Below, in pieces: positions 1 to 57,719 of a DNA stretch of 57,719 bases (positions are counted from its first letter, which is position 1; each line of letters begins with the position of its first letter). The stretch is from positions 1 to 57,719 of the forward strand of contig JBAZYS010000005.1 in NCBI GenBank assembly GCA_041659205.1, written 5' to 3'. The translations under genes were made by a program, and so were the position numbers. The notes below the pieces were generated by a model. That model was not told the DNA's origin and ran no database searches. It worked only from the letters and a program-made list of their open reading frames with translations. Origin of the DNA: Minisyncoccota bacterium. Its GTDB lineage: Bacteria > Patescibacteriota > Minisyncoccia > Phycocordibacterales > UBA9973.

Positions 1-84
<84 letters not shown>

Positions 85-105
85 ATTGAGTATTTGATTC
101 TAAAC

Positions 106-133
106 AAAAAGGCCATATTGCATGGTCTTTTTT
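106..133 (+). terminator. Intrinsic terminator of the rRNA operon
   Basis: AAAAAGGCCA/TGGTCTTTTT stem followed by a T-tract. Confidence 0.7.
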
Positions 134-166
134 GTGTTGTGTTTGTGATAGTTGTATAATTAAAGC

Positions 167-448
167 ATGTTCCATTATGTGTATATCTTGGAAAGTAAAC
201 AAGATGGTGAGTTGTATATTGGTTGTACAAATGATCTTAAGAAAAGAATTAAGGAACATAATAATGGATTAGTGTTTTCAACCAAAATAAAGAAACCATA
301 TAGAATAATTCATTATGAAGCATTTTTAAATAAAAAAGATGCATTTCTTAGAGAAAAGTGGTTGAAAACAGGTTGGGGAAGAAATCAGATTAAAAAAAAT
401 TTAGAAAATTACTTAGCGGATATGAATCCGCCAAAACTTTCTAAATAA
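167..448 (+). CDS. Standalone GIY-YIG nuclease family protein
   Basis: YVYIL...LYIG, R-x-x-EHN and conserved Glu (LREKWLK); 93 aa. Confidence 0.9.
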   Translation: MFHYVYILESKQDGELYIGCTNDLKKRIKEHNNGLVFSTKIKKPYRIIHYEAFLNKKDAFLREKWLKTGWGRNQIKKNLENYLADMNPPKLSK

Positions 449-531
449 TATAACATTATCAATTAATTATATTTCTGTTACTTTATCCTTACTTAAAATA
501 ATAAGGGTAAGATAGTGGAAAGTTTAGGCGG

Positions 532-1143
532 ATGAAAAAGGAAAATGCATTGTTGATGAAGGAAGCGAGGGAAGCTCTTGTAGGGAAGTGGGGGTTAGCG
601 GTGGGAACTTTTTTTATTTATATATTAATCACTGGTATTTTAAATAAAATTCGTAATGTTGGTCCAGTTATATCTTTAATAATTGATGGACCACTAATGC
701 TCGGACTCGCAATGTTTTCACTTTCTCTTTCTAGAAAAAAGGATGCTAAATTCGAACAATTATTCGAAGGCTTTAAAAGATTTGGAAAATCACTTGTCGC
801 TTATTTATTAGTAATTATATTTTCTATTCTCTGGACTCTTCTCCTTATTGTTCCTGGAATTATTGCCGCAATATCATATTCTCAAACATTTTTTATTTTA
901 GTTGATGATGAAAATATAAGTGCCGGAGATGCTATAAAGAAAAGTAAAAAAATGATGTATGGCTATAAATGGAAATATTTCTATCTTGGTTGTAGATTTA
1001 TAGGATGGCTTTTACTTTCAATCTTGACCTTGGGTATAGGACTTTTGTGGCTAATACCTTATATTAATGTAACCTTAGCAAAGTTCTATGACGACCTTAA
1101 AGATAGTTCTGTTTCACCTGAGGTCGTACCTAATGTAGCCTAA
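532..1143 (+). CDS. DUF975-family integral membrane protein
   Basis: Multiple TM segments; LLIVPGII...YSQ and AIKKSKKMMYGYKWK motifs. Confidence 0.8.
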   Translation: MKKENALLMKEAREALVGKWGLAVGTFFIYILITGILNKIRNVGPVISLIIDGPLMLGLAMFSLSLSRKKDAKFEQLFEGFKRFGKSLVAYLLVIIFSILWTLLLIVPGIIAAISYSQTFFILVDDENISAGDAIKKSKKMMYGYKWKYFYLGCRFIGWLLLSILTLGIGLLWLIPYINVTLAKFYDDLKDSSVSPEVVPNVA

Positions 1144-1165
1144 ATTCTATTTTAAGCAATTTTTT

Positions 1166-1197
1166 CTAAAAAAGCCTTGAAATAAAGGCTTTTTTAG
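1166..1197. terminator. Intrinsic terminator (bidirectional type)
   Basis: Perfect 13-bp stem CTAAAAAAGCCTT/AAGGCTTTTTTAG. Confidence 0.75.
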
Positions 1198-1198
1198 C

Positions 1199-1227
1199 TT
1201 GACTTTTCGTGTTTTATGTGATAACAT
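1199..1227 (+). promoter_or_regulatory. Sigma70-type promoter of the GC-rich cassette
   Basis: TTGACT-17 bp-TAACAT with extended -10 TG. Confidence 0.6.
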
Positions 1228-1249
1228 ACTTACTAGAGGAGGGTTTTTT

Positions 1250-1360
1250 ATGAATCGAATAAAAAGGGTTCTCAAATGGACCCGAAGGACGGTGTACTTC
1301 ATCTGTTTTTTCTGGCTCGACCCAATCGTGGGTGCCTCAACCAAAGAGGAGAAATCATGA
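1250..1360 (+). CDS. Small hypothetical protein, 36 aa (MNRIKRVLKWTRRTVYFICFFWLDPIVGASTKEEKS); not in the ORF track
   Basis: GAGGAGG SD upstream; its stop overlaps the next start (ATGA). Confidence 0.5.
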   Translation: MNRIKRVLKWTRRTVYFICFFWLDPIVGASTKEEKS

Positions 1361-1662
1361 GTGAAATCAAGCAGTTGCTTCGAAAAGGTATTCGTTCTTC
1401 AGGTCCTTATACGGACCTGTACACGGTGAGAGAGGAGCCCGAACCCTTCTTGTCTTTCAAGAACGATGTGCTGAAAATCAATTTCAAGCCCATCGAAGAA
1501 TTCCTGGGGGAGGTTTTCAATCTCTCTCGTGCCCGCACGTGGGCCTTCATTTTCGTGGCCATTGTGGTCTTCGTTCTGTGGGGAATCCACAAAGTGGATT
1601 CGAACCTCCAGAGGGCCAAGGCCGAACATCGGGCACTGCAAGCCATCGGGCTTGCGGAATAA
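1357..1662 (+). CDS. Hypothetical membrane protein, 101 aa (start MSEIK)
   Basis: AGAGGAG SD before ATG 1357; one TM segment; GC-rich codon usage. Confidence 0.6.
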   Translation: MSEIKQLLRKGIRSSGPYTDLYTVREEPEPFLSFKNDVLKINFKPIEEFLGEVFNLSRARTWAFIFVAIVVFVLWGIHKVDSNLQRAKAEHRALQAIGLAE

Positions 1663-1679
1663 TTTTACGGGAGGTTCTC

Positions 1680-1859
1680 ATGGATTACTTCAATGTCTTA
1701 CTGGGAGTTAGCTCGTTGGTTCTCCTGGAGCTGACGATCTCTTTCTTCTGGTTGAACCAGGGCGCCTGGTTTCGCAAGAAATTTTCGGCAATGGGTACGT
1801 CCATAGCCGACTTTATCCTGAGGATTCTTCACATACCGTTCGTTCCTCCTCTTGTGTGA
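1680..1859 (+). CDS. Small hypothetical membrane protein, 59 aa (start MDYFN)
   Basis: GGGAGG SD before ATG 1680; hydrophobic N-terminus; terminator follows. Confidence 0.55.
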   Translation: MDYFNVLLGVSSLVLLELTISFFWLNQGAWFRKKFSAMGTSIADFILRILHIPFVPPLV

Positions 1860-1877
1860 GGGGGAACAAATCTTCTT

Positions 1878-1914
1878 GAGCTCGGCTCCTTCTTGGACCG
1901 GGCTTTTGTTTTTT
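1878..1914 (+). terminator. Intrinsic terminator closing the GC-rich cassette
   Basis: GAGCTCGG/CCGGGCTT stem plus T-tract. Confidence 0.65.
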
Positions 1915-1955
1915 AAAGCGTTTATTTTTTGAATTTTTAGTGCTATTATATCCTT

Positions 1956-2732
1956 ATGACATGGGCTCTGAAGCGACAGTTTTTTTATATAGCTATCCTT
2001 GTAGCATTTTTTTCAATATTGGCATTTTTGTTAATTTATCCAAGCCTTACTAAAGCACCGACCTGTAATGATCTTAAACAAAATGGAGATGAGACAGGTA
2101 TAGATAGTGGAGGTTCATGCTTAAATGCAGACCCCGCGAAAGTAGATGCAGTTTCAATTCTTTGGGCACGTGCTTTTAAGGTCGTCCCTGGACGTTATAA
2201 TGCTGTTGCTTATTTGGTAAATCATAATAAAAACGCAGCCGTAGGAAAAATTAATTATAGATTTCGTTTTGCTGATGCAAATAATATTTATATTGGGAAG
2301 AGAGAGGGAAGTACTTTTATACCTGCTGGGGGGAACTTCGCTGTTTTTGAACCAGGGATAGATATTGGGAATTCAATTCCAGTTTATGTAACTTTTGAAT
2401 TTACGCAAACACCACAATGGGTTCAAGTACCTCAGGATAAGATTGATCAATTAAAAGTGCTAGTTTCAAATATTCAGCTTGTAGATGAAACTTTTTCTCC
2501 CAAACTTTCTGCCACAATAAAAAATACATCACTTTTTCTGATTCCAAATGTAGATGTTATTGCACTTTTATATGATGCGCAAGGTAATGCTGTTTCAGCA
2601 AGTCGCACTTATTTAGATCAATTAAATCCTCTTCAAGTTTCAGATATTAATTTTACTTGGCCGGAACCTCTACCGGGGGTTGTTGTGGCAAAAGAAATAA
2701 TTCCCTTATACGATATCACTCTTAAGTATTAA
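1956..2732 (+). CDS. Hypothetical membrane-anchored protein (CPR-type; Cys motif CxDxxQNGDETGID)
   Basis: N-terminal TM, Cys-containing motif, beta-rich extracellular part. Confidence 0.75.
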   Translation: MTWALKRQFFYIAILVAFFSILAFLLIYPSLTKAPTCNDLKQNGDETGIDSGGSCLNADPAKVDAVSILWARAFKVVPGRYNAVAYLVNHNKNAAVGKINYRFRFADANNIYIGKREGSTFIPAGGNFAVFEPGIDIGNSIPVYVTFEFTQTPQWVQVPQDKIDQLKVLVSNIQLVDETFSPKLSATIKNTSLFLIPNVDVIALLYDAQGNAVSASRTYLDQLNPLQVSDINFTWPEPLPGVVVAKEIIPLYDITLKY

Positions 2733-2738
2733 TTTAAT

Positions 2739-3869
2739 ATGGCAGAAAAAGTTCTTAATAGAATAGACTGGCTGCTTGTTCTCTTTATAATGCCGATAAT
2801 TGCAGGAGGACTCGTTACAATGAAATCCTTTGCTCCACTTGAAGACGGAGGGAATTTTTTCAGTAAACAACTTATTTGGATTGTATTATCTTTAGTTGTT
2901 TTTTTTATTTTTTCTTTTATTGATTTTCGCTTTTTAAAACGCACGAATGTGTTAGTATTTTTATTCCTTTTCGTATCATTTTTATTGTTAGTTCTTCTAG
3001 TTTTAGGGAAGGTTTCTCATGGAGCTCAGAGTTGGTTTAGTTTTGGTTTATTTTCTTTTCAGCCAGTTGATATTATGAAATTAGTTTTGGTTTTAGTCTT
3101 GGCAAAGTATTTTTCTCGTCGCCATGTAGAAATTCGAGACATTAAGCATATTTTTATTTCTGGATTTTATGCTCTGGTTCCTTTGATTTTGGTTTTACTT
3201 CAGCCTGACTTCGGTTCAGCGATGATCATTCTCTGTGTTTGGATTGGGATGGTGCTTGTTTCTGGAATTTCTAAAGTTCATCTTTTTGCTGTTTTTGCTT
3301 CGGGACTTGTTATCTTTGTGACACTTTGGTTTTTTGTTTTTGCTCCATATCAAAAAGCTCGTATTTATAATTTTATAAATCCGCTCGCTGATATTCATAA
3401 AACTGGATACAATGTTTTTCAGTCCACCATTGCGGTGGGCTCAGGACAGCTCATGGGTAAAGGTTTAGGCTTCGGCACACAATCAAGATTAAAATTTTTA
3501 CCTGTTCCGCAGTCTGATTTCGTTTTTGCTGCTTTTTCTGAAGAGTGGGGATTTGTTGGTTCATTTTTAATTCTTTTTCTATATAGTTTGGTCATTTGGA
3601 GAATTTTATATTTTGCTTCCTTAGGGGCGTCAAATTTTGAAATACTTTTCGGTATGGGTATTGCAATATTTTTTATGAGTCACATACTCATAAATATTGG
3701 AATGAATCTGGGTTTGATGCCAGTTACAGGTATTCCGCTTCCTTTTATGAGTTATGGTGGTTCGCATTTATTGACTGAATTTGCTGGATTAGGTATTTTG
3801 ATGGGGATGCGCAAATATTCCAGGCCTGCCCATAGAGATGATATGAAGAATGAATTTTTGGGAATGTAA
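2739..3869 (+). CDS. rodA: Rod shape-determining protein RodA (SEDS family)
   Basis: GAQSW, FQPVDIMK, QPDFGSA, QSDFVFAAFSEEWG and PFMSYGGS motifs. Confidence 0.92.
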   Translation: MAEKVLNRIDWLLVLFIMPIIAGGLVTMKSFAPLEDGGNFFSKQLIWIVLSLVVFFIFSFIDFRFLKRTNVLVFLFLFVSFLLLVLLVLGKVSHGAQSWFSFGLFSFQPVDIMKLVLVLVLAKYFSRRHVEIRDIKHIFISGFYALVPLILVLLQPDFGSAMIILCVWIGMVLVSGISKVHLFAVFASGLVIFVTLWFFVFAPYQKARIYNFINPLADIHKTGYNVFQSTIAVGSGQLMGKGLGFGTQSRLKFLPVPQSDFVFAAFSEEWGFVGSFLILFLYSLVIWRILYFASLGASNFEILFGMGIAIFFMSHILINIGMNLGLMPVTGIPLPFMSYGGSHLLTEFAGLGILMGMRKYSRPAHRDDMKNEFLGM

Positions 3870-3876
3870 TGTTGTT

Positions 3877-3924
3877 GCCCCTATCCCAGGGATAAGGGAG
3901 TTCCCCTATCCCTGGGATAGGGGC
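3877..3924. repeat. Inverted doublet of the 21-bp palindrome CCCCTATCCCWGGGATAGGGG
   Basis: Copies at 3878-3898 (1 mismatch) and 3903-3923 (perfect), separated by AGTT. Confidence 0.9.
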
Positions 3925-3938
3925 AGAATTGAAACTGT

Positions 3939-4808
3939 ATGCAAATAATTGATGGAAAAAAAATAAGAGACGAGATTTTGGAAAAGGTAAAACAAGAAGT
4001 ATCTTCACTTTCTTTTCAGCCAATTTTTTGTGATGTCTTAGTGGGGGATGATCTTGCTTCAAAACAATATGTTCAAATGAAAGGACGCACAGCAGAGATT
4101 GTCGGTATTGCATTTCATACAGCAAATTTTCTTTCATCTATAAATACAAATGAACTTATAAAAGAGATAGAAGCTTTAAATAAAATGCCAAATATGTGCG
4201 GGATTATTATTCAGCTTCCACTACCATCACATATAGACAGACAAGCAGTACTTGATGCTATTGATCAAAAATTAGACGTAGATTGTTTAGGCACTATTGC
4301 CAGCCAAAAATTTTACAATAATTATGATAAAAAAAATGATTTAGCTTTTCCGACAGCGCTTGCTTCTTTAGCTGTTCTTGATTCATTAAATTTTGATAAT
4401 AATCCTTCGACTGCGCTCAGGACAAGAAAAATAGTTGTGTTGGGGCAGGGGATGTTGGTAGGTAAACCTGTCACAGCATTACTTCGTTCTCGTAATTTAT
4501 CACCCTTTACAGTTGATAGTAAAACGACAAATAAAGAAGAACTCATAAAAGATGCAGATATAATAATTTCAGGTTTGGGGAAGGGGGGATATATTACTGG
4601 TAATCTGATAAAAAAAGGGGCTATTTTGATAGATGCTGGAACTTTTGAAACTGAAGGTGGTATCATTGGAGACGTAGACCTAGAATCTGTTAAAGATATA
4701 GCTGGCTATGTTTCTCCAGTCCCAGGTGGTGTGGGTCCAGTAACCGTAGCGATGCTTCTTAATAATGTATTAACCGTAGCTAAGAGTCTTCCCCCACCCC
4801 AGGGATAG
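3939..4808 (+). CDS. folD: Bifunctional 5,10-methylene-THF dehydrogenase/cyclohydrolase
   Basis: IIDGK start, GIIIQLPLP, KLDVDCL and PVPGGVGPVTVAML motifs. Confidence 0.95.
   Translation: MQIIDGKKIRDEILEKVKQEVSSLSFQPIFCDVLVGDDLASKQYVQMKGRTAEIVGIAFHTANFLSSINTNELIKEIEALNKMPNMCGIIIQLPLPSHIDRQAVLDAIDQKLDVDCLGTIASQKFYNNYDKKNDLAFPTALASLAVLDSLNFDNNPSTALRTRKIVVLGQGMLVGKPVTALLRSRNLSPFTVDSKTTNKEELIKDADIIISGLGKGGYITGNLIKKGAILIDAGTFETEGGIIGDVDLESVKDIAGYVSPVPGGVGPVTVAMLLNNVLTVAKSLPPPQG
4403..4422. repeat. Short palindromic repeat TCCTTCGACTGCGCTCAGGA, in frame inside folD
   Basis: TCCT/AGGA arms around a TCGAC...GCTC core; encodes PSTALR. Confidence 0.65.
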
Positions 4809-4811
4809 GGG
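4791..4811. repeat. 21-bp palindrome copy supplying the folD C-terminus and stop codon
   Basis: CCCCCACCCCAGGGATAGGGG (2 mismatches to consensus); TAG at 4806-4808. Confidence 0.85.
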
Positions 4812-4823
4812 AAAAAATAATAT

Positions 4824-5375
4824 ATGAATAATACAATTTTTTTCTTTTTTTATAATTTAGCGCATCAATCAGCTTTTTTTGATAAGTTGATTATATTTTT
4901 AGGTTATATTTTTCCAATCTTGTTACTTTTTGGGATTGGTATTTTTGTTTTATTTGAATCTAATGTATTTAATAAAGAAGACTCTTTTTCTACTCGTTTT
5001 AAAAAGTTGTTTTTAAAATCTATTATTATTTGTGGTCCTGCAATAACTGCATATTTAATCGGGACACTTTTAAAAGAAATTATTCACCTTGATCGATCCT
5101 TTATTCAATTTAATGAGATAAAACCTTTATTTAACCCGACTCAGGAATATTCTTTTCCTTCTTCCCATGCTACAACATTTTCAGCTTTTGCTTTGAGTAT
5201 GTATTTTTATAATAAAAAAATTGGTGTTTTTCTTTTATTTTCTGCACTCTTGATAGGTATCATGCGTGTCATTGCTGGTGTACATTTTCCCCTAGATATT
5301 TTGGGCGGGTTTTTGTTGGGTTTTGCTATTAGTTATATTTTTAATTATCTCTTTAGGAAATATAAGTATATTTAA
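4824..5375 (+). CDS. PAP2-family phosphatase (BcrC/undecaprenyl-PP phosphatase-like)
   Basis: SFPSSHA and RVIAGVHFPLDILGG motifs. Confidence 0.88.
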   Translation: MNNTIFFFFYNLAHQSAFFDKLIIFLGYIFPILLLFGIGIFVLFESNVFNKEDSFSTRFKKLFLKSIIICGPAITAYLIGTLLKEIIHLDRSFIQFNEIKPLFNPTQEYSFPSSHATTFSAFALSMYFYNKKIGVFLLFSALLIGIMRVIAGVHFPLDILGGFLLGFAISYIFNYLFRKYKYI

Positions 5376-5378
5376 GTA

Positions 5379-5960
5379 ATGATTTTATCATTTATAGAAA
5401 ATTTAGGGTTACTTGGGATTTTTTCTGTCATATTCGCGGAGTCGGGACTTTTTTTCGGCTTCTTTTTCCCGGGAGATTCTCTTTTGTTTAGTGCTGGTCT
5501 TTTAGCTTCGGCGGGTTATTTCAATATTTTTTATTTATTTTTTGGATCTTTTTTGTGCGCAGTTTTGGGTGATAGTGTCGGATACTGGACGGGCAAGAAA
5601 TTGGGCCCCAGAATTTTTTCTAAACCAGATTCATTTTTCTTTAGTAAAAAAAATCTTGATAGAACTACTCAGTTTTATGATAAATACGGAAAGAAGACTA
5701 TTGTCTTGGCGCGCTTCGTGCCTATCGTGCGGACTTTTGCTCCGATATTGGCTGGAGCAGGGAGTATGAAATATAATAATTTTATTTTTTCTAATATACT
5801 CGGTGGTTTTTTGTGGACATTTTTAATTATTTTTGGTGGATACTTTTTAGGAAATTCTATTAAAAATATTGACCAATACATTTTACCCATAACGGCAATA
5901 ATCATATTTTTGTCTTTAATCCCGTTCTTTAACGAATTTCTAAGAAGAAAAAAAGTATAA
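5379..5960 (+). CDS. DedA/VTT-domain membrane protein
   Basis: FAESGL, PGDSLL, LARFVPIVRTF motifs. Confidence 0.92.
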   Translation: MILSFIENLGLLGIFSVIFAESGLFFGFFFPGDSLLFSAGLLASAGYFNIFYLFFGSFLCAVLGDSVGYWTGKKLGPRIFSKPDSFFFSKKNLDRTTQFYDKYGKKTIVLARFVPIVRTFAPILAGAGSMKYNNFIFSNILGGFLWTFLIIFGGYFLGNSIKNIDQYILPITAIIIFLSLIPFFNEFLRRKKV

Positions 5961-6020
5961 TTTAGTGTTTGGTTGAGATTTGCTTTTTATAATAAAAATG
6001 TATAGAATACGCTTATATTT

Positions 6021-7391
6021 ATGTTAAAAGCCTTTAAAAAAATAGTTTTAGCGTTATTAATACTTGTTCTCGGCGGGGGAATAGCCCTTTTTGTTTTTAA
6101 ATCAGAACCTAGATTAAACAAGAATTTTGCTAATACAAAGTCATTTCTCAAAAATCATCCATTTCGCTTAGGGCTTGATTTGTCTGGTGGTACCCATTTG
6201 ATATATAAAGCAGATACATCAGCAGTAGCAGCTGCGCAAGTTGGGGACTCAATGGCTGCACTTCGTGATATTATTGAGCGACGCATAAACCTCTTTGGAG
6301 TTTCTGAACCTGTCGTTCAGGTTCAACATGGTGGTTTCGTTTCTGGTGGGGGAGAACAATTGATTGTTGATCTTCCTGGTGTCACTGATGTAAAACAAGC
6401 TATCGATATGATTGGGCAAACACCTCTTCTAGAATTTAAAACTGAAGCTCCCAAAGGTTCTCCTCAAAAAGCGACAGTTGATAAAGATGGTAAAGTTTCC
6501 CTAGACATTGGTTCCCAATTTATTAATACTGAGCTCACGGGGCGATATTTACAAAAAGCAACTTTAGAATTTGATACTAATACTCGTGAGCCTAAAGTGA
6601 GTTTACAGTTCAATGATGTCGGCACAAAACTTTTCGCTCAAATCACAAAAGACAATGTCGGTAAAATGGTAGCAATTTATCTAGACGGGGCTCCGATATC
6701 TACGCCAGTTGTTCGTGAGGAAATTCCAAACGGGCAAGCTGTAATCTCTGGAAGCTTTACCCCAACAGAGGCAAAACAACTCGTCGGTAGATTAAATTCT
6801 GGTGCACTTCCTGTTCCAATAACCCTTCTCTCTACTCAAACCATTGGAGCTATCTTAGGAGATAGTGCAGTAAATGCTGGAGTGAAAGCAACTATTATTG
6901 GATTCTTACTTGTCGCACTTTTCCTTATTCTCTTATATCGTTTACCAGGATTGGTAGCAGTTGTTTCTCTTTCTATATTCGTAGCAATAATTTTAGCTCT
7001 TTTTAAATTATTGCCTGTTACCCTTACCGCTGCTGGTATCGCAGGATTTATAATTTCCATGGGTATTGCTGTTGATGCGAACGTGCTTATTTTTGAACGC
7101 ACGAAAGAAGAATTACGCACAGGACGAAGTATCACCGATGCTGTCTCTGTTGGTTTTTCTCGAGCCTGGGCTTCTATACGAGATTCAAATATTTCAAACT
7201 TTATTACAGCAGTTATTCTTTTCTGGTTTGGGACTTCCTTAATCAAAGGTTTTGCTTTAACTCTCGGTATGGGTGTTATCGTATCATTATTTAGTGCAAT
7301 TACTGCTACCAGAATTTTCCTCGGAGCACTTACTTTCATGGGTGAAGGAAAAGTTGCAAGATTTTTGTTTTCAAGTGGAACGAGTAAATAA
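6021..7391 (+). CDS. secD: Protein translocase subunit SecD
   Basis: RLGLDLSGG, GALPVP, VDANVLIFER motifs. Confidence 0.95.
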   Translation: MLKAFKKIVLALLILVLGGGIALFVFKSEPRLNKNFANTKSFLKNHPFRLGLDLSGGTHLIYKADTSAVAAAQVGDSMAALRDIIERRINLFGVSEPVVQVQHGGFVSGGGEQLIVDLPGVTDVKQAIDMIGQTPLLEFKTEAPKGSPQKATVDKDGKVSLDIGSQFINTELTGRYLQKATLEFDTNTREPKVSLQFNDVGTKLFAQITKDNVGKMVAIYLDGAPISTPVVREEIPNGQAVISGSFTPTEAKQLVGRLNSGALPVPITLLSTQTIGAILGDSAVNAGVKATIIGFLLVALFLILLYRLPGLVAVVSLSIFVAIILALFKLLPVTLTAAGIAGFIISMGIAVDANVLIFERTKEELRTGRSITDAVSVGFSRAWASIRDSNISNFITAVILFWFGTSLIKGFALTLGMGVIVSLFSAITATRIFLGALTFMGEGKVARFLFSSGTSK

Positions 7392-7406
7392 TTAAGAATA
7401 AAAAAT

Positions 7407-8309
7407 ATGTTTATTATAAAATACAAAAAAATATTTATCGGTATCTCAATAGCATTAGTTGTGCTTTCATTTGTTTCCTTCTTTATGTTTGGGCTAAATG
7501 TTGGTATCGATTTCAAAGGGGGGGGCTTGGTGGAAGTTGTATACAAAGATGCACGCCCAGCACAAGATGTATTAAGTGCACCTTTACTTTCTCTTGGCTT
7601 AGGGGCAGTTTCTCTCCAGCCGACAGGGGATTTAGGTTACCTCGTAAAAGCTCGTGATTTGACTGATACAGAACATACCGCACTTTTAAAAGCACTTTCG
7701 CAAGATAATAAAAGTGCCTTAACAGAAATGAGCTTCACTTCTATTGGGCCCTCAGTTGGGCTTGAGCTTACTCGAAAAGCTATTTTGGCTGTTATCTTAA
7801 TTTCTCTCGCAATTATTTGTTTTATTGCTTTCGCTTTTAGGAAAGTTTCTAAACCTGTTTCTTCTTGGAAATATGGATTAATTGCTATTGTTTCACTATT
7901 GCACGATGTGGTTATTCCAGTTGGTTTATTTGTTATACTTTCCCATTTTTACGGAGCGGAAGCGGATACACTCTTTGTGGTGGGAGTACTTACTATTCTT
8001 GGTCTTTCTGTTTCTGATACCATTGTTATTTTTGACAGAATTAGAGAAAATTTGAGAAATCAAGTAACGATTGCCAAGGTAAACTTCGGTGAAGTTGTTG
8101 GTAAAAGTTTGGAACAATCATACATTCGTTCTATTTGTACCTCTCTCACTGTTATCCTCGTGCTTTTAGCTTTATTCTTCTTTGGTCCTGTTTCTACAAA
8201 ATATTTCGCTCTTATGCTTACCGCGGGAATGTTCTTTGGAACATACTCTTCAATTTTCTTAGCTTCACCTCTACTTGTATTGGTAGAAGAGATGCAGAAC
8301 AAAAAATAG
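7407..8309 (+). CDS. secF: Protein translocase subunit SecF
   Basis: GIDFKGG, SIGPSVG, DTIVIFDRIRE motifs. Confidence 0.95.
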   Translation: MFIIKYKKIFIGISIALVVLSFVSFFMFGLNVGIDFKGGGLVEVVYKDARPAQDVLSAPLLSLGLGAVSLQPTGDLGYLVKARDLTDTEHTALLKALSQDNKSALTEMSFTSIGPSVGLELTRKAILAVILISLAIICFIAFAFRKVSKPVSSWKYGLIAIVSLLHDVVIPVGLFVILSHFYGAEADTLFVVGVLTILGLSVSDTIVIFDRIRENLRNQVTIAKVNFGEVVGKSLEQSYIRSICTSLTVILVLLALFFFGPVSTKYFALMLTAGMFFGTYSSIFLASPLLVLVEEMQNKK

Positions 8310-8402
8310 AAAAATTCTCTCTTGTTGGTTCTTGTGATATAATTAAATAGTTCTTGATTATTAATTAACTTGTCCTGCCATGGCGGGGTCAATATTATAT
8401 AT

Positions 8403-8954
8403 ATGAAATATCTTTGGATTTTACCGGGAGCTGTAGTTTTATGGGCTATTTTTGCTTTTAATCGTTTTGTCGCTCTTCGTAATCACGTAGAAGAAGCTTG
8501 GTCAGACATCGAGTCTCAATTAAAAAGAAGATACGATTTAATTCCAAACTTGGTAAATACAGCGAAGGGTTATGCAACACACGAGAGCACAGTTTTTGAT
8601 AATGTTACTAAGGCTCGTTCAGCAGCTATGGGCGCAGGAGGAAACATGGCTGATAAAGCTGGTGCAGAAAATATGTTGACTGGTGCACTTAAATCAGTTT
8701 TCGCAATATCTGAAGCATACCCAGAACTCAAAGCTAACCAAAACTTTTTGTCATTACAAAATGAACTTGCGGATACAGAAAATAAAATTCAGGCAGCAAG
8801 AAGGTTTTATAATACAAATGTTCGTGATTTAAACACAGGAATTCAAAGTTTTCCTGGAAACGTAATTGCTGGCTTGTTTAAGATTACTAAAAAAGAATTC
8901 TTTGATCTTGCAGACGATGATGTTGCGCAAAATAACGTAGAGGTAAAATTTTAA
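8403..8954 (+). CDS. lemA: LemA family protein (start re-assigned to ATG 8403)
   Basis: WSDIESQLKRRYDLIPNLV, YPELKANQNF, RRFYN motifs. Confidence 0.93.
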   Translation: MKYLWILPGAVVLWAIFAFNRFVALRNHVEEAWSDIESQLKRRYDLIPNLVNTAKGYATHESTVFDNVTKARSAAMGAGGNMADKAGAENMLTGALKSVFAISEAYPELKANQNFLSLQNELADTENKIQAARRFYNTNVRDLNTGIQSFPGNVIAGLFKITKKEFFDLADDDVAQNNVEVKF

Positions 8955-8977
8955 AAATAATTATAATACTATAATTT

Positions 8978-10573
8978 ATGATCAATGATCAGTTGGTGGG
9001 TTATATAAGGCAGCAATTATCACTAAAAGTTTCAAGAGAAGAAATTACCACTAACTTAAAATCAACTGGCTGGAATGATGCAGACGTGGCTGAGGCTTTT
9101 TCTGCTATCGGCTTAGTCTCTGTACCCGCATCTATGTCTACTCCTCCAGTTGTTTCTTTAGGAGCATCAGGTTTTGTTCCACCTCAAAGTGAGTTTTCAA
9201 ATAAAGTTGAAAATATAGCAGAACAAACACACAATAATCTTCCTTCAAGTCCAGTTTCAAAAAGCAAAAAAATATTTTATATAATTCTTGTGTTTATTTT
9301 CTTTGGTCTTGCTGGAGGTGGGGTATATGCATATTTTGCAGGATTCTTTGTATCACTTCCAAGTCTTACTTCTCAAGCGATAGATAGCGCTCGTATTGCT
9401 ACAAGTGCGACTTATGACATTACTGCAAGTTTTGATTTTTCTGAGGTTAAGGATACTCTAAGTGGGGTCAGTAGTTTCGGTAGTTTGTTTTCTGGAGTGT
9501 CTGACAACAAAGCTAATTTTACAACAAAAGGAAATTATGATAATTCAGATGGGAAAAATATTAAAAGTTCAACAGTAGTTTCTTTTGATTTAGGTAAATT
9601 ATCACTTGCGGCTGAAATAAGATTTGTGAATGACATTTTATATGGAACACTAACAAAAGTTCCCGTTATTCCGTTTATGCCTATTGATTTAAGTAAATTA
9701 GAAAATAAATGGGTTTCTTTTCCTTTTAAATCAGAAGATGGGAAAGATATAAGTAATCCAATATCGTCCCTATCACCAGTTGATCCAACTATTGTAGATG
9801 AATTAACTCCAGATCAAAAGGAAAATATCTATAAAATGTTTAGAAATGCGCATTTTATTAAAGCAATAAAAAAACTTCCACCGGAAACAGTTGGCGGAGA
9901 GCTTTCTTATCATTTTATCTTCGACTTCGATCGAGAGGGGATAACTGCATATTTAGAAACATTAAAATCATACGTTAATACCATTGGCAAAGATAATTCT
10001 AAACTATCTTCTTTTGACCCTACGTCATTTAATAAAAGTTTAGACAATCTTCATGATTTTAAGGGAGAAATATGGATTGGTCATAGTGATAAATTACTTC
10101 ATAAATTAATGTTAAATTTTTCTATGAAAGTAGATCCAGCGAAGGATGAATATGTTAAAGTAGCATTAGTTGGGATATTTAGTAATTGGAATAAACCTGT
10201 AAATATCGTTGCTCCTGCTGAAAGTATTTCTTTTGAAGAATTTTTTTCTCAAATGATGTCTAGCTCTCCAGTAAGAGCTCAAGAAAATGGTGCATCAATA
10301 AAAGCTAATTTATCAATGATGCGGGCGCAAGCGGAAATCTTTTATGATGGACACAATAATTCATATTTGGGTTTTTGTTCGTCGAAAGAATTAAAGGAGG
10401 CTCGAAAAAGTATAGAAAGTACAGGGGGGACAGGTTTTGTTTGTAAAGACAAGGCTACTGCTTGGGCAGGTGGTGCAAAACTTCCTGATAATCTAGGAAA
10501 TTGGTGTGTGGATTCATTAGGAGCTATTAAATCAACAGCAAACCTTCCTTCAGGCACAGTTTGTTCAAAATAA
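8978..10573 (+). CDS. Membrane-anchored hypothetical protein with a C-terminal CPR pilin-like domain
   Basis: TM at about aa 100-123; C-terminal IKANLSMMRAQAEIFYD...WCVDSLG with four Cys. Confidence 0.7.
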   Translation: MINDQLVGYIRQQLSLKVSREEITTNLKSTGWNDADVAEAFSAIGLVSVPASMSTPPVVSLGASGFVPPQSEFSNKVENIAEQTHNNLPSSPVSKSKKIFYIILVFIFFGLAGGGVYAYFAGFFVSLPSLTSQAIDSARIATSATYDITASFDFSEVKDTLSGVSSFGSLFSGVSDNKANFTTKGNYDNSDGKNIKSSTVVSFDLGKLSLAAEIRFVNDILYGTLTKVPVIPFMPIDLSKLENKWVSFPFKSEDGKDISNPISSLSPVDPTIVDELTPDQKENIYKMFRNAHFIKAIKKLPPETVGGELSYHFIFDFDREGITAYLETLKSYVNTIGKDNSKLSSFDPTSFNKSLDNLHDFKGEIWIGHSDKLLHKLMLNFSMKVDPAKDEYVKVALVGIFSNWNKPVNIVAPAESISFEEFFSQMMSSSPVRAQENGASIKANLSMMRAQAEIFYDGHNNSYLGFCSSKELKEARKSIESTGGTGFVCKDKATAWAGGAKLPDNLGNWCVDSLGAIKSTANLPSGTVCSK

Positions 10574-10597
10574 TTATACAATTTAGAAATAAAATTT

Positions 10598-11488
10598 ATG
10601 GCGACACTTTATACGGAGCAATCAAAAAATGTGACAAAAACTTGGCTATTAATGTCAGTATTTTTGGTGGTAGTCATTGGTTTCGGTTGGTTCTTTAGTT
10701 TTTATTACAGTAATCCAAATATTCTTTATTTCTTTGTTGCTTTTAGTATTTTGATGAATTTCTTTTCCTATTATTTTTCAGATAAGATTGTCCTTACTTT
10801 GGCAGGGGCGAAAGAAGCAAAAAGGGATGAGAATTTCGTTTTATACACAACCGTTGAAAATCTATCAATTACTGCAGGGCTTCCAATGCCAAAGATTTAC
10901 ATAGTTACTGACGCTGCACCGAATGCTTTTGCGACAGGAAGAAACAAAGAACACGCTGTCGTCGCGGTGACGACAGGTTTGCTCGCTATTCTAGAAAAGC
11001 CAGAATTAGAAGGGGTAATTGCGCATGAACTTTCTCATGTAGGAAATAAAGATATGTTGCTTTCGACTGTTGTCGTAGTGCTTGTAGGTTTCGTCACTAT
11101 CGTGGCAGATGTTTTCAGGAGAAATTTATTTTTCAGCAGAGGCAGAGATGATAATGATAAAGGCGGCATTTTTATGATTATCGGAATTATTTTATCCATT
11201 CTGGCGCCACTTTTTGCTGTTTTGATTCAACTCGCTATCTCTAGAAAAAGAGAGTTTTTAGCAGATGCATCAGGGGCACTCCTTACAAGATATCCTGATG
11301 GGCTTGCGAATGCACTTCGTAAAATCTCTCTGCAGAATCAACCAATGACTCGTCAGTCTAGTGCGATTGCTCATCTATATATAGCTGACCCGAAGGGCTC
11401 CAAAATTTCTAAAATTGGGCAAAAAGTGACTTCAATCTTTGCAACTCATCCACCCGTGGAAGAAAGAATAAAAGCTCTTGTGGGCTAA
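10598..11488 (+). CDS. htpX: Membrane zinc protease HtpX (M48)
   Basis: PNAFATG, HELSH, SRKREFLAD, THPPVEERI motifs. Confidence 0.95.
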   Translation: MATLYTEQSKNVTKTWLLMSVFLVVVIGFGWFFSFYYSNPNILYFFVAFSILMNFFSYYFSDKIVLTLAGAKEAKRDENFVLYTTVENLSITAGLPMPKIYIVTDAAPNAFATGRNKEHAVVAVTTGLLAILEKPELEGVIAHELSHVGNKDMLLSTVVVVLVGFVTIVADVFRRNLFFSRGRDDNDKGGIFMIIGIILSILAPLFAVLIQLAISRKREFLADASGALLTRYPDGLANALRKISLQNQPMTRQSSAIAHLYIADPKGSKISKIGQKVTSIFATHPPVEERIKALVG

Positions 11489-11598
11489 ATATTTTCTGCA
11501 TATAATTTAAGGGTACAGACCTTTTGAAGCTTAAAAGGTCCTGAAGTTTTCGCGCCGTCGCGCTCAAAACCCCCTTAAATCATATACAGAGAATATTT
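11487..11598. repeat. 112-bp element: 27-bp inverted repeats enclosing two hairpins
   Basis: Arms 11487-11513 and 11572-11598 match at 24/27. Confidence 0.75.
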
Positions 11599-11623
11599 AT
11601 TTTATTTTTGCTATAATCATTTT

Positions 11624-11914
11624 ATGGATATAAAAGACGTTGAAAAGTTGGCAGAACTCGCAAAAATAGAGCTTTCAGACAATGAAAAGGCCTCCGTCCT
11701 TAAAGACATGGAAGGTATTTTGGATTATGTGAAAATAGTGGAAAAGGTAGAAGTACCTGACGTAGAGCCTGAATATAATCTAAAAAATATCTGGCGGGAA
11801 GATGCCCTTGTGGATGAGAACTCGCCAGGGGCGAGCAGGTTTTCCAAAGAAATTATAAAAGAACAATTTCCAGATGCGCAGGATGGATTTTTAAAAGTGA
11901 AAAAGATATTGTAG
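11624..11914 (+). CDS. gatC: Asp/Glu-tRNA amidotransferase subunit C
   Basis: DVEKLAELAKIEL start, REDA, LKVKKIL end; directly upstream of gatA. Confidence 0.9.
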   Translation: MDIKDVEKLAELAKIELSDNEKASVLKDMEGILDYVKIVEKVEVPDVEPEYNLKNIWREDALVDENSPGASRFSKEIIKEQFPDAQDGFLKVKKIL

Positions 11915-11930
11915 TTCGGCAAGCTCACTA
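11912..11930. repeat. Short palindromic repeat TAGTTCGGCAAGCTCACTA (same family as 4403-4422)
   Basis: TAGT/ACTA arms around a TCGGC...GCTC core; includes the gatC stop. Confidence 0.6.
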
Positions 11931-11940
11931 TAAATAATTT

Positions 11941-13341
11941 ATGATTGATATTAAAGATTTAACAATTGAAAAGGCACATAAGATGATGAAAGCTGGAGAA
12001 TTAACTTCAGTTGATTTAGTTGAAGCATGCCTGAAAAATATAAAAGAGAAAAACGAGGAATTAAATATTTTTCTCGAAGTTTTCGATGATGCCATCCTTC
12101 AAGCGAAAGCCGCTGATGAAATAATAAAATCTGGAAAGGGGACAACCCTAACTGGAATACCAATTGCCATTAAAGACAATATGTTGATAACTGGAAAGAA
12201 AACAAGTTCAGCATCAAAGATGTTAGAAAATTATGTTGCGAGCTACGATGCTTTTGCCATTAAAAAATTAAAGGACGCTGGGGCAGTTTTGATTGGCCGA
12301 ACTAATATGGATGAATTTGCGATGGGTTCCTCGACTGAGAACTCTGCTTATGGGCCAGTTAAAAACCCAATAGATTCATCTCGGGTGCCTGGAGGCTCTT
12401 CTGGGGGTTCTGCGGCTGCTGTCACTGCGCTGATGGCCCTCGGTGCATTAGGATCTGATACAGGCGGCTCTATACGCCAACCAGCATCTTTTTGTGGTTT
12501 AGTGGGAATGAAGCCGACCTATGGAGCAGTTTCAAGGTCTGGCCTCGTTGCGATGTCTTCATCTTTAGACGTTATTGGCCCTTTTGCTAAAACATCAGAA
12601 GATGCAAAAATAATCTTTGACTGTATTGCTGGAAAAGATGAGATGGATTCCACTTCTATAAACCTTCCTGATATTAAAATAAATCCAAATAAAAAAATTA
12701 TTGGTGTCCCTCGAGATTTTTTGAAAGAAGGTGTTGATGCTGAAATTTTACAAAATTTTGAAGAGAGTATAGAAAAATTAAAAAAATCAGGGTACGAGAT
12801 TAAAGATATTTCATTACCATTTTCGAAATATTCTCTAGCCGTTTATTATATTATTATGCCTGCAGAAGTTTCTACAAATTTATCTCGTTTGGATGGTGTT
12901 CGTTATGGACTTCGAAAAGAAGGGGAGAATGTAGCGGAGACCTATAAGAAAAGTAGATCAAATGGTTTTGGTATTGAAACAAGAAGAAGAATAATTTTAG
13001 GAACTTATGTCCTTTCTCATGGTTATTATGATGCCTATTACAATAAAGCTTGGAAAGTTCGTCGGGCGATCATGAAAGAGTACAATGATATTTTTAAAGA
13101 TGTTGATTTCGTAATGACTCCTACTACACCGACGACAGCCTTTAAATTTGGAGAGAAAAAAGATCCTTTGCAAATGTATTTATCTGATATTTTTACTGTT
13201 TCAGCGAATTTGGCAGGATTGCCGGCAATTTCTATTCCATCTGGTAAATCCTCATCTCTTTTGCCGATGGGTATTCAATTTATCGGGCCACTGTATTCTG
13301 ATGAAGCTCTATTTGCTATAGAAAAATATTTAAGAGAGTAA
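11941..13341 (+). CDS. gatA: Glutamyl-tRNA amidotransferase subunit A
   Basis: Amidase signature PGGSSGGSAAAV, GSDTGGSIRQPA, MYLSDIFTV. Confidence 0.96.
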   Translation: MIDIKDLTIEKAHKMMKAGELTSVDLVEACLKNIKEKNEELNIFLEVFDDAILQAKAADEIIKSGKGTTLTGIPIAIKDNMLITGKKTSSASKMLENYVASYDAFAIKKLKDAGAVLIGRTNMDEFAMGSSTENSAYGPVKNPIDSSRVPGGSSGGSAAAVTALMALGALGSDTGGSIRQPASFCGLVGMKPTYGAVSRSGLVAMSSSLDVIGPFAKTSEDAKIIFDCIAGKDEMDSTSINLPDIKINPNKKIIGVPRDFLKEGVDAEILQNFEESIEKLKKSGYEIKDISLPFSKYSLAVYYIIMPAEVSTNLSRLDGVRYGLRKEGENVAETYKKSRSNGFGIETRRRIILGTYVLSHGYYDAYYNKAWKVRRAIMKEYNDIFKDVDFVMTPTTPTTAFKFGEKKDPLQMYLSDIFTVSANLAGLPAISIPSGKSSSLLPMGIQFIGPLYSDEALFAIEKYLRE

Positions 13342-13365
13342 TTAATTGTGATATAATTTAACCAT

Positions 13366-14013
13366 ATGGAAACAATTCCTAATCCGAGCGTGCAAGGTAC
13401 TATTTTCGGTGATACCTTTCTTAATGCAAAATATTTTAATCCAGCATACTGGTTTGATAAAGAAGCTGTCTATTTTAAAAAATTTACTGCTTTCGTTACT
13501 AGTGATGAGGTTACAAATCTTGAAAGAACCATTATTATTTTTTTTGCGATGTTTTTTTTGACGATAATTTGCTATACCATCATTCGAATGTTTGAGATTA
13601 GAGCGAAAGAACACAAGCATGTGCACCATGAAATACATGAATATGCACATAATAAAATGGAACAGGAAAAGAGATTACGGGAACAAGTCGGTGGTTCTAA
13701 AAATGAACATTGGAGTAAGGTTTTAAGTTACATTTTTTCACAACACGGAAGTGATTGGAAGCTCGCAATTATCGAAGCGGATTCTATGCTTGAAACTTTG
13801 ATGGATCAGCTTGGTTATCGAGGTGAAAATTTAGGAGAAAAATTAAAAATGGCAAATCAGGAAAATTTCCCAAATCTTACTACTGCTTGGGAGGTTCACA
13901 CTATCAGAAATAGGATAGCCCACGAAGGTCTGGCTTTTGAGCTTTCACAACACGAAGCCAAAAGAGTTATCGCTTTGTACGAGCAGATTTTCCATGATTA
14001 TGGCTTTATTTAA
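13366..14013 (+). CDS. Conserved hypothetical membrane protein
   Basis: One TM; WKLAIIEADSML...HTIRNRIAH region. Confidence 0.75.
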   Translation: METIPNPSVQGTIFGDTFLNAKYFNPAYWFDKEAVYFKKFTAFVTSDEVTNLERTIIIFFAMFFLTIICYTIIRMFEIRAKEHKHVHHEIHEYAHNKMEQEKRLREQVGGSKNEHWSKVLSYIFSQHGSDWKLAIIEADSMLETLMDQLGYRGENLGEKLKMANQENFPNLTTAWEVHTIRNRIAHEGLAFELSQHEAKRVIALYEQIFHDYGFI

Positions 14014-14100
14014 CTGATTATAAGTTTTTAGTTTACTTTTTTCATAATTTAGGGTAAAATAAGAAGTGCCTTAAAGAGGCGTTTTTTATTGGATTTTTGC

Positions 14101-14129
14101 ATAGCGGGGTAGACCCGCCAAAGGACGGG
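14101..14129 (+). repeat. Duplicated 5' end of tRNA-fMet followed by a GC hairpin
   Basis: ATAGCGGGGTAGA identical at 14101-14113 and 14164-14176, then CCCGCC-AAA-GGACGGG. Confidence 0.75.
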
Positions 14130-14165
14130 CAGGGAATAGGTATCTTAGATTGTTTGTTAAAATAT

Positions 14166-14236
14166 AGCGGGGTAGAGAAGAGGTATCTCGTAAGGCTCAT
14201 AACCTTAAGACTCACGTTCGATTCGTGACCCCGCAA
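14166..14236 (+). tRNA. tRNA-fMet (CAT), initiator type; CCA not encoded
   Basis: Cloverleaf; 1x72 mismatch (A-A), A11:U24, anticodon loop CTCATAA. Confidence 0.88.
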
Positions 14237-14282
14237 CTAGTCGGCAAGTGACATGCCTTATGTCTAATTGTCGAAGATAATG

Positions 14283-14311
14283 TATAATGTCGGCGTAGCT
14301 GTTTTGGTAGA
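14283..14311 (+). repeat. Duplicated 5' fragment of tRNA-Met with CAG-to-GTT change
   Basis: TATAATGTCGGCGTAGCT-GTT-TTGGTAGA versus TATAATGTCGGCGTAGCT-CAG-TTGGTAGA at 14335-14363. Confidence 0.85.
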
Positions 14312-14340
14312 TAACGGTTAAGGTACAACTTTGTTATAAT

Positions 14341-14413
14341 GTCGGCGTAGCTCAGTTGGTAGAGCGGAGGACTCATAAGCCTCAGGTCACAGGTTCAATC
14401 CCTGTCGCCGACA
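14341..14413 (+). tRNA. tRNA-Met elongator or tRNA-Ile2 (CAT)
   Basis: Cloverleaf GTCGGCG/CGCCGAC, anticodon CAT, T-loop TTCAATC; A31-G39 mismatch. Confidence 0.88.
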
Positions 14414-14434
14414 CCCTCAGAAAGAGGAAAATTT

Positions 14435-14506
14435 GCGGCTGTAGCTCAACGGTAGAGCACCCGCCTGTCACGTGGGAGGCCGTGGGGTCAGCACCCATCA
14501 GCCGCG
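14435..14506 (+). tRNA. tRNA-Asp (GTC)
   Basis: GCGGCTG/CAGCCGC acceptor, anticodon loop CTGTCAC, discriminator G; atypical T-loop GTCAGCA. Confidence 0.88.
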
Positions 14507-14676
14507 CAAATATAAAGAACGTCCGCAAGGACGTTTTTTGTTACGTGGCTGAGGAAGTGCGGGGCACTTCTGTATGGGTGCTGACGAGCTTTTGAGATAG
14601 ATTTTGAGCCTGCGAAAAAATATATCCAAAAGGTGTACTGTTCATGTAATGAAAAGCACCCATCAGCCGCGCAAAT
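14490..14676. mobile_element. Mini insert flanked by a 22-bp direct repeat of the tRNA-Asp 3' end (att-like scar)
   Basis: AGCACCCATCAGCCGCGCAAAT at 14490-14511 and 14655-14676; 143-bp hairpin-rich spacer with no ORF. Confidence 0.65.
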
Positions 14677-14717
14677 TAAAAAGAACCATAAAGATGTGGT
14701 TCTTTTTTATTTCTTTA

Positions 14718-14747
14718 TTGACTAAATCGTATGAAATGTGGTAATTT
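14718..14747 (+). promoter_or_regulatory. Sigma70-type promoter of the second GC-rich cassette
   Basis: TTGACT-18 bp-TAATTT with extended -10 TG. Confidence 0.5.
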
Positions 14748-14926
14748 AATAGAAATCCCCAAACTCCTAACGGAGTGATGTTCTTTCTCATACGAGGCAG
14801 GTGCCTCCAAGTATATAGTTGTCTATAGGCAATTCCCACAGAAGGTGTGGGCGTTGTGTCCACATTTTCTCCTTTTCAATTGTCCTCCACGCTGAGGACC
14901 GTCGGCTAAAAGCCGAGGAGTATGTA

Positions 14927-15451
14927 ATGAAGAGAATCGTTCTTGAGCCTGCAGTAAGAAAACTTCTGCACGGCGTCAGCCACATGGAAGCAAGGGGAAT
15001 CACTGAAAACGTGGTCGTCTCAATCCAGGACGGAGCCAGTTTGGGGTTTCCTGTCGATGTCTCTGTCGACCTGCTTCTTTCCGTCACTCCTTTCCGAGAG
15101 AAGGGGTGGAGGTTTCTACGGGAATCGATCATTCCCGACGATTTCAATCTCACGTTCCGTGAGTTGGTCTACGTCGTGATGAATCCGTTCCAGTTTCTCC
15201 CAGACAGCCCCGATGGCTGTTTGCTGGCAGTCAAGAATTTTCTCAATGGGACTGCGCACGTGATTATCGTGCGGGCCCCGAAAGAATTCAACCCCGGGCA
15301 GCGCTTCCTTTTGGTGCAGTCCAAAGACCACGCGGACCTCTCAATTGAGGAGCTGGAAGAAAGCCAGCATCCTCTTGATGCCACGTTTCAAATCGAGGAG
15401 CTGGAAGAAATCCAGCATTCTCTCGAGGTCGATCTAGCTACAGCGATGTAG
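14927..15451 (+). CDS. Hypothetical protein, 174 aa (start MKRIVLE), GC-rich
   Basis: GAGGAG SD before ATG 14927; internal repeat IEELEESQH/IEELEEIQH. Confidence 0.65.
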   Translation: MKRIVLEPAVRKLLHGVSHMEARGITENVVVSIQDGASLGFPVDVSVDLLLSVTPFREKGWRFLRESIIPDDFNLTFRELVYVVMNPFQFLPDSPDGCLLAVKNFLNGTAHVIIVRAPKEFNPGQRFLLVQSKDHADLSIEELEESQHPLDATFQIEELEEIQHSLEVDLATAM

Positions 15452-15470
15452 CATTTCGCCCCCATCCACG

Positions 15471-15519
15471 ACCCCGGTCGCATGCAATTCGTTTTGCACG
15501 TGTCCGGGGTTATTTTTTT
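15471..15519 (+). terminator. Intrinsic terminator
   Basis: ACCCCGG/CCGGGGT stem with inner TGCAA/TTGCA, then a T-tract. Confidence 0.7.
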
Positions 15520-15573
15520 GTTGACAAAGTGTCAATCTGACGTAGTATTGAATGTAAGGATAATTTTGAATAT

Positions 15574-17019
15574 ATGATGAATAAAATACTTTTTAAGAGA
15601 AGTTTAATTTTTTTAAGAGTTTTGTTACTTCTAGTTGGTATTTTTTTTAGTAATACTGCTTTTGCAATAGATAAGCTTGATCAAACTATAACTTTTCCTG
15701 CACTAGCTGGAAAAATTTATAGTGATGCTGATTTTGAAATAAGTGCTACTGCAGAGTCTAACCTACCTGTTTCTTTTACATCGATAACCCTTGAGATATG
15801 CACATTAAATGGCGTTACGGTGCACATCATTTCTTCAGGTTCTTGCACCATTACTGCTTCGCAAGCTGGAGATGATATTTATAATCCTGCTCCAAGTTTA
15901 AATCAAACTGCTTATATTGATAAAGCAGTAATTAATATTACGGCTGATACAAAAAGCAAAGTTGTTGGAAGTGTGGACCCAGTATTAACATATACTAATG
16001 ACCCTTTGGTGACGGGAGATGAATTTTCTGGTGTTCTTTCTCGCGAGATTGGGGAAGATATCGGGGCATATTCTATTACACAAGGAACGCTTGCACTAAA
16101 TAATAATTACACAATAAATTTTACGGGGGCAGATTTTATAATAAATTATACTCCTCCAATAATTGCTTCTCATGACGACATAATTGCTCCAGCCACTCAA
16201 CGTACATCAATCTCTAGTTTTTGGGCTGTTGTAGATTATATTGCTCCAGATACTACTTCTGACATAGATGGAATAACACCAGCAATTTGTACACCGGAAA
16301 CTCATTCTAAGTTTCATTCTGGTATAAATATTATCACCTGTGAAAAGACAGATTCATCGGGTAATAGTGCTGTACCTACTACTTTTAAAATCACGGTGGT
16401 AGATACACCACCTGTGATTACTCTTTTAGGTGCTTCAACAATTAATCTAACTGTGGGGAGTGTTTACTCTGATGAAGGGGCTACTGCTCTAGATTATTTT
16501 GATGGTGACATAACAGAATCTATTTCAACTTCTAATCATGTAGATACAAATGTAATTGGGACTTATTTAGTTACTTATGATGTAATGGATATTAATGGTA
16601 ATGCTGCTACTCAAGTCGTGAGAACTGTGAACGTTACCCCTATTACAGTTTATGGTGGTGGCAGTTTGCCAATTTACATTACACCGCCACCAATTTCAGA
16701 ACCAATACCAACACCAACACCAGTTGCCGAAATATTGAGTACCCCAATAGAGAATCCCACTGGAGAAGTTCTTGGAGTTGAGAAATTTATCTTTACACTT
16801 TATTTAAAAAAGGGTCCACCTTATAATGTCAGGATTCAAGGTAATGAAGTAATGGAACTTCAGAAGTTTCTAAATTTATCTCCGTACGATAGCGGGCTTG
16901 TAGTGGATGGAAAATTTGGGCCATTAACAGAAGCAGCTGTTATAAAATTTCAGCTTGCAAATGATTTAATAGGGGATGGAATTGTTGGAGCTTCTACCCG
17001 AGCTGTTCTAAACAAATAA
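15574..17019 (+). CDS. Secreted multi-Ig surface protein (Ig-like, MBG, HYR-like, DUF5011) with C-terminal peptidoglycan-binding domain
   Basis: Signal peptide; DQTITF, ADTKSKVVG, TPPVITLLG...YSDEGATA and LQKFL...DGKFGPLTEAAV motifs. Confidence 0.82.
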   Translation: MMNKILFKRSLIFLRVLLLLVGIFFSNTAFAIDKLDQTITFPALAGKIYSDADFEISATAESNLPVSFTSITLEICTLNGVTVHIISSGSCTITASQAGDDIYNPAPSLNQTAYIDKAVINITADTKSKVVGSVDPVLTYTNDPLVTGDEFSGVLSREIGEDIGAYSITQGTLALNNNYTINFTGADFIINYTPPIIASHDDIIAPATQRTSISSFWAVVDYIAPDTTSDIDGITPAICTPETHSKFHSGINIITCEKTDSSGNSAVPTTFKITVVDTPPVITLLGASTINLTVGSVYSDEGATALDYFDGDITESISTSNHVDTNVIGTYLVTYDVMDINGNAATQVVRTVNVTPITVYGGGSLPIYITPPPISEPIPTPTPVAEILSTPIENPTGEVLGVEKFIFTLYLKKGPPYNVRIQGNEVMELQKFLNLSPYDSGLVVDGKFGPLTEAAVIKFQLANDLIGDGIVGASTRAVLNK

Positions 17020-17031
17020 TATTTACTTCTC

Positions 17032-17063
17032 ACAAAACCTCTTCTTTACAGAAGAGGTTTTGT
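17032..17063 (+). terminator. Intrinsic terminator
   Basis: Perfect 14-bp stem ACAAAACCTCTTCT/AGAAGAGGTTTTGT. Confidence 0.75.
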
Positions 17064-17079
17064 TTGTTATAATAGTTGC

Positions 17080-18051
17080 ATGTTTTCTTGGTTAAAAAAG
17101 CATTTTATTCCACACGAAGGTAATGAACACCGCCCGCATTTTTTGCGTAGTTCCAATACACGCAGTATCGTGATTATAGTTTTACTTATTGAAATAATCA
17201 CTTTTGTACTACCAACTCTCTCTCACATAAATACCACGGGCGGAATGGCTACAGTTTTGCCGACTGTCTTAACTGATTTAACAAATACTGAGAGAGAGTC
17301 CCAAAAACTCAGTACCCTAAGAGTAAATCCTATTTTAAATAAAGCGGCAGAAATGAAAGCGACGGATATGGCGACAAAAGGCTATTTTGCTCACACGAGC
17401 CCAGAAGGAAAAACTCCCTGGTATTGGTTGGGGGAAGTAGGGTATCAGTACCAATATGCAGGAGAAAATCTCGCTATTAATTTTAGCGATTCAATAGATG
17501 TTACCAATGCCTGGATGAATAGTCCTACTCACAAAGCAAACATTGTAAAAGGAAACTATACAGAAATAGGTACTGGTATTGCTACCGGCTTATATAAAGG
17601 GAGGGAGACTGTTTTTGTGGCACAAGTCTATGCAAATCCTCTTCTCAAAACAGAAGCTTTACCTATTAAAAAAGAAATTACGAATGTAGAAAAAGCAGCC
17701 AATGCAGTAGTAGTAAAAGAATTAACAAATGTTCTTGGGGCAGAAACAAATACTGACATTGCAGGAGCTGTAGATATTACAACAACTCCTGTTCGAAATC
17801 CTACATTATTACAGAAATTATTTGCATCTCCTCGTAATACTACAAATGTATTTTTGTATATTATTTTTGGTATAATGCTTACAGCATTACTACTTTATAT
17901 TTTTATCAAAATGAGAAATCATCATAAAGATATAATTACAAATGCTCTTGTCACTCTATCTATCATTGGAGCAATTTTTATTGTAAACTATTATTTTAGT
18001 CACAAAGATATGGTTATCTCACAGAGCTTAGATTACTCAAATATAAACTAA
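17080..18051 (+). CDS. CAP/SCP-domain membrane protein
   Basis: YFAHTSP, GENLA, WMNSPTHKANI motifs; N- and C-terminal TMs. Confidence 0.9.
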   Translation: MFSWLKKHFIPHEGNEHRPHFLRSSNTRSIVIIVLLIEIITFVLPTLSHINTTGGMATVLPTVLTDLTNTERESQKLSTLRVNPILNKAAEMKATDMATKGYFAHTSPEGKTPWYWLGEVGYQYQYAGENLAINFSDSIDVTNAWMNSPTHKANIVKGNYTEIGTGIATGLYKGRETVFVAQVYANPLLKTEALPIKKEITNVEKAANAVVVKELTNVLGAETNTDIAGAVDITTTPVRNPTLLQKLFASPRNTTNVFLYIIFGIMLTALLLYIFIKMRNHHKDIITNALVTLSIIGAIFIVNYYFSHKDMVISQSLDYSNIN

Positions 18052-19448
18052 TGAAAGAAACTAAATTATTTCCTGAGCCAGTTTCGATAAAAAAGTTAAT
18101 TGGTCCAAGTTTTGTTATCCTCGCTCTCGGGCTCGGTTCTGGTGAGGTCATTTTGTGGCCTTATTTGACAGCGAATTATGGTCTCGGTATTGCTTGGGGA
18201 GCAATTCTGGGTATTACTTTTCAGTATTTTATGAATATGGAGATTGAACGTTATGCTCTAGTAAAAGGGGAGAGCGTTTTTGTGGGAATTTATAAATTAT
18301 TTAAACCTGCAGTTTATTGGTTTATTGTTTCGACTTTTCTTGGCTTTGGTTTACCTGGAATCATTGCAGCTTCTGCGAAAGTCATGGCAAGCGTCCTCGG
18401 TATTACAAATTTTAAATGGATAGCAATTTTGTTTTTATTAGTGATTGGGCTTATTCTAAGTATGGGGAAGACGGTGTATGGAATGATGGAGCGTGTTACT
18501 AAAATTATTATTTTAATTGGTGTTCCTTTTATTTTTTTATTAGCTGTTTTTCTAAGTACGAAGACAGACTGGATTGCTTTGTTTAATGGAATAATCGGGA
18601 GAGGGGAAGGATTTAATTTTTTACCTGAGGGTATAAGTATTGCTACTTTTCTCGCTGCTTTTGCTTATTCTGGAGCGGGAGGGAATTTAAATTTAACCCA
18701 GTCTATTTATATTAAAGAAAAAGGTTATGGGATGGGTTTTTATTCACAAAAAATTTCTAGTTTATTTTCTAAAGAAATAGAAAATGAGATTGTCTTAGAT
18801 GGTGTGGATTGTGCTGCGACCCCAGAGGATGTCAGTCGTTTTAAAAAATGGTGGAAGCTTATTAGTTTTGAGCACGCTTTTGTTTTTTGGTTTTTGGGAG
18901 TTATCTCGATGATTTTTCTGATGCTTTTGTCTTATGCGACTACGCATGGACTTCCTGGAAATGCTGAAGGAATTAATTTTGTCATAAATGAAGGAGCGGT
19001 AATTGGAGGAATGGTATTTCCTTTTATTGGTATTTTATTTTTAGTAGTTGTTTCTATTATGTTATTCCAAACACAGTTAGGGGTGATGGATTCCACTTCT
19101 AGGATAATGGCAGAAAATGTAGCAATTAGAAAATTAGACGGACAAGAAAGAGGGAAGATTAATCTTTCAAAAATATATTATTTTTTTGTTTGGGCGCAAG
19201 TTGCTTTCGGAATAATTTTATTTTTGTTCAATATTTACGAACCGAAAACCTTGATAATTATTGGCGCGGTGATTAATGCATTTGCGATGTTTGTACACCT
19301 GGCTTTAGTATTCTGGCTTAATAATAAAAGTCTGCCAAAAGTTTTTCGACCAAACTTGACACGAAAAATTATCATTGGAATTATTTTTATATTTTTTGGT
19401 GTATTTAGCTTTATCGTCTTATTTGATAAGCTTGGTTTTGCAAAATAA
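18051..19448 (+). CDS. Nramp-like (APC superfamily) transporter
   Basis: GPSFVILALGLGSGEVILWP motif; about 11 TMs. Confidence 0.8.
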   Translation: MKETKLFPEPVSIKKLIGPSFVILALGLGSGEVILWPYLTANYGLGIAWGAILGITFQYFMNMEIERYALVKGESVFVGIYKLFKPAVYWFIVSTFLGFGLPGIIAASAKVMASVLGITNFKWIAILFLLVIGLILSMGKTVYGMMERVTKIIILIGVPFIFLLAVFLSTKTDWIALFNGIIGRGEGFNFLPEGISIATFLAAFAYSGAGGNLNLTQSIYIKEKGYGMGFYSQKISSLFSKEIENEIVLDGVDCAATPEDVSRFKKWWKLISFEHAFVFWFLGVISMIFLMLLSYATTHGLPGNAEGINFVINEGAVIGGMVFPFIGILFLVVVSIMLFQTQLGVMDSTSRIMAENVAIRKLDGQERGKINLSKIYYFFVWAQVAFGIILFLFNIYEPKTLIIIGAVINAFAMFVHLALVFWLNNKSLPKVFRPNLTRKIIIGIIFIFFGVFSFIVLFDKLGFAK

Positions 19449-19494
19449 GCCAAAATACACTAGTATGATAAAGGTTTAAATTTTTTAGAAATAA

Positions 19495-19555
19495 GCCGTT
19501 GTAGCTGTTTTGGTAGGTCTTAACGAATGTTTGCCGTTGTAGCTGTTTTGGTAGA
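19495..19555 (+). repeat. Two tandem 5' fragments of tRNA-Thr(GGT) with CAG-to-GTT change
   Basis: GCCGTTGTAGCTGTTTTGGTAG at 19495-19516 and 19533-19554; tRNA starts at 19570. Confidence 0.88.
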
Positions 19556-19569
19556 TAAAAAGAAATAAT

Positions 19570-19642
19570 GCCGTTGTAGCTCAGTTGGTAGAGCACGATA
19601 TTGGTAATATCGAGGTCATCGGTTCAATCCCGATCAACGGCT
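19570..19642 (+). tRNA. tRNA-Thr (GGT)
   Basis: GCCGTTG/CAACGGC acceptor; anticodon arm CGATA-TTGGTAA-TATCG. Confidence 0.93.
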
Positions 19643-19657
19643 CCCGAAATAAAATAT

Positions 19658-19730
19658 GCCGCTGTAGCTCAGGTAGTAGAGCAACGAATTCGTAATTCGT
19701 GGGTCGGATGTGCAAGTCATCCCAGCGGCT
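19658..19730 (+). tRNA. tRNA-Thr (CGT)
   Basis: GCCGCTG/CAGCGGC acceptor; ACGAA-TTCGTAA-TTCGT; atypical T-loop TGCAAGT. Confidence 0.88.
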
Positions 19731-19731
19731 C

Positions 19732-20619
19732 ATGGAAAAAGACATCAACGATATTGATAGGAAAATAGAAGAGCTGGAAGTATCTATGCAGATGCCGGAA
19801 TTTTGGAATGATAAAAATAAAGCCCAAGCAATAATAAAAGAACTCACAGAGTTAAAAGAAAAAAAAGAGGGTGTTGGAAAATATGATAAAGGGAATGCTG
19901 TTGTCACAATAATTTCTGGTGCGGGCGGGGATGATGCAGAAGATTTTTCTGCAATGTTGCTCTCAATGTATTTGAAATATGCAGACAAACATGGCTGGGG
20001 GATTTCTTTTATTCATGAACACAAAAATGAGCATGGAGGATATAGAAATGTTTCTTTTGAAGTTCAGGGCAAAAACTCATACGGTATTTTAAAAAATGAA
20101 GGAGGGGTCCACAGACTTGTACGTATTTCACCCTTTGATGCAAAAAAATTACGGCATACTTCTTTTTCAATGGTAGAAGTTTTGCCTAAATTTTCTAAAC
20201 TTGAAGAAAGAGATTTTGTTATCCCAGAAGCTGATTTGAAGATAGAATATTCTAAGTCAGGCGGTCCTGGAGGGCAAAATGTGAATAAAAGGGAGACGGC
20301 CGTTAGGCTCGTCCATATTCCTACTGGAATTGCAGTACATGCTTCAAATGAGCGTTCTCAAGAGCAAAACCGCGAAAGAGCGATGGCTATTTTACTTGCA
20401 AAAATCTTTAAAAAAGCACAGGAGGACAAGAAAAGCATGGAAGAAAGCTTAAAATCAACTAAAAATACCGAGATAGAATGGGGGAATCAAATTCGTTCAT
20501 ATGTATTGCATCCTTATAAAATGGTAAAAGACCATAGGACTAATATTGAAACTTCAAATGTTGATGCCGTGCTTGATGGGGACTTGGATATTTTTATTGA
20601 GGGAGAGAAAAATTTGTGA
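19732..20619 (+). CDS. prfB: Peptide chain release factor 2 (short form, 295 aa)
   Basis: SPF (RISPFD) and GGQ motifs, WGNQIRSYVLHPY; true start probably ATG 19732 because the longer ORF overlaps the tRNA. Confidence 0.92.
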   Translation: MEKDINDIDRKIEELEVSMQMPEFWNDKNKAQAIIKELTELKEKKEGVGKYDKGNAVVTIISGAGGDDAEDFSAMLLSMYLKYADKHGWGISFIHEHKNEHGGYRNVSFEVQGKNSYGILKNEGGVHRLVRISPFDAKKLRHTSFSMVEVLPKFSKLEERDFVIPEADLKIEYSKSGGPGGQNVNKRETAVRLVHIPTGIAVHASNERSQEQNRERAMAILLAKIFKKAQEDKKSMEESLKSTKNTEIEWGNQIRSYVLHPYKMVKDHRTNIETSNVDAVLDGDLDIFIEGEKNL

Positions 20620-20626
20620 TACAATT

Positions 20627-20716
20627 AAAAAATAGAGAATTACTTTTTCTCAGGTCCTCGGTTCTCCGGGTCCCTATCCCGGCCAGACCATTCAAAAAAG
20701 TAACTCTCAATTTTTT
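20627..20716. repeat. 90-bp element with 22-bp inverted repeats and a GC-rich core
   Basis: Arms 20627-20648 and 20695-20716 match at 20/22. Confidence 0.72.
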
Positions 20717-21385
20717 ATGATTTATTTCAATAATGTTTCAAAAATTTATAAGGATGCTACGGCTTTAGACGACATAACTTTCACTATTGAGGCTGGGGAA
20801 TTCGTCTCTTTTGTGGGGCATTCTGGTGCCGGTAAAACAACTCTCACAAAAATGATTATGGCAGAAGAAAATCCGACTGAAGGGACGGTCTTTTTTGAGT
20901 CAATTAATGTAAATCGAATGAAAAGTAACGATTTAACCAAGCTTCGTCGCCGTATTGGTATGGTATTTCAAGACTATAAATTACTCTCGAATAAAACTGC
21001 TTATGAAAACATCGCTTTTGCTATGGAGGCCGTCGGTAAGACCGAAGAAGAGATAATGAGCGACGTTCCTCATGTTTTAGAGCTTGTTGATTTAAGCCAC
21101 CGAACAATGCATTTCCCAAACCAAATGTCTGGAGGAGAACAACAACGCCTCGCAATTGCCAGGGCTATCATAAATCAACCAGAGCTTATTATCGCTGACG
21201 AGCCAACAGGAAACTTGGACCCAGTAAATACTCATGAAATAGTTCAGATTTTGAAGAAGATAAATGATTTAGGAACGACAGTTATTTTAACGACTCACAA
21301 CAGAGGAGTCATCGATTCTGTCGGTAAAAGAGTCATTACGATGGAAAATGGGAAGATTATAAGGGATACAAAGAACAGTAAATAG
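20717..21385 (+). CDS. ftsE: Cell division ATP-binding protein FtsE
   Basis: GHSGAGKTT, VFQDYKLL, MSGGEQQR, ADEPTGNLD; upstream of ftsX. Confidence 0.93.
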   Translation: MIYFNNVSKIYKDATALDDITFTIEAGEFVSFVGHSGAGKTTLTKMIMAEENPTEGTVFFESINVNRMKSNDLTKLRRRIGMVFQDYKLLSNKTAYENIAFAMEAVGKTEEEIMSDVPHVLELVDLSHRTMHFPNQMSGGEQQRLAIARAIINQPELIIADEPTGNLDPVNTHEIVQILKKINDLGTTVILTTHNRGVIDSVGKRVITMENGKIIRDTKNSK

Positions 21386-21407
21386 GTGTGATATACTTAT
21401 TCTATCT

Positions 21408-22331
21408 ATGGCATTAACTTCATTAAAAAGAATCATTAAAGGAGGATTTCTAAACTTCAAAAGAAGCGGACTCGTCTCCTGGGCGGCTGTCTTAGTGGTG
21501 ACGATTACTCTCTCTGTGATTACCCTTATTATTTTTTTACAGGCGGTTTTACATTTTTCTCTTAATCAAATTAAAGATAAAGTAGACGTAACGATTTATT
21601 TTACTGTCAGTGCTTCAGAAGACAGAATAATGTCATTGAAGTCTTCATTGGAAAAGTTGCCAGAAGTCGCAGCCGTGTCTTATACAAGTAGAGTTGATGC
21701 TTTGAAAATTTTTCGGGATCGCCATGTGAGTGATTATCCGACGATTCAGGCTTTAGACGAAATAGGGGAGAACCCACTTGGGGCATATTTAAATGTTAAA
21801 GCGAAAGAAGTTTCTCAATATGAAAATATTGCAAATTTTTTGAAGTCTGATGATTCACTTGTTTTAGGTTCATCCTCGATTATCGATAAAGTAAATTATC
21901 ATCAAAATAAATTAATTATTGATAGACTAAATACCATAATTTCTGGTGCTCAAAAGCTTGGTTTTCTAATTACCTTACTTTTAGTAATTATTTCTATTAT
22001 TATTACTTTTAATACTATTCGTTTAACTATTTTTATTTCTAAAGAAGAGATCGGAGTGATGCGTCTCGTTGGGGCTTCAAAAATGCATGTACGGGGTCCG
22101 TTTATGATAGAGGGGGCTATTTATGGTATTGTCGCGACCCTTGTCACCCTGGTCCTTTTCTGGCCAGCGACGGCATGGCTTGGACGCAATATGACTGATT
22201 TCCTTGGAATTAATATGTATGATTATTACATTTCAAGTTTCTGGCAAATTATTTTAATTCTTTTATTATCAGGTATAAGCTTGGGTATAATTTCTAGCTT
22301 TCTGGCAGTTAGAAAATATTTAAATAAATAA
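21408..22331 (+). CDS. ftsX: Cell division permease FtsX
   Basis: NTIRLTIF...EIGVMRLVGAS...PFMIEG motifs. Confidence 0.93.
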   Translation: MALTSLKRIIKGGFLNFKRSGLVSWAAVLVVTITLSVITLIIFLQAVLHFSLNQIKDKVDVTIYFTVSASEDRIMSLKSSLEKLPEVAAVSYTSRVDALKIFRDRHVSDYPTIQALDEIGENPLGAYLNVKAKEVSQYENIANFLKSDDSLVLGSSSIIDKVNYHQNKLIIDRLNTIISGAQKLGFLITLLLVIISIIITFNTIRLTIFISKEEIGVMRLVGASKMHVRGPFMIEGAIYGIVATLVTLVLFWPATAWLGRNMTDFLGINMYDYYISSFWQIILILLLSGISLGIISSFLAVRKYLNK

Positions 22332-22342
22332 TAAGTAATAAA

Positions 22343-23995
22343 ATGTCAGAAAAACATACAAAATATATTTTCGTGGTGGGGGGTGTTATTTCTGGAGTCG
22401 GAAAAGGTATTACAGTCTCATCCTTGGGACTTATTTTAAAAAATAGAGGACTTAAAGTAACGGCAATAAAGATTGACCCGTATATAAATGTAGATGCTGG
22501 TACGATGAACCCTACAGAGCATGGAGAAGTTTTTGTTCTTGAGGATGGAGATGAAACAGATCAAGACATGGGAAATTATGAAAGATTTCTTGATTTGAGT
22601 TTGACCCGTATAAATTATATGACGACAGGACGAGTGTACAAGACGGTCATAGAAAAGGAACGCAATTTAGAATACAAAGGCAAATGCGTGCAAGTCGTCC
22701 CTCATATTCCGCTCGAAATAATCGACAGAATTAAAAAAGCAGGAGAGAATTCTAATGCAGATGTTGTGGTGATTGAAATAGGTGGAACTGTCGGAGACTA
22801 TGAAAATATTTTATTTTTAGAGGCAGCTCGTATGATGAAAATAAAAGCTCCGAAAGATGTCATCTTTGTGATGGTATCGTATTTGCCCACCCCTTCGAAA
22901 ATAGGAGAGATGAAGACCAAGCCAACTCAACACGCTGTCTGGGGGCTCAATACCGCTGGAATACAGCCTGATATATTGATAGCGAGAGGAGCGACTAGGC
23001 TTGATGAAAAGAGGAGAGAAAAACTTTCTTTCTTCTGTAATTTACCAATAGACAGAGTTATTTCTGCCCCAGACGTGGACAGCATTTATGATATTCCACT
23101 TAACTTTGAAAGAGAGAAACTTTCTGACAAACTTTGTTGTCTTCTGGATGTAGTTTGTAAAAAGCCAGACATCAAAGCCTGGAATGCTTGGAAGAAATTT
23201 GCAAAAAATGCACACAATGGGAAAGAGACCGTGAAGATTGCAATGATTGGAAAATATTTTGAGACCGGGGATTTTATTTTATCGGATTCATACCTTTCTG
23301 TAATTGAAGCGATAAAATATTCTTGTTATGCTCAAGGTAAAAAACCAATTCTTTCTTGGTTGAATTCTACTGATTTTGAAAAAAATCCAGCTAAATTAAA
23401 GGAACTTAAAAAATATGATGGCATTGTGCTTCCAGGAGGCTTCGGAGCAAGGGGAGTCGAGGGGAATCTGAGTGTAGTGCGTTATGCGCGAGAAAATAAA
23501 ATCCCATATTTCGGACTTTGTTATGGAATGCAGATGATGGTCATAGAATATGCCCGAAATATTCTTGGACTCAAGGATGCGAATACGAGAGAGGTAAATC
23601 CTGGTTCAAAAAACATGGTTATTGATATCATGGAATCTCAAAAAGAGATTTTAAAAAATAATTTATACGGTGGGTCTATGCGCCTTGGTGGATATAAAGC
23701 AATTCTAAAAGATGGATCAATTGCAAAAGAAAGCTACGGCAAAAAGGAAGTTATTGAAAGACACAGGCATCGCTATGAAGTTAACCCAACATTTATTGCT
23801 GAGATAGAGAAAGCAGGACTAGTCTTCTCTGGACGTTCTCCTGATGGAGATTTGATGGAAATAGCCGAATTGCCAAAGAGTAAGCATCCATTTTTCCTTG
23901 GTACTCAATTTCATCCAGAACTCCTTGCTCATCCGCTTCATCCGCACCCACTTTTCACAGCCTTTATAAAAGCTTGTATTGGTAAGAGGAAATAA
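22343..23995 (+). CDS. pyrG: CTP synthase
   Basis: GGVISGVGKG, DPYINVDAGTMNP, GLCYGMQ, TQFHPE motifs. Confidence 0.97.
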   Translation: MSEKHTKYIFVVGGVISGVGKGITVSSLGLILKNRGLKVTAIKIDPYINVDAGTMNPTEHGEVFVLEDGDETDQDMGNYERFLDLSLTRINYMTTGRVYKTVIEKERNLEYKGKCVQVVPHIPLEIIDRIKKAGENSNADVVVIEIGGTVGDYENILFLEAARMMKIKAPKDVIFVMVSYLPTPSKIGEMKTKPTQHAVWGLNTAGIQPDILIARGATRLDEKRREKLSFFCNLPIDRVISAPDVDSIYDIPLNFEREKLSDKLCCLLDVVCKKPDIKAWNAWKKFAKNAHNGKETVKIAMIGKYFETGDFILSDSYLSVIEAIKYSCYAQGKKPILSWLNSTDFEKNPAKLKELKKYDGIVLPGGFGARGVEGNLSVVRYARENKIPYFGLCYGMQMMVIEYARNILGLKDANTREVNPGSKNMVIDIMESQKEILKNNLYGGSMRLGGYKAILKDGSIAKESYGKKEVIERHRHRYEVNPTFIAEIEKAGLVFSGRSPDGDLMEIAELPKSKHPFFLGTQFHPELLAHPLHPHPLFTAFIKACIGKRK

Positions 23996-24003
23996 AATAT
24001 TTG

Positions 24004-24074
24004 TTGCGAGACTTGGACTCGAACCAAGATAACCTCCTCCAGAGGGAGGTGTCCTACCATTAGACGATCTCGCA
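24004..24074 (-). tRNA. tRNA-Gln (CTG)
   Basis: TGCGAGA/TCTCGCA acceptor; CCTCC-CTCTGGA-GGAGG; T-loop TTCGAGT. Confidence 0.93.
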
Positions 24075-24145
24075 ATATTCAACAATGCACTAAATTTAGC
24101 ATACATTTTATGTAATATAAAGGGTTGATTTGCTATAATATAATT

Positions 24146-24586
24146 ATGAAAATATTTGATAAATATGCTGAATATTATAAAGATAATCCACAGGGTTATT
24201 GGTTCAAGCGTAAACTATATGGCTGGGGCTGGACACCTGTTAAATGGCAGGGGTGGGTTGTAATTATTATTTATGTAGCTATTTTAGTAAATTTCTCTAT
24301 TTTAGTTGATGGCACTCAGCATTCTGCAAGCGATACTCTGATTAATTTTGCTCCATGGTTTATTGGGTTAACCTTAGCCCTAATATTTATTTGTTACAAA
24401 AAAGGTGAAAAGCCTAGGTGGCAGTGGGGTCCTGAAGAGCATTATGTCTGCCTAGGGGGATGCAGGGGAGTATCAAAGGTACCAGGCATATGCCAGGCAC
24501 CCAGTTGTGCTAATCACAATCATCAGCTCGTGAAATGCAACTGCGCTGATGGGCTTCATTATAATTTCGATTCTTCTAAGTTTTAA
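24146..24586 (+). CDS. Two-TM membrane protein with a C-terminal Cys/His-rich domain
   Basis: WFKRKLYGWGWTP, two TMs, then CLGGC...CQAPSC...CNC. Confidence 0.75.
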   Translation: MKIFDKYAEYYKDNPQGYWFKRKLYGWGWTPVKWQGWVVIIIYVAILVNFSILVDGTQHSASDTLINFAPWFIGLTLALIFICYKKGEKPRWQWGPEEHYVCLGGCRGVSKVPGICQAPSCANHNHQLVKCNCADGLHYNFDSSKF

Positions 24587-24594
24587 TACAAAAA

Positions 24595-25152
24595 ATGATA
24601 AATGAAGAAAAAATAATCAAAGTTGCTAAACCAGAAATGATGCGATGTCGTCCTGGAGACTGGGAACACGCGAAACGTGTAGTGAAATGGATAAAAGAAC
24701 TTGGAGAAGGAAGGGAAGATTTATTTTTGTTAATTACTGCAGGATATATTCATGACATTGGTTGGCGTGACTTATTTAAAAAAGAAAAAATTACTTTTGA
24801 GGAATTACTTGAACTCGAACCACAAGCAAATAAAAATTCTGAACCGAACATTCGGGAATTATTAAAGCACTTGAATTATACTACGTTCGATGTTGAAAAA
24901 ATACTTAGGTTAGTCTCATCTGCAGACAAATACAAAGCTAAAGTTGAAGACGAGCAAATCATTGTAGATTCAGATCAGTTAAGTAAGTTAGATATTAACC
25001 ATTTAAAAGAGAAGTACCAGAAATCAGATTGGCAAAAAATGTATAAATTTTGGGAAAAAGAAATGGTAAAAAGAATTAAAACAGAAAAAGCCAAATCACT
25101 ATATCCAGGATTAATCATTTCCTTAAAGAAAGAAATAGATAACAGTATTTAA
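24595..25152 (+). CDS. HD-domain protein
   Basis: H...HDIG...DSD pattern. Confidence 0.82.
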   Translation: MINEEKIIKVAKPEMMRCRPGDWEHAKRVVKWIKELGEGREDLFLLITAGYIHDIGWRDLFKKEKITFEELLELEPQANKNSEPNIRELLKHLNYTTFDVEKILRLVSSADKYKAKVEDEQIIVDSDQLSKLDINHLKEKYQKSDWQKMYKFWEKEMVKRIKTEKAKSLYPGLIISLKKEIDNSI

Positions 25153-25225
25153 TTTTCCATTTATCATCAAAAAAGTTCCAACTTCGGCCCAGACTCCTAA
25201 CAAATAAGTTTGCTATAATAGAGGC

Positions 25226-25732
25226 GTGGAAGAAAAAACAAAAAAAGCACTTCATTGGATAGTGAAAATTTTAGACAAGCATAAAGTTCCGTATCGAATA
25301 GGGGGTGGTTTTGCTGCACATGTGTATGGATCTACTCGTCCAATTAAAGATATTGATGTAACTTTCCCTGGAAAATATTTTCCGATTATTATTCCAGAAG
25401 TTTCAGAACATATTACTCATGATTTTAAACATTATTCGGACAAGAAATGGGATTGTGATGGGCTTACGCTTAATTATGATGGTCAAGAAATTGATATGAC
25501 TGATATTGATACCCTGCGTATGAGTAATAAAGAGCAGACAGAATGGTTTCAGACAAAAAATAAATTTCGTAATTTTAATCCAATACCAACAGACATAGAT
25601 AGTATTAAAGTTTTGCTTATTGACCCACGGGATCTAGCTGCATATAAAAAACATCTTGATGGAAATCATCAACTTGTCGATATCGAAGCAGTAGAAAAAT
25701 ATATTACTAGTCATGGTTTAAATAGGTTTTGA
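25226..25732 (+). CDS. Nucleotidyltransferase-fold protein
   Basis: IGGGFA...RPIKDIDV motif. Confidence 0.75.
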   Translation: MEEKTKKALHWIVKILDKHKVPYRIGGGFAAHVYGSTRPIKDIDVTFPGKYFPIIIPEVSEHITHDFKHYSDKKWDCDGLTLNYDGQEIDMTDIDTLRMSNKEQTEWFQTKNKFRNFNPIPTDIDSIKVLLIDPRDLAAYKKHLDGNHQLVDIEAVEKYITSHGLNRF

Positions 25733-25761
25733 TAGTGCATCAGACACCCAACTGTAAAATC

Positions 25762-26322
25762 ATGAAAAAAAATCTAAAAAAATTTAATCCTGATAAAATT
25801 GCAGAAATAGATTCAAAGATGTGGCAAGCATATTATAATCATAATTTTTTTAAATTATTTATTTTATTATTACGTCTTAACCATGAATTTTTCGAATTAG
25901 GTTATTTACATACACTACAAGCTTCATATTATTCTGCTTATGCTGCAATTAATTTTCGTCTTAACAGAGGGAAAGAAGATTCTAAAAAAATAATCAAAAA
26001 ATTGGAAAAATTCTTTAAAATAATATCGAATAATAATATTGATAAATTTGATTATAAAAAAGCAGCTGAATTAGAATTTGGCTGGTGGATGATTGACCGT
26101 TATCCAAAACTCTACCAAATTTCACGAGAAGAAGGACTCGCACGTGCCATGGCAGCAATATACGGCATGGACTATTTAAAACTTACAGAATATGCAAATT
26201 ACCGAGCTCAAGCTATGGTATTACAAGATGAAGCAGAAGTTACTCTACAAGAGGCTAATTGGGATAAAATTAGGTCTTTATTGAAACAATCTTATAATTC
26301 ACTTTATAAAAATGTTCAATAA
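25762..26322 (+). CDS. Hypothetical helical protein
   Basis: Long ORF with host-like codon usage; MWQAYY and WWMI motifs. Confidence 0.7.
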   Translation: MKKNLKKFNPDKIAEIDSKMWQAYYNHNFFKLFILLLRLNHEFFELGYLHTLQASYYSAYAAINFRLNRGKEDSKKIIKKLEKFFKIISNNNIDKFDYKKAAELEFGWWMIDRYPKLYQISREEGLARAMAAIYGMDYLKLTEYANYRAQAMVLQDEAEVTLQEANWDKIRSLLKQSYNSLYKNVQ

Positions 26323-26362
26323 TCGTTTCAACTTCGTACTAAACTTCTAACAAATTAATTTT

Positions 26363-26962
26363 ATGGATAGCAAACAACAAACAATTGATACTTATAATAA
26401 GAGTGCACAAACATTAACAAATAAGTTCAATGATTTGGGTGGTTATTCCGAGGATATAAAGAATACTTTCTCTCTTGTTGGCATAGAAAATCCTAATACT
26501 CTTGAGATTGGATGTGGTAACGGACGAGATGCAGAAGAAATATTAAAATATACGAAAAATTATCTCGGGATAGATATTTCTAAGGAATTGATTAAAATTG
26601 CAAGAGAAAGAAATACTGGAGCAGTATTTGAAGTGGCTGATATTGAAAATTATACATTTCAAAATAATCTAGATGTGATTTTTGCTTTTGCTTCATTGAT
26701 ACATGTGCCAATAGAAAGCTTGCGGAAAATAATGGACTTGGCTTACAACAAATTGAATAATAGTGGGGTCTTTTTCGCAACAATGAAATATAATGATAAC
26801 TATATTGAATCCACTAAGGAAGATGAATTCGGCATTCGCACTTATTATTTATATTCAGAAGATGATATTAAAAAAATTGTTAGGCGTTTTAAAATATTAA
26901 AATGCGATAAATATGAATTAAGGGGTCAAAAATGGATTAAGGTACTTTTACAGAAAATATAA
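26363..26962 (+). CDS. Class I SAM-dependent methyltransferase
   Basis: LEIGCGNGRD, GIDIS, ASLIHVP motifs. Confidence 0.9.
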   Translation: MDSKQQTIDTYNKSAQTLTNKFNDLGGYSEDIKNTFSLVGIENPNTLEIGCGNGRDAEEILKYTKNYLGIDISKELIKIARERNTGAVFEVADIENYTFQNNLDVIFAFASLIHVPIESLRKIMDLAYNKLNNSGVFFATMKYNDNYIESTKEDEFGIRTYYLYSEDDIKKIVRRFKILKCDKYELRGQKWIKVLLQKI

Positions 26963-27035
26963 ATTATGCAGCTATATGAGTTATAACATAGTGCCAGATA
27001 TTAAATAATAATATATCCTTGCAAAGATACATATA

Positions 27036-27057
27036 CATATGCTAATATATGCATATG
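27036..27057. promoter_or_regulatory. Candidate ArsR operator over the -10 box and start codon
   Basis: Perfect inverted repeat CATATGC-N8-GCATATG; TTGCAA -35 at 27019-27024. Confidence 0.55.
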
Positions 27058-27339
27058 ACTAGTTTATGTAAAGAAATGGCAGTAATGGGGAAGGGAATTG
27101 GTAATGAAAACCGTTTTCGTATCCTCGAATCAATTATGAAAGGGCCACAGACGGTCGGGCAGATTGCAAAAAAGGTGCATTTGCCTCAGCCAGCAGTGTC
27201 TCAGCATTTAAAAATACTCAAGTCAGCAAATCTTGTCGAAGATATGCGGCATGGGCAAGAAGTGGTCTACACTATCAATATAGTCTATATGGCTTCTCTC
27301 TTGAAAAAATTAGCAACTAATTTACCAAATAAAAAATAA
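27055..27339 (+). CDS. ArsR/SmtB family transcriptional regulator
   Basis: RFRILE...TVGQIA...QPAVSQHLKILK winged HTH. Confidence 0.92.
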   Translation: MTSLCKEMAVMGKGIGNENRFRILESIMKGPQTVGQIAKKVHLPQPAVSQHLKILKSANLVEDMRHGQEVVYTINIVYMASLLKKLATNLPNKK

Positions 27340-27345
27340 AAATAT

Positions 27346-27969
27346 ATGACAAAAACATTTGACATACTTGCATCAAAAGAAGTTATTGAGCAAACAGAGA
27401 AGGCTTTAACAGAAAAAGGATTTCTCCCTATATTCGCAGAGACGGGGGCAGAAGCTTTAGAAAAAATAAAAGAGCTTGTGCCAGCTGGAGTCTCAGTTAT
27501 GAATGGTTCTTCCAGAACGCTTGAACAGATTGGATTTATAGATTATTTAAAAGGTGGTACCCATGGATGGAATAATTTGCACCAGAATATTCTTGAAGAA
27601 AAAGACCCTCTTAAGCAAGCAGTTTTACGCAAACATTCGGTACTTTCTGATTATTTTATAAATAGCGCTCACGCTGTTACTGAAGCAGGGGAATTAGTTA
27701 TAGCTTCAGCTTCTGGTAGCCAGCTTCCACATCTTACTTTTACCTCTGGGAACATTATTTTAATTATTGGTGTTCAGAAAATAACAGCGACCTTAGATGA
27801 AGCACTTACACGTCTAAGCGAATATGTCTTTCCGCTTGAAAATGCACGTATGAAAGAAGTTGGAATGGGAGGAAGTAATCTATCTAAGATACTTATCTTG
27901 AAAAATGAACCAGCATTTATGGGACGCAAAGTGCACATCATTTTAGTAAATGAAAAATTAGGGTTCTAA
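27346..27969 (+). CDS. LUD-domain (LutC/YkgG-like) protein
   Basis: GSSRTLEQIG, SAHAVTEAGEL, GIQK-like GVQKIT motifs. Confidence 0.85.
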   Translation: MTKTFDILASKEVIEQTEKALTEKGFLPIFAETGAEALEKIKELVPAGVSVMNGSSRTLEQIGFIDYLKGGTHGWNNLHQNILEEKDPLKQAVLRKHSVLSDYFINSAHAVTEAGELVIASASGSQLPHLTFTSGNIILIIGVQKITATLDEALTRLSEYVFPLENARMKEVGMGGSNLSKILILKNEPAFMGRKVHIILVNEKLGF

Positions 27970-27971
27970 AT

Positions 27972-28307
27972 TTATTCAACCTTATATGGTCGGTGCATTT
28001 TGCTGATAGCAAGACTTAGCATTGATTGAGCTAGCCTTTCTATAGCTTCAGCCTTCTTTTCAGGGGTTGAAGAATCTTCAGAGTGATTTTCATCTATAGT
28101 TTTCTTTGCTAGTACTCGAAATTGTTCAATATTATAATTTGATTCTACTTTATATGCTGGAACATTTTTTGGTGTTCCTTTAAAAATTTGATCGTGATGT
28201 GCTAGCCTTTCTTTTAGTTTTCCTGGATTTCCAGCACGCTGTGCTGCTATTCTATCAGCTAATGAGGTAGCTTTATTTTGGTCACTTCCTGGTGGTCCTT
28301 GATACAT
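27972..28307 (-). CDS. Hypothetical protein
   Basis: 111-aa ORF filling the gap between genes. Confidence 0.6.
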   Translation of the reverse strand: MYQGPPGSDQNKATSLADRIAAQRAGNPGKLKERLAHHDQIFKGTPKNVPAYKVESNYNIEQFRVLAKKTIDENHSEDSSTPEKKAEAIERLAQSMLSLAISKMHRPYKVE

Positions 28308-28340
28308 ATATTTATATAAAGTTAATTTATAATAAATTAA

Positions 28341-29468
28341 TTATAACACGGGCTGGATGTTTTTTAGATATTTATCAATATTTGCCTGATGCTCTGCGTA
28401 GGTGGCAGCACAGTGGGTTATACGGTTTTTATCGTGCAAATAATACAGACAATCAGTAATTGTGGGGTTTAAGACGGCCTCTATTGCTGATATTCCAGGG
28501 TTTGAAATAGGGTGAGGGGGTAAACCATAGTTTATATAAGTATTGTAAGGAGAAGCTACTTTTTTTTCAGCTACTGAGATTGGTGCCCACCAGCCATTAC
28601 CTTTGTCTCCTCGCATGTATTGCAGAGTAGCATCTACCCCGAGCTGCATTTTTTTATTGAGCCGATTCCACAAGATTCCGGCGATAAGTGGAGTGTCTGC
28701 ATTGTTTGCAGCTTCACGCTGTACGATGGATGCTAGAGTGAGAGCCGAGGTCCATTTTATATTTTTGGCAGTAAATTCTGGAAGATATTCTGCAAAGTTT
28801 TCATTAAATTTTGAAATAAGACGACTGGCTACAAGGGCGGGGGTCTCGTCTATTGGTATGAGATAAGTCTCTGGAAAATAAACACCTTCGATGTATTCAG
28901 GCTTTATTGTAGTGTCAGTTTTGATCCATTTGTCTTTTTGTTTTTTTGTCCAATTCAGATTATCTGCTAGGAGTTTTGCTATTTCTTCTTTACGAAGCCC
29001 TTCTGGAATTTTTATCCATTTCATATATTGTTTCCCATTTAGAACAGACACGAGTTGACTTGGAGTCATTTCTTTTGAAATTTTATAACCACCAGGGTTA
29101 ATGATACTTTTTCCATCTTTTCCAGAAAGAAGGACGACAAAAGCATCTTTATCATTGATGTACTCTTCTGTTAAAAGGTTATATGCAATGTTTTCATTTG
29201 TATCTTTGAGAGACACGATAAAACGATCAGTTCCCAGGGGAAGGGGGATGGGCTTCGGAACAGGGTCAACATTTAGCACTGGGTTTGTTTTAGTTTGGCC
29301 TGTGGGATCTTCTATCCCTTGAGCTGAAGGATTATTTGTTTCAATGACTTTCGCTTTGTTTTTAAAAAATAAAAAATAGAAAAGAAAAATAACAATAACA
29401 GCTGATATGGTTATAACAAATGGTGGAATTTTTCTTTTTCGATTTGACTCATTTTCCATAATGCTCAT
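28341..29468 (-). CDS. mltG: Endolytic transglycosylase MltG
   Basis: EGVYFPETY, LASIVQRE, SPYNTY, GLPPHPISNPG motifs. Confidence 0.92.
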   Translation of the reverse strand: MSIMENESNRKRKIPPFVITISAVIVIFLFYFLFFKNKAKVIETNNPSAQGIEDPTGQTKTNPVLNVDPVPKPIPLPLGTDRFIVSLKDTNENIAYNLLTEEYINDKDAFVVLLSGKDGKSIINPGGYKISKEMTPSQLVSVLNGKQYMKWIKIPEGLRKEEIAKLLADNLNWTKKQKDKWIKTDTTIKPEYIEGVYFPETYLIPIDETPALVASRLISKFNENFAEYLPEFTAKNIKWTSALTLASIVQREAANNADTPLIAGILWNRLNKKMQLGVDATLQYMRGDKGNGWWAPISVAEKKVASPYNTYINYGLPPHPISNPGISAIEAVLNPTITDCLYYLHDKNRITHCAATYAEHQANIDKYLKNIQPVL

Positions 29469-29532
29469 ACATAAATTATAACATAGGATATTGGTGTCAG
29501 TTGTTAAATTTATTTAGTGGTATAATTAATAT

Positions 29533-30309
29533 GTGCCCATAAAATGGAACAAAATAACTTGGTATTCTAAGCTATTTGCAATAATATTATTTGTTGCAGT
29601 TTTTTACATTGGTTATAATCTAGGAGAAAAAAAAGTAGATACAACTCCAAAAGATGAAATTCAAAAACAAACTGTAAAAAATACAGCGCCAATTCGGATA
29701 AGTATCAAAGACATAAAAGAAGAAAATTTTAGCGGGAAGATGCCGACTATTGTAGGGAATAGTGTGTTAGCCTCGAGTGCTAGAGCTTATATCAAGGAAC
29801 AAATATCTTTGTTTAGAGCAGAGGCAAATACAGACGTGCCTGAAATGAGAAAGAAATTTGGGACAGATAGCCCTGTTGCTACATATACAATTGAAATCAA
29901 CGCAAAATATTTCAAGAGTAAAAAAACAGAATCAATTCTGATGACAATGTATACCTACACAGGAGGAGCAAATGGGAATGATTCTTATAAAGTTATAAAT
30001 ACTTCACTTGCAGATGGGAAAATTTTAGCCTTTTTAGATGTCATTAAACAAGATGAACAAAGTGTTTTCACTGAGTTCGTAAAAAAAGAATTATACGCTT
30101 GGCGTCCTCTTGGAAGTGATGGGTCTCCTGTATTTTCTGATGAAGTTAAAAATTTAGAATTTAGCTCTTTTGAAAACTGGTCTCTTAATGACAATAATTT
30201 GATTATTTATTTTGACAAGTATTCAATCGGCCCTGGAGCCCTCGGGGCAGTGGAATTTCCTCTTCCACTTAATAAAATTTCTAATTTTATAGATTCAAAT
30301 TTCCTTTAA
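29533..30309 (+). CDS. DUF3298/RsiV-like membrane-anchored protein
   Basis: YTYTGGANG and LIIYFDKYSIGPGALG motifs. Confidence 0.8.
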   Translation: MPIKWNKITWYSKLFAIILFVAVFYIGYNLGEKKVDTTPKDEIQKQTVKNTAPIRISIKDIKEENFSGKMPTIVGNSVLASSARAYIKEQISLFRAEANTDVPEMRKKFGTDSPVATYTIEINAKYFKSKKTESILMTMYTYTGGANGNDSYKVINTSLADGKILAFLDVIKQDEQSVFTEFVKKELYAWRPLGSDGSPVFSDEVKNLEFSSFENWSLNDNNLIIYFDKYSIGPGALGAVEFPLPLNKISNFIDSNFL

Positions 30310-30383
30310 AAATATGGTTTTTTAGGTATTTTGTTTTATAAAATTGTATTGCAATACAATGTTTTTTACTCTATACTGCGTAT

Positions 30384-30887
30384 ATGCTTAATGAAAAACA
30401 ACCTCTTGCCCCTACCAATATACCCAAAGACACAGCGCCAAATATGGAGCTTTTTGTGAAAGAAATTGCTGCTCTTGTTGAAGAGAGAAAGAATGGCTCT
30501 AAAAAAAATATGCTAGAACTTCTTGCTATTGAAAATCTAGAAGAGCTGACCTCAGAGGATGCTCGTATTTGGAATTTACTTAAATTTGAGAATTATAAAA
30601 AAGACTCCATAACAAGAGAAGATTTTGAAAAATATAATTTAAGTGTAAATGATGCAAAAAATAAATCACGTTCTTCTTTTAGGGCAATGTTAGCTAATAG
30701 ATATAATATAATTTTGGGTATTGAACAGATAGTCGAGCAATCAAGCGTGGATTCAAATCAGAAATCCTTTAGTTTTTACTTAAATTTTTTAAAGAGAGAA
30801 CTTTTAACTCTTCCAGAAAATTCATATTTATATAAGTTAGCATTTGATGCAGTTAATAATCTTGAAAGGAAATCAATAAATGACTAA
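30384..30887 (+). CDS. Hypothetical protein
   Basis: 167-aa ORF with its own -10 box. Confidence 0.65.
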   Translation: MLNEKQPLAPTNIPKDTAPNMELFVKEIAALVEERKNGSKKNMLELLAIENLEELTSEDARIWNLLKFENYKKDSITREDFEKYNLSVNDAKNKSRSSFRAMLANRYNIILGIEQIVEQSSVDSNQKSFSFYLNFLKRELLTLPENSYLYKLAFDAVNNLERKSIND

Positions 30888-32025
30888 AAGAATTTGGATT
30901 TTTTTAATAACTGCAATATTTTTATTTGTTTTAGTTTTTAGTGTTTCCTCTTTTTTTGGTAGTTCTGTCTATTATAAACAAGGAGAGAAAGTCATAAGTA
31001 ATGCAAAGATTGAAAATAAAAGAGGTGCATCGATTGTTCCGCCTCTTGATATTTTAGCCTATGATAAAAAATTAAACGAAATAGCGAACAATCCTCCAGA
31101 TCCTATTATTTTCAATACTGTAAAAACACTTGAAAAAGATAAAAAAGGCAAAACCATAACTAAAATCACTAAAGTTCCTCTTTCGCCACAACCAGTCCCA
31201 ACGCACCTCTGGCCAGTGAAAACTGTTTATCCTAATGATGGAGCTCTTTTGCCGTTTAATCGCATTATTGCTTTTTATGGGAATTTATACTCAACAAAGA
31301 TGGGTGTTTTAGGACAATATCCTGAGGCTGAAATGTTTCAAAGGTTAGAAGCTGAAGTTAAGAAGTGGGAGGAAGCTGACCCTAATACTCCCGTAATTCC
31401 TGCACTTCATTATATCGCTGTTGTAGCACAAGGAAGTGCTGGAGCAGATGGTAAATATAGATTTAGAATGCCTGACACAGAAATAGATAAAGTGATTGCG
31501 ATGGCTGCAAAAATAAATGCAATTGTTTTTCTTGATATTCAGGTAGGTTTCTCTACATTACAAGAGGAAGTACCAAAATTAGAAAAGTATTTAAAGATGC
31601 CACAAGTGCATTTAGGTATTGATCCTGAGTTTTCTATGAAAACTGGAGTTAAGCCAGGGAAAATAGTGGGAACACTAGATGCGGAAGATATAAATTTTAC
31701 ATCGAATTATTTAGCAAAGATTGTGAAAGAAAATAATCTTACGCCAAAGATTCTCACAGTACATCGTTACACACAAAAAATGGTTACTAATTATAAACAA
31801 ATTAAAACCTTGCCCGAAGTGCAAATGGTTATGCATATGGATGGATGGGGAGTGGAGGATAAAAAAATAAATACATATTTACAATTTATCTATAAAGAGC
31901 CGGTACAATTTACGGGTTTCAAATTATTTTATAAAAATGATATTTTAACTAAGGGAACAGTACTAATGACACCAAGTAGACTATTGAAATTAAGTCCTCA
32001 GCCTCTGTATATACAATATCAGTAA
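30880..32025 (+). CDS. Membrane-anchored hypothetical protein, possibly glycoside-hydrolase-like barrel
   Basis: N-terminal TM; FLDIQVG, HLGIDPEF, MHMDGWG motifs. Confidence 0.7.
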   Translation: MTKRIWIFLITAIFLFVLVFSVSSFFGSSVYYKQGEKVISNAKIENKRGASIVPPLDILAYDKKLNEIANNPPDPIIFNTVKTLEKDKKGKTITKITKVPLSPQPVPTHLWPVKTVYPNDGALLPFNRIIAFYGNLYSTKMGVLGQYPEAEMFQRLEAEVKKWEEADPNTPVIPALHYIAVVAQGSAGADGKYRFRMPDTEIDKVIAMAAKINAIVFLDIQVGFSTLQEEVPKLEKYLKMPQVHLGIDPEFSMKTGVKPGKIVGTLDAEDINFTSNYLAKIVKENNLTPKILTVHRYTQKMVTNYKQIKTLPEVQMVMHMDGWGVEDKKINTYLQFIYKEPVQFTGFKLFYKNDILTKGTVLMTPSRLLKLSPQPLYIQYQ

Positions 32026-32045
32026 AATAGTGATAAAATATAAAT

Positions 32046-32309
32046 ATGGGAGAATTAGATTTAGAAAAATTAAGAAATCAAACAGCAAAGCCACCGAAAC
32101 CACTTGATTTTGGTATAGATATAGAAAAAATTCCAGAAAGAGAAAGTTTTTTTGATTATTTGCCCGAGGAAAAAGAAGCCCTGCTCGAAGAATATAGGCA
32201 TCCTAAAATTCATAATATCTCTCCAGAATTAAAGAAAAAGATTGAAAGGTTTGTTAAATTAAATAATGATTTATTGGGGGGTGGTGATCAACCATGGGGG
32301 AAAAATTAA
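32046..32309 (+). CDS. Hypothetical protein
   Basis: 87-aa ORF with a -10 box 6 nt upstream. Confidence 0.6.
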   Translation: MGELDLEKLRNQTAKPPKPLDFGIDIEKIPERESFFDYLPEEKEALLEEYRHPKIHNISPELKKKIERFVKLNNDLLGGGDQPWGKN

Positions 32310-32312
32310 ATT

Positions 32313-32708
32313 ATGGATTCTGAAAAAGAAAAAAATGCTTGGAGTTTTATAAGAAGAATGCAGAGTTTTACTCATGCCTTTCGGGGTATTCGTCTTTTTT
32401 TTATAATGACACCAAATGCTCTGATACATTTTTTTGCAGTTTTAGCGGTAGTCATCGCAGGTTTTTATTTCGAGGTATCTTCTTTTGAATGGCTGGCACT
32501 TGTGCTTGTAATAGGCTTGGTCTTTGTGTCTGAAGTATTTAATACTGCAATTGAAATAGACATTAATCTTACTTCACCTGATTACCATCCATTTGCACGA
32601 GATACGAAAGACGTAGCCGCAGGTGCGGTACTGCTTGCTGCATTATTTTCAATAATCGTCGGACTTATAATTTTCTTGCCAAAGATTTTATTAATTGCTA
32701 ATATTTAA
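32313..32708 (+). CDS. dgkA: Diacylglycerol/undecaprenol kinase (DgkA family)
   Basis: SFTHAFRG, EVFNTAIE, KDVAAGAV motifs. Confidence 0.9.
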   Translation: MDSEKEKNAWSFIRRMQSFTHAFRGIRLFFIMTPNALIHFFAVLAVVIAGFYFEVSSFEWLALVLVIGLVFVSEVFNTAIEIDINLTSPDYHPFARDTKDVAAGAVLLAALFSIIVGLIIFLPKILLIANI

Positions 32709-32710
32709 AC

Positions 32711-33097
32711 ATGAATAATAAAAAAATATTTATCTCAATAATTGGTCTTTTGATTTTAGGTACTATTGCTACCGTGCTCCTTCAGTCAAATAGCACACCT
32801 CCAGGCCCTGGGAAGTATGACACTTTTGCAACTTGTCTAAAGGATAAAGGGGCTGTATTTTATGGAGCTTATTGGTGTCCACATTGCCAATCTCAAAAGA
32901 AACTTTTTGGTTCTTCTGCTAAATTATTACCCTATGTTGAATGTTCTACTGCTGATGCCTCTGCTCAAACGCAAGTCTGTAAAGATAAAAAAATTGAAGG
33001 CTACCCTACTTGGGAATTTGCTGATGGGACACGCATGAATGGGGAAATCCCTCTACAGCAATTAGCTGACAAAACTTCTTGTGTTTTGCCTCAATAA
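32711..33097 (+). CDS. Membrane-anchored thioredoxin-like protein (VKOR-associated type)
   Basis: FYGAYWCPHC, LPYVEC...C, IEGYPTW motifs. Confidence 0.85.
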   Translation: MNNKKIFISIIGLLILGTIATVLLQSNSTPPGPGKYDTFATCLKDKGAVFYGAYWCPHCQSQKKLFGSSAKLLPYVECSTADASAQTQVCKDKKIEGYPTWEFADGTRMNGEIPLQQLADKTSCVLPQ

Positions 33098-33177
33098 ATT
33101 ATCTACTTGTCCCGTATTAAATTTTTGATTACGATACATGACCATTAAAAATAAAAACTTAAAATTTTAATACTGGG

Positions 33178-33732
33178 ATGAATTTGGAATCCGTTCATTA
33201 TTTAAATGTCTTTCTTGGATTAGGGGCTATTCTCCTTCAGATTTTTTCTTTTGTCGCATTATTTTTACTTTTCTTTCGACGGAAAGAAAATATAAAAAAT
33301 GCATACCTTGATTTCATTGATAAACATTTTTTAGTATTAGCCTTTTTAATTTCCTTTTTTTCTTCAATTTTTCCTCTAGTTTATTCTGAAATTATCCATT
33401 TTCTTCCATGTTACCTGTGCTGGTGGCAGAGAATTTTTATGTTTCCAACGTTTTTCTTGTTCGGAACAGCTCTCTGGGACAAGGATAGGAAGGTTGTAAG
33501 ATATGCTGCATCTTTACTTTCTCTCGGTTTGCTCATTTCTTTATACCAAAATTTCTTTTATTATTTTGGAGAGAGTGCAAATATACCTTGTGATGCATCC
33601 GGTATATCATGCTATAAACATTTAGTCTCTGAATTTGGTGGGTATATTTCAATACCAATGCTTGCTTTAACTGCCTTTTTTGCTCTTTTGACATTGCTTG
33701 CCGTCGCTCATTTTTATAGAAAAGAGAATTAG
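33178..33732 (+). CDS. Disulfide bond formation protein, DsbB/BdbC family
   Basis: PCYLCWWQRIFM and a second Cys pair (PC...SC); four TMs. Confidence 0.9.
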   Translation: MNLESVHYLNVFLGLGAILLQIFSFVALFLLFFRRKENIKNAYLDFIDKHFLVLAFLISFFSSIFPLVYSEIIHFLPCYLCWWQRIFMFPTFFLFGTALWDKDRKVVRYAASLLSLGLLISLYQNFFYYFGESANIPCDASGISCYKHLVSEFGGYISIPMLALTAFFALLTLLAVAHFYRKEN

Positions 33733-33741
33733 ATAAAATAT

Positions 33742-33957
33742 ATGGAACAAGAGTTACAAAATTTACAAAAGAAAATAGACGAGCAAGGTGTTAAAATAGA
33801 ATCCATTTATAAGTCTGTAGAAAAGACTAGGAAATATTTTTTAATGACTATGTGGATAACTTTAGTAACAATAGTTTTGCCGCTTATTGTACTCACTTTT
33901 GTATTACCATCGTTGATAGCTAGTTATACAAATACTTTAAGTGGATTAGGTTTATAA
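33742..33957 (+). CDS. Small hypothetical membrane protein
   Basis: Coiled N-terminus plus one TM. Confidence 0.7.
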   Translation: MEQELQNLQKKIDEQGVKIESIYKSVEKTRKYFLMTMWITLVTIVLPLIVLTFVLPSLIASYTNTLSGLGL

Positions 33958-34002
33958 ATATGATATAATTTTATTAGGTTTTATTATTAAATAATTAAAA
34001 GT

Positions 34003-34038
34003 GCGTCTCGCTAATTTGACGATTGCGCGACGTGATTT
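34003..34038 (+). promoter_or_regulatory. 36-nt conserved 5' UTR motif, copy 1
   Basis: 27/36 ungapped identity to 35313-35348. Confidence 0.6.
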
Positions 34039-34048
34039 CGCAAAATCA

Positions 34049-34114
34049 ATGGGAAAAGGAAATAATGCTTATAGAAAGGACGTAAAAAAGCCTAAAAAAG
34101 CAAAGAAGAAATAA
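34049..34114 (+). CDS. 21-aa Lys-rich peptide MGKGNNAYRKDVKKPKKAKKK; not in the ORF track
   Basis: Lies between TGATATAAT (33961-33969) and a strong terminator. Confidence 0.55.
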   Translation: MGKGNNAYRKDVKKPKKAKKK

Positions 34115-34116
34115 AT

Positions 34117-34151
34117 AAAAAAATCCTGAGCCTCAAACTCAGGATTTTTTT
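34117..34151 (+). terminator. Intrinsic terminator
   Basis: Perfect 14-bp stem AAAAAAATCCTGAG/CTCAGGATTTTTTT. Confidence 0.8.
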
Positions 34152-34167
34152 ATGCTATAATTAATTT

Positions 34168-34620
34168 ATGACTAAACAGAAAATAATTATAGGTATTTTT
34201 ATTGCAATTATTATTTTGATTCTTGTTTTTATTGCATTCAGAACAAATAGAAAAGTTCCAAAAGAGGTTAACACAACAAAAACTGAAGATGTAGTAATAA
34301 CACCGACGGAGAACCCAACAATTAAACAAACAGAATTTGGCGAGCTAGTTTCACTTAAATTAAACGATAGTGTTACTTTTTCTGATGGTCTCAATATTGT
34401 TTTAAAAGAAATAAATGATTCACGCTGTCCGAAAGGAGTAGAATGTATTTGGGCGGGAGAAATTTCTGGATCTTTTGCTTTGTCTGGGGCAGCACTTTCT
34501 TCCCCTGGAGAATTTCGTTTAGGAAGTCTTAATAAAAAAAGTGTAGTTTTGGATGGTTACACATTTTCATTAAAAAATGCTACAGAAAATACTTTGAACA
34601 TTGAGGTTCTAAAAAATTAA
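34168..34620 (+). CDS. Membrane-anchored hypothetical protein
   Basis: N-terminal TM; DSRCPKGVECIWAGE motif. Confidence 0.75.
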   Translation: MTKQKIIIGIFIAIIILILVFIAFRTNRKVPKEVNTTKTEDVVITPTENPTIKQTEFGELVSLKLNDSVTFSDGLNIVLKEINDSRCPKGVECIWAGEISGSFALSGAALSSPGEFRLGSLNKKSVVLDGYTFSLKNATENTLNIEVLKN

Positions 34621-34627
34621 AAGAAAA

Positions 34628-35233
34628 ATGCTACATTTTGATAAAAAAGAGTTAGCGTTGATAAAAAAATTAAACACCCCAGCAAAAGTTCAAAATTTTT
34701 TAAATGGACTTAAGTTTAATTTTGAAAAAGATAAAAGGCAGACCTTGAAATCACCCCTTATGGTTTTAAGAGCAAAAAATGCACATTGTGCAGAGGGAGC
34801 GATTCTAGGTTCCTATATTCTCTCTACTCATGGATTTAGGCCCTATCTAATGCATCTAAAGACCACAAAAGGGGATTATGACCATGTGGTCGCTCCGTTT
34901 AAAGTACGGGGCTTCTGGGGTGCATTATCAAAAACAAATCATGCAGTCTTACGTTACCGAGAGCCAATATATCCCAATATCCGCGCACTTGCATTGTCAT
35001 ATTTTCATGAGTATTTTTTAGATAATGGGTTGAAAACTTTAAGGCAATATTCTGAACTTCTGGATTTGAATACCTTTGAAGATAATTGGATGTTGATGGA
35101 AGGAGACCTTTGGGGGATAGATCAGGAATTAGATAAAATAAAGCATTATGATATTGTACCTAAAACTTATATTAAGAAATTACGTAAAGCAGATAAAATT
35201 GAGATTAAGGCAGGGAAAATAAAAGAATATTAG
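34628..35233 (+). CDS. Conserved hypothetical protein, possibly transglutaminase-like
   Basis: AHCAEGA and DHVVA could provide Cys/His catalytic residues. Confidence 0.65.
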   Translation: MLHFDKKELALIKKLNTPAKVQNFLNGLKFNFEKDKRQTLKSPLMVLRAKNAHCAEGAILGSYILSTHGFRPYLMHLKTTKGDYDHVVAPFKVRGFWGALSKTNHAVLRYREPIYPNIRALALSYFHEYFLDNGLKTLRQYSELLDLNTFEDNWMLMEGDLWGIDQELDKIKHYDIVPKTYIKKLRKADKIEIKAGKIKEY

Positions 35234-35312
35234 ATATTGTAACAATTTGCCCTTTTATCCGTCTTATATTATATAGTGAGTCGTTTCACTTGTATTATTA
35301 AAATTATTAACA

Positions 35313-35348
35313 GCGTCGCGCTTTAATGACGGTTGCGTGACATAATTT
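35313..35348 (+). promoter_or_regulatory. 36-nt conserved 5' UTR motif, copy 2
   Basis: GCGTCGCGCTTTAATGACGGTTGCGTGACATAATTT, ending 15 nt before ATG 35364. Confidence 0.6.
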
Positions 35349-35363
35349 CAGGTAATTAAAATT

Positions 35364-36068
35364 ATGAAAACAAATAAATTATATTATGTTTTAGGATCAA
35401 TGTTGATATTAAGTAGTTTAGCTTTCTTCGGTTATGCATCAGCAGATAATGATAAGAGTAACGAAGATCGAGGTAAAAGTGAACAATCAAAAGAAGCACA
35501 CATGAGAGGCTCTACTCTTGAGGTTCATATTTCAGACAAAGGGAAAGTAGATGTTCGAGGGGCAAAGGTAACAGCAATATCAGGTAATGTTATCACTGCG
35601 TCTACCTCTTGGGGTGTAGCTAATCTAGTATGGTCAGTGAATGTATCATCAGATACTAACATAGTTAGACTATATGGAGGGAAAAGTTTGGTTTCAGAAA
35701 TTTCTGTTGGAGACTTTGTAAGTTTCAAAGGAAATCTAGTTACTACTTCTGCTTCACCAATTATAGTAAATGCTACTATGGTAAAAGATTGGTCAATTCA
35801 AGTTAGGAATGCAAGTTTTAATGGCACAGTAAAAAGTGTTGATGTTCCTAATAGTAAATTTGTATTTAGTTTTAACAAAAATGGTGATATAACAGTAACA
35901 ACTTCTGCTTCTACTAAATTTACAAAAGGAGAGGTGGCGGGAGTATTTGCGGATGTTATAGTTGGTGCAAAAATTTCAACTAAAGGACTTTATGATTCCC
36001 AGTTGAAACAATTAAATGCGAGTGAGGTTAAAGTGAAGATTCCTGAAGTAGTTAGTTTAAATCATTAA
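35364..36068 (+). CDS. Secreted protein with repeated OB-like domains (DUF5666-like)
   Basis: Signal peptide; two GxVxxV...T...(F)xxxxVG...V.G repeats. Confidence 0.7.
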   Translation: MKTNKLYYVLGSMLILSSLAFFGYASADNDKSNEDRGKSEQSKEAHMRGSTLEVHISDKGKVDVRGAKVTAISGNVITASTSWGVANLVWSVNVSSDTNIVRLYGGKSLVSEISVGDFVSFKGNLVTTSASPIIVNATMVKDWSIQVRNASFNGTVKSVDVPNSKFVFSFNKNGDITVTTSASTKFTKGEVAGVFADVIVGAKISTKGLYDSQLKQLNASEVKVKIPEVVSLNH

Positions 36069-36079
36069 GATGTTTTTAT

Positions 36080-36112
36080 AAAAAAACTTCCGTCTAAAAC
36101 GGAAGTTTTTTT
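36080..36112. terminator. Bidirectional terminator between convergent genes
   Basis: Perfect 14-bp stem AAAAAAACTTCCGT/ACGGAAGTTTTTTT. Confidence 0.8.
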
Positions 36113-36115
36113 ATT

Positions 36116-37870
36116 TTATAAATTAAAAATATTTGTCAATAATCTTACGAACCAGCTTTCCTGAGAAGGCTCCACTTTTGTGGTGGGCGGAGGTATTTTT
36201 TCTGTATTTATTGGTGTAGTTATAATTATAGGTGTGTTTTTTTGTTTTTTTACAAATTTTTTCTGGACTTTAGTTATTTCTTGAATTTTAGGTTTTTCAA
36301 ATTTTTGCATTATTTGATTCCAAGTTTTACTAGATAGTATTGAGGAGACATAAGCAGTTTCCCAAATTTTAGTATTTATGTTCTCGTTCTTTATTCCACC
36401 ATCTATATCTTGGATTGTAGCGAGATAATCAAGGGGAGTATTGTCGCCCCTTTTCCAATCTTCAGGCTTTTCACCAAGGGCCGTAATACCTTCTAAAGCC
36501 CAGGCAGTAGAAGAAGCATTGCCCCAACCACCATTTTCTTTCTGTTTTTCTCTTAAGAAGTTTTTAGCTTTTTCTAAACTTTCCCCTATCAGAGGGGTAG
36601 GGGAAAAAGGGGAAAGGGCTTCGATGGCTGCACCCGTCATATCTACTGATTCATCAAAAGATCCGTTTTCCTTCTGACGGCTTAGAATAAAAGAAATGTC
36701 ATCGTTTATCATTTTTTCGTCTTGTGTATATCCTGAACTTTGTAAAACAATTAGAGCAAAAATATCATCATTGTCTTCATTTGCATCACCAAATTGTTTT
36801 CCATCAAAGCTTGTTATTATTTTTTCAATATAGTTTTCATTGTTTGTATTGTAGGGATTTAATCCGAGCGAAAGGAGAGCCATCGCATGTCTTTCGTTGT
36901 CAGTCAAAGACATGCCTTCTGTTTTATTCTCTACTGCATATCTAACCAATTTTATTGTTTGGTCTTGGTAATTACTGGAAGCAAAAGCGAGAGTTGCCCA
37001 ATCTGTATAAATATCCTGACCGAAAGAGCCGTTTTTTTCTTGCTGGGTGATTAAAAAATCAAAAGCTTTTTTTAGGTCAAATTTTGTTTTTTCAACAGTA
37101 ATAGGAATGATTTCTTGAGAAATTGGCGTACTTGATGGTTCATTAATAGGAATACTTCCACTCCCTCCTCTTGTTTCTGCTGGGGGGGTAGAGATTTGAA
37201 TATTTACATTGTTAGATGGCACACGTAATGTTTTACTGCCGATAGCATTTAATGAACCAGCTGTATTTAAAACTATAAAGCAAGTTCCGTCAGTGGCTGT
37301 GGTGCAAGTTTGAGTTCCAAGTGTAATTGTGGCTTCAGAGGATGGAGTCCAAAGCATATTATAATTTGCATCAAAGGTGCTTTCTTCTTCTGCAGTAAAT
37401 GTTATGGTGTCACCGATTATTCCAGAACTTTTTGAGGCTGAAATACGTAGTGGATAAGAATTGTAAGTTAAGAGAAGTTCTTCTCCGCTAGAAAGAGAGT
37501 GCTGATTAAGTCCAGTTCCTCCCAAGCTTAGATTATTAAACCAACTCCAAAATTTTGAAAAATCAGGAGTAGTTGTATATCCACTAAGTTCGTTCAACCA
37601 TCCACTTGGAGCATAATTCCAAGTCCAAGTATTTGATAATGCAGGTACGACTTGCTCTATGGCGCATTTACCATTTATGGTGATAGGTGCATCAGGGGCT
37701 GGTGATTCGGCACAAGCTGTAACTGTCTCTGGCCCATTAAATATAACAGTATCATCTGCATAAATTTTTAGAATTATGTTTACAGAATTATCCGCTAAAA
37801 CAATTTGTCGTGTAGAGAAAAACAATATAACTAATAAAACTACTTTTGAAATCTTTTTTATATTTTTCAT
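36116..37870 (-). CDS. Secreted protein: DUF4430-like beta domain + Ig-like domain + prenyltransferase-type alpha/alpha toroid (transcobalamin-like)
   Basis: Signal peptide; FWSWFNN...G......LSSGEELLLTY; four QW-like repeats (FLITQQEKNGSF, ILSRQKENGSF, FLREKQKENGGW, YLATIQDIDGG). Confidence 0.78.
   Translation of the reverse strand: MKNIKKISKVVLLVILFFSTRQIVLADNSVNIILKIYADDTVIFNGPETVTACAESPAPDAPITINGKCAIEQVVPALSNTWTWNYAPSGWLNELSGYTTTPDFSKFWSWFNNLSLGGTGLNQHSLSSGEELLLTYNSYPLRISASKSSGIIGDTITFTAEEESTFDANYNMLWTPSSEATITLGTQTCTTATDGTCFIVLNTAGSLNAIGSKTLRVPSNNVNIQISTPPAETRGGSGSIPINEPSSTPISQEIIPITVEKTKFDLKKAFDFLITQQEKNGSFGQDIYTDWATLAFASSNYQDQTIKLVRYAVENKTEGMSLTDNERHAMALLSLGLNPYNTNNENYIEKIITSFDGKQFGDANEDNDDIFALIVLQSSGYTQDEKMINDDISFILSRQKENGSFDESVDMTGAAIEALSPFSPTPLIGESLEKAKNFLREKQKENGGWGNASSTAWALEGITALGEKPEDWKRGDNTPLDYLATIQDIDGGIKNENINTKIWETAYVSSILSSKTWNQIMQKFEKPKIQEITKVQKKFVKKQKNTPIIITTPINTEKIPPPTTKVEPSQESWFVRLLTNIFNL
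36583..36603. repeat. Degenerate 21-bp palindrome copy inside the CDS
   Basis: CCCCTATCAGAGGGGTAGGGG (18/21) with TTT/AAA flanks like the 47792 copy. Confidence 0.6.
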
Positions 37871-37885
37871 TTCTTTTAAAATTAA

Positions 37886-38341
37886 TTAATAATTAAACTT
37901 TTCATACTTCCAAGACACAACGTCACCCCCTTTAATTTTATAATCTGAAACACCAATTTGAGCCTTAATTCCATTTACATAATAAATCCAGTTTTTTTCT
38001 CCGTTTCCTTTTATTCCATTAATGGAAACTATAAATTTCCCAATTCCTGCATAGTTTTTTTCTGTAAAGTTTATTTTTCCTTCGCTCCGAAGCTTATCCA
38101 TAAAATCGTAAACATTTGTTATTCCTAGGACTGTGCCTTCATAGCGTTTATCATTTATCTCTAAAATAGTTTTTATATTTGTGGATTGAGTATTTTCTGT
38201 ATTTGAAGCATTATTAAACACTTTTTCTTGAGGGAGTATTATTTTTTGTTTTTCAACCCCGTAGAAGAATAGAAAAGATACACTTAAAAAAGCCAAAAGA
38301 GTTATGATTATTATTTTGTTTTTTGTTGTTAATTTTGACAC
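37886..38341 (-). CDS. Membrane-anchored DUF4430 (transcobalamin-like C-terminal domain) protein; GTG start after the attenuator
   Basis: GKFIVSING...NWIYYVNGIKAQIGVSDYKIKGGDVVSWKY motif; N-terminal TM. Confidence 0.85.
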   Translation of the reverse strand: MSKLTTKNKIIIITLLAFLSVSFLFFYGVEKQKIILPQEKVFNNASNTENTQSTNIKTILEINDKRYEGTVLGITNVYDFMDKLRSEGKINFTEKNYAGIGKFIVSINGIKGNGEKNWIYYVNGIKAQIGVSDYKIKGGDVVSWKYEKFNY

Positions 38342-38369
38342 AAAAAAATTCTGTTTAGAGCAGAATTTT
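38342..38369 (-). terminator. Riboswitch-controlled attenuator
   Basis: Minus strand AAAATTCTG-CTCTAAA-CAGAATTTT plus T-tract; its CTGCTC is complementary to GAGCAG at 38395-38400. Confidence 0.8.
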
Positions 38370-38388
38370 GGGGCCCTCAAAAAAGAGG

Positions 38389-38506
38389 GAGATCCTGCTC
38401 GGGATTAATGAAATGATTGGTGTTCGGACTTGTTCCCTCCACCTGTTGGTGTTCGGGACTTACCGTAGCGGCACTGTACTGGAATCTAACCAGTTTCCCC
38501 AATCAA
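38389..38506 (-). ncRNA. Cobalamin riboswitch, compact variant
   Basis: Minus strand TGATTGG-GGAAACTGG-TTAGATT-CCAGT-ACAGTGCCGCTACGGTAA...AAGTCCGAACA-CCAATCA...GAGCAGGATCTC. Confidence 0.88.
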
Positions 38507-38534
38507 TTCTTATAATTTTCAAATGAACTCTCTT

Positions 38535-38562
38535 AGTATATACTTAGATTACATTATGTCAA
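38535..38562 (-). promoter_or_regulatory. Promoter of the riboswitch operon
   Basis: TTGACA-16 bp-TATACT on the minus strand. Confidence 0.6.
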
Positions 38563-39005
38563 AGAAAGGTGTGGAAAAGAAAATAAACAAGATAATGATC
38601 TTTGGGACCTTTGATGGTCTTCATAAAGGACACATTAATTTGTTTAAACAAGCAAAAAACTTCATTAAAAATTCATTTTTAATTGTTTCAATAGCAAGAG
38701 ATAAAAATGTTCTTAGAATAAAGGGAGTGTATCCGGATAAAGACGAGCGGGAGAGAATGATTTTAGTAAAAAAATGTAAATTAATTGATCAAGTAGTTCT
38801 TTCGGGTGTAAAAAATCATCTCCCACATATCGTAAAAGTACATCCGGATATTATTGCCCTTGGTTATGATCAAAAAGCTTATGTTAAAAACTTGAAAAAG
38901 GATTTAAAAAATAAGGGTATTTTGGTTAAAATTATTAGGTTGAAACCATATAAAGAAAAAACATATAAAAATCACTTGCTTAAAAAAAGAATATTATTAC
39001 AATAA
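38556..39005 (+). CDS. Cytidylyltransferase-family protein, probable FAD synthase (RibL type)
   Basis: FGTFDGLHKGH, IARD, PDIIALGYDQ motifs. Confidence 0.8.
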   Translation: MSKKGVEKKINKIMIFGTFDGLHKGHINLFKQAKNFIKNSFLIVSIARDKNVLRIKGVYPDKDERERMILVKKCKLIDQVVLSGVKNHLPHIVKVHPDIIALGYDQKAYVKNLKKDLKNKGILVKIIRLKPYKEKTYKNHLLKKRILLQ

Positions 39006-39037
39006 TAATTATTATTATTTAATTAATTTAAAATAAT

Positions 39038-40354
39038 ATGGAGGAAATTAATATAGTAAAAGATATTAAAAAAGTTTTTAATAAAGATTTTGTTTCCGTT
39101 TTCGTTACAAGTTTTCTGTCTTTTCTTATTGTCATTTTAATTGGATTTGCGGTAGTGTGGCATTATCGAGCTAACGTTTTTGGTTATTTTGCTAAGGAAT
39201 ATTTGAAAGAAGGCCAGAATATAAACAATGACAATGATGATCCAAAAGTTTCGGCCGAGAAAATTATTGAGAAACAGTCAATTTTTTCTCAGGATTCTTT
39301 TGTGATTGATACAGTCAAAAAGACCAATCCAGCTGTTGTGTCTATTATTATTTCTCAAGAAGTTCCAAAATACGAAGCCTATATTGACCCTAACCAACAA
39401 ACAAATCCATTCGGAGATTTATTCCCTAATTTTCCTGGTTTTAATTTCAACGTTCCTCAATATCGTCAGAATGGGACAGAGAAAAAAGAAATTGGAGGTG
39501 GTTCAGGATTTTTTGTATCAAGTGATGGCTTAATTGTTACTAATAAACACGTAGTTTCTCAAAAAAATGTGGAATATACAGTTTTTACCAATAATGGTAA
39601 AAAACACACTGCAAAAGTTGTCGCCCGGGATCCAGTCCTAGATATTGCACTTATTAAAATAGAAGGTTCGGATTTCCCTTATCTTTCCCTTGGAGATTCA
39701 AATTCACTTCAAGTGGGACAGAGTGTAATAGCTATTGGTAATGCTTTAGGGGAATATAGAAATACTGTTTCTACGGGTGTTGTTTCTGGTTTAGCTCGTT
39801 CTATAACTGCAGGAGATAATTCTGGTAATACGGAAGTGTTAGATAAAGTTATTCAGACTGATGCAGCGATAAATCCCGGAAATTCAGGAGGACCCTTACT
39901 TAACTTGAGAGGGGAAGTAATTGGAGTAAATGTTGCAGTTGCTCAAGGTTCTCAAAGCATTGGTTTTGCCTTGCCAATTAATAGTGTAAAAAGTTCTATT
40001 GAATCTGTAAAATCCACCGGGAAAATTGTTCGTCCATATTTAGGAATACGTTATGTACCAATAAATGCTGAGATGAAAGATAAAAATAATTTAACAGTGG
40101 ACTATGGAGTACTCGTAAAACAGGGTGCGACAGCTAGTGAACTGGCTGTTATTCCTGGAAGTCCAGCAGATAAAGCTGGGATTGTGGAGAATGATATTGT
40201 TTTAGAGATTGATGGTGTAAAGTTAGATGATAAAAATAATTTGGCTAATGTAATTCGAGAGAAAAAAATTGGACAAGTAATCAATCTAAAAATTCTTCAT
40301 CGAGGGGTTGAAAAAAATATTTCTGTGACTCTTGAGGCTTCAAAAGATAATTAA
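39038..40354 (+). CDS. htrA: HtrA/DegP-family serine protease with PDZ domain
   Basis: TNKHVV, DIAL, TDAAINPGNSGGPL, PGSPA motifs. Confidence 0.95.
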   Translation: MEEINIVKDIKKVFNKDFVSVFVTSFLSFLIVILIGFAVVWHYRANVFGYFAKEYLKEGQNINNDNDDPKVSAEKIIEKQSIFSQDSFVIDTVKKTNPAVVSIIISQEVPKYEAYIDPNQQTNPFGDLFPNFPGFNFNVPQYRQNGTEKKEIGGGSGFFVSSDGLIVTNKHVVSQKNVEYTVFTNNGKKHTAKVVARDPVLDIALIKIEGSDFPYLSLGDSNSLQVGQSVIAIGNALGEYRNTVSTGVVSGLARSITAGDNSGNTEVLDKVIQTDAAINPGNSGGPLLNLRGEVIGVNVAVAQGSQSIGFALPINSVKSSIESVKSTGKIVRPYLGIRYVPINAEMKDKNNLTVDYGVLVKQGATASELAVIPGSPADKAGIVENDIVLEIDGVKLDDKNNLANVIREKKIGQVINLKILHRGVEKNISVTLEASKDN

Positions 40355-41502
40355 GTATTTGTTCTATTTATCGTAGAAGATAAATAAATTCCATAGAGCA
40401 TCAGGGCTCCTAGTACAAGGAAAATATAATTAAAAGACGGAGCAAAGATTAAAATAATAAAAGCGATGATAGGACCTAAGATATAAGCAAGTGGGGAGGA
40501 GGTTCGGTAAACTCCTACATATTCTTCATTTTCTGGTTTTATATGCTTAAAGAAATGTGAGTCACCCATGACTTCGACCGTGGCAGCGCCTATGCGAGTA
40601 GTAAATAGCAATAAAGCCCATATCCAGACTGCATGTTCTTTTATAAAAAATAGCATCAAAGTTGATAGTGAAATAATACTAAAACCAAGCATCAGCATTT
40701 TTCTTTCACCGACTTTGTCAGAGCGTTTTCCTAACGGGAATTGAACTAAGACAAATGGTAGAAGCATGATGGTAAATATTATACCGATTTCTTTCCAATT
40801 AAAGCCTAAGTGGGTGAACAAATATATCGGGGTATAAATAACCATCCAGCAATAAAAAAATTGAAGTAAGAAACTTATGAGATATGCACGAAAAAGATTT
40901 TTATCTTTTATGAATTTTTTTACATATTTAAAAGAATTTATTTTATCATAGATTGGCTCTGGTATATTTTTTAGGTTTAAAAATGAGACTATAAAAAATA
41001 GCATCATTACTGAAAAACTTACAAGATAAATTGAACTAAAAGAGAACCCTCCCAAAGTAGTTCCAAATGCTAGTTGTGCCAGAATCCAGGCTGCATTGCA
41101 CACTGTTAGATAAATGCCTCTAATCCTACCCGTCGTTCTGTCTTTGGAAAATATTTTTAGAAGCTCATCTAGAGAAAAAATTATTAGAGTATTCATCGAA
41201 AAACCTAGAATAAACATAAAAATAGCATTCCAGACATTGTGGATGAGAGCAAGGGCTAAGAAAGAAAAAGCATCTAATAAGATAATTGAAATTAGAAATT
41301 TGTAGCCACCTATTTTTTTAAATATTTTAGGAGCTAGTAAAAGGGAAATTATTGAAGTAGCTGATCCTAGAACATAAATAATTCCAACAAATTTTTCACC
41401 AACGAAAGTAGAGACATAGCTTGAGTTTATATAAGAGGCTAGGGCTATCGGTATTGAAAACAAAAAGCCGGCAAAGTATATAATTTTTCTATTATGGTTC
41501 AT
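40351..41502 (-). CDS. MFS transporter
   Basis: About 12 TMs; GKRSDKVGERK motif A. Confidence 0.88.
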   Translation of the reverse strand: MNHNRKIIYFAGFLFSIPIALASYINSSYVSTFVGEKFVGIIYVLGSATSIISLLLAPKIFKKIGGYKFLISIILLDAFSFLALALIHNVWNAIFMFILGFSMNTLIIFSLDELLKIFSKDRTTGRIRGIYLTVCNAAWILAQLAFGTTLGGFSFSSIYLVSFSVMMLFFIVSFLNLKNIPEPIYDKINSFKYVKKFIKDKNLFRAYLISFLLQFFYCWMVIYTPIYLFTHLGFNWKEIGIIFTIMLLPFVLVQFPLGKRSDKVGERKMLMLGFSIISLSTLMLFFIKEHAVWIWALLLFTTRIGAATVEVMGDSHFFKHIKPENEEYVGVYRTSSPLAYILGPIIAFIILIFAPSFNYIFLVLGALMLYGIYLSSTINRTNT

Positions 41503-41514
41503 AAATTAATTTTT

Positions 41515-41546
41515 TCCGCCTCTACGGCGGATCGCCGATGAGGCGA
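41515..41546. repeat. Tandem pair of CGCC-N5-GGCG hairpins
   Basis: TCCGCC-TCTAC-GGCGGA immediately followed by TCGCC-GATGA-GGCGA. Confidence 0.7.
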
Positions 41547-41547
41547 T

Positions 41548-43428
41548 TTATACGCTCAAGATAACAGGGATGACTAAGGGTCTTTTGCCAGTTTTTTGAT
41601 ATAGGAATTTTGAAATATTTTCTCCAAGGGATGCCTTAATGTGGTCAAAGTCTGTAGGGTTAAAATCTGTTATATGCTTAACAGGCATTTTAGCTGTGGC
41701 ATCTTCGATTGATTTTTTTATCATTATTCTTACTTGGCGCAGAAGTTCTTGGTTTTCTTTTAAGTAAACAAAGCCACGAGAAATAAGGTCAGGGGATTTT
41801 TTTAATTTTCCAGTTTTTTGATCAAGCAGGGCAATAATGACAAACATTCCATCCTGGGCGAGCATTACTCGGTCGCGGATAACTACATCCTGAGTGTCTG
41901 AAATAGAAGCGCCATCTACCATCATCGGAGCACTTGGGGCTTTTTCTTTGCGCATCGTAATCTTTTGTCCGTCGGCAGAAATTTCAATGATTGAACCATT
42001 GTCAGGCACGATTACATTTTCTTCGGACATTCCGAGTTCCATCGCTAGTTCTTTATGTTTAACAAGGAAGGAATGATGTCCATGGATTGGTATGAAGAAT
42101 TTCGGATGGGTTTTACGATGAAGCCACTTTATGTCTTCTTGGTTGCCATGACCTGTTGCATGGACGAAATCTTCTCCAGGGGTACGATAACTTATAATAC
42201 GTACACCTTGTCTGGTGAGGCTATCCTTCATTTTCTGAACCTGAAGTTCGTTTCCGGGGATAACAGAAGCAGACAATATGACGGTGTCTCCTTTTTGAAG
42301 AGAAAACTTTGCATTAGATTTATTAGCTGCACGATTTAATGCAGCAAATTCTTCACCCTGAGCACCGGTCATTAAAATGATAATTTTGTTTGCTGGATAA
42401 TTATTTACTTCCTCAAGAGGAATAATGGTGCCTTTTTTAGGTTGGAAAAATCCTGCTTCGATTGCTACGTCGATGTTTGTTTTCATTGAACGTCCATCAG
42501 TGGCTATTTTTTTACCCAAAGCTTCAGCTGTTTTAACAACATGAGCTAACCTAGTGATATGCGAAGAGAAAGCAGCAATAATTATTCGGCCATTTACTTT
42601 TTTAATTAAATTTTCTAATCCTTGATGCACCTTTGTTTCTGAAAGAGAAAATCCCTCATTCTCAATGTTTGTAGAATCAGTCATCATTAAAAGAACTTTC
42701 GCTTTATCAAAAATCGAATATTCTTTTTCTTCTTCTTTTGAAACTACTCCATCAATTTGGTCGAGTTTGTAATCTCCGGGAGTAACTATCCATCCATGTT
42801 CTGTTTCTATAATTATTCCCATTGAGTCTGGGATCGTGTGAGTAACACCAAAGAATCTAATTTTTATTTTTCCGCAAGTAATAACAGAATCTTTTTCCAC
42901 AACATTTTCTTTCATTGCTGGTAAGTGGGGGAATTCCGCTTGTCTCTTCTTCATCATTAGAATAGACAAATTTCTTGAATATACAGGTGGGTTTCCTATT
43001 CGTGAAAGAACAAGTGGTACACCACCAATATGGTCTAAGTGTCCGTGCGTAATAAGCAGTGCACGGATTTTGTCTTTCCGTTCTTCTAAGTATGTTGTAT
43101 TGGGAATAATATAATCAACTCCAGGTGTCGCTTCTGTAGAAAAATGCATCCCAGCATCTATTACGATGATATCATCACCGATTTCTATTGCGGTCATGTT
43201 CTTACCGATTTCCTCTACTCCACCAAGTGGAATAACACGAACTACTCCAGGTTCTGGAGGAGGGATTTTGCCACCGGGCATTTTATATTGGCTTTTTCCT
43301 GGGAAAGGGCGGGAGCCAGAACTTTTTCCAAATTTTTTTTGGGTGTATTGGTAGGTAGAACTTTTCTGCATTTTTTTTTCTTTCAGGGGCTCTGTGAGCG
43401 CCGTCTTTTCCATGTTCTGGTGCAGCAT
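41548..43428 (-). CDS. rnj: Ribonuclease J (start uncertain, 43428 to 43371)
   Basis: PLGGVEEIGKN, THGHLDHIG, HTIPDS, HATGHG motifs. Confidence 0.95.
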   Translation of the reverse strand: MLHQNMEKTALTEPLKEKKMQKSSTYQYTQKKFGKSSGSRPFPGKSQYKMPGGKIPPPEPGVVRVIPLGGVEEIGKNMTAIEIGDDIIVIDAGMHFSTEATPGVDYIIPNTTYLEERKDKIRALLITHGHLDHIGGVPLVLSRIGNPPVYSRNLSILMMKKRQAEFPHLPAMKENVVEKDSVITCGKIKIRFFGVTHTIPDSMGIIIETEHGWIVTPGDYKLDQIDGVVSKEEEKEYSIFDKAKVLLMMTDSTNIENEGFSLSETKVHQGLENLIKKVNGRIIIAAFSSHITRLAHVVKTAEALGKKIATDGRSMKTNIDVAIEAGFFQPKKGTIIPLEEVNNYPANKIIILMTGAQGEEFAALNRAANKSNAKFSLQKGDTVILSASVIPGNELQVQKMKDSLTRQGVRIISYRTPGEDFVHATGHGNQEDIKWLHRKTHPKFFIPIHGHHSFLVKHKELAMELGMSEENVIVPDNGSIIEISADGQKITMRKEKAPSAPMMVDGASISDTQDVVIRDRVMLAQDGMFVIIALLDQKTGKLKKSPDLISRGFVYLKENQELLRQVRIMIKKSIEDATAKMPVKHITDFNPTDFDHIKASLGENISKFLYQKTGKRPLVIPVILSV

Positions 43429-43575
43429 GGGTAGGTGTTTTGTTTTCTTTCTTATCTTCTATTTTGAGAGAAGAAAAAGATAATCTTGTTTTTTTCATCA
43501 TTTACTTTTACTTTAATATTAATGTTTTAATAATAGGAGTTTTCTGCCTTATCGGCAGATTGTCTTCAGGACATT

Positions 43576-45330
43576 TTATTTAGAAAATACTTTCCAAACG
43601 TTCTCAGTTTCGGTGTACCATAAATATATATTTGAAAAACGGTCTGTAGAAGAGGTGAGGTGATCAATAGAAAGACCTTTTAATTTTTTTGATGTTACAT
43701 ATATAAAGTTAGGGCTATACAAGAAAGCTGCGGGCATGTCTTTTTTAATTTCATCTTCAAATTGGGCATATTTTTTAATTCTGGACTGCTCATCAATAGT
43801 GACAGCTGCATCTTCCAATATTTTATCTACTTTCGCATTAGTATATACAGCCACATTGAGACCCGGGTCTTTCCTTTGGGAAGAATGCCAAAAAGCAGAT
43901 AAATCGGACTCGTGGTTTATGATTTGTCCGAAGAGTAGAGCATCATAATCACGAGGACGAATTACACTTTGATTTAAATTTCCAACTTCAAAAGTTTTGA
44001 TATCAACTTTTATTCCCACTTTTACTAAATCCTGTTTGATTATTTCTGCAGTTTTGGCGAGTTCTCCAGCATTTCCAGTTGAAATAGAAAATTCTAGTGT
44101 TGAAGTAGTTTTCTTTTTATTCTTACCTGTAGTGGTTTTCTGTAAAAATCCGTCAGGACCTTTTGTCCAACCATCTTTGGCTAAATTCTTTTCTACATTT
44201 TGTAAGATTTCTTCACGAGAAGAAGTATTTTCAAGAGCTAACTTTTGATAAGCAATCATGTTTGGTGGGATTGGTTCATCTAATGCGACTCCGTAACCGA
44301 AGAGGACTTCGCGAATTATTTGATCTTTGTCGATCGCTTGGTCGATTGCTTTGGTAATGATTTTGTCAGTAAAAAGAATATTTTTATTTTGATTAAAAAA
44401 TAAACCAAAGACTCTCGGAAGCACGGAACTTTCTATTTGATAATTCCTTTCTTTTAAAATACCTGCATTTAAGGGGGTGATAGAGCTTATCTGATCTACG
44501 TTCCCATCTTCAAGCCCCGCCATAAGTTCATTTTCATTTGAATAAAAATGTAGGCTCAAATTCTTTATATATGGTTCACCGAGAATAAATTTCTTGAATG
44601 CAACTAATTCAAAAGAATTTATAACGCCAGATGATTCCTTGGAAACGCTATCTATCATATATGGCCCTGAGCCAATCGGGGAAGTATTTGCTGTATTGAG
44701 CTCAATCGCAGAATTATTCCATAAATGTTCTGGCATTATTCCAAGAGTTACATTTTCTAGGAAAGATGGGTAAGGTTGCTTCAATGTGAACTCTATTGTT
44801 TTCTCATCTATTTTTGTAGTAGTGACACCATCCCAGTCGACTTTACGAAAACTTTTTATTACGGGGTCTTTAATTTTATTTATTGTAAAAATAACATCAT
44901 TTACAGTAAGAGGCTCTCCATCTTGAAAATATAATTTATCTTTTAAAACGAAAGTATAAGTTAGGCCATTTTTTGACATTTCATATTTTTCTGCTAAGTC
45001 TGGGGTGATAGTACCATCAGGATTTTTTCTCATTAGTCCAGAATAGACAAGGGAGACAAGATCAAGGTCGGCAGGGGAGTTCGCAAGGATTGGATTTATG
45101 AAACGAGGAGTACCGATAATGCCTTCGGAGATTGAGCCACCGTGAAGGGGTACGCTGACCATTAAAGATTTGTTTATGCTTTCAAGGATTGAGACAGTGC
45201 TTAATAAAAGTGTTAATAATAAAACAATAAAAACAACACGTTCTTTTCTGGAGAACGTACTGAAAATTGAATTAATTTCGTCTTTTTTAGGCAACTTAAA
45301 ATTGCGAATTCGACTATATAAATTTTGCAT
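43576..45330 (-). CDS. ABC transporter substrate-binding protein (OppA/family 5)
   Basis: LVYSGLM...PDLAE, GSGPY, WHSSQ motifs. Confidence 0.9.
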   Translation of the reverse strand: MQNLYSRIRNFKLPKKDEINSIFSTFSRKERVVFIVLLLTLLLSTVSILESINKSLMVSVPLHGGSISEGIIGTPRFINPILANSPADLDLVSLVYSGLMRKNPDGTITPDLAEKYEMSKNGLTYTFVLKDKLYFQDGEPLTVNDVIFTINKIKDPVIKSFRKVDWDGVTTTKIDEKTIEFTLKQPYPSFLENVTLGIMPEHLWNNSAIELNTANTSPIGSGPYMIDSVSKESSGVINSFELVAFKKFILGEPYIKNLSLHFYSNENELMAGLEDGNVDQISSITPLNAGILKERNYQIESSVLPRVFGLFFNQNKNILFTDKIITKAIDQAIDKDQIIREVLFGYGVALDEPIPPNMIAYQKLALENTSSREEILQNVEKNLAKDGWTKGPDGFLQKTTTGKNKKKTTSTLEFSISTGNAGELAKTAEIIKQDLVKVGIKVDIKTFEVGNLNQSVIRPRDYDALLFGQIINHESDLSAFWHSSQRKDPGLNVAVYTNAKVDKILEDAAVTIDEQSRIKKYAQFEDEIKKDMPAAFLYSPNFIYVTSKKLKGLSIDHLTSSTDRFSNIYLWYTETENVWKVFSK

Positions 45331-45353
45331 ATAAGATATAAAACAAAGTAAAA

Positions 45354-45596
45354 CTAGCTATTTGCTTTTATTATTATACTGAGTAGGGCAAATAAAGCAA
45401 AGAGGATTCCACATACAAGGGATAAGTAAAAAAGAAACTTTTCAAAGCCGCGACGAGTGTGATGAAAAGATTCTGTCTCTCCTCCACCTAAAGCACCTCC
45501 TAAGCCAGCAGCAGACTGCTGTAATAGAACCGCTGTTACTAGTATTACTGAAAGGATAATCTGCGCGTATGGCAGAAATTTGGTTACTAAATTCAT
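45354..45596 (-). CDS. secG: Preprotein translocase subunit SecG
   Basis: VLLQQSAAGLGGALGG...TRRGFEK with two TMs. Confidence 0.9.
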   Translation of the reverse strand: MNLVTKFLPYAQIILSVILVTAVLLQQSAAGLGGALGGGETESFHHTRRGFEKFLFYLSLVCGILFALFALLSIIIKANS

Positions 45597-45701
45597 AGAT
45601 ATGGTTATTATTGCATATTCTGACCCAAAACGCAAACCATTGCCTTGGTCTAATATGAGGTTGCTCTTGCAACTTGGTAATTTATATAGTACATATATTA
45701 G

Positions 45702-45917
45702 ATGTTCAAAAACTTTTTACTTAAAAAAATGCTTCGCACCCAGGGTGTACCAGAAGCACAAATAGATATGTTAATCGGTATGATGGAGAAAAACCCCGAG
45801 CTTTTTCAAAAGATTGCTTTGGAGATTCAAGAAAAGACAAAGGGAGGGATGGATCAAATGACAGCGGGGATGGAGATAATGAAGAAATACGAAGCCGAAC
45901 TTAAGAAATTGGCTTAG
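45702..45917 (+). CDS. Small conserved hypothetical protein
   Basis: 71-aa Met/Lys-rich helical ORF. Confidence 0.7.
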   Translation: MFKNFLLKKMLRTQGVPEAQIDMLIGMMEKNPELFQKIALEIQEKTKGGMDQMTAGMEIMKKYEAELKKLA

Positions 45918-45944
45918 ACTAAAAAATATTGCTATATTTGACTC

Positions 45945-47783
45945 ATGTGTGGCATTGTCGGATATATTGGAAAAAGAGAAGCTTATGGAATCCTAATAAA
46001 AGGGTTAGAGCGTTTAGAGTATCGCGGTTATGATTCTGCGGGAGTTGCCCTTTTGGGTAGTGGCATTCTTTCGGTATACAAGAAAAAGGGGAAAGTCGCA
46101 GAATTAAAAAAATTTGTTTCACAAAGACAGTCCTTAAAAGGATCTGTAGGCATCGCACATACTCGCTGGGCGACACACGGTGCTCCGTCTGATAGAAATG
46201 CTCATCCTCAATTATCAAACTCGGGAGAAATTGTAATTGTTCATAATGGAATCATTGAGAATTATCTTGCGATAAAAGAAATTTTAATAAAAAAGGGTTA
46301 TAAATTTAAAAGTGATACAGACACAGAAGTTTTAGTAAATTTAATTGAAGATATAAAAAAGAATACAAAAGTAGGTATTGATGAAGCGGTACGTCTTGCA
46401 CTTCTCGAAGTAGTGGGAGCTTATGCAATTTTAGTTTTATCAAAAGATGAACCTGATACCGTTATTGTGGCGAAAGTAGGCAGTCCTGTTGTCATTGGAC
46501 TTGGTAACGATGAGTTTTTTATTGCTTCAGACGCAACTCCGATTATCGAATATACAGACAAAGTTGTGTATTTAGAAGATGGGGAAATGGCAATAATTAA
46601 AAAAAAGAAGCTTGTAATAAAAACAATTCAAAATAAAATCAAAAATCCTTATATTCAAAAACTCGAAATGAAAATTGAAGAAATTGAGAAAGGTGGGTAT
46701 AAGCATTTTATGTTGAAAGAAATTTTTGAGCAACCAGAATCATTGCGTAGAACTATTGCTGGTCGTCTTATTTTAAATGAAGGGAATATCAAATTTGGTG
46801 GATTGGAAGTTTTTGAAAAAGAACTTAAAAGTCTTCATAGTCTTACTATCGTAGCGATGGGTACGGCACGTTTTACTGGGATGATAGGAGAATATGCTTT
46901 TGAAGAATTAGCGGGGATTCCAACAAAAGTTGAATATGGTTCAGAGTTTACTTATCGTACTTCAGCGATTAATAAAAACGGAGGATTGTTAGCTATATCT
47001 CAATCTGGAGAAACAGCTGACACCTTAAATGCGGTAAAAAAGGCTAAACGTAAAAACATGATGACATTTGGTATTGTAAATGTTATCGGTTCAAGTATTG
47101 CTCGGGAAGTGGATGCTGGTATTTATAATCACGTAGGACCAGAAACGGCGGTGGCTTCTACTAAAGCATCGACCTCACAAGTTTTGCTTCAAATTATGCT
47201 TGCAATTTATTTAGGCAGAATGAGAGGTCTTCCAAAATCAAAAGGGCAAGTAATTATAAAAGAAATACAAAAACTTCCAACCCTCGTTGAAAAAATTCTT
47301 AAAAATGTAAATGCGATAAAAAGACTGGCAAAAAAATATAAAAATAGTAATAATTTCTTTTATCTTGGACGCAAATATAACGCTGGTACTGCAATGGAGG
47401 GAGCATTAAAACTTAAGGAATGTTCTTATATTCACGCAGAAGGAATTAATGCGACTGAACTTAAACATGGGCCTCTGTCTCTTGTTGATAAAAACTTCTC
47501 AGCACTTGTTATAGCGCCCCTAGATAGTATGTATGAAAAAAATAAAAGTAGTATTCAACAAATTAAAGCTCGCGGAGGGCACGTTATTGCATTAACTACG
47601 GAAGGAAATAAAGAATTAAAAAATATTGCTGATGATGTATTTTATATTCCAAAAACCCTTGAGATGCTAACTCCAATTCTTGCTTTTATCCCAATGCAAC
47701 TTCTAGCGTATTACATAGCGACAGAGAGAGGGAATGATGTAGATAAACCTCGCAATTTGGCTAAGAGTGTAACAGTGGAATAA
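45945..47783 (+). CDS. glmS: Glutamine-fructose-6-phosphate transaminase (isomerizing)
   Basis: MCGIVG, EYRGYDSAG, HTRWATHG, DKPRNLAKSVTVE motifs. Confidence 0.98.
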   Translation: MCGIVGYIGKREAYGILIKGLERLEYRGYDSAGVALLGSGILSVYKKKGKVAELKKFVSQRQSLKGSVGIAHTRWATHGAPSDRNAHPQLSNSGEIVIVHNGIIENYLAIKEILIKKGYKFKSDTDTEVLVNLIEDIKKNTKVGIDEAVRLALLEVVGAYAILVLSKDEPDTVIVAKVGSPVVIGLGNDEFFIASDATPIIEYTDKVVYLEDGEMAIIKKKKLVIKTIQNKIKNPYIQKLEMKIEEIEKGGYKHFMLKEIFEQPESLRRTIAGRLILNEGNIKFGGLEVFEKELKSLHSLTIVAMGTARFTGMIGEYAFEELAGIPTKVEYGSEFTYRTSAINKNGGLLAISQSGETADTLNAVKKAKRKNMMTFGIVNVIGSSIAREVDAGIYNHVGPETAVASTKASTSQVLLQIMLAIYLGRMRGLPKSKGQVIIKEIQKLPTLVEKILKNVNAIKRLAKKYKNSNNFFYLGRKYNAGTAMEGALKLKECSYIHAEGINATELKHGPLSLVDKNFSALVIAPLDSMYEKNKSSIQQIKARGGHVIALTTEGNKELKNIADDVFYIPKTLEMLTPILAFIPMQLLAYYIATERGNDVDKPRNLAKSVTVE

Positions 47784-47791
47784 GATTATTT

Positions 47792-47812
47792 CCCCTATCC
47801 CAGGGATAGGGG
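47792..47812. repeat. Perfect 21-bp palindrome CCCCTATCCCAGGGATAGGGG
   Basis: Direct reading; flanked by TTT/AAA. Confidence 0.9.
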
Positions 47813-47830
47813 AAAAGTGTGGATAACTTC

Positions 47831-47859
47831 TTGACATATACCCCCAGGGGGTATATGCT
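47831..47859 (+). promoter_or_regulatory. cop promoter with CsoR operator
   Basis: TTGACA-17 bp-TATGCT enclosing the palindrome ATATACCCCCAGGGGGTATAT (47836-47856). Confidence 0.85.
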
Positions 47860-47865
47860 AGGTTA

Positions 47866-48132
47866 ATGAAACATGAAATAAAAGATAAAGCATTAAGGCG
47901 CTTGAGGATTATCGAAGGGCAAATAAGGGGCCTTCAGGATATGGTAGATAAAGAAAAATATTGTATTGATATTATTACTCAAACAAGTGCGGTAAGAAAA
48001 GCGCTCTCTGGCGTTGAGGATTTAATTTTAGAAAATCACCTATCTACTCACGTTATCCATCAAATAAAACATGGAGATGAAATTAAGCCAGTGAAAGAGA
48101 TTTTAAAAATTTATAAATTAAAAAGTAAATAA
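47866..48132 (+). CDS. csoR: Copper-sensing repressor CsoR
   Basis: RLRIIEGQIRG, YCIDI, ENHLSTH (C-H-H ligand variant). Confidence 0.9.
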   Translation: MKHEIKDKALRRLRIIEGQIRGLQDMVDKEKYCIDIITQTSAVRKALSGVEDLILENHLSTHVIHQIKHGDEIKPVKEILKIYKLKSK

Positions 48133-48146
48133 ATTTAAATTAAATT

Positions 48147-50462
48147 ATGAAATATAATACATATAGAATAAAAGGAATGCATTGTGCTTCATGTGCGAGT
48201 GTCATTGAGAGAACTGTCAAAAAAATTGACGGGGTGGAAGATATTTCGGTTAATAATGGTACAGAAAATGCAAAAATTTCTTTCGATGAGAGTAAAACAA
48301 ATCATGAGCAATTCAATAAAAAATTAGAACCTCTTGGTTATACACTTGTTGCTAATAATGAGATGAGTACGTCTGCTGGCGAGATGGGGATGAGTGCAAA
48401 TGAACACGCTGAGCATTTAGGGTTTAATCAAACAAAAAAGGAAAAGCTTGCTGAGCTCAAAGATATGCGTAATAAACTTTTCACTCTTATTCCTATCGTC
48501 ATAGTAAGTATTTTTGTAATGAGCTGGGATATTTTTGCTCAATTTAAAACCATTCCAGAGATGTCTTATTTCTGGAGTGAATTTTTTCATCATCTAATGC
48601 CTGTACTCGCTACTTATACTTTATTTGTCGTGGGGAAGCCATATCTACTAGGTTTGTATCGTTTTTTCCGTTACGGAAAAGCCAATATGGATACACTTAT
48701 TGGTCTCGGAACAGGGATAGCATTTTTATATAGTTTTATTCTGAGTGCTTTTGAAGAAAGTCTCGCACCATTTTTAAATGTTAATCAAAATTATTATGAC
48801 GTGGCTATTGTAGTCATCGCTTTTATTACCTTAGGTAAATATCTTGAAACACGATCAAAATTAAAAACTGGAGATGCAATTGAAAAACTTTTAAATTTAC
48901 AAGCAAAAACAGCTCTTGTAATTCGAGATGGAAAAGAAGTTGAAATACCTATAGGAGAAGTGGTTCATGGAGATTTAATTGTAGTAAAGCCAGCTGGTAA
49001 AATTCCAGTAGATGGAATCGTTGTTTCTGGAAATTCTTATGTAGATGAATCTATGGTGACAGGTGAGCCGATGCCGGTAGAAAAAAAAGAAGGAGATAGT
49101 GTAGTTTCAGGAACGATAAATACTACAGGATCCTTTACTTTTAAAGCGACGAAAGTTGGGGGGGAAACGCTTCTTGCTCATATTGTAAAGATGGTGGAAG
49201 AAGCACAGGGTAGCAAAGCACCAATTCAAGCGTTAGCTGATAAAATTTCAAGTGTCTTTGTTCCCATTGTTCTTGGCATAGCAGTAGTCACGCTTGTTTT
49301 ATGGCTTGTGGTTGGTACGCAATATTTAGGTTTTTCTCAAGCTCTTTCTTTTGGTTTGGTTTCTTTTGTTGGCATACTTGTGATTGCTTGTCCGTGTGCC
49401 CTTGGACTCGCGACCCCTACAGCTATTATTGTGGGTGTAGGGAAAGGAGCGAAAGAGGGAATACTTATTAAAGATGCAGCAACATTACAAAAATTACATA
49501 CAGTAAATGCAGTCGTAGTAGACAAGACGGGAACATTAACTTTCGGGAAACCTGAACTTGTTTCAATCAAAAATTTTTCAAATAAAAAAGATGATGAGCT
49601 TGTTTCAATCCTTGCAATGCTAGAAAATAGATCAGAGCATCCTATTGCTCATGCAATAATAAATTATGCTAAAGAGAAGAATTTAAAAATCGAAGAGATT
49701 AATAATTTTGAAATTATTAAAGGTAAAGGACTGAAAGGGAGTTTCGATAGTGTGGAATATTTTGCTGGCAATCTCAAACTAATTTCTGATCTTAATTTAA
49801 AGTTTGGCGAAGGTCCTTTGGAACTATTGGAGAAAGAAACGCTAGAAGGTAAAACGCCTGTTATTCTGGCAGATAAAAACGCAGTCCTTGGTGTGTTTAT
49901 GATAGCGGATGCCATAAAACCTGAAGCGATTGAAGCGGTGAAAAATCTTCATAAACTCGGCATAAAAATTGTGATGCTTACTGGAGATAATAAAAATACC
50001 GCTCTCTATATAGCAAAACTTATTGGAATTGATGAAGTTGTGGCTGAGGCAATGCCTGAAGATAAGTTAAACAAAATAAAAGAACTCCAAGGAGAGGGAA
50101 ATATTGTGGCAATGGCGGGGGATGGAGTTAATGATGCTCCTGCGCTCGCGCAAGCAGATGTGGGTATTGCGATGGCGACCGGTACAGATGTGGCTATTGA
50201 GTCTGCTGGGATTACGCTCCTCGGTGGGGATATTTCAAAGCTTGTAAAAGCGATTAAGCTCTCAAAGATAACAATGAGAGGGATAAAGCAAAATCTTTTT
50301 TGGGCATTCTTTTATAATGTTGTGGGTATTCCGCTGGCTGCTGGATTATTTTATCCAATATTTGGCTGGTTGCTTTCACCAGTTTTTGCAGGATTTGCGA
50401 TGGCAATGTCATCTGTGTCTGTTGTAGGGAATTCATTGAGGATTAAAAGTAAAAAATTATAA
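48147..50462 (+). CDS. copA: Cu(I)-translocating P1B-type ATPase
   Basis: [32 protein letters not shown] and MAMSS motifs. Confidence 0.96.
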
Positions 50463-50486
50463 GTGTGGTAAGATAAATTAAATCAT

Positions 50487-51494
50487 ATGAAAAAATATAA
50501 ATTTCACGTATCTGGTACTCATTGTGCATCATGTAAAATCTTAATTGAAGATATTTTAGGTGAGCAAGATTTTGTAAAAAATCCGCAGGTTGATTTAAAG
50601 AAAGAAATTGTAGAAATTGAAACTGAAAGCGAAAAAAACGCAGATGAACTTGCAGAAATTCTTACATCTAAAATAAAACAGAATGGTTACACGTTGTCTG
50701 TAGAAAAAGTAATTTTAGAAAAAAAAGATGATGTTATCTGGACCGCTGTACCAATAGGACTTGTTTTTTTGGCTCTATTTTTCTTATTACAAAAATCAGG
50801 GTTTCTCAATCTAGGCATCGGTGGTCAAACGACACCTCAGGCAAGTTTTATTATTGGGCTAATAGCTTCAGTTTCTAGCTGCTTGGCAATTGTGGGAGGG
50901 CTTGTTTTGTCTTTGTCAGCAAAAATAGAACAAGACGATAAAGAAAATACCAAGAAACCATTTATTTTATTTCACTTAGGTAGATTATTAAGTTTTGGTA
51001 TCCTTGGAGGAGTTCTCGGATTAATTGGAGAAGCTGTCGGAATAAATTTTGTTTTTTCTTCAATCTTAGGAATAATTGCTTCAACTGTGATGATATTGCT
51101 TGGGCTTAATCTTGTTGGGGTATTTAAAAAAAGTACTCTTACCTTACCTAGTCATTTGTTTTCTTTTTTTAGAAAAGTAGAACATGCGACCTGGGCGCCA
51201 CTCTTTGTGGGCATTGGAACATTTTTCTTGCCTTGTGGTTTTACTCAATCAATGCAAGTCGCGGCACTTTCAAGCGGAACATTTACGTCAGGTTTTCTAA
51301 TTATGCTTGCTTTCGCATTAGGCACATTGCCGATGCTTGCTCTTCTGTCATTCGGCTCAGCATCATTTGCACATTCAAAACATGCACCACTATTCTTTAA
51401 AGTTGCGGGGGTTGTCGTTATTGGCCTCGGTATATTCGCATTACTTGCTGGTCTAGCAGGACTAGGTATTATTAACCCACTATTTAATATTTAA
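50487..51494 (+). CDS. HMA domain + sulfite-exporter/DsbD_2-type membrane protein
   Basis: GTHCASC, SSCLAIVGG, LPCGF motifs. Confidence 0.85.
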   Translation: MKKYKFHVSGTHCASCKILIEDILGEQDFVKNPQVDLKKEIVEIETESEKNADELAEILTSKIKQNGYTLSVEKVILEKKDDVIWTAVPIGLVFLALFFLLQKSGFLNLGIGGQTTPQASFIIGLIASVSSCLAIVGGLVLSLSAKIEQDDKENTKKPFILFHLGRLLSFGILGGVLGLIGEAVGINFVFSSILGIIASTVMILLGLNLVGVFKKSTLTLPSHLFSFFRKVEHATWAPLFVGIGTFFLPCGFTQSMQVAALSSGTFTSGFLIMLAFALGTLPMLALLSFGSASFAHSKHAPLFFKVAGVVVIGLGIFALLAGLAGLGIINPLFNI

Positions 51495-51512
51495 TTTTGA
51501 TACAATCAACAT

Positions 51513-51893
51513 ATGAATAAAACAGCTTTAGCAATAGTTACTCTTGGTTTAGTAGTTTTTATGGGTGTTATTTTTATGGGTGGATCAGGTTCAGGTAGTG
51601 TGCAAAATGTAGAAATAAAAAATGGAATTCAATATATTAAGATAGATGCAAAAGGGGGGTACTCTCCAAAAGTTTCCACTGCCAAGGCAGGCATACCGAC
51701 GAAGCTTATCGTAGCAACAAATGGTACCTTTGATTGTTCAGCATCGCTTGTAATTCATTCTGTTAATTTCCAAAAGATTTTACCACAAACAGGGGAGACT
51801 GAAATCGATATTGGAATACCGAAAGCAGGGGAACCATTTTCTGGTGTGTGTGGTATGGGTATGTATGGTTTCAAAATTAATTTTGAAAATTAG
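51513..51893 (+). CDS. Cupredoxin-domain protein
   Basis: GYSP...FDCS...CGMGMY motif. Confidence 0.85.
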   Translation: MNKTALAIVTLGLVVFMGVIFMGGSGSGSVQNVEIKNGIQYIKIDAKGGYSPKVSTAKAGIPTKLIVATNGTFDCSASLVIHSVNFQKILPQTGETEIDIGIPKAGEPFSGVCGMGMYGFKINFEN

Positions 51894-51940
51894 GTTTTTT
51901 TCTTTTTGCGAATAAGTTTTTTGTAGTATACTTATATTAT

Positions 51941-53515
51941 ATGATTCTTATAAATAGAGTTTTTAATTTCTTGAAGGGTAACATTTATATTTGTATTGTT
52001 TTTGCAGTAATTTTAATCGCTGGCGGAGTATTTATTTTTAATAGTAAAAAAATAAATCTTGAGACAATAGAAATTCGTCATACAGATTTTATTAATCAAG
52101 TCTCTATCTCTGGGCATGTTATAGCCTCGAGTGATGTAAGCCTTGGTTTTTCTCAAGGGGGGAGAGTGTCTTCTGTCCGAGCGGAGGTTGGTAATACAGT
52201 AAATGCTGGGACAATATTAGCGAGTGTTGAGAATGGAGATTTGCAAGCTGATTTAAAGCAAAAAGAGGCAATGCTTGAGAAAGAGCAGCTTAATTTAAAA
52301 TCTTTACAACTTGGGACTAGAAGCGAGCAGATTGCTATTACTGAGTCTGCTGTTTTGAGTGCGCAGACGAGTTTCAACCAATCAAAACAAAATCTTCTTA
52401 ATTCAATTAGTGATGCCTATACAAAATCTGATGATGCTGTAAAAAATAAAATCGACCAATTTTACAATAATCCATTGTCTGGCAATCCAGAGATAGTTTT
52501 ATTTATAAGCGATAGCAGTCTCATCACGTATGTAAATAGTGAAAGATTTTCAGTTGGTAATACACTTAAGACATGGGAACAGTCAATTGCCAAAATAAAT
52601 TCTGATTCAGTAAATATGGATGAATATGTTTCAGAGGCACAAAATAATATGAATAAATTGAAATCTTTTTTGGCTCAGGTTTCACTTTTTACAAATAACC
52701 CTAGTGCTACTTATGGCGGAGGAAGCAGCATACCAAGTTCTTGGAAAACTGATACTTCTACTGCTCGACTTGCGATTGACACATCAATTTCAAATTTAGC
52801 AGGAGCTTATACTTTATATAAAAATTCCCAATCTGAATTGTTAACGCGACAAAATAATTTAAAACTTGAGCAAGCTGGTGCCACTAAAGAACAAATTGAG
52901 GCTGAAATAGCCCAGGTAAAAAGTGTTCAAGCGAGTGTCGACAATGTTCGAGCTAGCATAGGGAAGACTTTAATCGTTGCTCCATTTAATGGAGTGATAA
53001 CAAAAGTTGATGCGAAAGTTGGGGAAGTAGCTTCTCCTAATGTTCCTTTAATTCAGGTGATGAGTGTTGGTACTTTTCAAATAGAAAGTTTTGTACCTGA
53101 AGTCAACATTGCTTTGATTAAGTTAAATGATGAAGCGAAAGTAACCCTAGATGCTTATGGAGAAAATGTTACTTTTAATGCAAAAGTTGTTTTGATTGAC
53201 CCAGCGGAGACTATAAAAGATGGAGTTTCAACTTATAAAGTAAAGCTTCAGTTCAGTGAAAAAGATGAGCGTATTAAATCAGGGATGACAGCTAATGTTT
53301 CTATCATTACTTTTAATAAACCAAATGTTATCGTGGTCCCAGGCGGAGTTATTTTAAGTAAAGACAATAAAAAATTTGTGCAAGTCAAGAATGATGAAAA
53401 TATTATTGAAAAGGAAGTTGTATTAGGGAGTATTTCTTCTTTGGGTCAAGCAGAGATTGTTTCAGGTCTTTCAGATGGAGATTTAGTTATTCTTAATCCA
53501 TCTATAATAAAATAA
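51941..53515 (+). CDS. Efflux periplasmic adaptor (HlyD/MacA-like)
   Basis: TM, lipoyl half-motifs, long coiled coil, IVAPFNGVI. Confidence 0.88.
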   Translation: MILINRVFNFLKGNIYICIVFAVILIAGGVFIFNSKKINLETIEIRHTDFINQVSISGHVIASSDVSLGFSQGGRVSSVRAEVGNTVNAGTILASVENGDLQADLKQKEAMLEKEQLNLKSLQLGTRSEQIAITESAVLSAQTSFNQSKQNLLNSISDAYTKSDDAVKNKIDQFYNNPLSGNPEIVLFISDSSLITYVNSERFSVGNTLKTWEQSIAKINSDSVNMDEYVSEAQNNMNKLKSFLAQVSLFTNNPSATYGGGSSIPSSWKTDTSTARLAIDTSISNLAGAYTLYKNSQSELLTRQNNLKLEQAGATKEQIEAEIAQVKSVQASVDNVRASIGKTLIVAPFNGVITKVDAKVGEVASPNVPLIQVMSVGTFQIESFVPEVNIALIKLNDEAKVTLDAYGENVTFNAKVVLIDPAETIKDGVSTYKVKLQFSEKDERIKSGMTANVSIITFNKPNVIVVPGGVILSKDNKKFVQVKNDENIIEKEVVLGSISSLGQAEIVSGLSDGDLVILNPSIIK

Positions 53516-53516
53516 T

Positions 53517-54773
53517 ATGTTTTCTACATTAAATATTCGTATTGGATTTTTTTTGGCAAAGCGCCAAATAAAAAGAACAAGTCCTTGGACTACGATACTT
53601 ATTATTTTCGTGATGGTTTTTACCTTTATAAATTTAGTAGTCATTAGTGGAATCTTAGTTGGGCTTATTCAAGGTGCAGTCAATGCAGTAAGGGAACATT
53701 ATACGAGTGATGTATTTGTTTCTAAATTAAACAATAAAACATATATCGAAAATAGTCCGGAAGTTATTAGGATAATAAAATCACTTCCTCAAGTGGAGGT
53801 TGTTTCTGCTCGTTATTCAGAAGGGGGGACATTGGAAGCAAATTATAAAACACGTAAAAGCGAAAAAGACAAACCAAATATAACACAAACAACTGTGATT
53901 GGTGTTGATCCTACGGCGGAAGATAAAATAACTAATCTTTCAAAATTTGTAATTGAGGGGGAGTATCTTGCCCCAGGAGATTATGATCAGATTTTAATAG
54001 GAGCTTTTTTGGATAAAAAATATTTAGATGTTGATTATCCGAGTTTTTCACCACTTGATAATATTAAACCAGGTGTAAAAGTTCGAATGAGCATAGGGGG
54101 TATAGAACGCGAGGTCACGGTCAAAGGGATAATAAAAGCAAAAGTTGACCAACTTGATATGAGCGCAATCATGATTGATTCACAACTGCGGAGCATGATT
54201 GGTCGCAATGATTACAACGTAGATGAGATATCAGTAAAATTAAAAAAAGGGGCAGATCCAATAATCGTGCGAGATATTCTGAAACGAAATGGGGTAGACA
54301 AGATTGCAAAAGTTCAAACATTTTATGAGGCTATGCCTAAAATGATTCAAGACATGGTGGATACTTTTGATCTTCTTGGAAATATTTTATCTTCCATTGG
54401 TTTAGTGGTTGCTTCGATTACGATTTTTATTGTAATTTTTATTAATGCTATAACCAGAAGGAAATTTATAGGCATATTAAAAGGAATTGGTATCAGTGCA
54501 CAGGCAATTGAAATATCTTATATTATGCAATCTTTTTTTTATGCATTGTGTGGTTCTGTTATAGGTGTGATTTTTCTTTACGGGTTCCTGGAGCCATTTA
54601 TTACAGCACATCCAATTGATTTTACTTTTGCAGATGGAATACTTGTTGCCCCTGTAGGGGGAACAATATTCAGAATAGTCCTACTGATGGTTACGACGAT
54701 TATTGCTGGTTTTGTTCCTGCTCGTTTGGTCGTTCGTAAAAATACGTTAGATTCTATTTTAGGTAGAAATTAA
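53517..54773 (+). CDS. ABC transporter permease (MacB/FtsX-like)
   Basis: RRKFIGILKGIG motif; four TMs with a large extracellular loop. Confidence 0.88.
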   Translation: MFSTLNIRIGFFLAKRQIKRTSPWTTILIIFVMVFTFINLVVISGILVGLIQGAVNAVREHYTSDVFVSKLNNKTYIENSPEVIRIIKSLPQVEVVSARYSEGGTLEANYKTRKSEKDKPNITQTTVIGVDPTAEDKITNLSKFVIEGEYLAPGDYDQILIGAFLDKKYLDVDYPSFSPLDNIKPGVKVRMSIGGIEREVTVKGIIKAKVDQLDMSAIMIDSQLRSMIGRNDYNVDEISVKLKKGADPIIVRDILKRNGVDKIAKVQTFYEAMPKMIQDMVDTFDLLGNILSSIGLVVASITIFIVIFINAITRRKFIGILKGIGISAQAIEISYIMQSFFYALCGSVIGVIFLYGFLEPFITAHPIDFTFADGILVAPVGGTIFRIVLLMVTTIIAGFVPARLVVRKNTLDSILGRN

Positions 54774-54777
54774 TTTT

Positions 54778-55455
54778 ATGATTGAAATAAAAAATTTAAA
54801 AAAATCATTCAAAGATGGAGAGAGTACCACGGAAGTTCTCAAAGGAATAGATTTTACTGCAAAAACTGGAGAATTTATAGCAATTATGGGGCGCTCTGGT
54901 GCCGGCAAAAGCACCCTCCTTTATCAAATGAGTTTATTAGATGAACCAACGAGTGGAGAAATTTTTATAGATGGAAAAAATATGGTGCCACTTTCCATAG
55001 ATGAAAAAACTGCTTTTCGTCTTTCGGAGCTTGGCTATGTTTTTCAAGATTATGCATTACTTCCAGAATTAACAGCATTAGAAAATGTTGTATTGCCACT
55101 TTTGATGCAAAATTTTTCTGAAAAAATTGCTTATGAAAAAGCGATAGAACATTTAACCTTGGTTGGTCTGGAAAAAAGATTAAATAATTTACCAGGGCAG
55201 CTTTCTGGTGGGGAGCAGCAGAGGGTGAGCATTGCGCGCGCCATTGCCCATGAACCAAAAATTTTATTTGCTGATGAACCGACAGCCAACCTAGATAATG
55301 AATCTTCTAGGATTATTATGAATATTTTTAAAAAATTACACTCTGAAGAAGGGCAAACCATCGTAATGGTTACTCATGAGACTGAATTTAGTAAATTTGC
55401 ACAAAGGATAATTCACCTAGATGACGGGAAAATTGTAGGAGAAGAAAAAAATTAA
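54778..55455 (+). CDS. ABC transporter ATP-binding protein (LolD/MacB-like)
   Basis: [30 protein letters not shown] motifs. Confidence 0.93.
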
Positions 55456-55548
55456 AAAAGGGGGTAGCTAATCTCTTTATTAGTTGTATGATTAAGTAGC
55501 GTGACATAGAACTTTAAAATTGGTTAGTTTATTGTTTCTGTAATATTT

Positions 55549-56034
55549 ATGAATAATATATTTTTAAATGAACAGAGATGTAATTGCGGCAAACTTTTGC
55601 TGAAAGGTATTTTTCTAGATGCTACTTTAGAAATCAAATGTAAAAAATGTGGAGCGATGAACAGGGTAGATAATTTTTATTTCGATATTGACAAAGAAGG
55701 GATAATAAAATACATTAGTCCGTCTGTAGAAAAGGTTTATAAATTTCCACAAGAAATAGTTTTTGGAAAAAATTATTTTGAATGTGCTCCCATAGGAGAT
55801 AGAGCGGAATGTAAAAAGAACTTTAAATATTTTTCTGAAAACGAAAAAGCATACAGGATGAAGGACACTGCTTGTTTAAGTACTAATGGAGAGACTATTT
55901 TTAGTGAATTGTTTTTTACTCCCAATTTCAATGAAGCAGGTAAGTTTGTTGGATATCGAGTTGTGGCGTGGGTGACAAAAAAAGTTATATCCCTGTGGAT
56001 AACTTTTATATTAGTGTCCGGAACTTTGGTATAA
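55549..56034 (+). CDS. Com-family zinc ribbon fused to a PAS domain
   Basis: RCNCGKLL...LEIKCKKCGAMN followed by DKEGIIKYISPSVEKVY...FGKNY. Confidence 0.8.
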   Translation: MNNIFLNEQRCNCGKLLLKGIFLDATLEIKCKKCGAMNRVDNFYFDIDKEGIIKYISPSVEKVYKFPQEIVFGKNYFECAPIGDRAECKKNFKYFSENEKAYRMKDTACLSTNGETIFSELFFTPNFNEAGKFVGYRVVAWVTKKVISLWITFILVSGTLV

Positions 56035-56100
56035 TTAAAATACGAAGAACTAGAGGCTCATGAAGCCCATTATCATTTTTTTTGATTTGGGTTTTTATTT
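56027..56100 (+). promoter_or_regulatory. Extended -10 promoter plus two-state RNA leader
   Basis: TGGTATAAT (56027-56035); GGCT-CATGA-AGCC hairpin overlapping AAGCCCA/TGGGTTT stem plus T-tract. Confidence 0.55.
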
Positions 56101-56111
56101 TAGCTTTTTTT

Positions 56112-57719
56112 ATGAACTCTCATTTAAATAAAAAAGTATTTCCTGTTTTGTTTGTATTATTTGTCGTTTTTTCTTTTTTTACATTAATATCAAAAGCTGA
56201 GGCCACTGCATGTATAAGTGGAGTAGCTTGTACTGGTGGAACAGGAATATGGGTGGCTCCCGCTGGAGTAACTTCAGTTACGGCGGAAGTTTGGGGAGGT
56301 GGCGGTGGAGGGGCTGGAACAACTACAAATAATAATGGTGGTCAGTCTGGCGGAGGTGGAGGAGCATATTCAAAAAAAAATAATATATCAGTTGTACCTG
56401 GAAATAGTTATAACGTAAACATCGGAGCAGCAGGAACCACCACACAAGGGCCAGGCGGAGCAGGAGGTGATTCATTTTTCTGTAATGCAACCACAAACTG
56501 TGCCTCTATTACTGGGACTGCTGTGCAGTCTGGAGCAAAAGGTGGTGGCGGAGCAACATCACGTACTACTCATGGCATTGGGGGTGCGGCAGCTTCTGGC
56601 TTTGGTGATATAAAATTTAGTGGAGGTGATGGTGGTAATGGTGGTGCTCCAACAATTGGTTCTGGTGGCGGAGGAGGTGCAGGAGGAAGCACCGCTGATG
56701 GTGGCATTGGAGGAAATGGAAGTGCTGGAGTAGCGGGTACAGCTGGTGTAGGTAATGACGGAGGTGGAAACGGTGGAGCTGGGCGAACTAGTTCTGGAAC
56801 AGGAAATGTTGGAGTAGTTCCTGGCGGTGGCGGCGGTGGAGCATACGTCGGAAGTAATGCTAATCAAACTGGTGGTGCTGGTACTGCCGGAAGAGTTATT
56901 CTTACTTATACTGCCGATGTAACTCCACCTGCAGTTTCTGGTGTTACATCAAGCACGGCAAATGGTACATACGCAGCTGGGACAGTTATTCCTATTCAAG
57001 TAAATTTTTCAGAAAGTGTAAACGTTATAGGGACACCTCAACTTACAATATCTACGGGTACTCCAGCGACGACCGTCCTTAATTATACTTCTGGCTCAGG
57101 TACATCAACTCTTACTTTTAATTATACAGTTGCTGCAAGTAATACTTCAGCTGATTTGGATTATTCTGCGACGACATCCCTTGCTTTAAATGCGGGTACA
57201 ATAAAAGATGCAGCAGGGAATAATGCGACACTTACTCTTGCAGCTCCAGGCGCATCGGGTTCTCTTGGTTTTAATAAAAATATTGTAATTGTTACTACTT
57301 TCACCCTCACATATTCTGCCGGGGCAAACGGTAGTATCGTCGGCACCACTCCTCAAACAGTGAACTACGGAGCTTCTGGTACTCTCGTCACCGCGACTCC
57401 ATCTCTCGGATATCACTTCGTCTCTTGGAGTGATGCATATCCTACGGCTGCTCGTACTGATACCAATGTCACTGGAAATATTTCGGTCACCGCTAGTTTC
57501 GCAGTTGATACTTTCACCCTCACATATTCTGCCGGTGCAAACGGTAGTATCGTCGGCACCACTCCACAAACTGTAAACTACGGAGCTTCTGGAACTTTAG
57601 TCACCGCGACTCCATCTCTCGGATATCACTTCGTCTCTTGGAGTGATGCATATCCTACGGCCGCTCGTACTGATACTAATGTCACGGGAAATATTACAGT
57701 GACGGCCACTTTCGCAGTT
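56112..57719 (+). CDS. Large secreted adhesin-like protein (Gly-rich domain, Ig-like domain, InlB B-type repeats); runs off the window end, so missing from the ORF track
   Basis: Signal peptide MNSHLNKK...KAEA; WVAPAGVTSVTAEVWGGGGGG; DVTPPAV; TFTLTYSAGANGSI...GYHFVSWSD. Confidence 0.85.
   Translation, partial: MNSHLNKKVFPVLFVLFVVFSFFTLISKAEATACISGVACTGGTGIWVAPAGVTSVTAEVWGGGGGGAGTTTNNNGGQSGGGGGAYSKKNNISVVPGNSYNVNIGAAGTTTQGPGGAGGDSFFCNATTNCASITGTAVQSGAKGGGGATSRTTHGIGGAAASGFGDIKFSGGDGGNGGAPTIGSGGGGGAGGSTADGGIGGNGSAGVAGTAGVGNDGGGNGGAGRTSSGTGNVGVVPGGGGGGAYVGSNANQTGGAGTAGRVILTYTADVTPPAVSGVTSSTANGTYAAGTVIPIQVNFSESVNVIGTPQLTISTGTPATTVLNYTSGSGTSTLTFNYTVAASNTSADLDYSATTSLALNAGTIKDAAGNNATLTLAAPGASGSLGFNKNIVIVTTFTLTYSAGANGSIVGTTPQTVNYGASGTLVTATPSLGYHFVSWSDAYPTAARTDTNVTGNISVTASFAVDTFTLTYSAGANGSIVGTTPQTVNYGASGTLVTATPSLGYHFVSWSDAYPTAARTDTNVTGNITVTATFAV
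57297..57719 (+). repeat. Near-identical 213-bp (71-aa) tandem repeats
   Basis: Units start at 57297 and 57510 (ACTTTCACCCTCACATATTCTGCCGG). Confidence 0.9.

Follow-up and report, generated by a model that had tools for sequence, protein, structure and literature searches.

A probable class II corrinoid riboswitch with a predicted termination platform in the leader of a putative B12-capture operon of Paceibacterota

Between a predicted promoter and a two-gene operon, on the minus strand of the 57,719-nt stretch of DNA analyzed here (the window), lies a short leader that had been read as a cobalamin riboswitch with an attenuator. The locus raises the questions of what kind of RNA this is, how it might act on the genes behind it, and what those genes could have to do with B12. 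The coordinates of its elements, all of which lie on the minus strand, were checked by script. The promoter is sigma-70-like, with a -35 hexamer TTGACA (38557-38562) that was found by consensus scan and is kept in most related loci, and a -10 hexamer TATACT (38535-38540) that was located by consensus scan and locus comparison. Separated by a 16-nt spacer, the two hexamers agree with the consensus at 11 of 12 positions, and the transcription start is predicted, from spacing only, to lie near 38528.

Identity and conservation of the leader RNA

A search of the whole window on both strands with 4227 families returns an RF00174 (Rfam Cobalamin) match at 38398-38548 of the minus strand that scores 38.3 bits, where the gathering score is 31.5, with E = 3.3e-6. 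Among riboswitch families, this is the sole match within the window in the Rfam scan. When the predicted transcript alone (38390-38529) is searched, the score is 35.6 bits and still exceeds the gathering score. The original prediction had named this RNA a cobalamin riboswitch and had proposed comparison with the Rfam Cobalamin model by Infernal as its check. Both searches bear out the identity with a covariance-model hit above the gathering score, and every minus-strand element that had been described is found in its place. The first 20 nucleotides of the initial match (38548-38529) were rejected as RNA, being promoter sequence, and the P1 and P2 helices of that alignment were rejected with them, P2 being deleted upon re-search.

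The core nucleotides, namely the GGGAA of J3/4, the T-loop of L4, and the B12 box, align to the Rfam consensus in columns that are invariant or nearly so, and the fold z-score of the leader is -3.45. On sequence grounds, the leader RNA is a cobalamin-clan riboswitch (Rfam clan CL00101). Recognized by Rfam and built on an architecture that has already been described, it opens no new class and is a standard cobalamin riboswitch.

The comparison set consists of 80 related genomic loci, 72 of which include enough upstream DNA. Among the first 17 loci, 12 have a cobalamin-clan Rfam match upstream of the operon, the best model being RF00174 in seven, RF01689 in three, and RF01482 in two; the other five relatives fall below all clan thresholds, including L012, which does so for lack of upstream DNA. 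A custom covariance model, R1, built from 42 leaders, finds exactly one copy in the window (38391-38514, 123 bits) and one copy per locus in all 72 loci with enough upstream DNA, always before the same operon. The eight loci that have no R1 match are all short of upstream DNA.

In an alignment of 74 sequences, 96.3% of cells are paired and 22 of the 28 pairs change on both sides, values that none of 500 shuffles reaches. When the partner columns are slid as a control, pairing falls to 22-55%, and the covariation picture is the same in an alignment made by MAFFT alone, without fitting to the structure. The P1/P3 helix displays both-side changes at all 11 of its pairs in the 74-sequence alignment and at nine of 11 in the MAFFT alignment; P4, in which the helix is 100% paired, covaries at three of five pairs; and distal P6 covaries at all four pairs tested. 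Of the two pairs in P5, one covaries, its A-U being exchanged for U-A in seven sequences, and the other, a G-C pair, is invariant. The four-way junction formed by P3 to P6 is supported by these compensatory changes in P1/P3, P4, P5, and P6. The Rfam score, a mere 7 bits or so over gathering, might be taken as the mark of a chance match or of a decayed, non-functional relic, yet the occurrence of one copy per locus in 72 loci, the compensatory changes in four helices, and the conservation of both promoter and terminator make such an origin scarcely credible.

Aptamer architecture and class

The transcript is predicted to open with the A/U-rich 5′ leader GUUCAUUUGAAAAUUAUAA (38510-38528), which was delimited by conservation across loci and carries a conserved GUUC at the predicted start. 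No conserved pairing partner for this segment was found across the loci, and Rfam deletes its P2 positions there. A P2-like hairpin drawn from the conserved GUUC...GAA of this leader was also considered and set aside, its pairing being inconsistent across loci and L009 having the GUUC without the GAA. Directly downstream, the UGAUUGG/CCAAUCA stem of the original prediction extends to a longer helix in which GAAUUGAUUGG (38499-38509) pairs with CCAAUCAUUUC (38410-38420), so that P1 runs on into P3 without a break as a helix of 11 bp with a single U·U mismatch. Most relatives have G·U in place of this U·U, and A-U also occurs.

Beyond P3, the junction strand J3/4 (GGAAA, 38494-38498) fits the GGGAA of the Rfam consensus and is nearly invariant. 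It is followed by P4, an ACUGG/CCAGU hairpin (38478-38494) that shows covariation and whose T-loop-like L4, UUAGAUU, corresponds to GGUGcaAauCC in the Rfam consensus. P5 and L5 are contained in AGUGCCGCU (38467-38475), a two-pair stem (AG/CU) closing the loop UGCCG (38473-38469), and ACGGUAAG comes directly after. L5 is assigned as a five-base loop because of the A-U to U-A switch of P5 in seven sequences, and it is invariant in the 74 sequences. P6 (38425-38465) is composed of a proximal CGG/CCG helix and a distal hairpin of 25 nt (38458-38434), and no P7-P11 extension is present. The B12 box, or J6/3 core, is AAGUCCGAACA (38421-38431), which aligns to AGCCAGGAGACC of the Rfam consensus; its A-G-x-C-C-G positions are invariant, and adjacent positions are at least 90% conserved. 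A J1/13 linker, AUUAA (38405-38409), that varies in sequence and length among relatives, some of which have a hairpin inserted here, then leads to the 3′ part of the RNA.

The window RNA has in common with RF00174 (CL00101) the core of J3/4 GGGAA, P4 with its L4 T-loop, P5 with L5, the base of P6, and the B12 box, and it differs in being without the P2 hairpin and the P6 extension of the model, its score being modest. In the Rfam alignment of the transcript alone, the 23 model positions of P2 are reduced to 1 nt and the 51 positions of the P6 extension to 10 nt. The earlier description of the RNA as compact is accurate because both of these parts of the model are deleted in the alignment.

Three groups of cobalamin aptamers offer themselves for comparison. 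Cbl-I riboswitches possess a P2 module, inserted between P1 and P3, together with a large extension of P6 (PMC7367189), neither of which occurs in the window. The bulged J1/3 of Cbl-IIa (PMC7367189), which in the env8-type RNAs is a T-loop contacting J6/3, has no equivalent either, as the continuity of the P1-P3 helix and the alignments of relatives reveal no J1/3 internal loop in the window. In Cbl-IIb aptamers, which bind AdoCbl, J1/3 is paired or mismatched and P6 is a short hairpin (PMC7367189), and this is the layout found here. Since the P1-P3 helix is continuous and interrupted by a single U·U, the architecture is Cbl-IIb-like, and the window aptamer, as its sequence is read here, is a member of class II. 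It shares with the Enterococcus faecalis type of class IIb a continuous P1-P3 with one mismatch and a short P6 hairpin (PMC7367189, PMC6158498), as well as the design of an L5-L13 kissing loop, putative in the window, and it differs from that type by its terminator/antiterminator platform.

The class assignment bears on the likely ligand. The original prediction had ascribed to short Cbl-II riboswitches a preference for methyl- or hydroxocobalamin, a statement that proves over-general: selectivity within class II covers the full range, from RNAs selective for MeCbl to RNAs selective for AdoCbl, with J1/3, which is absent from some members, as a key determinant (PMC6158498). Ligand preference is not readable from the length of the aptamer, and the J1/3 T-loop that governs the choice is the very element absent from the window. 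In addition, none of 38 riboswitches tested in vivo answered to one corrinoid alone (PMC9600662).

A more specific form of that proposal, in which the RNA is a Cbl-IIa-type switch tuned to methyl- or hydroxocobalamin and discriminating against adenosylcobalamin, can draw on the short P6, on the lack of a P2 module, and on the fact that RF01689, the family that includes env8, is the top model for three close relatives. Set against this are the missing J1/3 internal loop, the T-loop by which Cbl-IIa is defined and a key selectivity determinant (PMC6158498), and the combination of paired J1/3 and short P6 hairpin, which is the Cbl-IIb layout of an AdoCbl binder (PMC7367189). Moreover, the AdoCbl model RF01482 scores best in two relatives, and the enzyme adjoining the operon in relatives is AdoCbl-dependent. 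A switch of Cbl-IIa type is therefore quite unlikely. The similarity to env8 itself (Cbl-IIa, hydroxocobalamin; PDB 4FRN/4FRG) consists in the compact aptamer and in the design proposed for the kissing loop of the window, with one or more unpaired L13 purines and L13 on a stem-loop (PMC5028336). Env8 has a J1/3 T-loop and holds its ribosome-binding site (RBS) in L13, acting on translation, whereas the Cbl-IIb-like RNA of the window has no J1/3 loop and its L13/P13 is an antiterminator strand.

The L13 box and the expression platform

Directly 3′ of P1 lies the box UCC-CGAGCA-GGA (38404-38393), which can form a hairpin with a 3-bp P13 and a 6-nt L13 (38401-38396), the latter being the putative kissing partner of L5. 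Both this 3′ box and L5 are invariant while their flanks vary. The 9-mer CCGAGCAGG is present without change in all 72 leader-bearing loci, and the window contains a single copy, where 0.08 would be expected. Within L13, 5′-CG(A)GCA-3′ is complementary to all five bases of L5, 5′-UGCCG-3′ (38473-38469), with A38399 bulged. The original prediction had placed the contact in a different register, between GAGCAGGA and CCGC, for which there is no contiguous pairing; CG(A)GCA with UGCCG is the best arrangement. Two other segments considered as partners for L5, GGUGG in P6 and GGGCC after the spacer hairpin, were dropped by eye, neither being conserved in relatives.

If one skip is allowed, the whole of the five-base L5 finds a pairing partner in about 3% of random 6-mers, so that the complementarity alone is weak evidence. 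L5, L13, and P13 are invariant, which precludes any covariation signal, and P13 is merely 3-4 bp long; apparent changes of P13 in the 74-sequence alignment were traced to rows in which the model had aligned to the inserted hairpin. Known cobalamin kissing loops always have at least one unpaired nucleotide and present L13 on a stem-loop (PMC5028336), a rule that the bulged A38399 and the position of L13 on a stem-loop both fit. The box also remains invariant in loci with a different terminator arm (L004, L019, L055, L061, L062, L069, L072, and L079), which implies that antiterminator pairing is not its only constraint.

Further indications come from outside the Paceibacterota. A metagenome scan for the pattern of L5, B12 box, and 3′ box in succession returns at least 120 loci, many of which come from the Hainich groundwater wells. 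In several leaders of higher G+C content from other lineages, the box itself is the RBS, 5-9 nt before the AUG, as in CCCGAGCAGGAGGAUUUUAUG. Class II switches with the RBS held in L13 exist (PMC5028336), and the use of the box as an RBS in these lineages matches that arrangement and supports the role of L13. Taken together, these features lead us to infer an L5-L13 kissing interaction, which is put forward here as a proposed contact. Behind related riboswitches there is also a zinc-ribbon protein family, for which no match was found in Pfam, NCBIfam, or PDB.

The segments 3′ of the box follow one another in the order spacer hairpin, AUUCUGC(UC), and a hairpin with a run of 7-8 U. The spacer hairpin (CCCUC-U6-GAGGG, 38374-38389) is present in both of the alternative folds of the window, and in relatives its position is taken by a hairpin whose sequence differs. 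The antiterminator 5′ strand, GAGCAGGAU (38392-38400), overlaps L13 and the 3′ arm of P13, and in the MFE structure of the window it forms 9 bp with AUUCUGCUC (38358-38366), which is at the same time the 5′ arm and loop of the terminator. The terminator-like element reads AAAAUUCUG-CUCUAAA-CAGAAUUUU followed by more U (38342-38369) and ends next to the GTG start codon of the first gene at 38341.

This alternative pairing is conserved: AUUCUGC is present in most loci, and about 70 of 75 leaders have a terminator-like hairpin with a U-run. With the platforms folded alone, the antiterminator is the MFE structure in 42 of 69 leaders, and once the box is blocked, 68 of 69 fold into the terminator. 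An antiterminator MFE that gives way to a terminator upon blocking of the box points to ligand-OFF logic. The terminator/antiterminator platform with this logic had been part of the original prediction, and it holds up in that the pairing exists in the window as described and the platform is conserved across about 70 loci. The hairpin of the window is weaker than those of relatives, with 8-9 bp or so, two G-C pairs, and -5.0 kcal/mol, followed by 7 U, and the small number of G-C pairs explains why a consensus terminator scan passed it over. Folding energies for the window favor the antiterminator over the terminator state by 5.5 kcal/mol, so that switching would need strong stabilization by ligand and kissing combined, or kinetic control.

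The proposed sequence of events is as follows. With a corrinoid bound in the junction, L5 (UGCCG) would kiss L13 (CG[A]GCA) of the P13 hairpin (UCC/GGA), and the kissing interaction together with P13 would sequester GAGCAGGAU. The freed AUUCUGC arm could then pair with CAGAAU, forming the terminator hairpin with its U-run and stopping transcription before the GTG at 38341. When ligand is absent, GAGCAGGAU and AUUCUGCUC would form the antiterminator around the spacer hairpin, allowing read-through into the operon. A precedent for this logic is the yvrC/btuF riboswitch of Bacillus subtilis, for which repression by termination has been modeled: an L5-L13 contact stabilizes P13, upon which P14 and a poly-U follow (PMC7367189). 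The yvrC RNA differs from that of the window in having a P2 arm and an extra P8-P9 linker hairpin.

The opposite polarity, in which the ligand promotes read-through, is not without parallel, activating corrinoid riboswitches having been reported (PMC10327014). It is nonetheless very improbable here, since P13/L13 holds the antiterminator 5′ strand and the stabilization of P13 and of the kissing loop can only release the terminator arm; product-mediated repression is also what would be expected of an uptake operon.

A second question is whether the hairpin and U-run act mainly on translation, alone or along with termination, by hiding the ribosome-loading region before the start codon. The start codon is at most 12 nt past the hairpin in 43 of 69 leaders and abuts the U-run in the window, an AGGA lies within the 3′ arm of the hairpin in 29 of 69 leaders, and in other lineages a riboswitch of the same type controls the RBS directly. 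Intrinsic terminators, however, are marked by a run of 7-8 U straight after the stem, and such a run is kept in about 70 leaders; the hairpin is also retained in seven loci in which some 80 nt separate the U-run from the start codon, and its 3′ arm in the window, CAGAAU, has no Shine-Dalgarno-like core. A mainly translational mode is on balance unlikely, and an added translational effect is possible in relatives and less likely in the window, given that 3′ arm.

Repression of transcription, in which the RNA turns off the operon at high B12, is accordingly the reading that we regard as most likely. There is good reason to expect, as far as sequence comparison can indicate, that the RNA is a functional class II corrinoid riboswitch in the 5′ leader of a two-gene Paceibacterota operon, switched OFF by termination and with B12 capture as the business of its cargo.

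The cargo operon and its setting

The first gene of the operon (37886-38341, minus strand) has a GTG start and encodes a protein of 151 aa with an N-terminal TM helix and a DUF4430 domain (Pfam PF14478, E = 7.7e-13). In TCN proteins, DUF4430 constitutes the C-terminal domain (PMC4350170). A PDB sequence search with the DUF4430 protein and with its profile found nothing, and the relation to transcobalamin is seen by fold comparison only: each of the 15 PDB structures that best match its AF2 model (pLDDT 82) is a beta domain from transcobalamin, intrinsic factor, or haptocorrin. Judged by this modeled fold, the first protein is a membrane-anchored, transcobalamin-beta-like protein.

The second gene (36116-37870, minus strand) encodes a protein of 584 aa in which a signal peptide, two beta domains, an alpha/alpha toroid, and a C-terminal helix are predicted. 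Pfam recognizes an SQHop_cyclase_C repeat, and the AF2 model has a pLDDT of 82. Among fold matches of the toroid, complement TED domains and terpene cyclases come ahead of transcobalamin and haptocorrin, which appear at ranks 29-45, and a profile search reveals a weak likeness of the N-terminal domain to the transcobalamin beta domain. Pfam finds no PF01122 in either protein of the window. Hundreds of homologues of the second protein exist, some of which carry PF01122, as faint matches, and/or PF14478, fusing both parts. Those of them that bear a name all stem from metagenome-assembled genomes of Patescibacteria, Paceibacterota, or Nomurabacteria.

Comparison with the transcobalamin, intrinsic factor, and haptocorrin family (PF01122, with DUF4430 as its beta domain) thus shows the same beta-domain fold in the first protein and a similar alpha/alpha toroid in the second, a toroid that is also common to other folds. 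In the window, the arrangement is split over two polypeptides, and the beta domains of the second protein precede its toroid. Most plausibly, going by these models, the DUF4430 protein and the secreted or anchored alpha/alpha-toroid protein would together capture external B12.

The neighborhood of the operon is consistent with such a role. Twelve of the 80 loci, and L081 besides, have a class II ribonucleotide reductase immediately upstream; in L081, its best match is the adenosylcobalamin-dependent RTPR model. Between the reductase and the riboswitch, an ECF S-component-like gene is found in seven of the 12 loci, or in eight cases if L081 is included. Among the window proteins scanned, there are no B12-dependent enzymes or cob genes. 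The reductase neighbors, as gene-order evidence, support a B12-capture role of the operon and a need for AdoCbl in the lineage, and fall short of proof. Among the homologues listed for both cargo proteins, those with a source name, like the titled loci, come nearly all from Patescibacteria, Paceibacterota, or Nomurabacteria, in agreement with the initial attribution of the DNA to a CPR organism.

The class to which the RNA belongs is well known; the cargo is largely undescribed, and the hypothesis about it is the interesting part. A limited literature search turned up nothing specific on CPR cobalamin riboswitches, on DUF4430 in bacteria, or on B12 binding by DUF4430 proteins of bacteria, which leaves novelty unproven. 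In this respect the riboswitch serves as a pointer, flagging as B12-related both a DUF4430 protein and a protein that annotators name for its "prenyltransferase/squalene-cyclase repeat". Conceivably, though this is offered tentatively and with somewhat more doubt than confidence, a "split transcobalamin" on the cell surface, gated by the riboswitch and consisting of a membrane-anchored beta-domain protein and a second protein with beta, Ig-like, and alpha/alpha-toroid domains, would serve Paceibacterota as their main means of capturing corrinoids and would feed the AdoCbl-dependent class II ribonucleotide reductase.

The leader, being short and having a clean promoter and a readable two-state platform, is also a candidate for a natural ligand-controlled expression element for Patescibacteria, in which inducible systems are wanted (PMC11665869). 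The operon is conserved across Paceibacterota and is tied to the AdoCbl-dependent ribonucleotide reductase in part of the lineage, a tie that yields a testable hypothesis on the supply of cofactor for DNA precursors in B12-auxotrophic CPR bacteria. If the proposal of a split transcobalamin is true, the fold of an animal B12 carrier would have a bacterial counterpart in pieces, and B12 piracy would be a regulated, testable trait of ultrasmall episymbionts.

Putative overlapping promoters and a DnaA-box-like motif

The -10 region of the promoter that drives the riboswitch operon, AGTATATACT (38544-38535), is a palindrome in which TATACT can be read on either strand. A divergent cytidylyltransferase-like gene has its ATG at 38556, and this ATG overlaps the operon promoter's -35 element, TTGACAT being the reverse complement of ATGTCAA. 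Together, the palindromic -10 and the ATG/-35 overlap suggest that positions 38535-38562 hold overlapping, back-to-back promoters and that the divergent mRNA is near-leaderless. At the predicted transcription start of the operon is GTTC (38525-38528, minus strand), which almost every related leader retains; a search for a conserved partner that could pair with it found none.

In most loci, the motif T(T/A)TCCACA lies approximately 8 nt 5′ of the operon promoter's -35, and it occupies the equivalent position in about 60 related loci. The motif is the DnaA-box consensus, and the window's version of it is TTTTCCACA (38570-38578, minus strand). The window holds a single copy of the motif-plus-promoter composite, and the 9-mer by itself shows no enrichment (20 matches versus 18.5 expected). 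Because the divergent gene's opening codons run through the motif, coding constraint may account for it.

Additional hairpins in related leaders

About a dozen relatives carry a stem-loop inserted within the T-loop of L4, in the form GGUGACC-hairpin-GGGAUUCC (related loci L007, L015, L039, L041, L051, L052, L058, L065, L067, L072 and L076); L4 of the window's aptamer has no such insert. A palindromic element, GTCCCGTACT...AGTACTGGGA(T), resides at two different sites among related leaders, namely within the J1/13 linker (L021, L022, L024 and L034) and between the U-run and the start codon (L018, L026, L039, L051, L066 and L080). In this it resembles a small mobile or REP-like hairpin.

Genes surrounding the operon

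Genes for a thioredoxin-like CPHC protein (32711-33097, plus strand) and a DsbB-family protein (33178-33732, plus strand) lie 2.4-3.4 kb past the toroid gene, and 40-49 related loci also carry this pair close to the operon. Such proximity, shared with relatives, suggests that disulfides are formed in the toroid protein, which is exported and contains cysteines. Residues ~29-137 of the toroid protein (36116-37870, minus strand), an N-terminal beta domain, weakly match the beta domains of haptocorrin, intrinsic factor and 3u7z in a profile search (E = 0.03-0.18), and the operon may thus encode two DUF4430-type domains.

Some members of the lineage have a class II ribonucleotide reductase of the adenosylcobalamin-dependent type directly 5′ of the riboswitch operon, as in related locus L081 (4414-7393) and in L003-L006, L008, L009, L019, L044, L055, L061, L062 and L079. 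An ECF S-component-like gene follows the reductase in seven of these loci, or eight counting L081. Neither gene is present in the window. Elsewhere, the window contains six tRNA genes in three places (14166-14506, 19570-19730 and 24004-24074) and a partial 5S rRNA at its start (1-85); it therefore begins where an rRNA operon ends.

Alternative cargo behind related riboswitches

Two metagenome loci, L153 and L173, have the same Paceibacterota-type leader as the operon but a different first ORF, which encodes, in place of DUF4430, a long protein of repetitive and highly acidic sequence that starts with MDTFDTSEE. On metagenome contigs of higher G+C content, an identical L5 and L13 box is found in cobalamin riboswitches that precede a family of 440-560-aa proteins (loci L107, L116, L133, L146, L169, L176 and L190; probably also L090, L098, L099, L104, L110, L158 and L191). 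These proteins, which lack a signal peptide and gave no sequence match in Pfam, NCBIfam or the PDB, have an N-terminus resembling MA(V/A)AAE and, at the C-terminus, a zinc ribbon of the form CxxC...CxxC. The family is a candidate for a B12-regulated enzyme.

Follow-up and report, generated by a model that had tools for sequence, protein, structure and literature searches.

A Com-type zinc ribbon-PAS protein and a conserved leader with two exclusive folds: a candidate RNA-level switch in Patescibacteria

The stretch of DNA analysed here (the window, 57,719 nucleotides) carries a gene for a Com-type zinc ribbon fused to a PAS domain, followed by a short leader with two mutually exclusive folds and by the gene of a large secreted protein. 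We hypothesise that these form a one-component RNA-level switch, in which the sensor-linked ribbon controls the leader of the gene starting at 56112, and we regard this as fairly probable, though not secure. The proposal starts from observations: the domain content of the protein, the succession of promoter, hairpin and terminator-like stem, the conservation of this arrangement, covariation for both folds, and an RNA motif that links the element to stand-alone Com proteins.

The zinc ribbon-PAS protein and its family

The regulator gene (55549–56034, + strand) encodes a protein of 161 residues. It had been described from the sequence as a Com-like finger fused to a PAS domain, and this is confirmed by Pfam and NCBIfam scores, homologue alignments, an AlphaFold2 model and Foldseek. 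The zinc ribbon (residues 7–42; 55567–55674, + strand) scores 24.3 bits with Pfam Zn_ribbon_Com (PF10122) against a curated cut-off of 22.9, and so meets the threshold for membership of that family, by a small margin. Compared with Mu Com using BLASTP, it has 13 identities in 26 positions. Its cysteines are C11, C13, C31 and C34, all four of which are invariant in the family alignments described below, and the first knuckle, CxC, has one residue fewer than the CxxC of Mu Com (Cys6, 9, 26 and 29). We propose that this is the RNA-binding output domain of the protein, binding being inferred.

The PAS domain (55678–55977, + strand) is proposed to be a sensor or dimerisation module. It is matched in Pfam by PAS_9 (27.1 bits, cut-off 27, residues 44–139), PAS (23.2, cut-off 22.6) and PAS_4, and in NCBIfam by TIGR00229 (23.0, cut-off 22.9). 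The AlphaFold2 model, with a pLDDT of 76.8, has β-ribbon strands at residues 8–30 and a PAS fold at 44–143, and Foldseek aligns it to PAS-B domains with a TM score of about 0.8 and an rmsd of about 2 Å. On the profiles and the predicted α/β fold taken together, the protein meets the definition of a PAS protein, as far as a model can establish this. Foldseek recognised only the PAS part of the model and not the zinc ribbon, and the PDB holds no solved Com structure with which the folds could be compared. No ANTAR domain was matched in the protein by Pfam or NCBIfam, and no PRD, CAT or comparable domain was detected.

The 47 homologues identified all come from Patescibacteria and are nearly all 272–281 residues long, with the arrangement Zn-PAS-PAS. 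PF10122 is matched by 39 of 41 homologues at E ≤ 0.01, one of them (P0003) scoring 26.1 bits. Relative to this family of about 278 residues, the window copy has an in-frame deletion of 133 codons, which removes PAS1 and the linker (alignments A1 and A4), and its remaining PAS domain is PAS2. The DNA alignment (A4) also shows that the relatives' reading frame ends in ..AAAGTCTTAA at the point where the window reads ..AAAAAAAGTTATATCC. Judging from this alignment, the ancestral stop codon is lost, giving a C-terminal read-through extension, VISLWITFILVSGTLV (55984–56031, + strand), which comprises 16 residues in the model and runs 15 residues past the relatives' stop. This extension is probably non-functional; the pLDDT is below 50 for residues 146–161. 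As judged by sequence comparison, the window protein is a derived, internally deleted member of the Zn-PAS-PAS family, and within the homologue set the 161-residue form was found on the window contig only. Neither the deletion nor the lost stop codon had been seen in the original prediction.

Other arrangements of the same ribbon occur. It is fused to a single PAS domain in natural proteins of 157 residues, which have flanking copies of the RNA element (L030–L032), and to a receiver domain at another locus (L035). Literature searches on Com-PAS fusions, PF10122, Com-like regulators and CPR antitermination found only papers on Com of Mu and Haemophilus. The Zn + PAS architecture would thus appear to have no prior description in the openly searchable literature; subscription journals were not covered, and an earlier report is not excluded.

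The leader, its two folds and their conservation

An extended -10 promoter, TGGTATAAT, lies at 56027–56035 on the + strand and overlaps the stop codon TAA (56032–56034) of the regulator gene. The window contains 14 copies of the pattern TGNTATAAT where 4.6 are expected (approximately 3-fold), and 12 of these copies are on the gene-rich + strand; it therefore appears to be the usual promoter form of this genome. The sequence TGnTATAAT is found 15–19 nt upstream of the hairpin in most related loci, which indicates that the element is a leader and not just the 3' end of the upstream gene. If transcription starts about 7 nt past the -10, about 70 nt of leader precede the ATG at 56112. A generic scanner for promoters and terminators did not call the -10, for which no -35 is present, or the stem described below. 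It did flag a minus-strand reading of the hairpin, which we consider spurious.

The first of the two structures, hairpin A, has the core GAGGCUCAUGAAGCCC (56053–56068, + strand), with an invariant 5' GA. Its stem of 4 bp pairs GGCU (56055–56058) with AGCC (56064–56067) around the loop CAUGA. The second, stem B (56062–56095), runs into a U-tract at 56092–56101, the whole spanning 56062–56101 on the + strand. Stem B has a folding energy of -11.8 kcal/mol (z = -4.45), which none of 200 shuffled sequences equalled, and is followed by UUUUUAUUUU. A stable GC-containing stem with a run of U meets the criterion for an intrinsic terminator, termination itself being inferred. Among relatives the stems are stronger than in the window and are followed by 6–8 U, and a GC-rich stem with 5–8 U is nearly universal among CPR copies. 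Hairpin A alone has a folding energy of only -4.3 kcal/mol (z = -1.08, with 38 of 200 shuffles as good), which is not above chance within the window, and its significance therefore rests only on the comparison between loci. The 5' arm of stem B is the 3' arm of hairpin A. Both structures use 56064–56067, and they are therefore mutually exclusive. The minimum-free-energy fold of the window in addition pairs 56052–56058 with 56102–56108, just 5' of the ATG.

A covariance model of the element (R1) finds a single match in the window, at 56043–56103, with 56.5 bits and E = 8e-13; the next best match in the 57.7 kb scores 15.8. There is no family for the hairpin A/stem B element in Rfam 15. A scan of the whole window at Rfam gathering thresholds gave nothing for it, and a permissive scan of 55900–56250 gave only chance-level matches (E ≥ 0.47).

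The element is found downstream of the family gene and on the same strand in 20 of 21 distinct loci, all from Patescibacteria. Eighteen of these loci score at least 44 bits with R1 and two score more weakly, while the last (L013) has the family gene and no downstream element. Pairing in hairpin A is retained in 99.2% of alignment cells, with compensatory changes in three of the four pairs, 13 double-change cells in which GC, AU and GU types exchange, and a covariation score reached by none of 500 shuffles. Sliding the partner by one column reduces the pairing from 99% to 48–67%. The stem occurs as GGCU/AGCC, GGUU/AGCC, GGUU/AACC, GACU/AGUC and AGCU/AGCU. Both the G·U wobbles and the fixed strand speak for an element that acts as RNA, not as DNA. 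It is of interest that alignment columns 24–26 covary both with columns 13–15, their partners in hairpin A, and with columns 49–51, their partners in stem B. The outer pairs of stem B also covary across 32 aligned copies, in which the overlap of the two structures holds. The original prediction of a leader of about 70 nt, in which a small hairpin competes with an overlapping stem and T-tract, thus stands, as does its expectation that a GAGGCY-N-GARGCC hairpin with an overlapping stem would recur downstream of homologues.

Tandem copies of the element are present in four loci (L004, L006, L008 and L017), and extra copies precede further genes of the same clusters in three (L010, L014 and L017). 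In 13 loci, copies of hairpin A without stem B are found in the 5' leader of the family gene itself. The window gene has no such hairpin in its own 5' leader; with PAS1 and the original stop codon also gone, the signal response of this copy may be altered or lost.

Locus comparison also picked out a box, TGTGGATAA (55994–56002, + strand), which is the reverse complement of the DnaA-box consensus and precedes the -10 by 36 nt. Six related loci (L001, L004, L008, L011, L017 and L021) have it in the same position, and two more (L006 and L012) have it with one mismatch. The window contains three copies against 0.79 expected, two of them intergenic and the third inside the read-through extension of the regulator gene. 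Two unrelated promoters in the window are also preceded by this box. It was therefore rejected as a part of the switch, and is a general promoter-upstream element of the lineage, not specific to this system.

The downstream gene, the wider motif and known systems

The gene proposed to be regulated begins at 56112 and runs off the window at 57719 (+ strand), so that only its 5' part of 536 codons is seen. It encodes a signal-peptide-like N-terminus, a glycine-rich domain and InlB-B-repeat/Flg_new modules (Pfam Gly_rich_2, Flg_new_2 and Flg_new), with a 213-nt tandem repeat at 57296–57719. The product is a large secreted or surface protein; to call it an adhesin is a guess, and its biological role as a target is inferred. 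As anticipated, such genes recur beside homologues, the next gene encoding a large signal-peptide protein in 15 of the 21 family loci. No phage genes were seen in the 20 kb upstream of the regulator gene, which holds housekeeping genes (those for GlmS, a copper ATPase, RNase J and HtrA, and MacAB-like ABC genes). Shine-Dalgarno sequences are hardly used in this genome (2 of 41 genes).

A reverse search with only the RNA motif as query yielded 116 stretches of metagenomic sequence and 33 viral contigs. Stand-alone reading frames of 39–51 residues, found with a local HMM and checked with Pfam (Zn_ribbon_Com, 32–39 bits), end 2–36 nt upstream of the motif. In the 80 loci, almost all of the zinc-ribbon HMM matches are on the strand of the motif and no more than 400 nt upstream of it. 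Many motif-bearing metagenomic loci have no zinc-ribbon reading frame; many of these are short, and some have several kb of upstream sequence. In about 26 loci the motif is preceded by an 80-residue protein of the form 'CRCPHDGKKLAEIAR...IQCxKCK', which has no Pfam match and, on its cysteine pattern alone, is probably a split or elaborated Com-like ribbon. One large non-CPR group has the start codon within stem B, a placement that suggests translational rather than transcriptional control in these loci. No element lies within 7 kb of the stand-alone ribbons in L036–L051, among them those of 43–64 residues from other Patescibacteria (L036–L049).

Com recognises CC(N)2-3GAG, derived by SELEX, in a hairpin loop and needs the GA; its site adjoins a translation-inhibition stem, which in Mu contains the GUG of mom (PMC6483171). 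The system described here resembles it in several ways. The loop of hairpin A has the form C-NN-GA, and the conserved U-C-N-N-G-A-A, closed by a U-A pair, is that of the Com loop, although binding is again inferred. The proteins share a four-cysteine ribbon with a KLL(F/L)K...(I/L)EI(K/R)C..C signature. In both, the regulator gene is directly upstream of its target, and a short hairpin with a C..GA loop is set against an inhibitory stem-loop, so that hairpin A and stem B satisfy this feature of the Com family. A second feature of that family, a small stand-alone phage protein co-transcribed with its target, is not met by the 161-residue protein. Com is a free-standing protein of about 40–62 residues, whereas the ribbon here is fused to one or two PAS domains, in a family of proteins of about 278 residues, and elsewhere to a receiver. 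The gene is part of a Patescibacteria chromosome, phage genes are absent nearby, and the target has its own promoter and is not co-transcribed. The first knuckle differs, as noted above; hairpin A overlaps the inhibitory stem instead of abutting it, and the stem resembles an intrinsic terminator. Finally, the proposed targets are large secreted proteins and not a DNA-modification enzyme. That the element is the Mu site itself was considered and rejected: the com-mom region of Mu does not contain GAGGCUC-NN-GAAGCCC, and the likeness is only in loop form and architecture.

Among sensory proteins, PAS one-component regulators likewise join a PAS sensor to a nucleic-acid-binding output in a small cytoplasmic protein, the difference being that the output here is an N-terminal Com-type zinc ribbon of RNA-binding type. 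Control of termination by a protein that either stabilises or blocks one of a leader's two exclusive folds is familiar from the BglG/SacY-type (CAT-PRD) antiterminators, TRAP, PyrR and HutP, all of which have unrelated protein folds and different RNA targets. The logic is also that of the ANTAR antiterminators EutV, NasR and AmiR (compare PMC3369931, PMC7496416), in which a sensor or receiver is combined with an RNA-binding output and a small hairpin overlaps the 5' arm of a terminator. Tandem sites and multi-gene regulons are common to both. The resemblance ends there: the output is a zinc ribbon with no ANTAR domain, and the site is a single 4-bp pentaloop hairpin with a 5' GA in place of two hexaloop hairpins, so that ANTAR membership is not met.

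A proposed switch and its alternatives

On the basis of these observations, we propose that the separate promoter at 56027–56035 starts the leader, which by default would fold into stem B and its U-tract, so that transcription would stop before the gene at 56112. The zinc ribbon would bind the nascent hairpin A and hold the AAGCC segment that stem B needs. With the terminator unable to form, RNA polymerase would read through. One or both PAS domains would set the RNA-binding activity in response to an unknown signal, which would probably act through dimerisation onto two GA-containing half-sites, GAGGCUC and GAAGCCC. Binding of hairpin A by the protein, its favouring of read-through and its modulation by PAS are all inferred. 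Several points count against such a switch. A hairpin of 4 bp must win kinetically over a stem of 11–12 bp; the first knuckle is CxC, the Pfam scores are barely above threshold, and the mom site of Mu has a different sequence; and the window regulator has no PAS1, original stop codon or self-leader hairpin, and may be decaying. The chance-level energy of hairpin A in the window, the uncalled stem B, the ribbons without an element, the motif-bearing loci without a ribbon and the non-CPR start codons inside stem B also weigh against it.

This last point raises the question of whether the system in the window is a relic, with a damaged regulator and a leader that is only a constitutive terminator or leaky. 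The 133-codon deletion, a reading frame that has lost the ancestral stop and continues into the promoter, the missing self-leader hairpin and the restriction of the short form to this contig all fit such a view. Yet the deletion is in frame, the four cysteines and PAS2 are intact, the AlphaFold2 model is confident, the single-PAS proteins of 157 residues occur naturally with flanking elements, and the window element at 56.5 bits is as good as those of relatives; we place a relic on the unlikely side, without dismissing it. The same protein and RNA could also act in translation, as in Mu com/mom, with stem B and flanking pairing occluding the start region, binding opening it, and the U-tract incidental or secondary. 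About 26 non-CPR loci have the ATG in the 3' arm of stem B, much like the GUG of mom in its inhibitory stem (PMC6483171), and in several CPR loci it follows the U-tract by 3–10 nt. An unstructured start region would matter where Shine-Dalgarno sequences are few, and the minimum-free-energy fold pairs the leader just before the ATG. In the window, however, the ATG is 17 nt beyond stem B, and in many CPR loci it is 40–120 nt away or behind a second tandem element. The near-universal GC-rich stem and U-run of the CPR copies is moreover the signature of intrinsic termination. A translational switch is consequently judged unlikely here.

Two further readings dispense with a regulated leader. The element could be a free-standing gene for a small RNA of approximately 55–60 nt that acts in trans (as a decoy titrating the zinc-ribbon protein, for instance). 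The spacing between its own extended -10 and its strong terminator is constant, its copies are tandem and dispersed, some of them 90–300 nt from the next start codon, and the default transcript would indeed end as a short RNA. We nevertheless find this quite improbable: the element always points the same way as the gene that follows, with no second promoter evident between them in most loci, the downstream start codon is embedded in the element or abuts it in phage and other contigs, and the three-way covariation implies selection for an alternative to the terminator fold. The remaining possibility is that GARGYUC-NN-GAAGCYC is a DNA operator, read by the zinc ribbon as a transcription factor, and that the stem-loop is merely the terminator of the upstream gene. 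In favour of this, DNA binding is known among zinc ribbons, the motif is close to the promoter, and its two halves can be taken for GARGCYC repeated directly every 9 nt. But its halves differ in such a way that Watson-Crick or G·U complementarity is kept, and G·U is meaningless in duplex DNA. The site is in transcribed sequence downstream of the -10 and always on the sense strand, its 3' half covaries with the 3' arm of the terminator as well, and RNA is the established ligand of Com, whose loop motif matches. An operator is very hard to credit against this evidence.

If the RNA-level switch is accepted as the preferred reading, it has wider implications. Com/mom has so far been treated as a curiosity of Mu-like phages, and the results suggest a wider role, in which a large branch of Com homologues, in phages and bacteria, naturally targets one conserved motif whose loop agrees with SELEX in vitro. 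They also suggest that in CPR bacteria the Com ribbon became the output of sensor proteins, which would add a class of regulator beside the ANTAR and BglG types. More generally, Com ribbons may be a widespread, unrecognised RNA-binding output domain: PAS- and receiver-linked riboregulators in Patescibacteria, of one- and two-component type, would control giant surface proteins, together with some other genes, by means of a shared hairpin/terminator motif, which many phages would use with stand-alone Com proteins to time late genes. We offer this broader picture tentatively, as a serious possibility that falls short of being probable. Gene regulation in CPR bacteria is almost unexplored, and sequence alone suffices here to name a regulator, its RNA site and its targets, most of them huge secreted proteins that are prime candidates for contact with the host. 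If the proposal is true, CPR bacteria would have a signal-controlled surface proteome, possibly governing host attachment, and the element and its ribbon would be a new RNA family with its cognate protein.

A Com-type regulator that has lost a domain

The regulator gene (55549–56034, + strand) encodes a predicted protein of 161 aa. It is matched by Pfam Zn_ribbon_Com (PF10122; residues 7–42, 24.3 bits against a cut-off of 22.9), by PAS_9 (residues 44–139, 27.1 bits, cut-off 27) and by the NCBIfam PAS S-box model. AlphaFold2, with 14 sequences as input, predicts a β-ribbon (8–30), a PAS fold (44–143) and a disordered tail (146–161), with a mean pLDDT of 76.8, and Foldseek finds PAS-B domains as structural matches (TM ~0.8). 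The zinc ribbon shares 13 of 26 aligned residues with Com, the phage Mu zinc-finger RNA-binding protein that acts on the mom leader.

A search of 5.8 billion proteins returned 47 relatives, nearly all of 272–281 aa. Those with names are called 'PAS domain S-box protein', and they come from Paceibacterota, Magasanikbacteria or Patescibacteria MAGs. The alignment gives the layout zinc ribbon, PAS1, linker, PAS2, and 39 of 41 relatives match Zn_ribbon_Com. The window protein lacks 133 alignment columns (PAS1 and linker) and is 15 residues longer at its C-terminus. When its DNA is aligned with that of the two closest loci, the deletion proves to be in frame, and the ancestral stop (..AAAGTCTTAA) is seen to have been lost, the window reading ..AAAAAAAGTTATATCC; the ORF consequently extends to a TAA (56032–56034) within the −10 box, TGGTATAAT (56027–56035). 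Judged from these alignments, the protein is a deletion derivative of a Patescibacteria Zn-PAS-PAS family.

The same ribbon is also found as a stand-alone protein of 43–64 aa, joined to a single PAS domain (157 aa), and attached behind a receiver domain, a spread that is what one expects of a putative output domain. The receiver protein (182 aa, locus L035, 6587–7135) is a response-regulator receiver with a C-terminal Com-like ribbon; one copy of the RNA element lies on the opposite strand, 4.5 kb away.

Two overlapping folds in the leader RNA

The original prediction described two overlapping RNA structures downstream of the regulator, and the sequence agrees with it. On the + strand, hairpin A pairs GGCU (56055–58) with AGCC (56064–67) around a CAUGA loop, stem B occupies 56062–56095 and is followed by UUUUUAUUUU, and the two share 56064–56067. 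Stem B clearly departs from random expectation (−11.8 kcal/mol, z = −4.45); in folding statistics for the window, hairpin A by itself cannot be distinguished from random (z = −1.08).

Loci were gathered from the genomic context of the relatives and from one genome per GTDB species, giving 21 distinct loci with a full family gene, the window included. The hairpin and overlapping stem, predicted to be kept downstream of Com-PAS homologues, are present in 20 of these, in the intergenic region 3′ of the family gene and on the same strand. The unit has a constant order: a TGnTATAAT-type −10 box, 15–19 nt, then GAGGCUC-NN-GAAGCCC, whose 3′ half (GAAGCCC) opens a GC-rich stem followed by 5–8 U. A covariance model, R1, built from 32 copies, finds a single copy in the window (56043–56103, 56.5 bits, E = 8e-13; runner-up 15.8 bits), and in 500 kb of related loci its strong matches lie only beside zinc-ribbon genes in the same orientation, with L035 the one exception. 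Two tandem copies are found in L004, L006, L008 and L017, and additional copies precede later cluster genes in L010, L014 and L017. In 13 loci a copy of hairpin A alone stands in the regulator gene's own 5′ leader, which suggests autoregulation. The window has no such copy in its own regulator leader, and because PAS1 and the original stop are missing as well, its regulator may be impaired, whichever mechanism is chosen.

The alignment supports both folds. Hairpin A is paired in 99.2% of cells, with compensatory double changes at three of its four pairs (GC/AU at columns 13:26 and 14:25, CG/UG/UA at 15:24); its covariation score was not matched in any of 500 shuffles, and sliding the partner by one column reduces pairing to 48–67%. 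The outer pairs of stem B also covary, and columns 24, 25 and 26 vary jointly with columns 15, 14 and 13, to which they pair in hairpin A, and with columns 51, 50 and 49, to which they pair in stem B, the result to be expected if selection has maintained two mutually exclusive folds. The terminator is the thermodynamically preferred fold in every copy.

The closest relatives have a third half-site, GAAGUUC, ahead of hairpin A, keeping the same 9-nt period (L001 6896–6920; L004 6895–6919); in the matching stretch of the window (56044–56068) it is degenerate, GAAGAAC. Paired with the first arm it could form an alternative hairpin, in a three-step 1:2 / 2:3 / 3:4 arrangement. (TA)n microsatellites, which could vary in length, adjoin promoters or leaders of the regulator or target gene (L001 ~6860–6880, L006 ~5975–6000, L014 ~6975–6995).

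A metagenome scan with GAGGCTCNNGAAGCCC plus the terminator arm found 116 stretches with the motif. Among the 80 loci listed, most are not CPR (GC 0.45–0.6), and 20 have a Com-like ORF by a local ribbon HMM, almost always ending <400 nt upstream on the same strand. ORFs of 39–51 aa that end 2–36 nt before the motif match Zn_ribbon_Com at 32–39 bits. Around 26 other listed loci (L052, L054, L059, L062, L083 and ~20 more; non-CPR, GC ~0.5–0.57) have an 80-aa Cys-rich protein (CRCPHDGKKL...IQCxKCK, ending ..IQCxKCK..F) that stops 30–47 nt before tandem hairpins. A sigma-70-like ORF follows (250–277 aa, weak r2/r4 matches), with its ATG in the 3′ arm of stem B. The motif is also present in 33 IMG/VR viral contigs, 12 of which have a Com-like ORF <400 nt upstream; the genes downstream look like late genes, on size and N-terminal sequence only.

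Downstream genes and genomic setting

The ORF that starts at ATG 56112 (+ strand) runs past the window end and is incomplete. Inspection of its sequence shows a signal-peptide-like N-terminus, and Pfam identifies a glycine-rich domain and InlB-B-repeat/Flg_new modules, the latter encoded by two 213-nt tandem repeats of 92% identity (57296–57719, +). Surface-protein genes were predicted downstream of the homologues too, and in 15 of 21 loci the next same-strand product has a signal-peptide-like N-terminus and is usually very large (447 to >2000 aa); one more context has a protein of >2019 aa. These proteins are not orthologues, having fn3, Big_6/Big_13 or dockerin domains, or none recognisable. 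In the remaining loci this place is taken by a polysaccharide flippase/glycosyltransferase operon, an NMO-like enzyme or response-regulator-type proteins, and L020 and L024 are two paralogous regulator–target pairs in one MAG. The description supported for the predicted product is 'large secreted or surface protein', a role as adhesin being without test.

On two AT-rich, CPR-like contigs (L081 514–554, L092 3051–3091) the promoter and element precede the gene for a small heat-shock-like protein (MSIIKWEPFGE...) or for one of 113 aa, and the stretches of contig examined contain no zinc-ribbon gene. The regulon may reach past surface proteins.

MacAB-like HlyD/FtsX/ABC genes (Pfam) lie upstream of the regulator, and farther upstream are GlmS, a copper ATPase operon, RNase J, HtrA and similar genes. 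No phage genes occur among them, as had been stated. A partial 5S rRNA (1–85) and six tRNA genes (14166–14506, 19570–19730, 24004–24074) fit an ordinary chromosomal region. TGTGGATAA(CTT), the reverse complement of the DnaA-box consensus, has three exact copies in the window (33851–33859, 47818–47826, 55994–56002; 0.79 expected), always on the + strand, with two copies intergenic and the third in the regulator's read-through extension. It is found 36–41 nt upstream of −10 boxes, also in L001, L004, L008, L011, L017 and L021, and has the look of an element that generally lies upstream of promoters in this lineage. A cobalamin riboswitch (38398–38548, − strand, Rfam, 38.3 bits) lies upstream of minus-strand ORFs 37886–38380 and 36116–37870, the latter with a squalene-hopene-cyclase-C-like domain. 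The palindrome ATACCCCCAGGGGGTAT (47838–47856, +), after a TTGACA box and just ahead of a small ORF and a copper P-type ATPase/HMA/cupredoxin cluster, resembles a CsoR-type operator.

Proposed mechanism and relation to Com

We consider it reasonably likely that the system works by antitermination. The zinc ribbon would bind nascent hairpin A, a step that is inferred, and so keep AAGCC away from stem B; without stem B, transcription would go on into the target gene. The PAS domains would tune RNA binding, plausibly via dimerisation onto the two half-sites. The same protein–RNA control might instead act on translation, which is favoured in loci where the start codon lies inside stem B. We regard this as improbable overall, and it cannot be excluded in the window because the genome hardly uses Shine-Dalgarno sequences: such a motif precedes only 2 of 41 + strand genes. 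Several + strand genes have TATAAT <20 nt from the ATG (e.g. 13366, 17080, 34168, 38523), which suggests that many mRNAs may be leaderless.

Less likely than either, and in our view quite improbable, is that the element is a trans-acting small RNA. That the ribbon acts at a DNA operator seems very unlikely, since both the G.U pairs and the constancy of strand speak for RNA.

RNAs selected with a Com zinc finger usually have two GAG(N)2CC copies, with a GA dinucleotide and the first loop C protected, and in Mu the Com site abuts a translation-inhibition stem (Nowacka et al., 2019; PMC6483171). Compared with these, hairpin A carries two GARGCYC half-sites; U-A closes its C-N-N-G-A loop, and a second, invariant GA immediately precedes the stem on the 5′ side. 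Mu com/mom has its own site, GAAUGCCUGCGAGCAUC, followed by CCCAC...GUGGG, alike in form and different in sequence. No Rfam 15 family matches the element, and the literature, most subscription journals not being covered, yielded only Mu/Haemophilus Com work and analogous ANTAR systems, so that an earlier description of a sensor-fused Com with an RNA motif cannot be ruled out. RNA recognition of the Com type and regulatory logic like that of ANTAR systems are known; what is new here is the sensor-fused architecture, together with a newly defined, conserved RNA motif.
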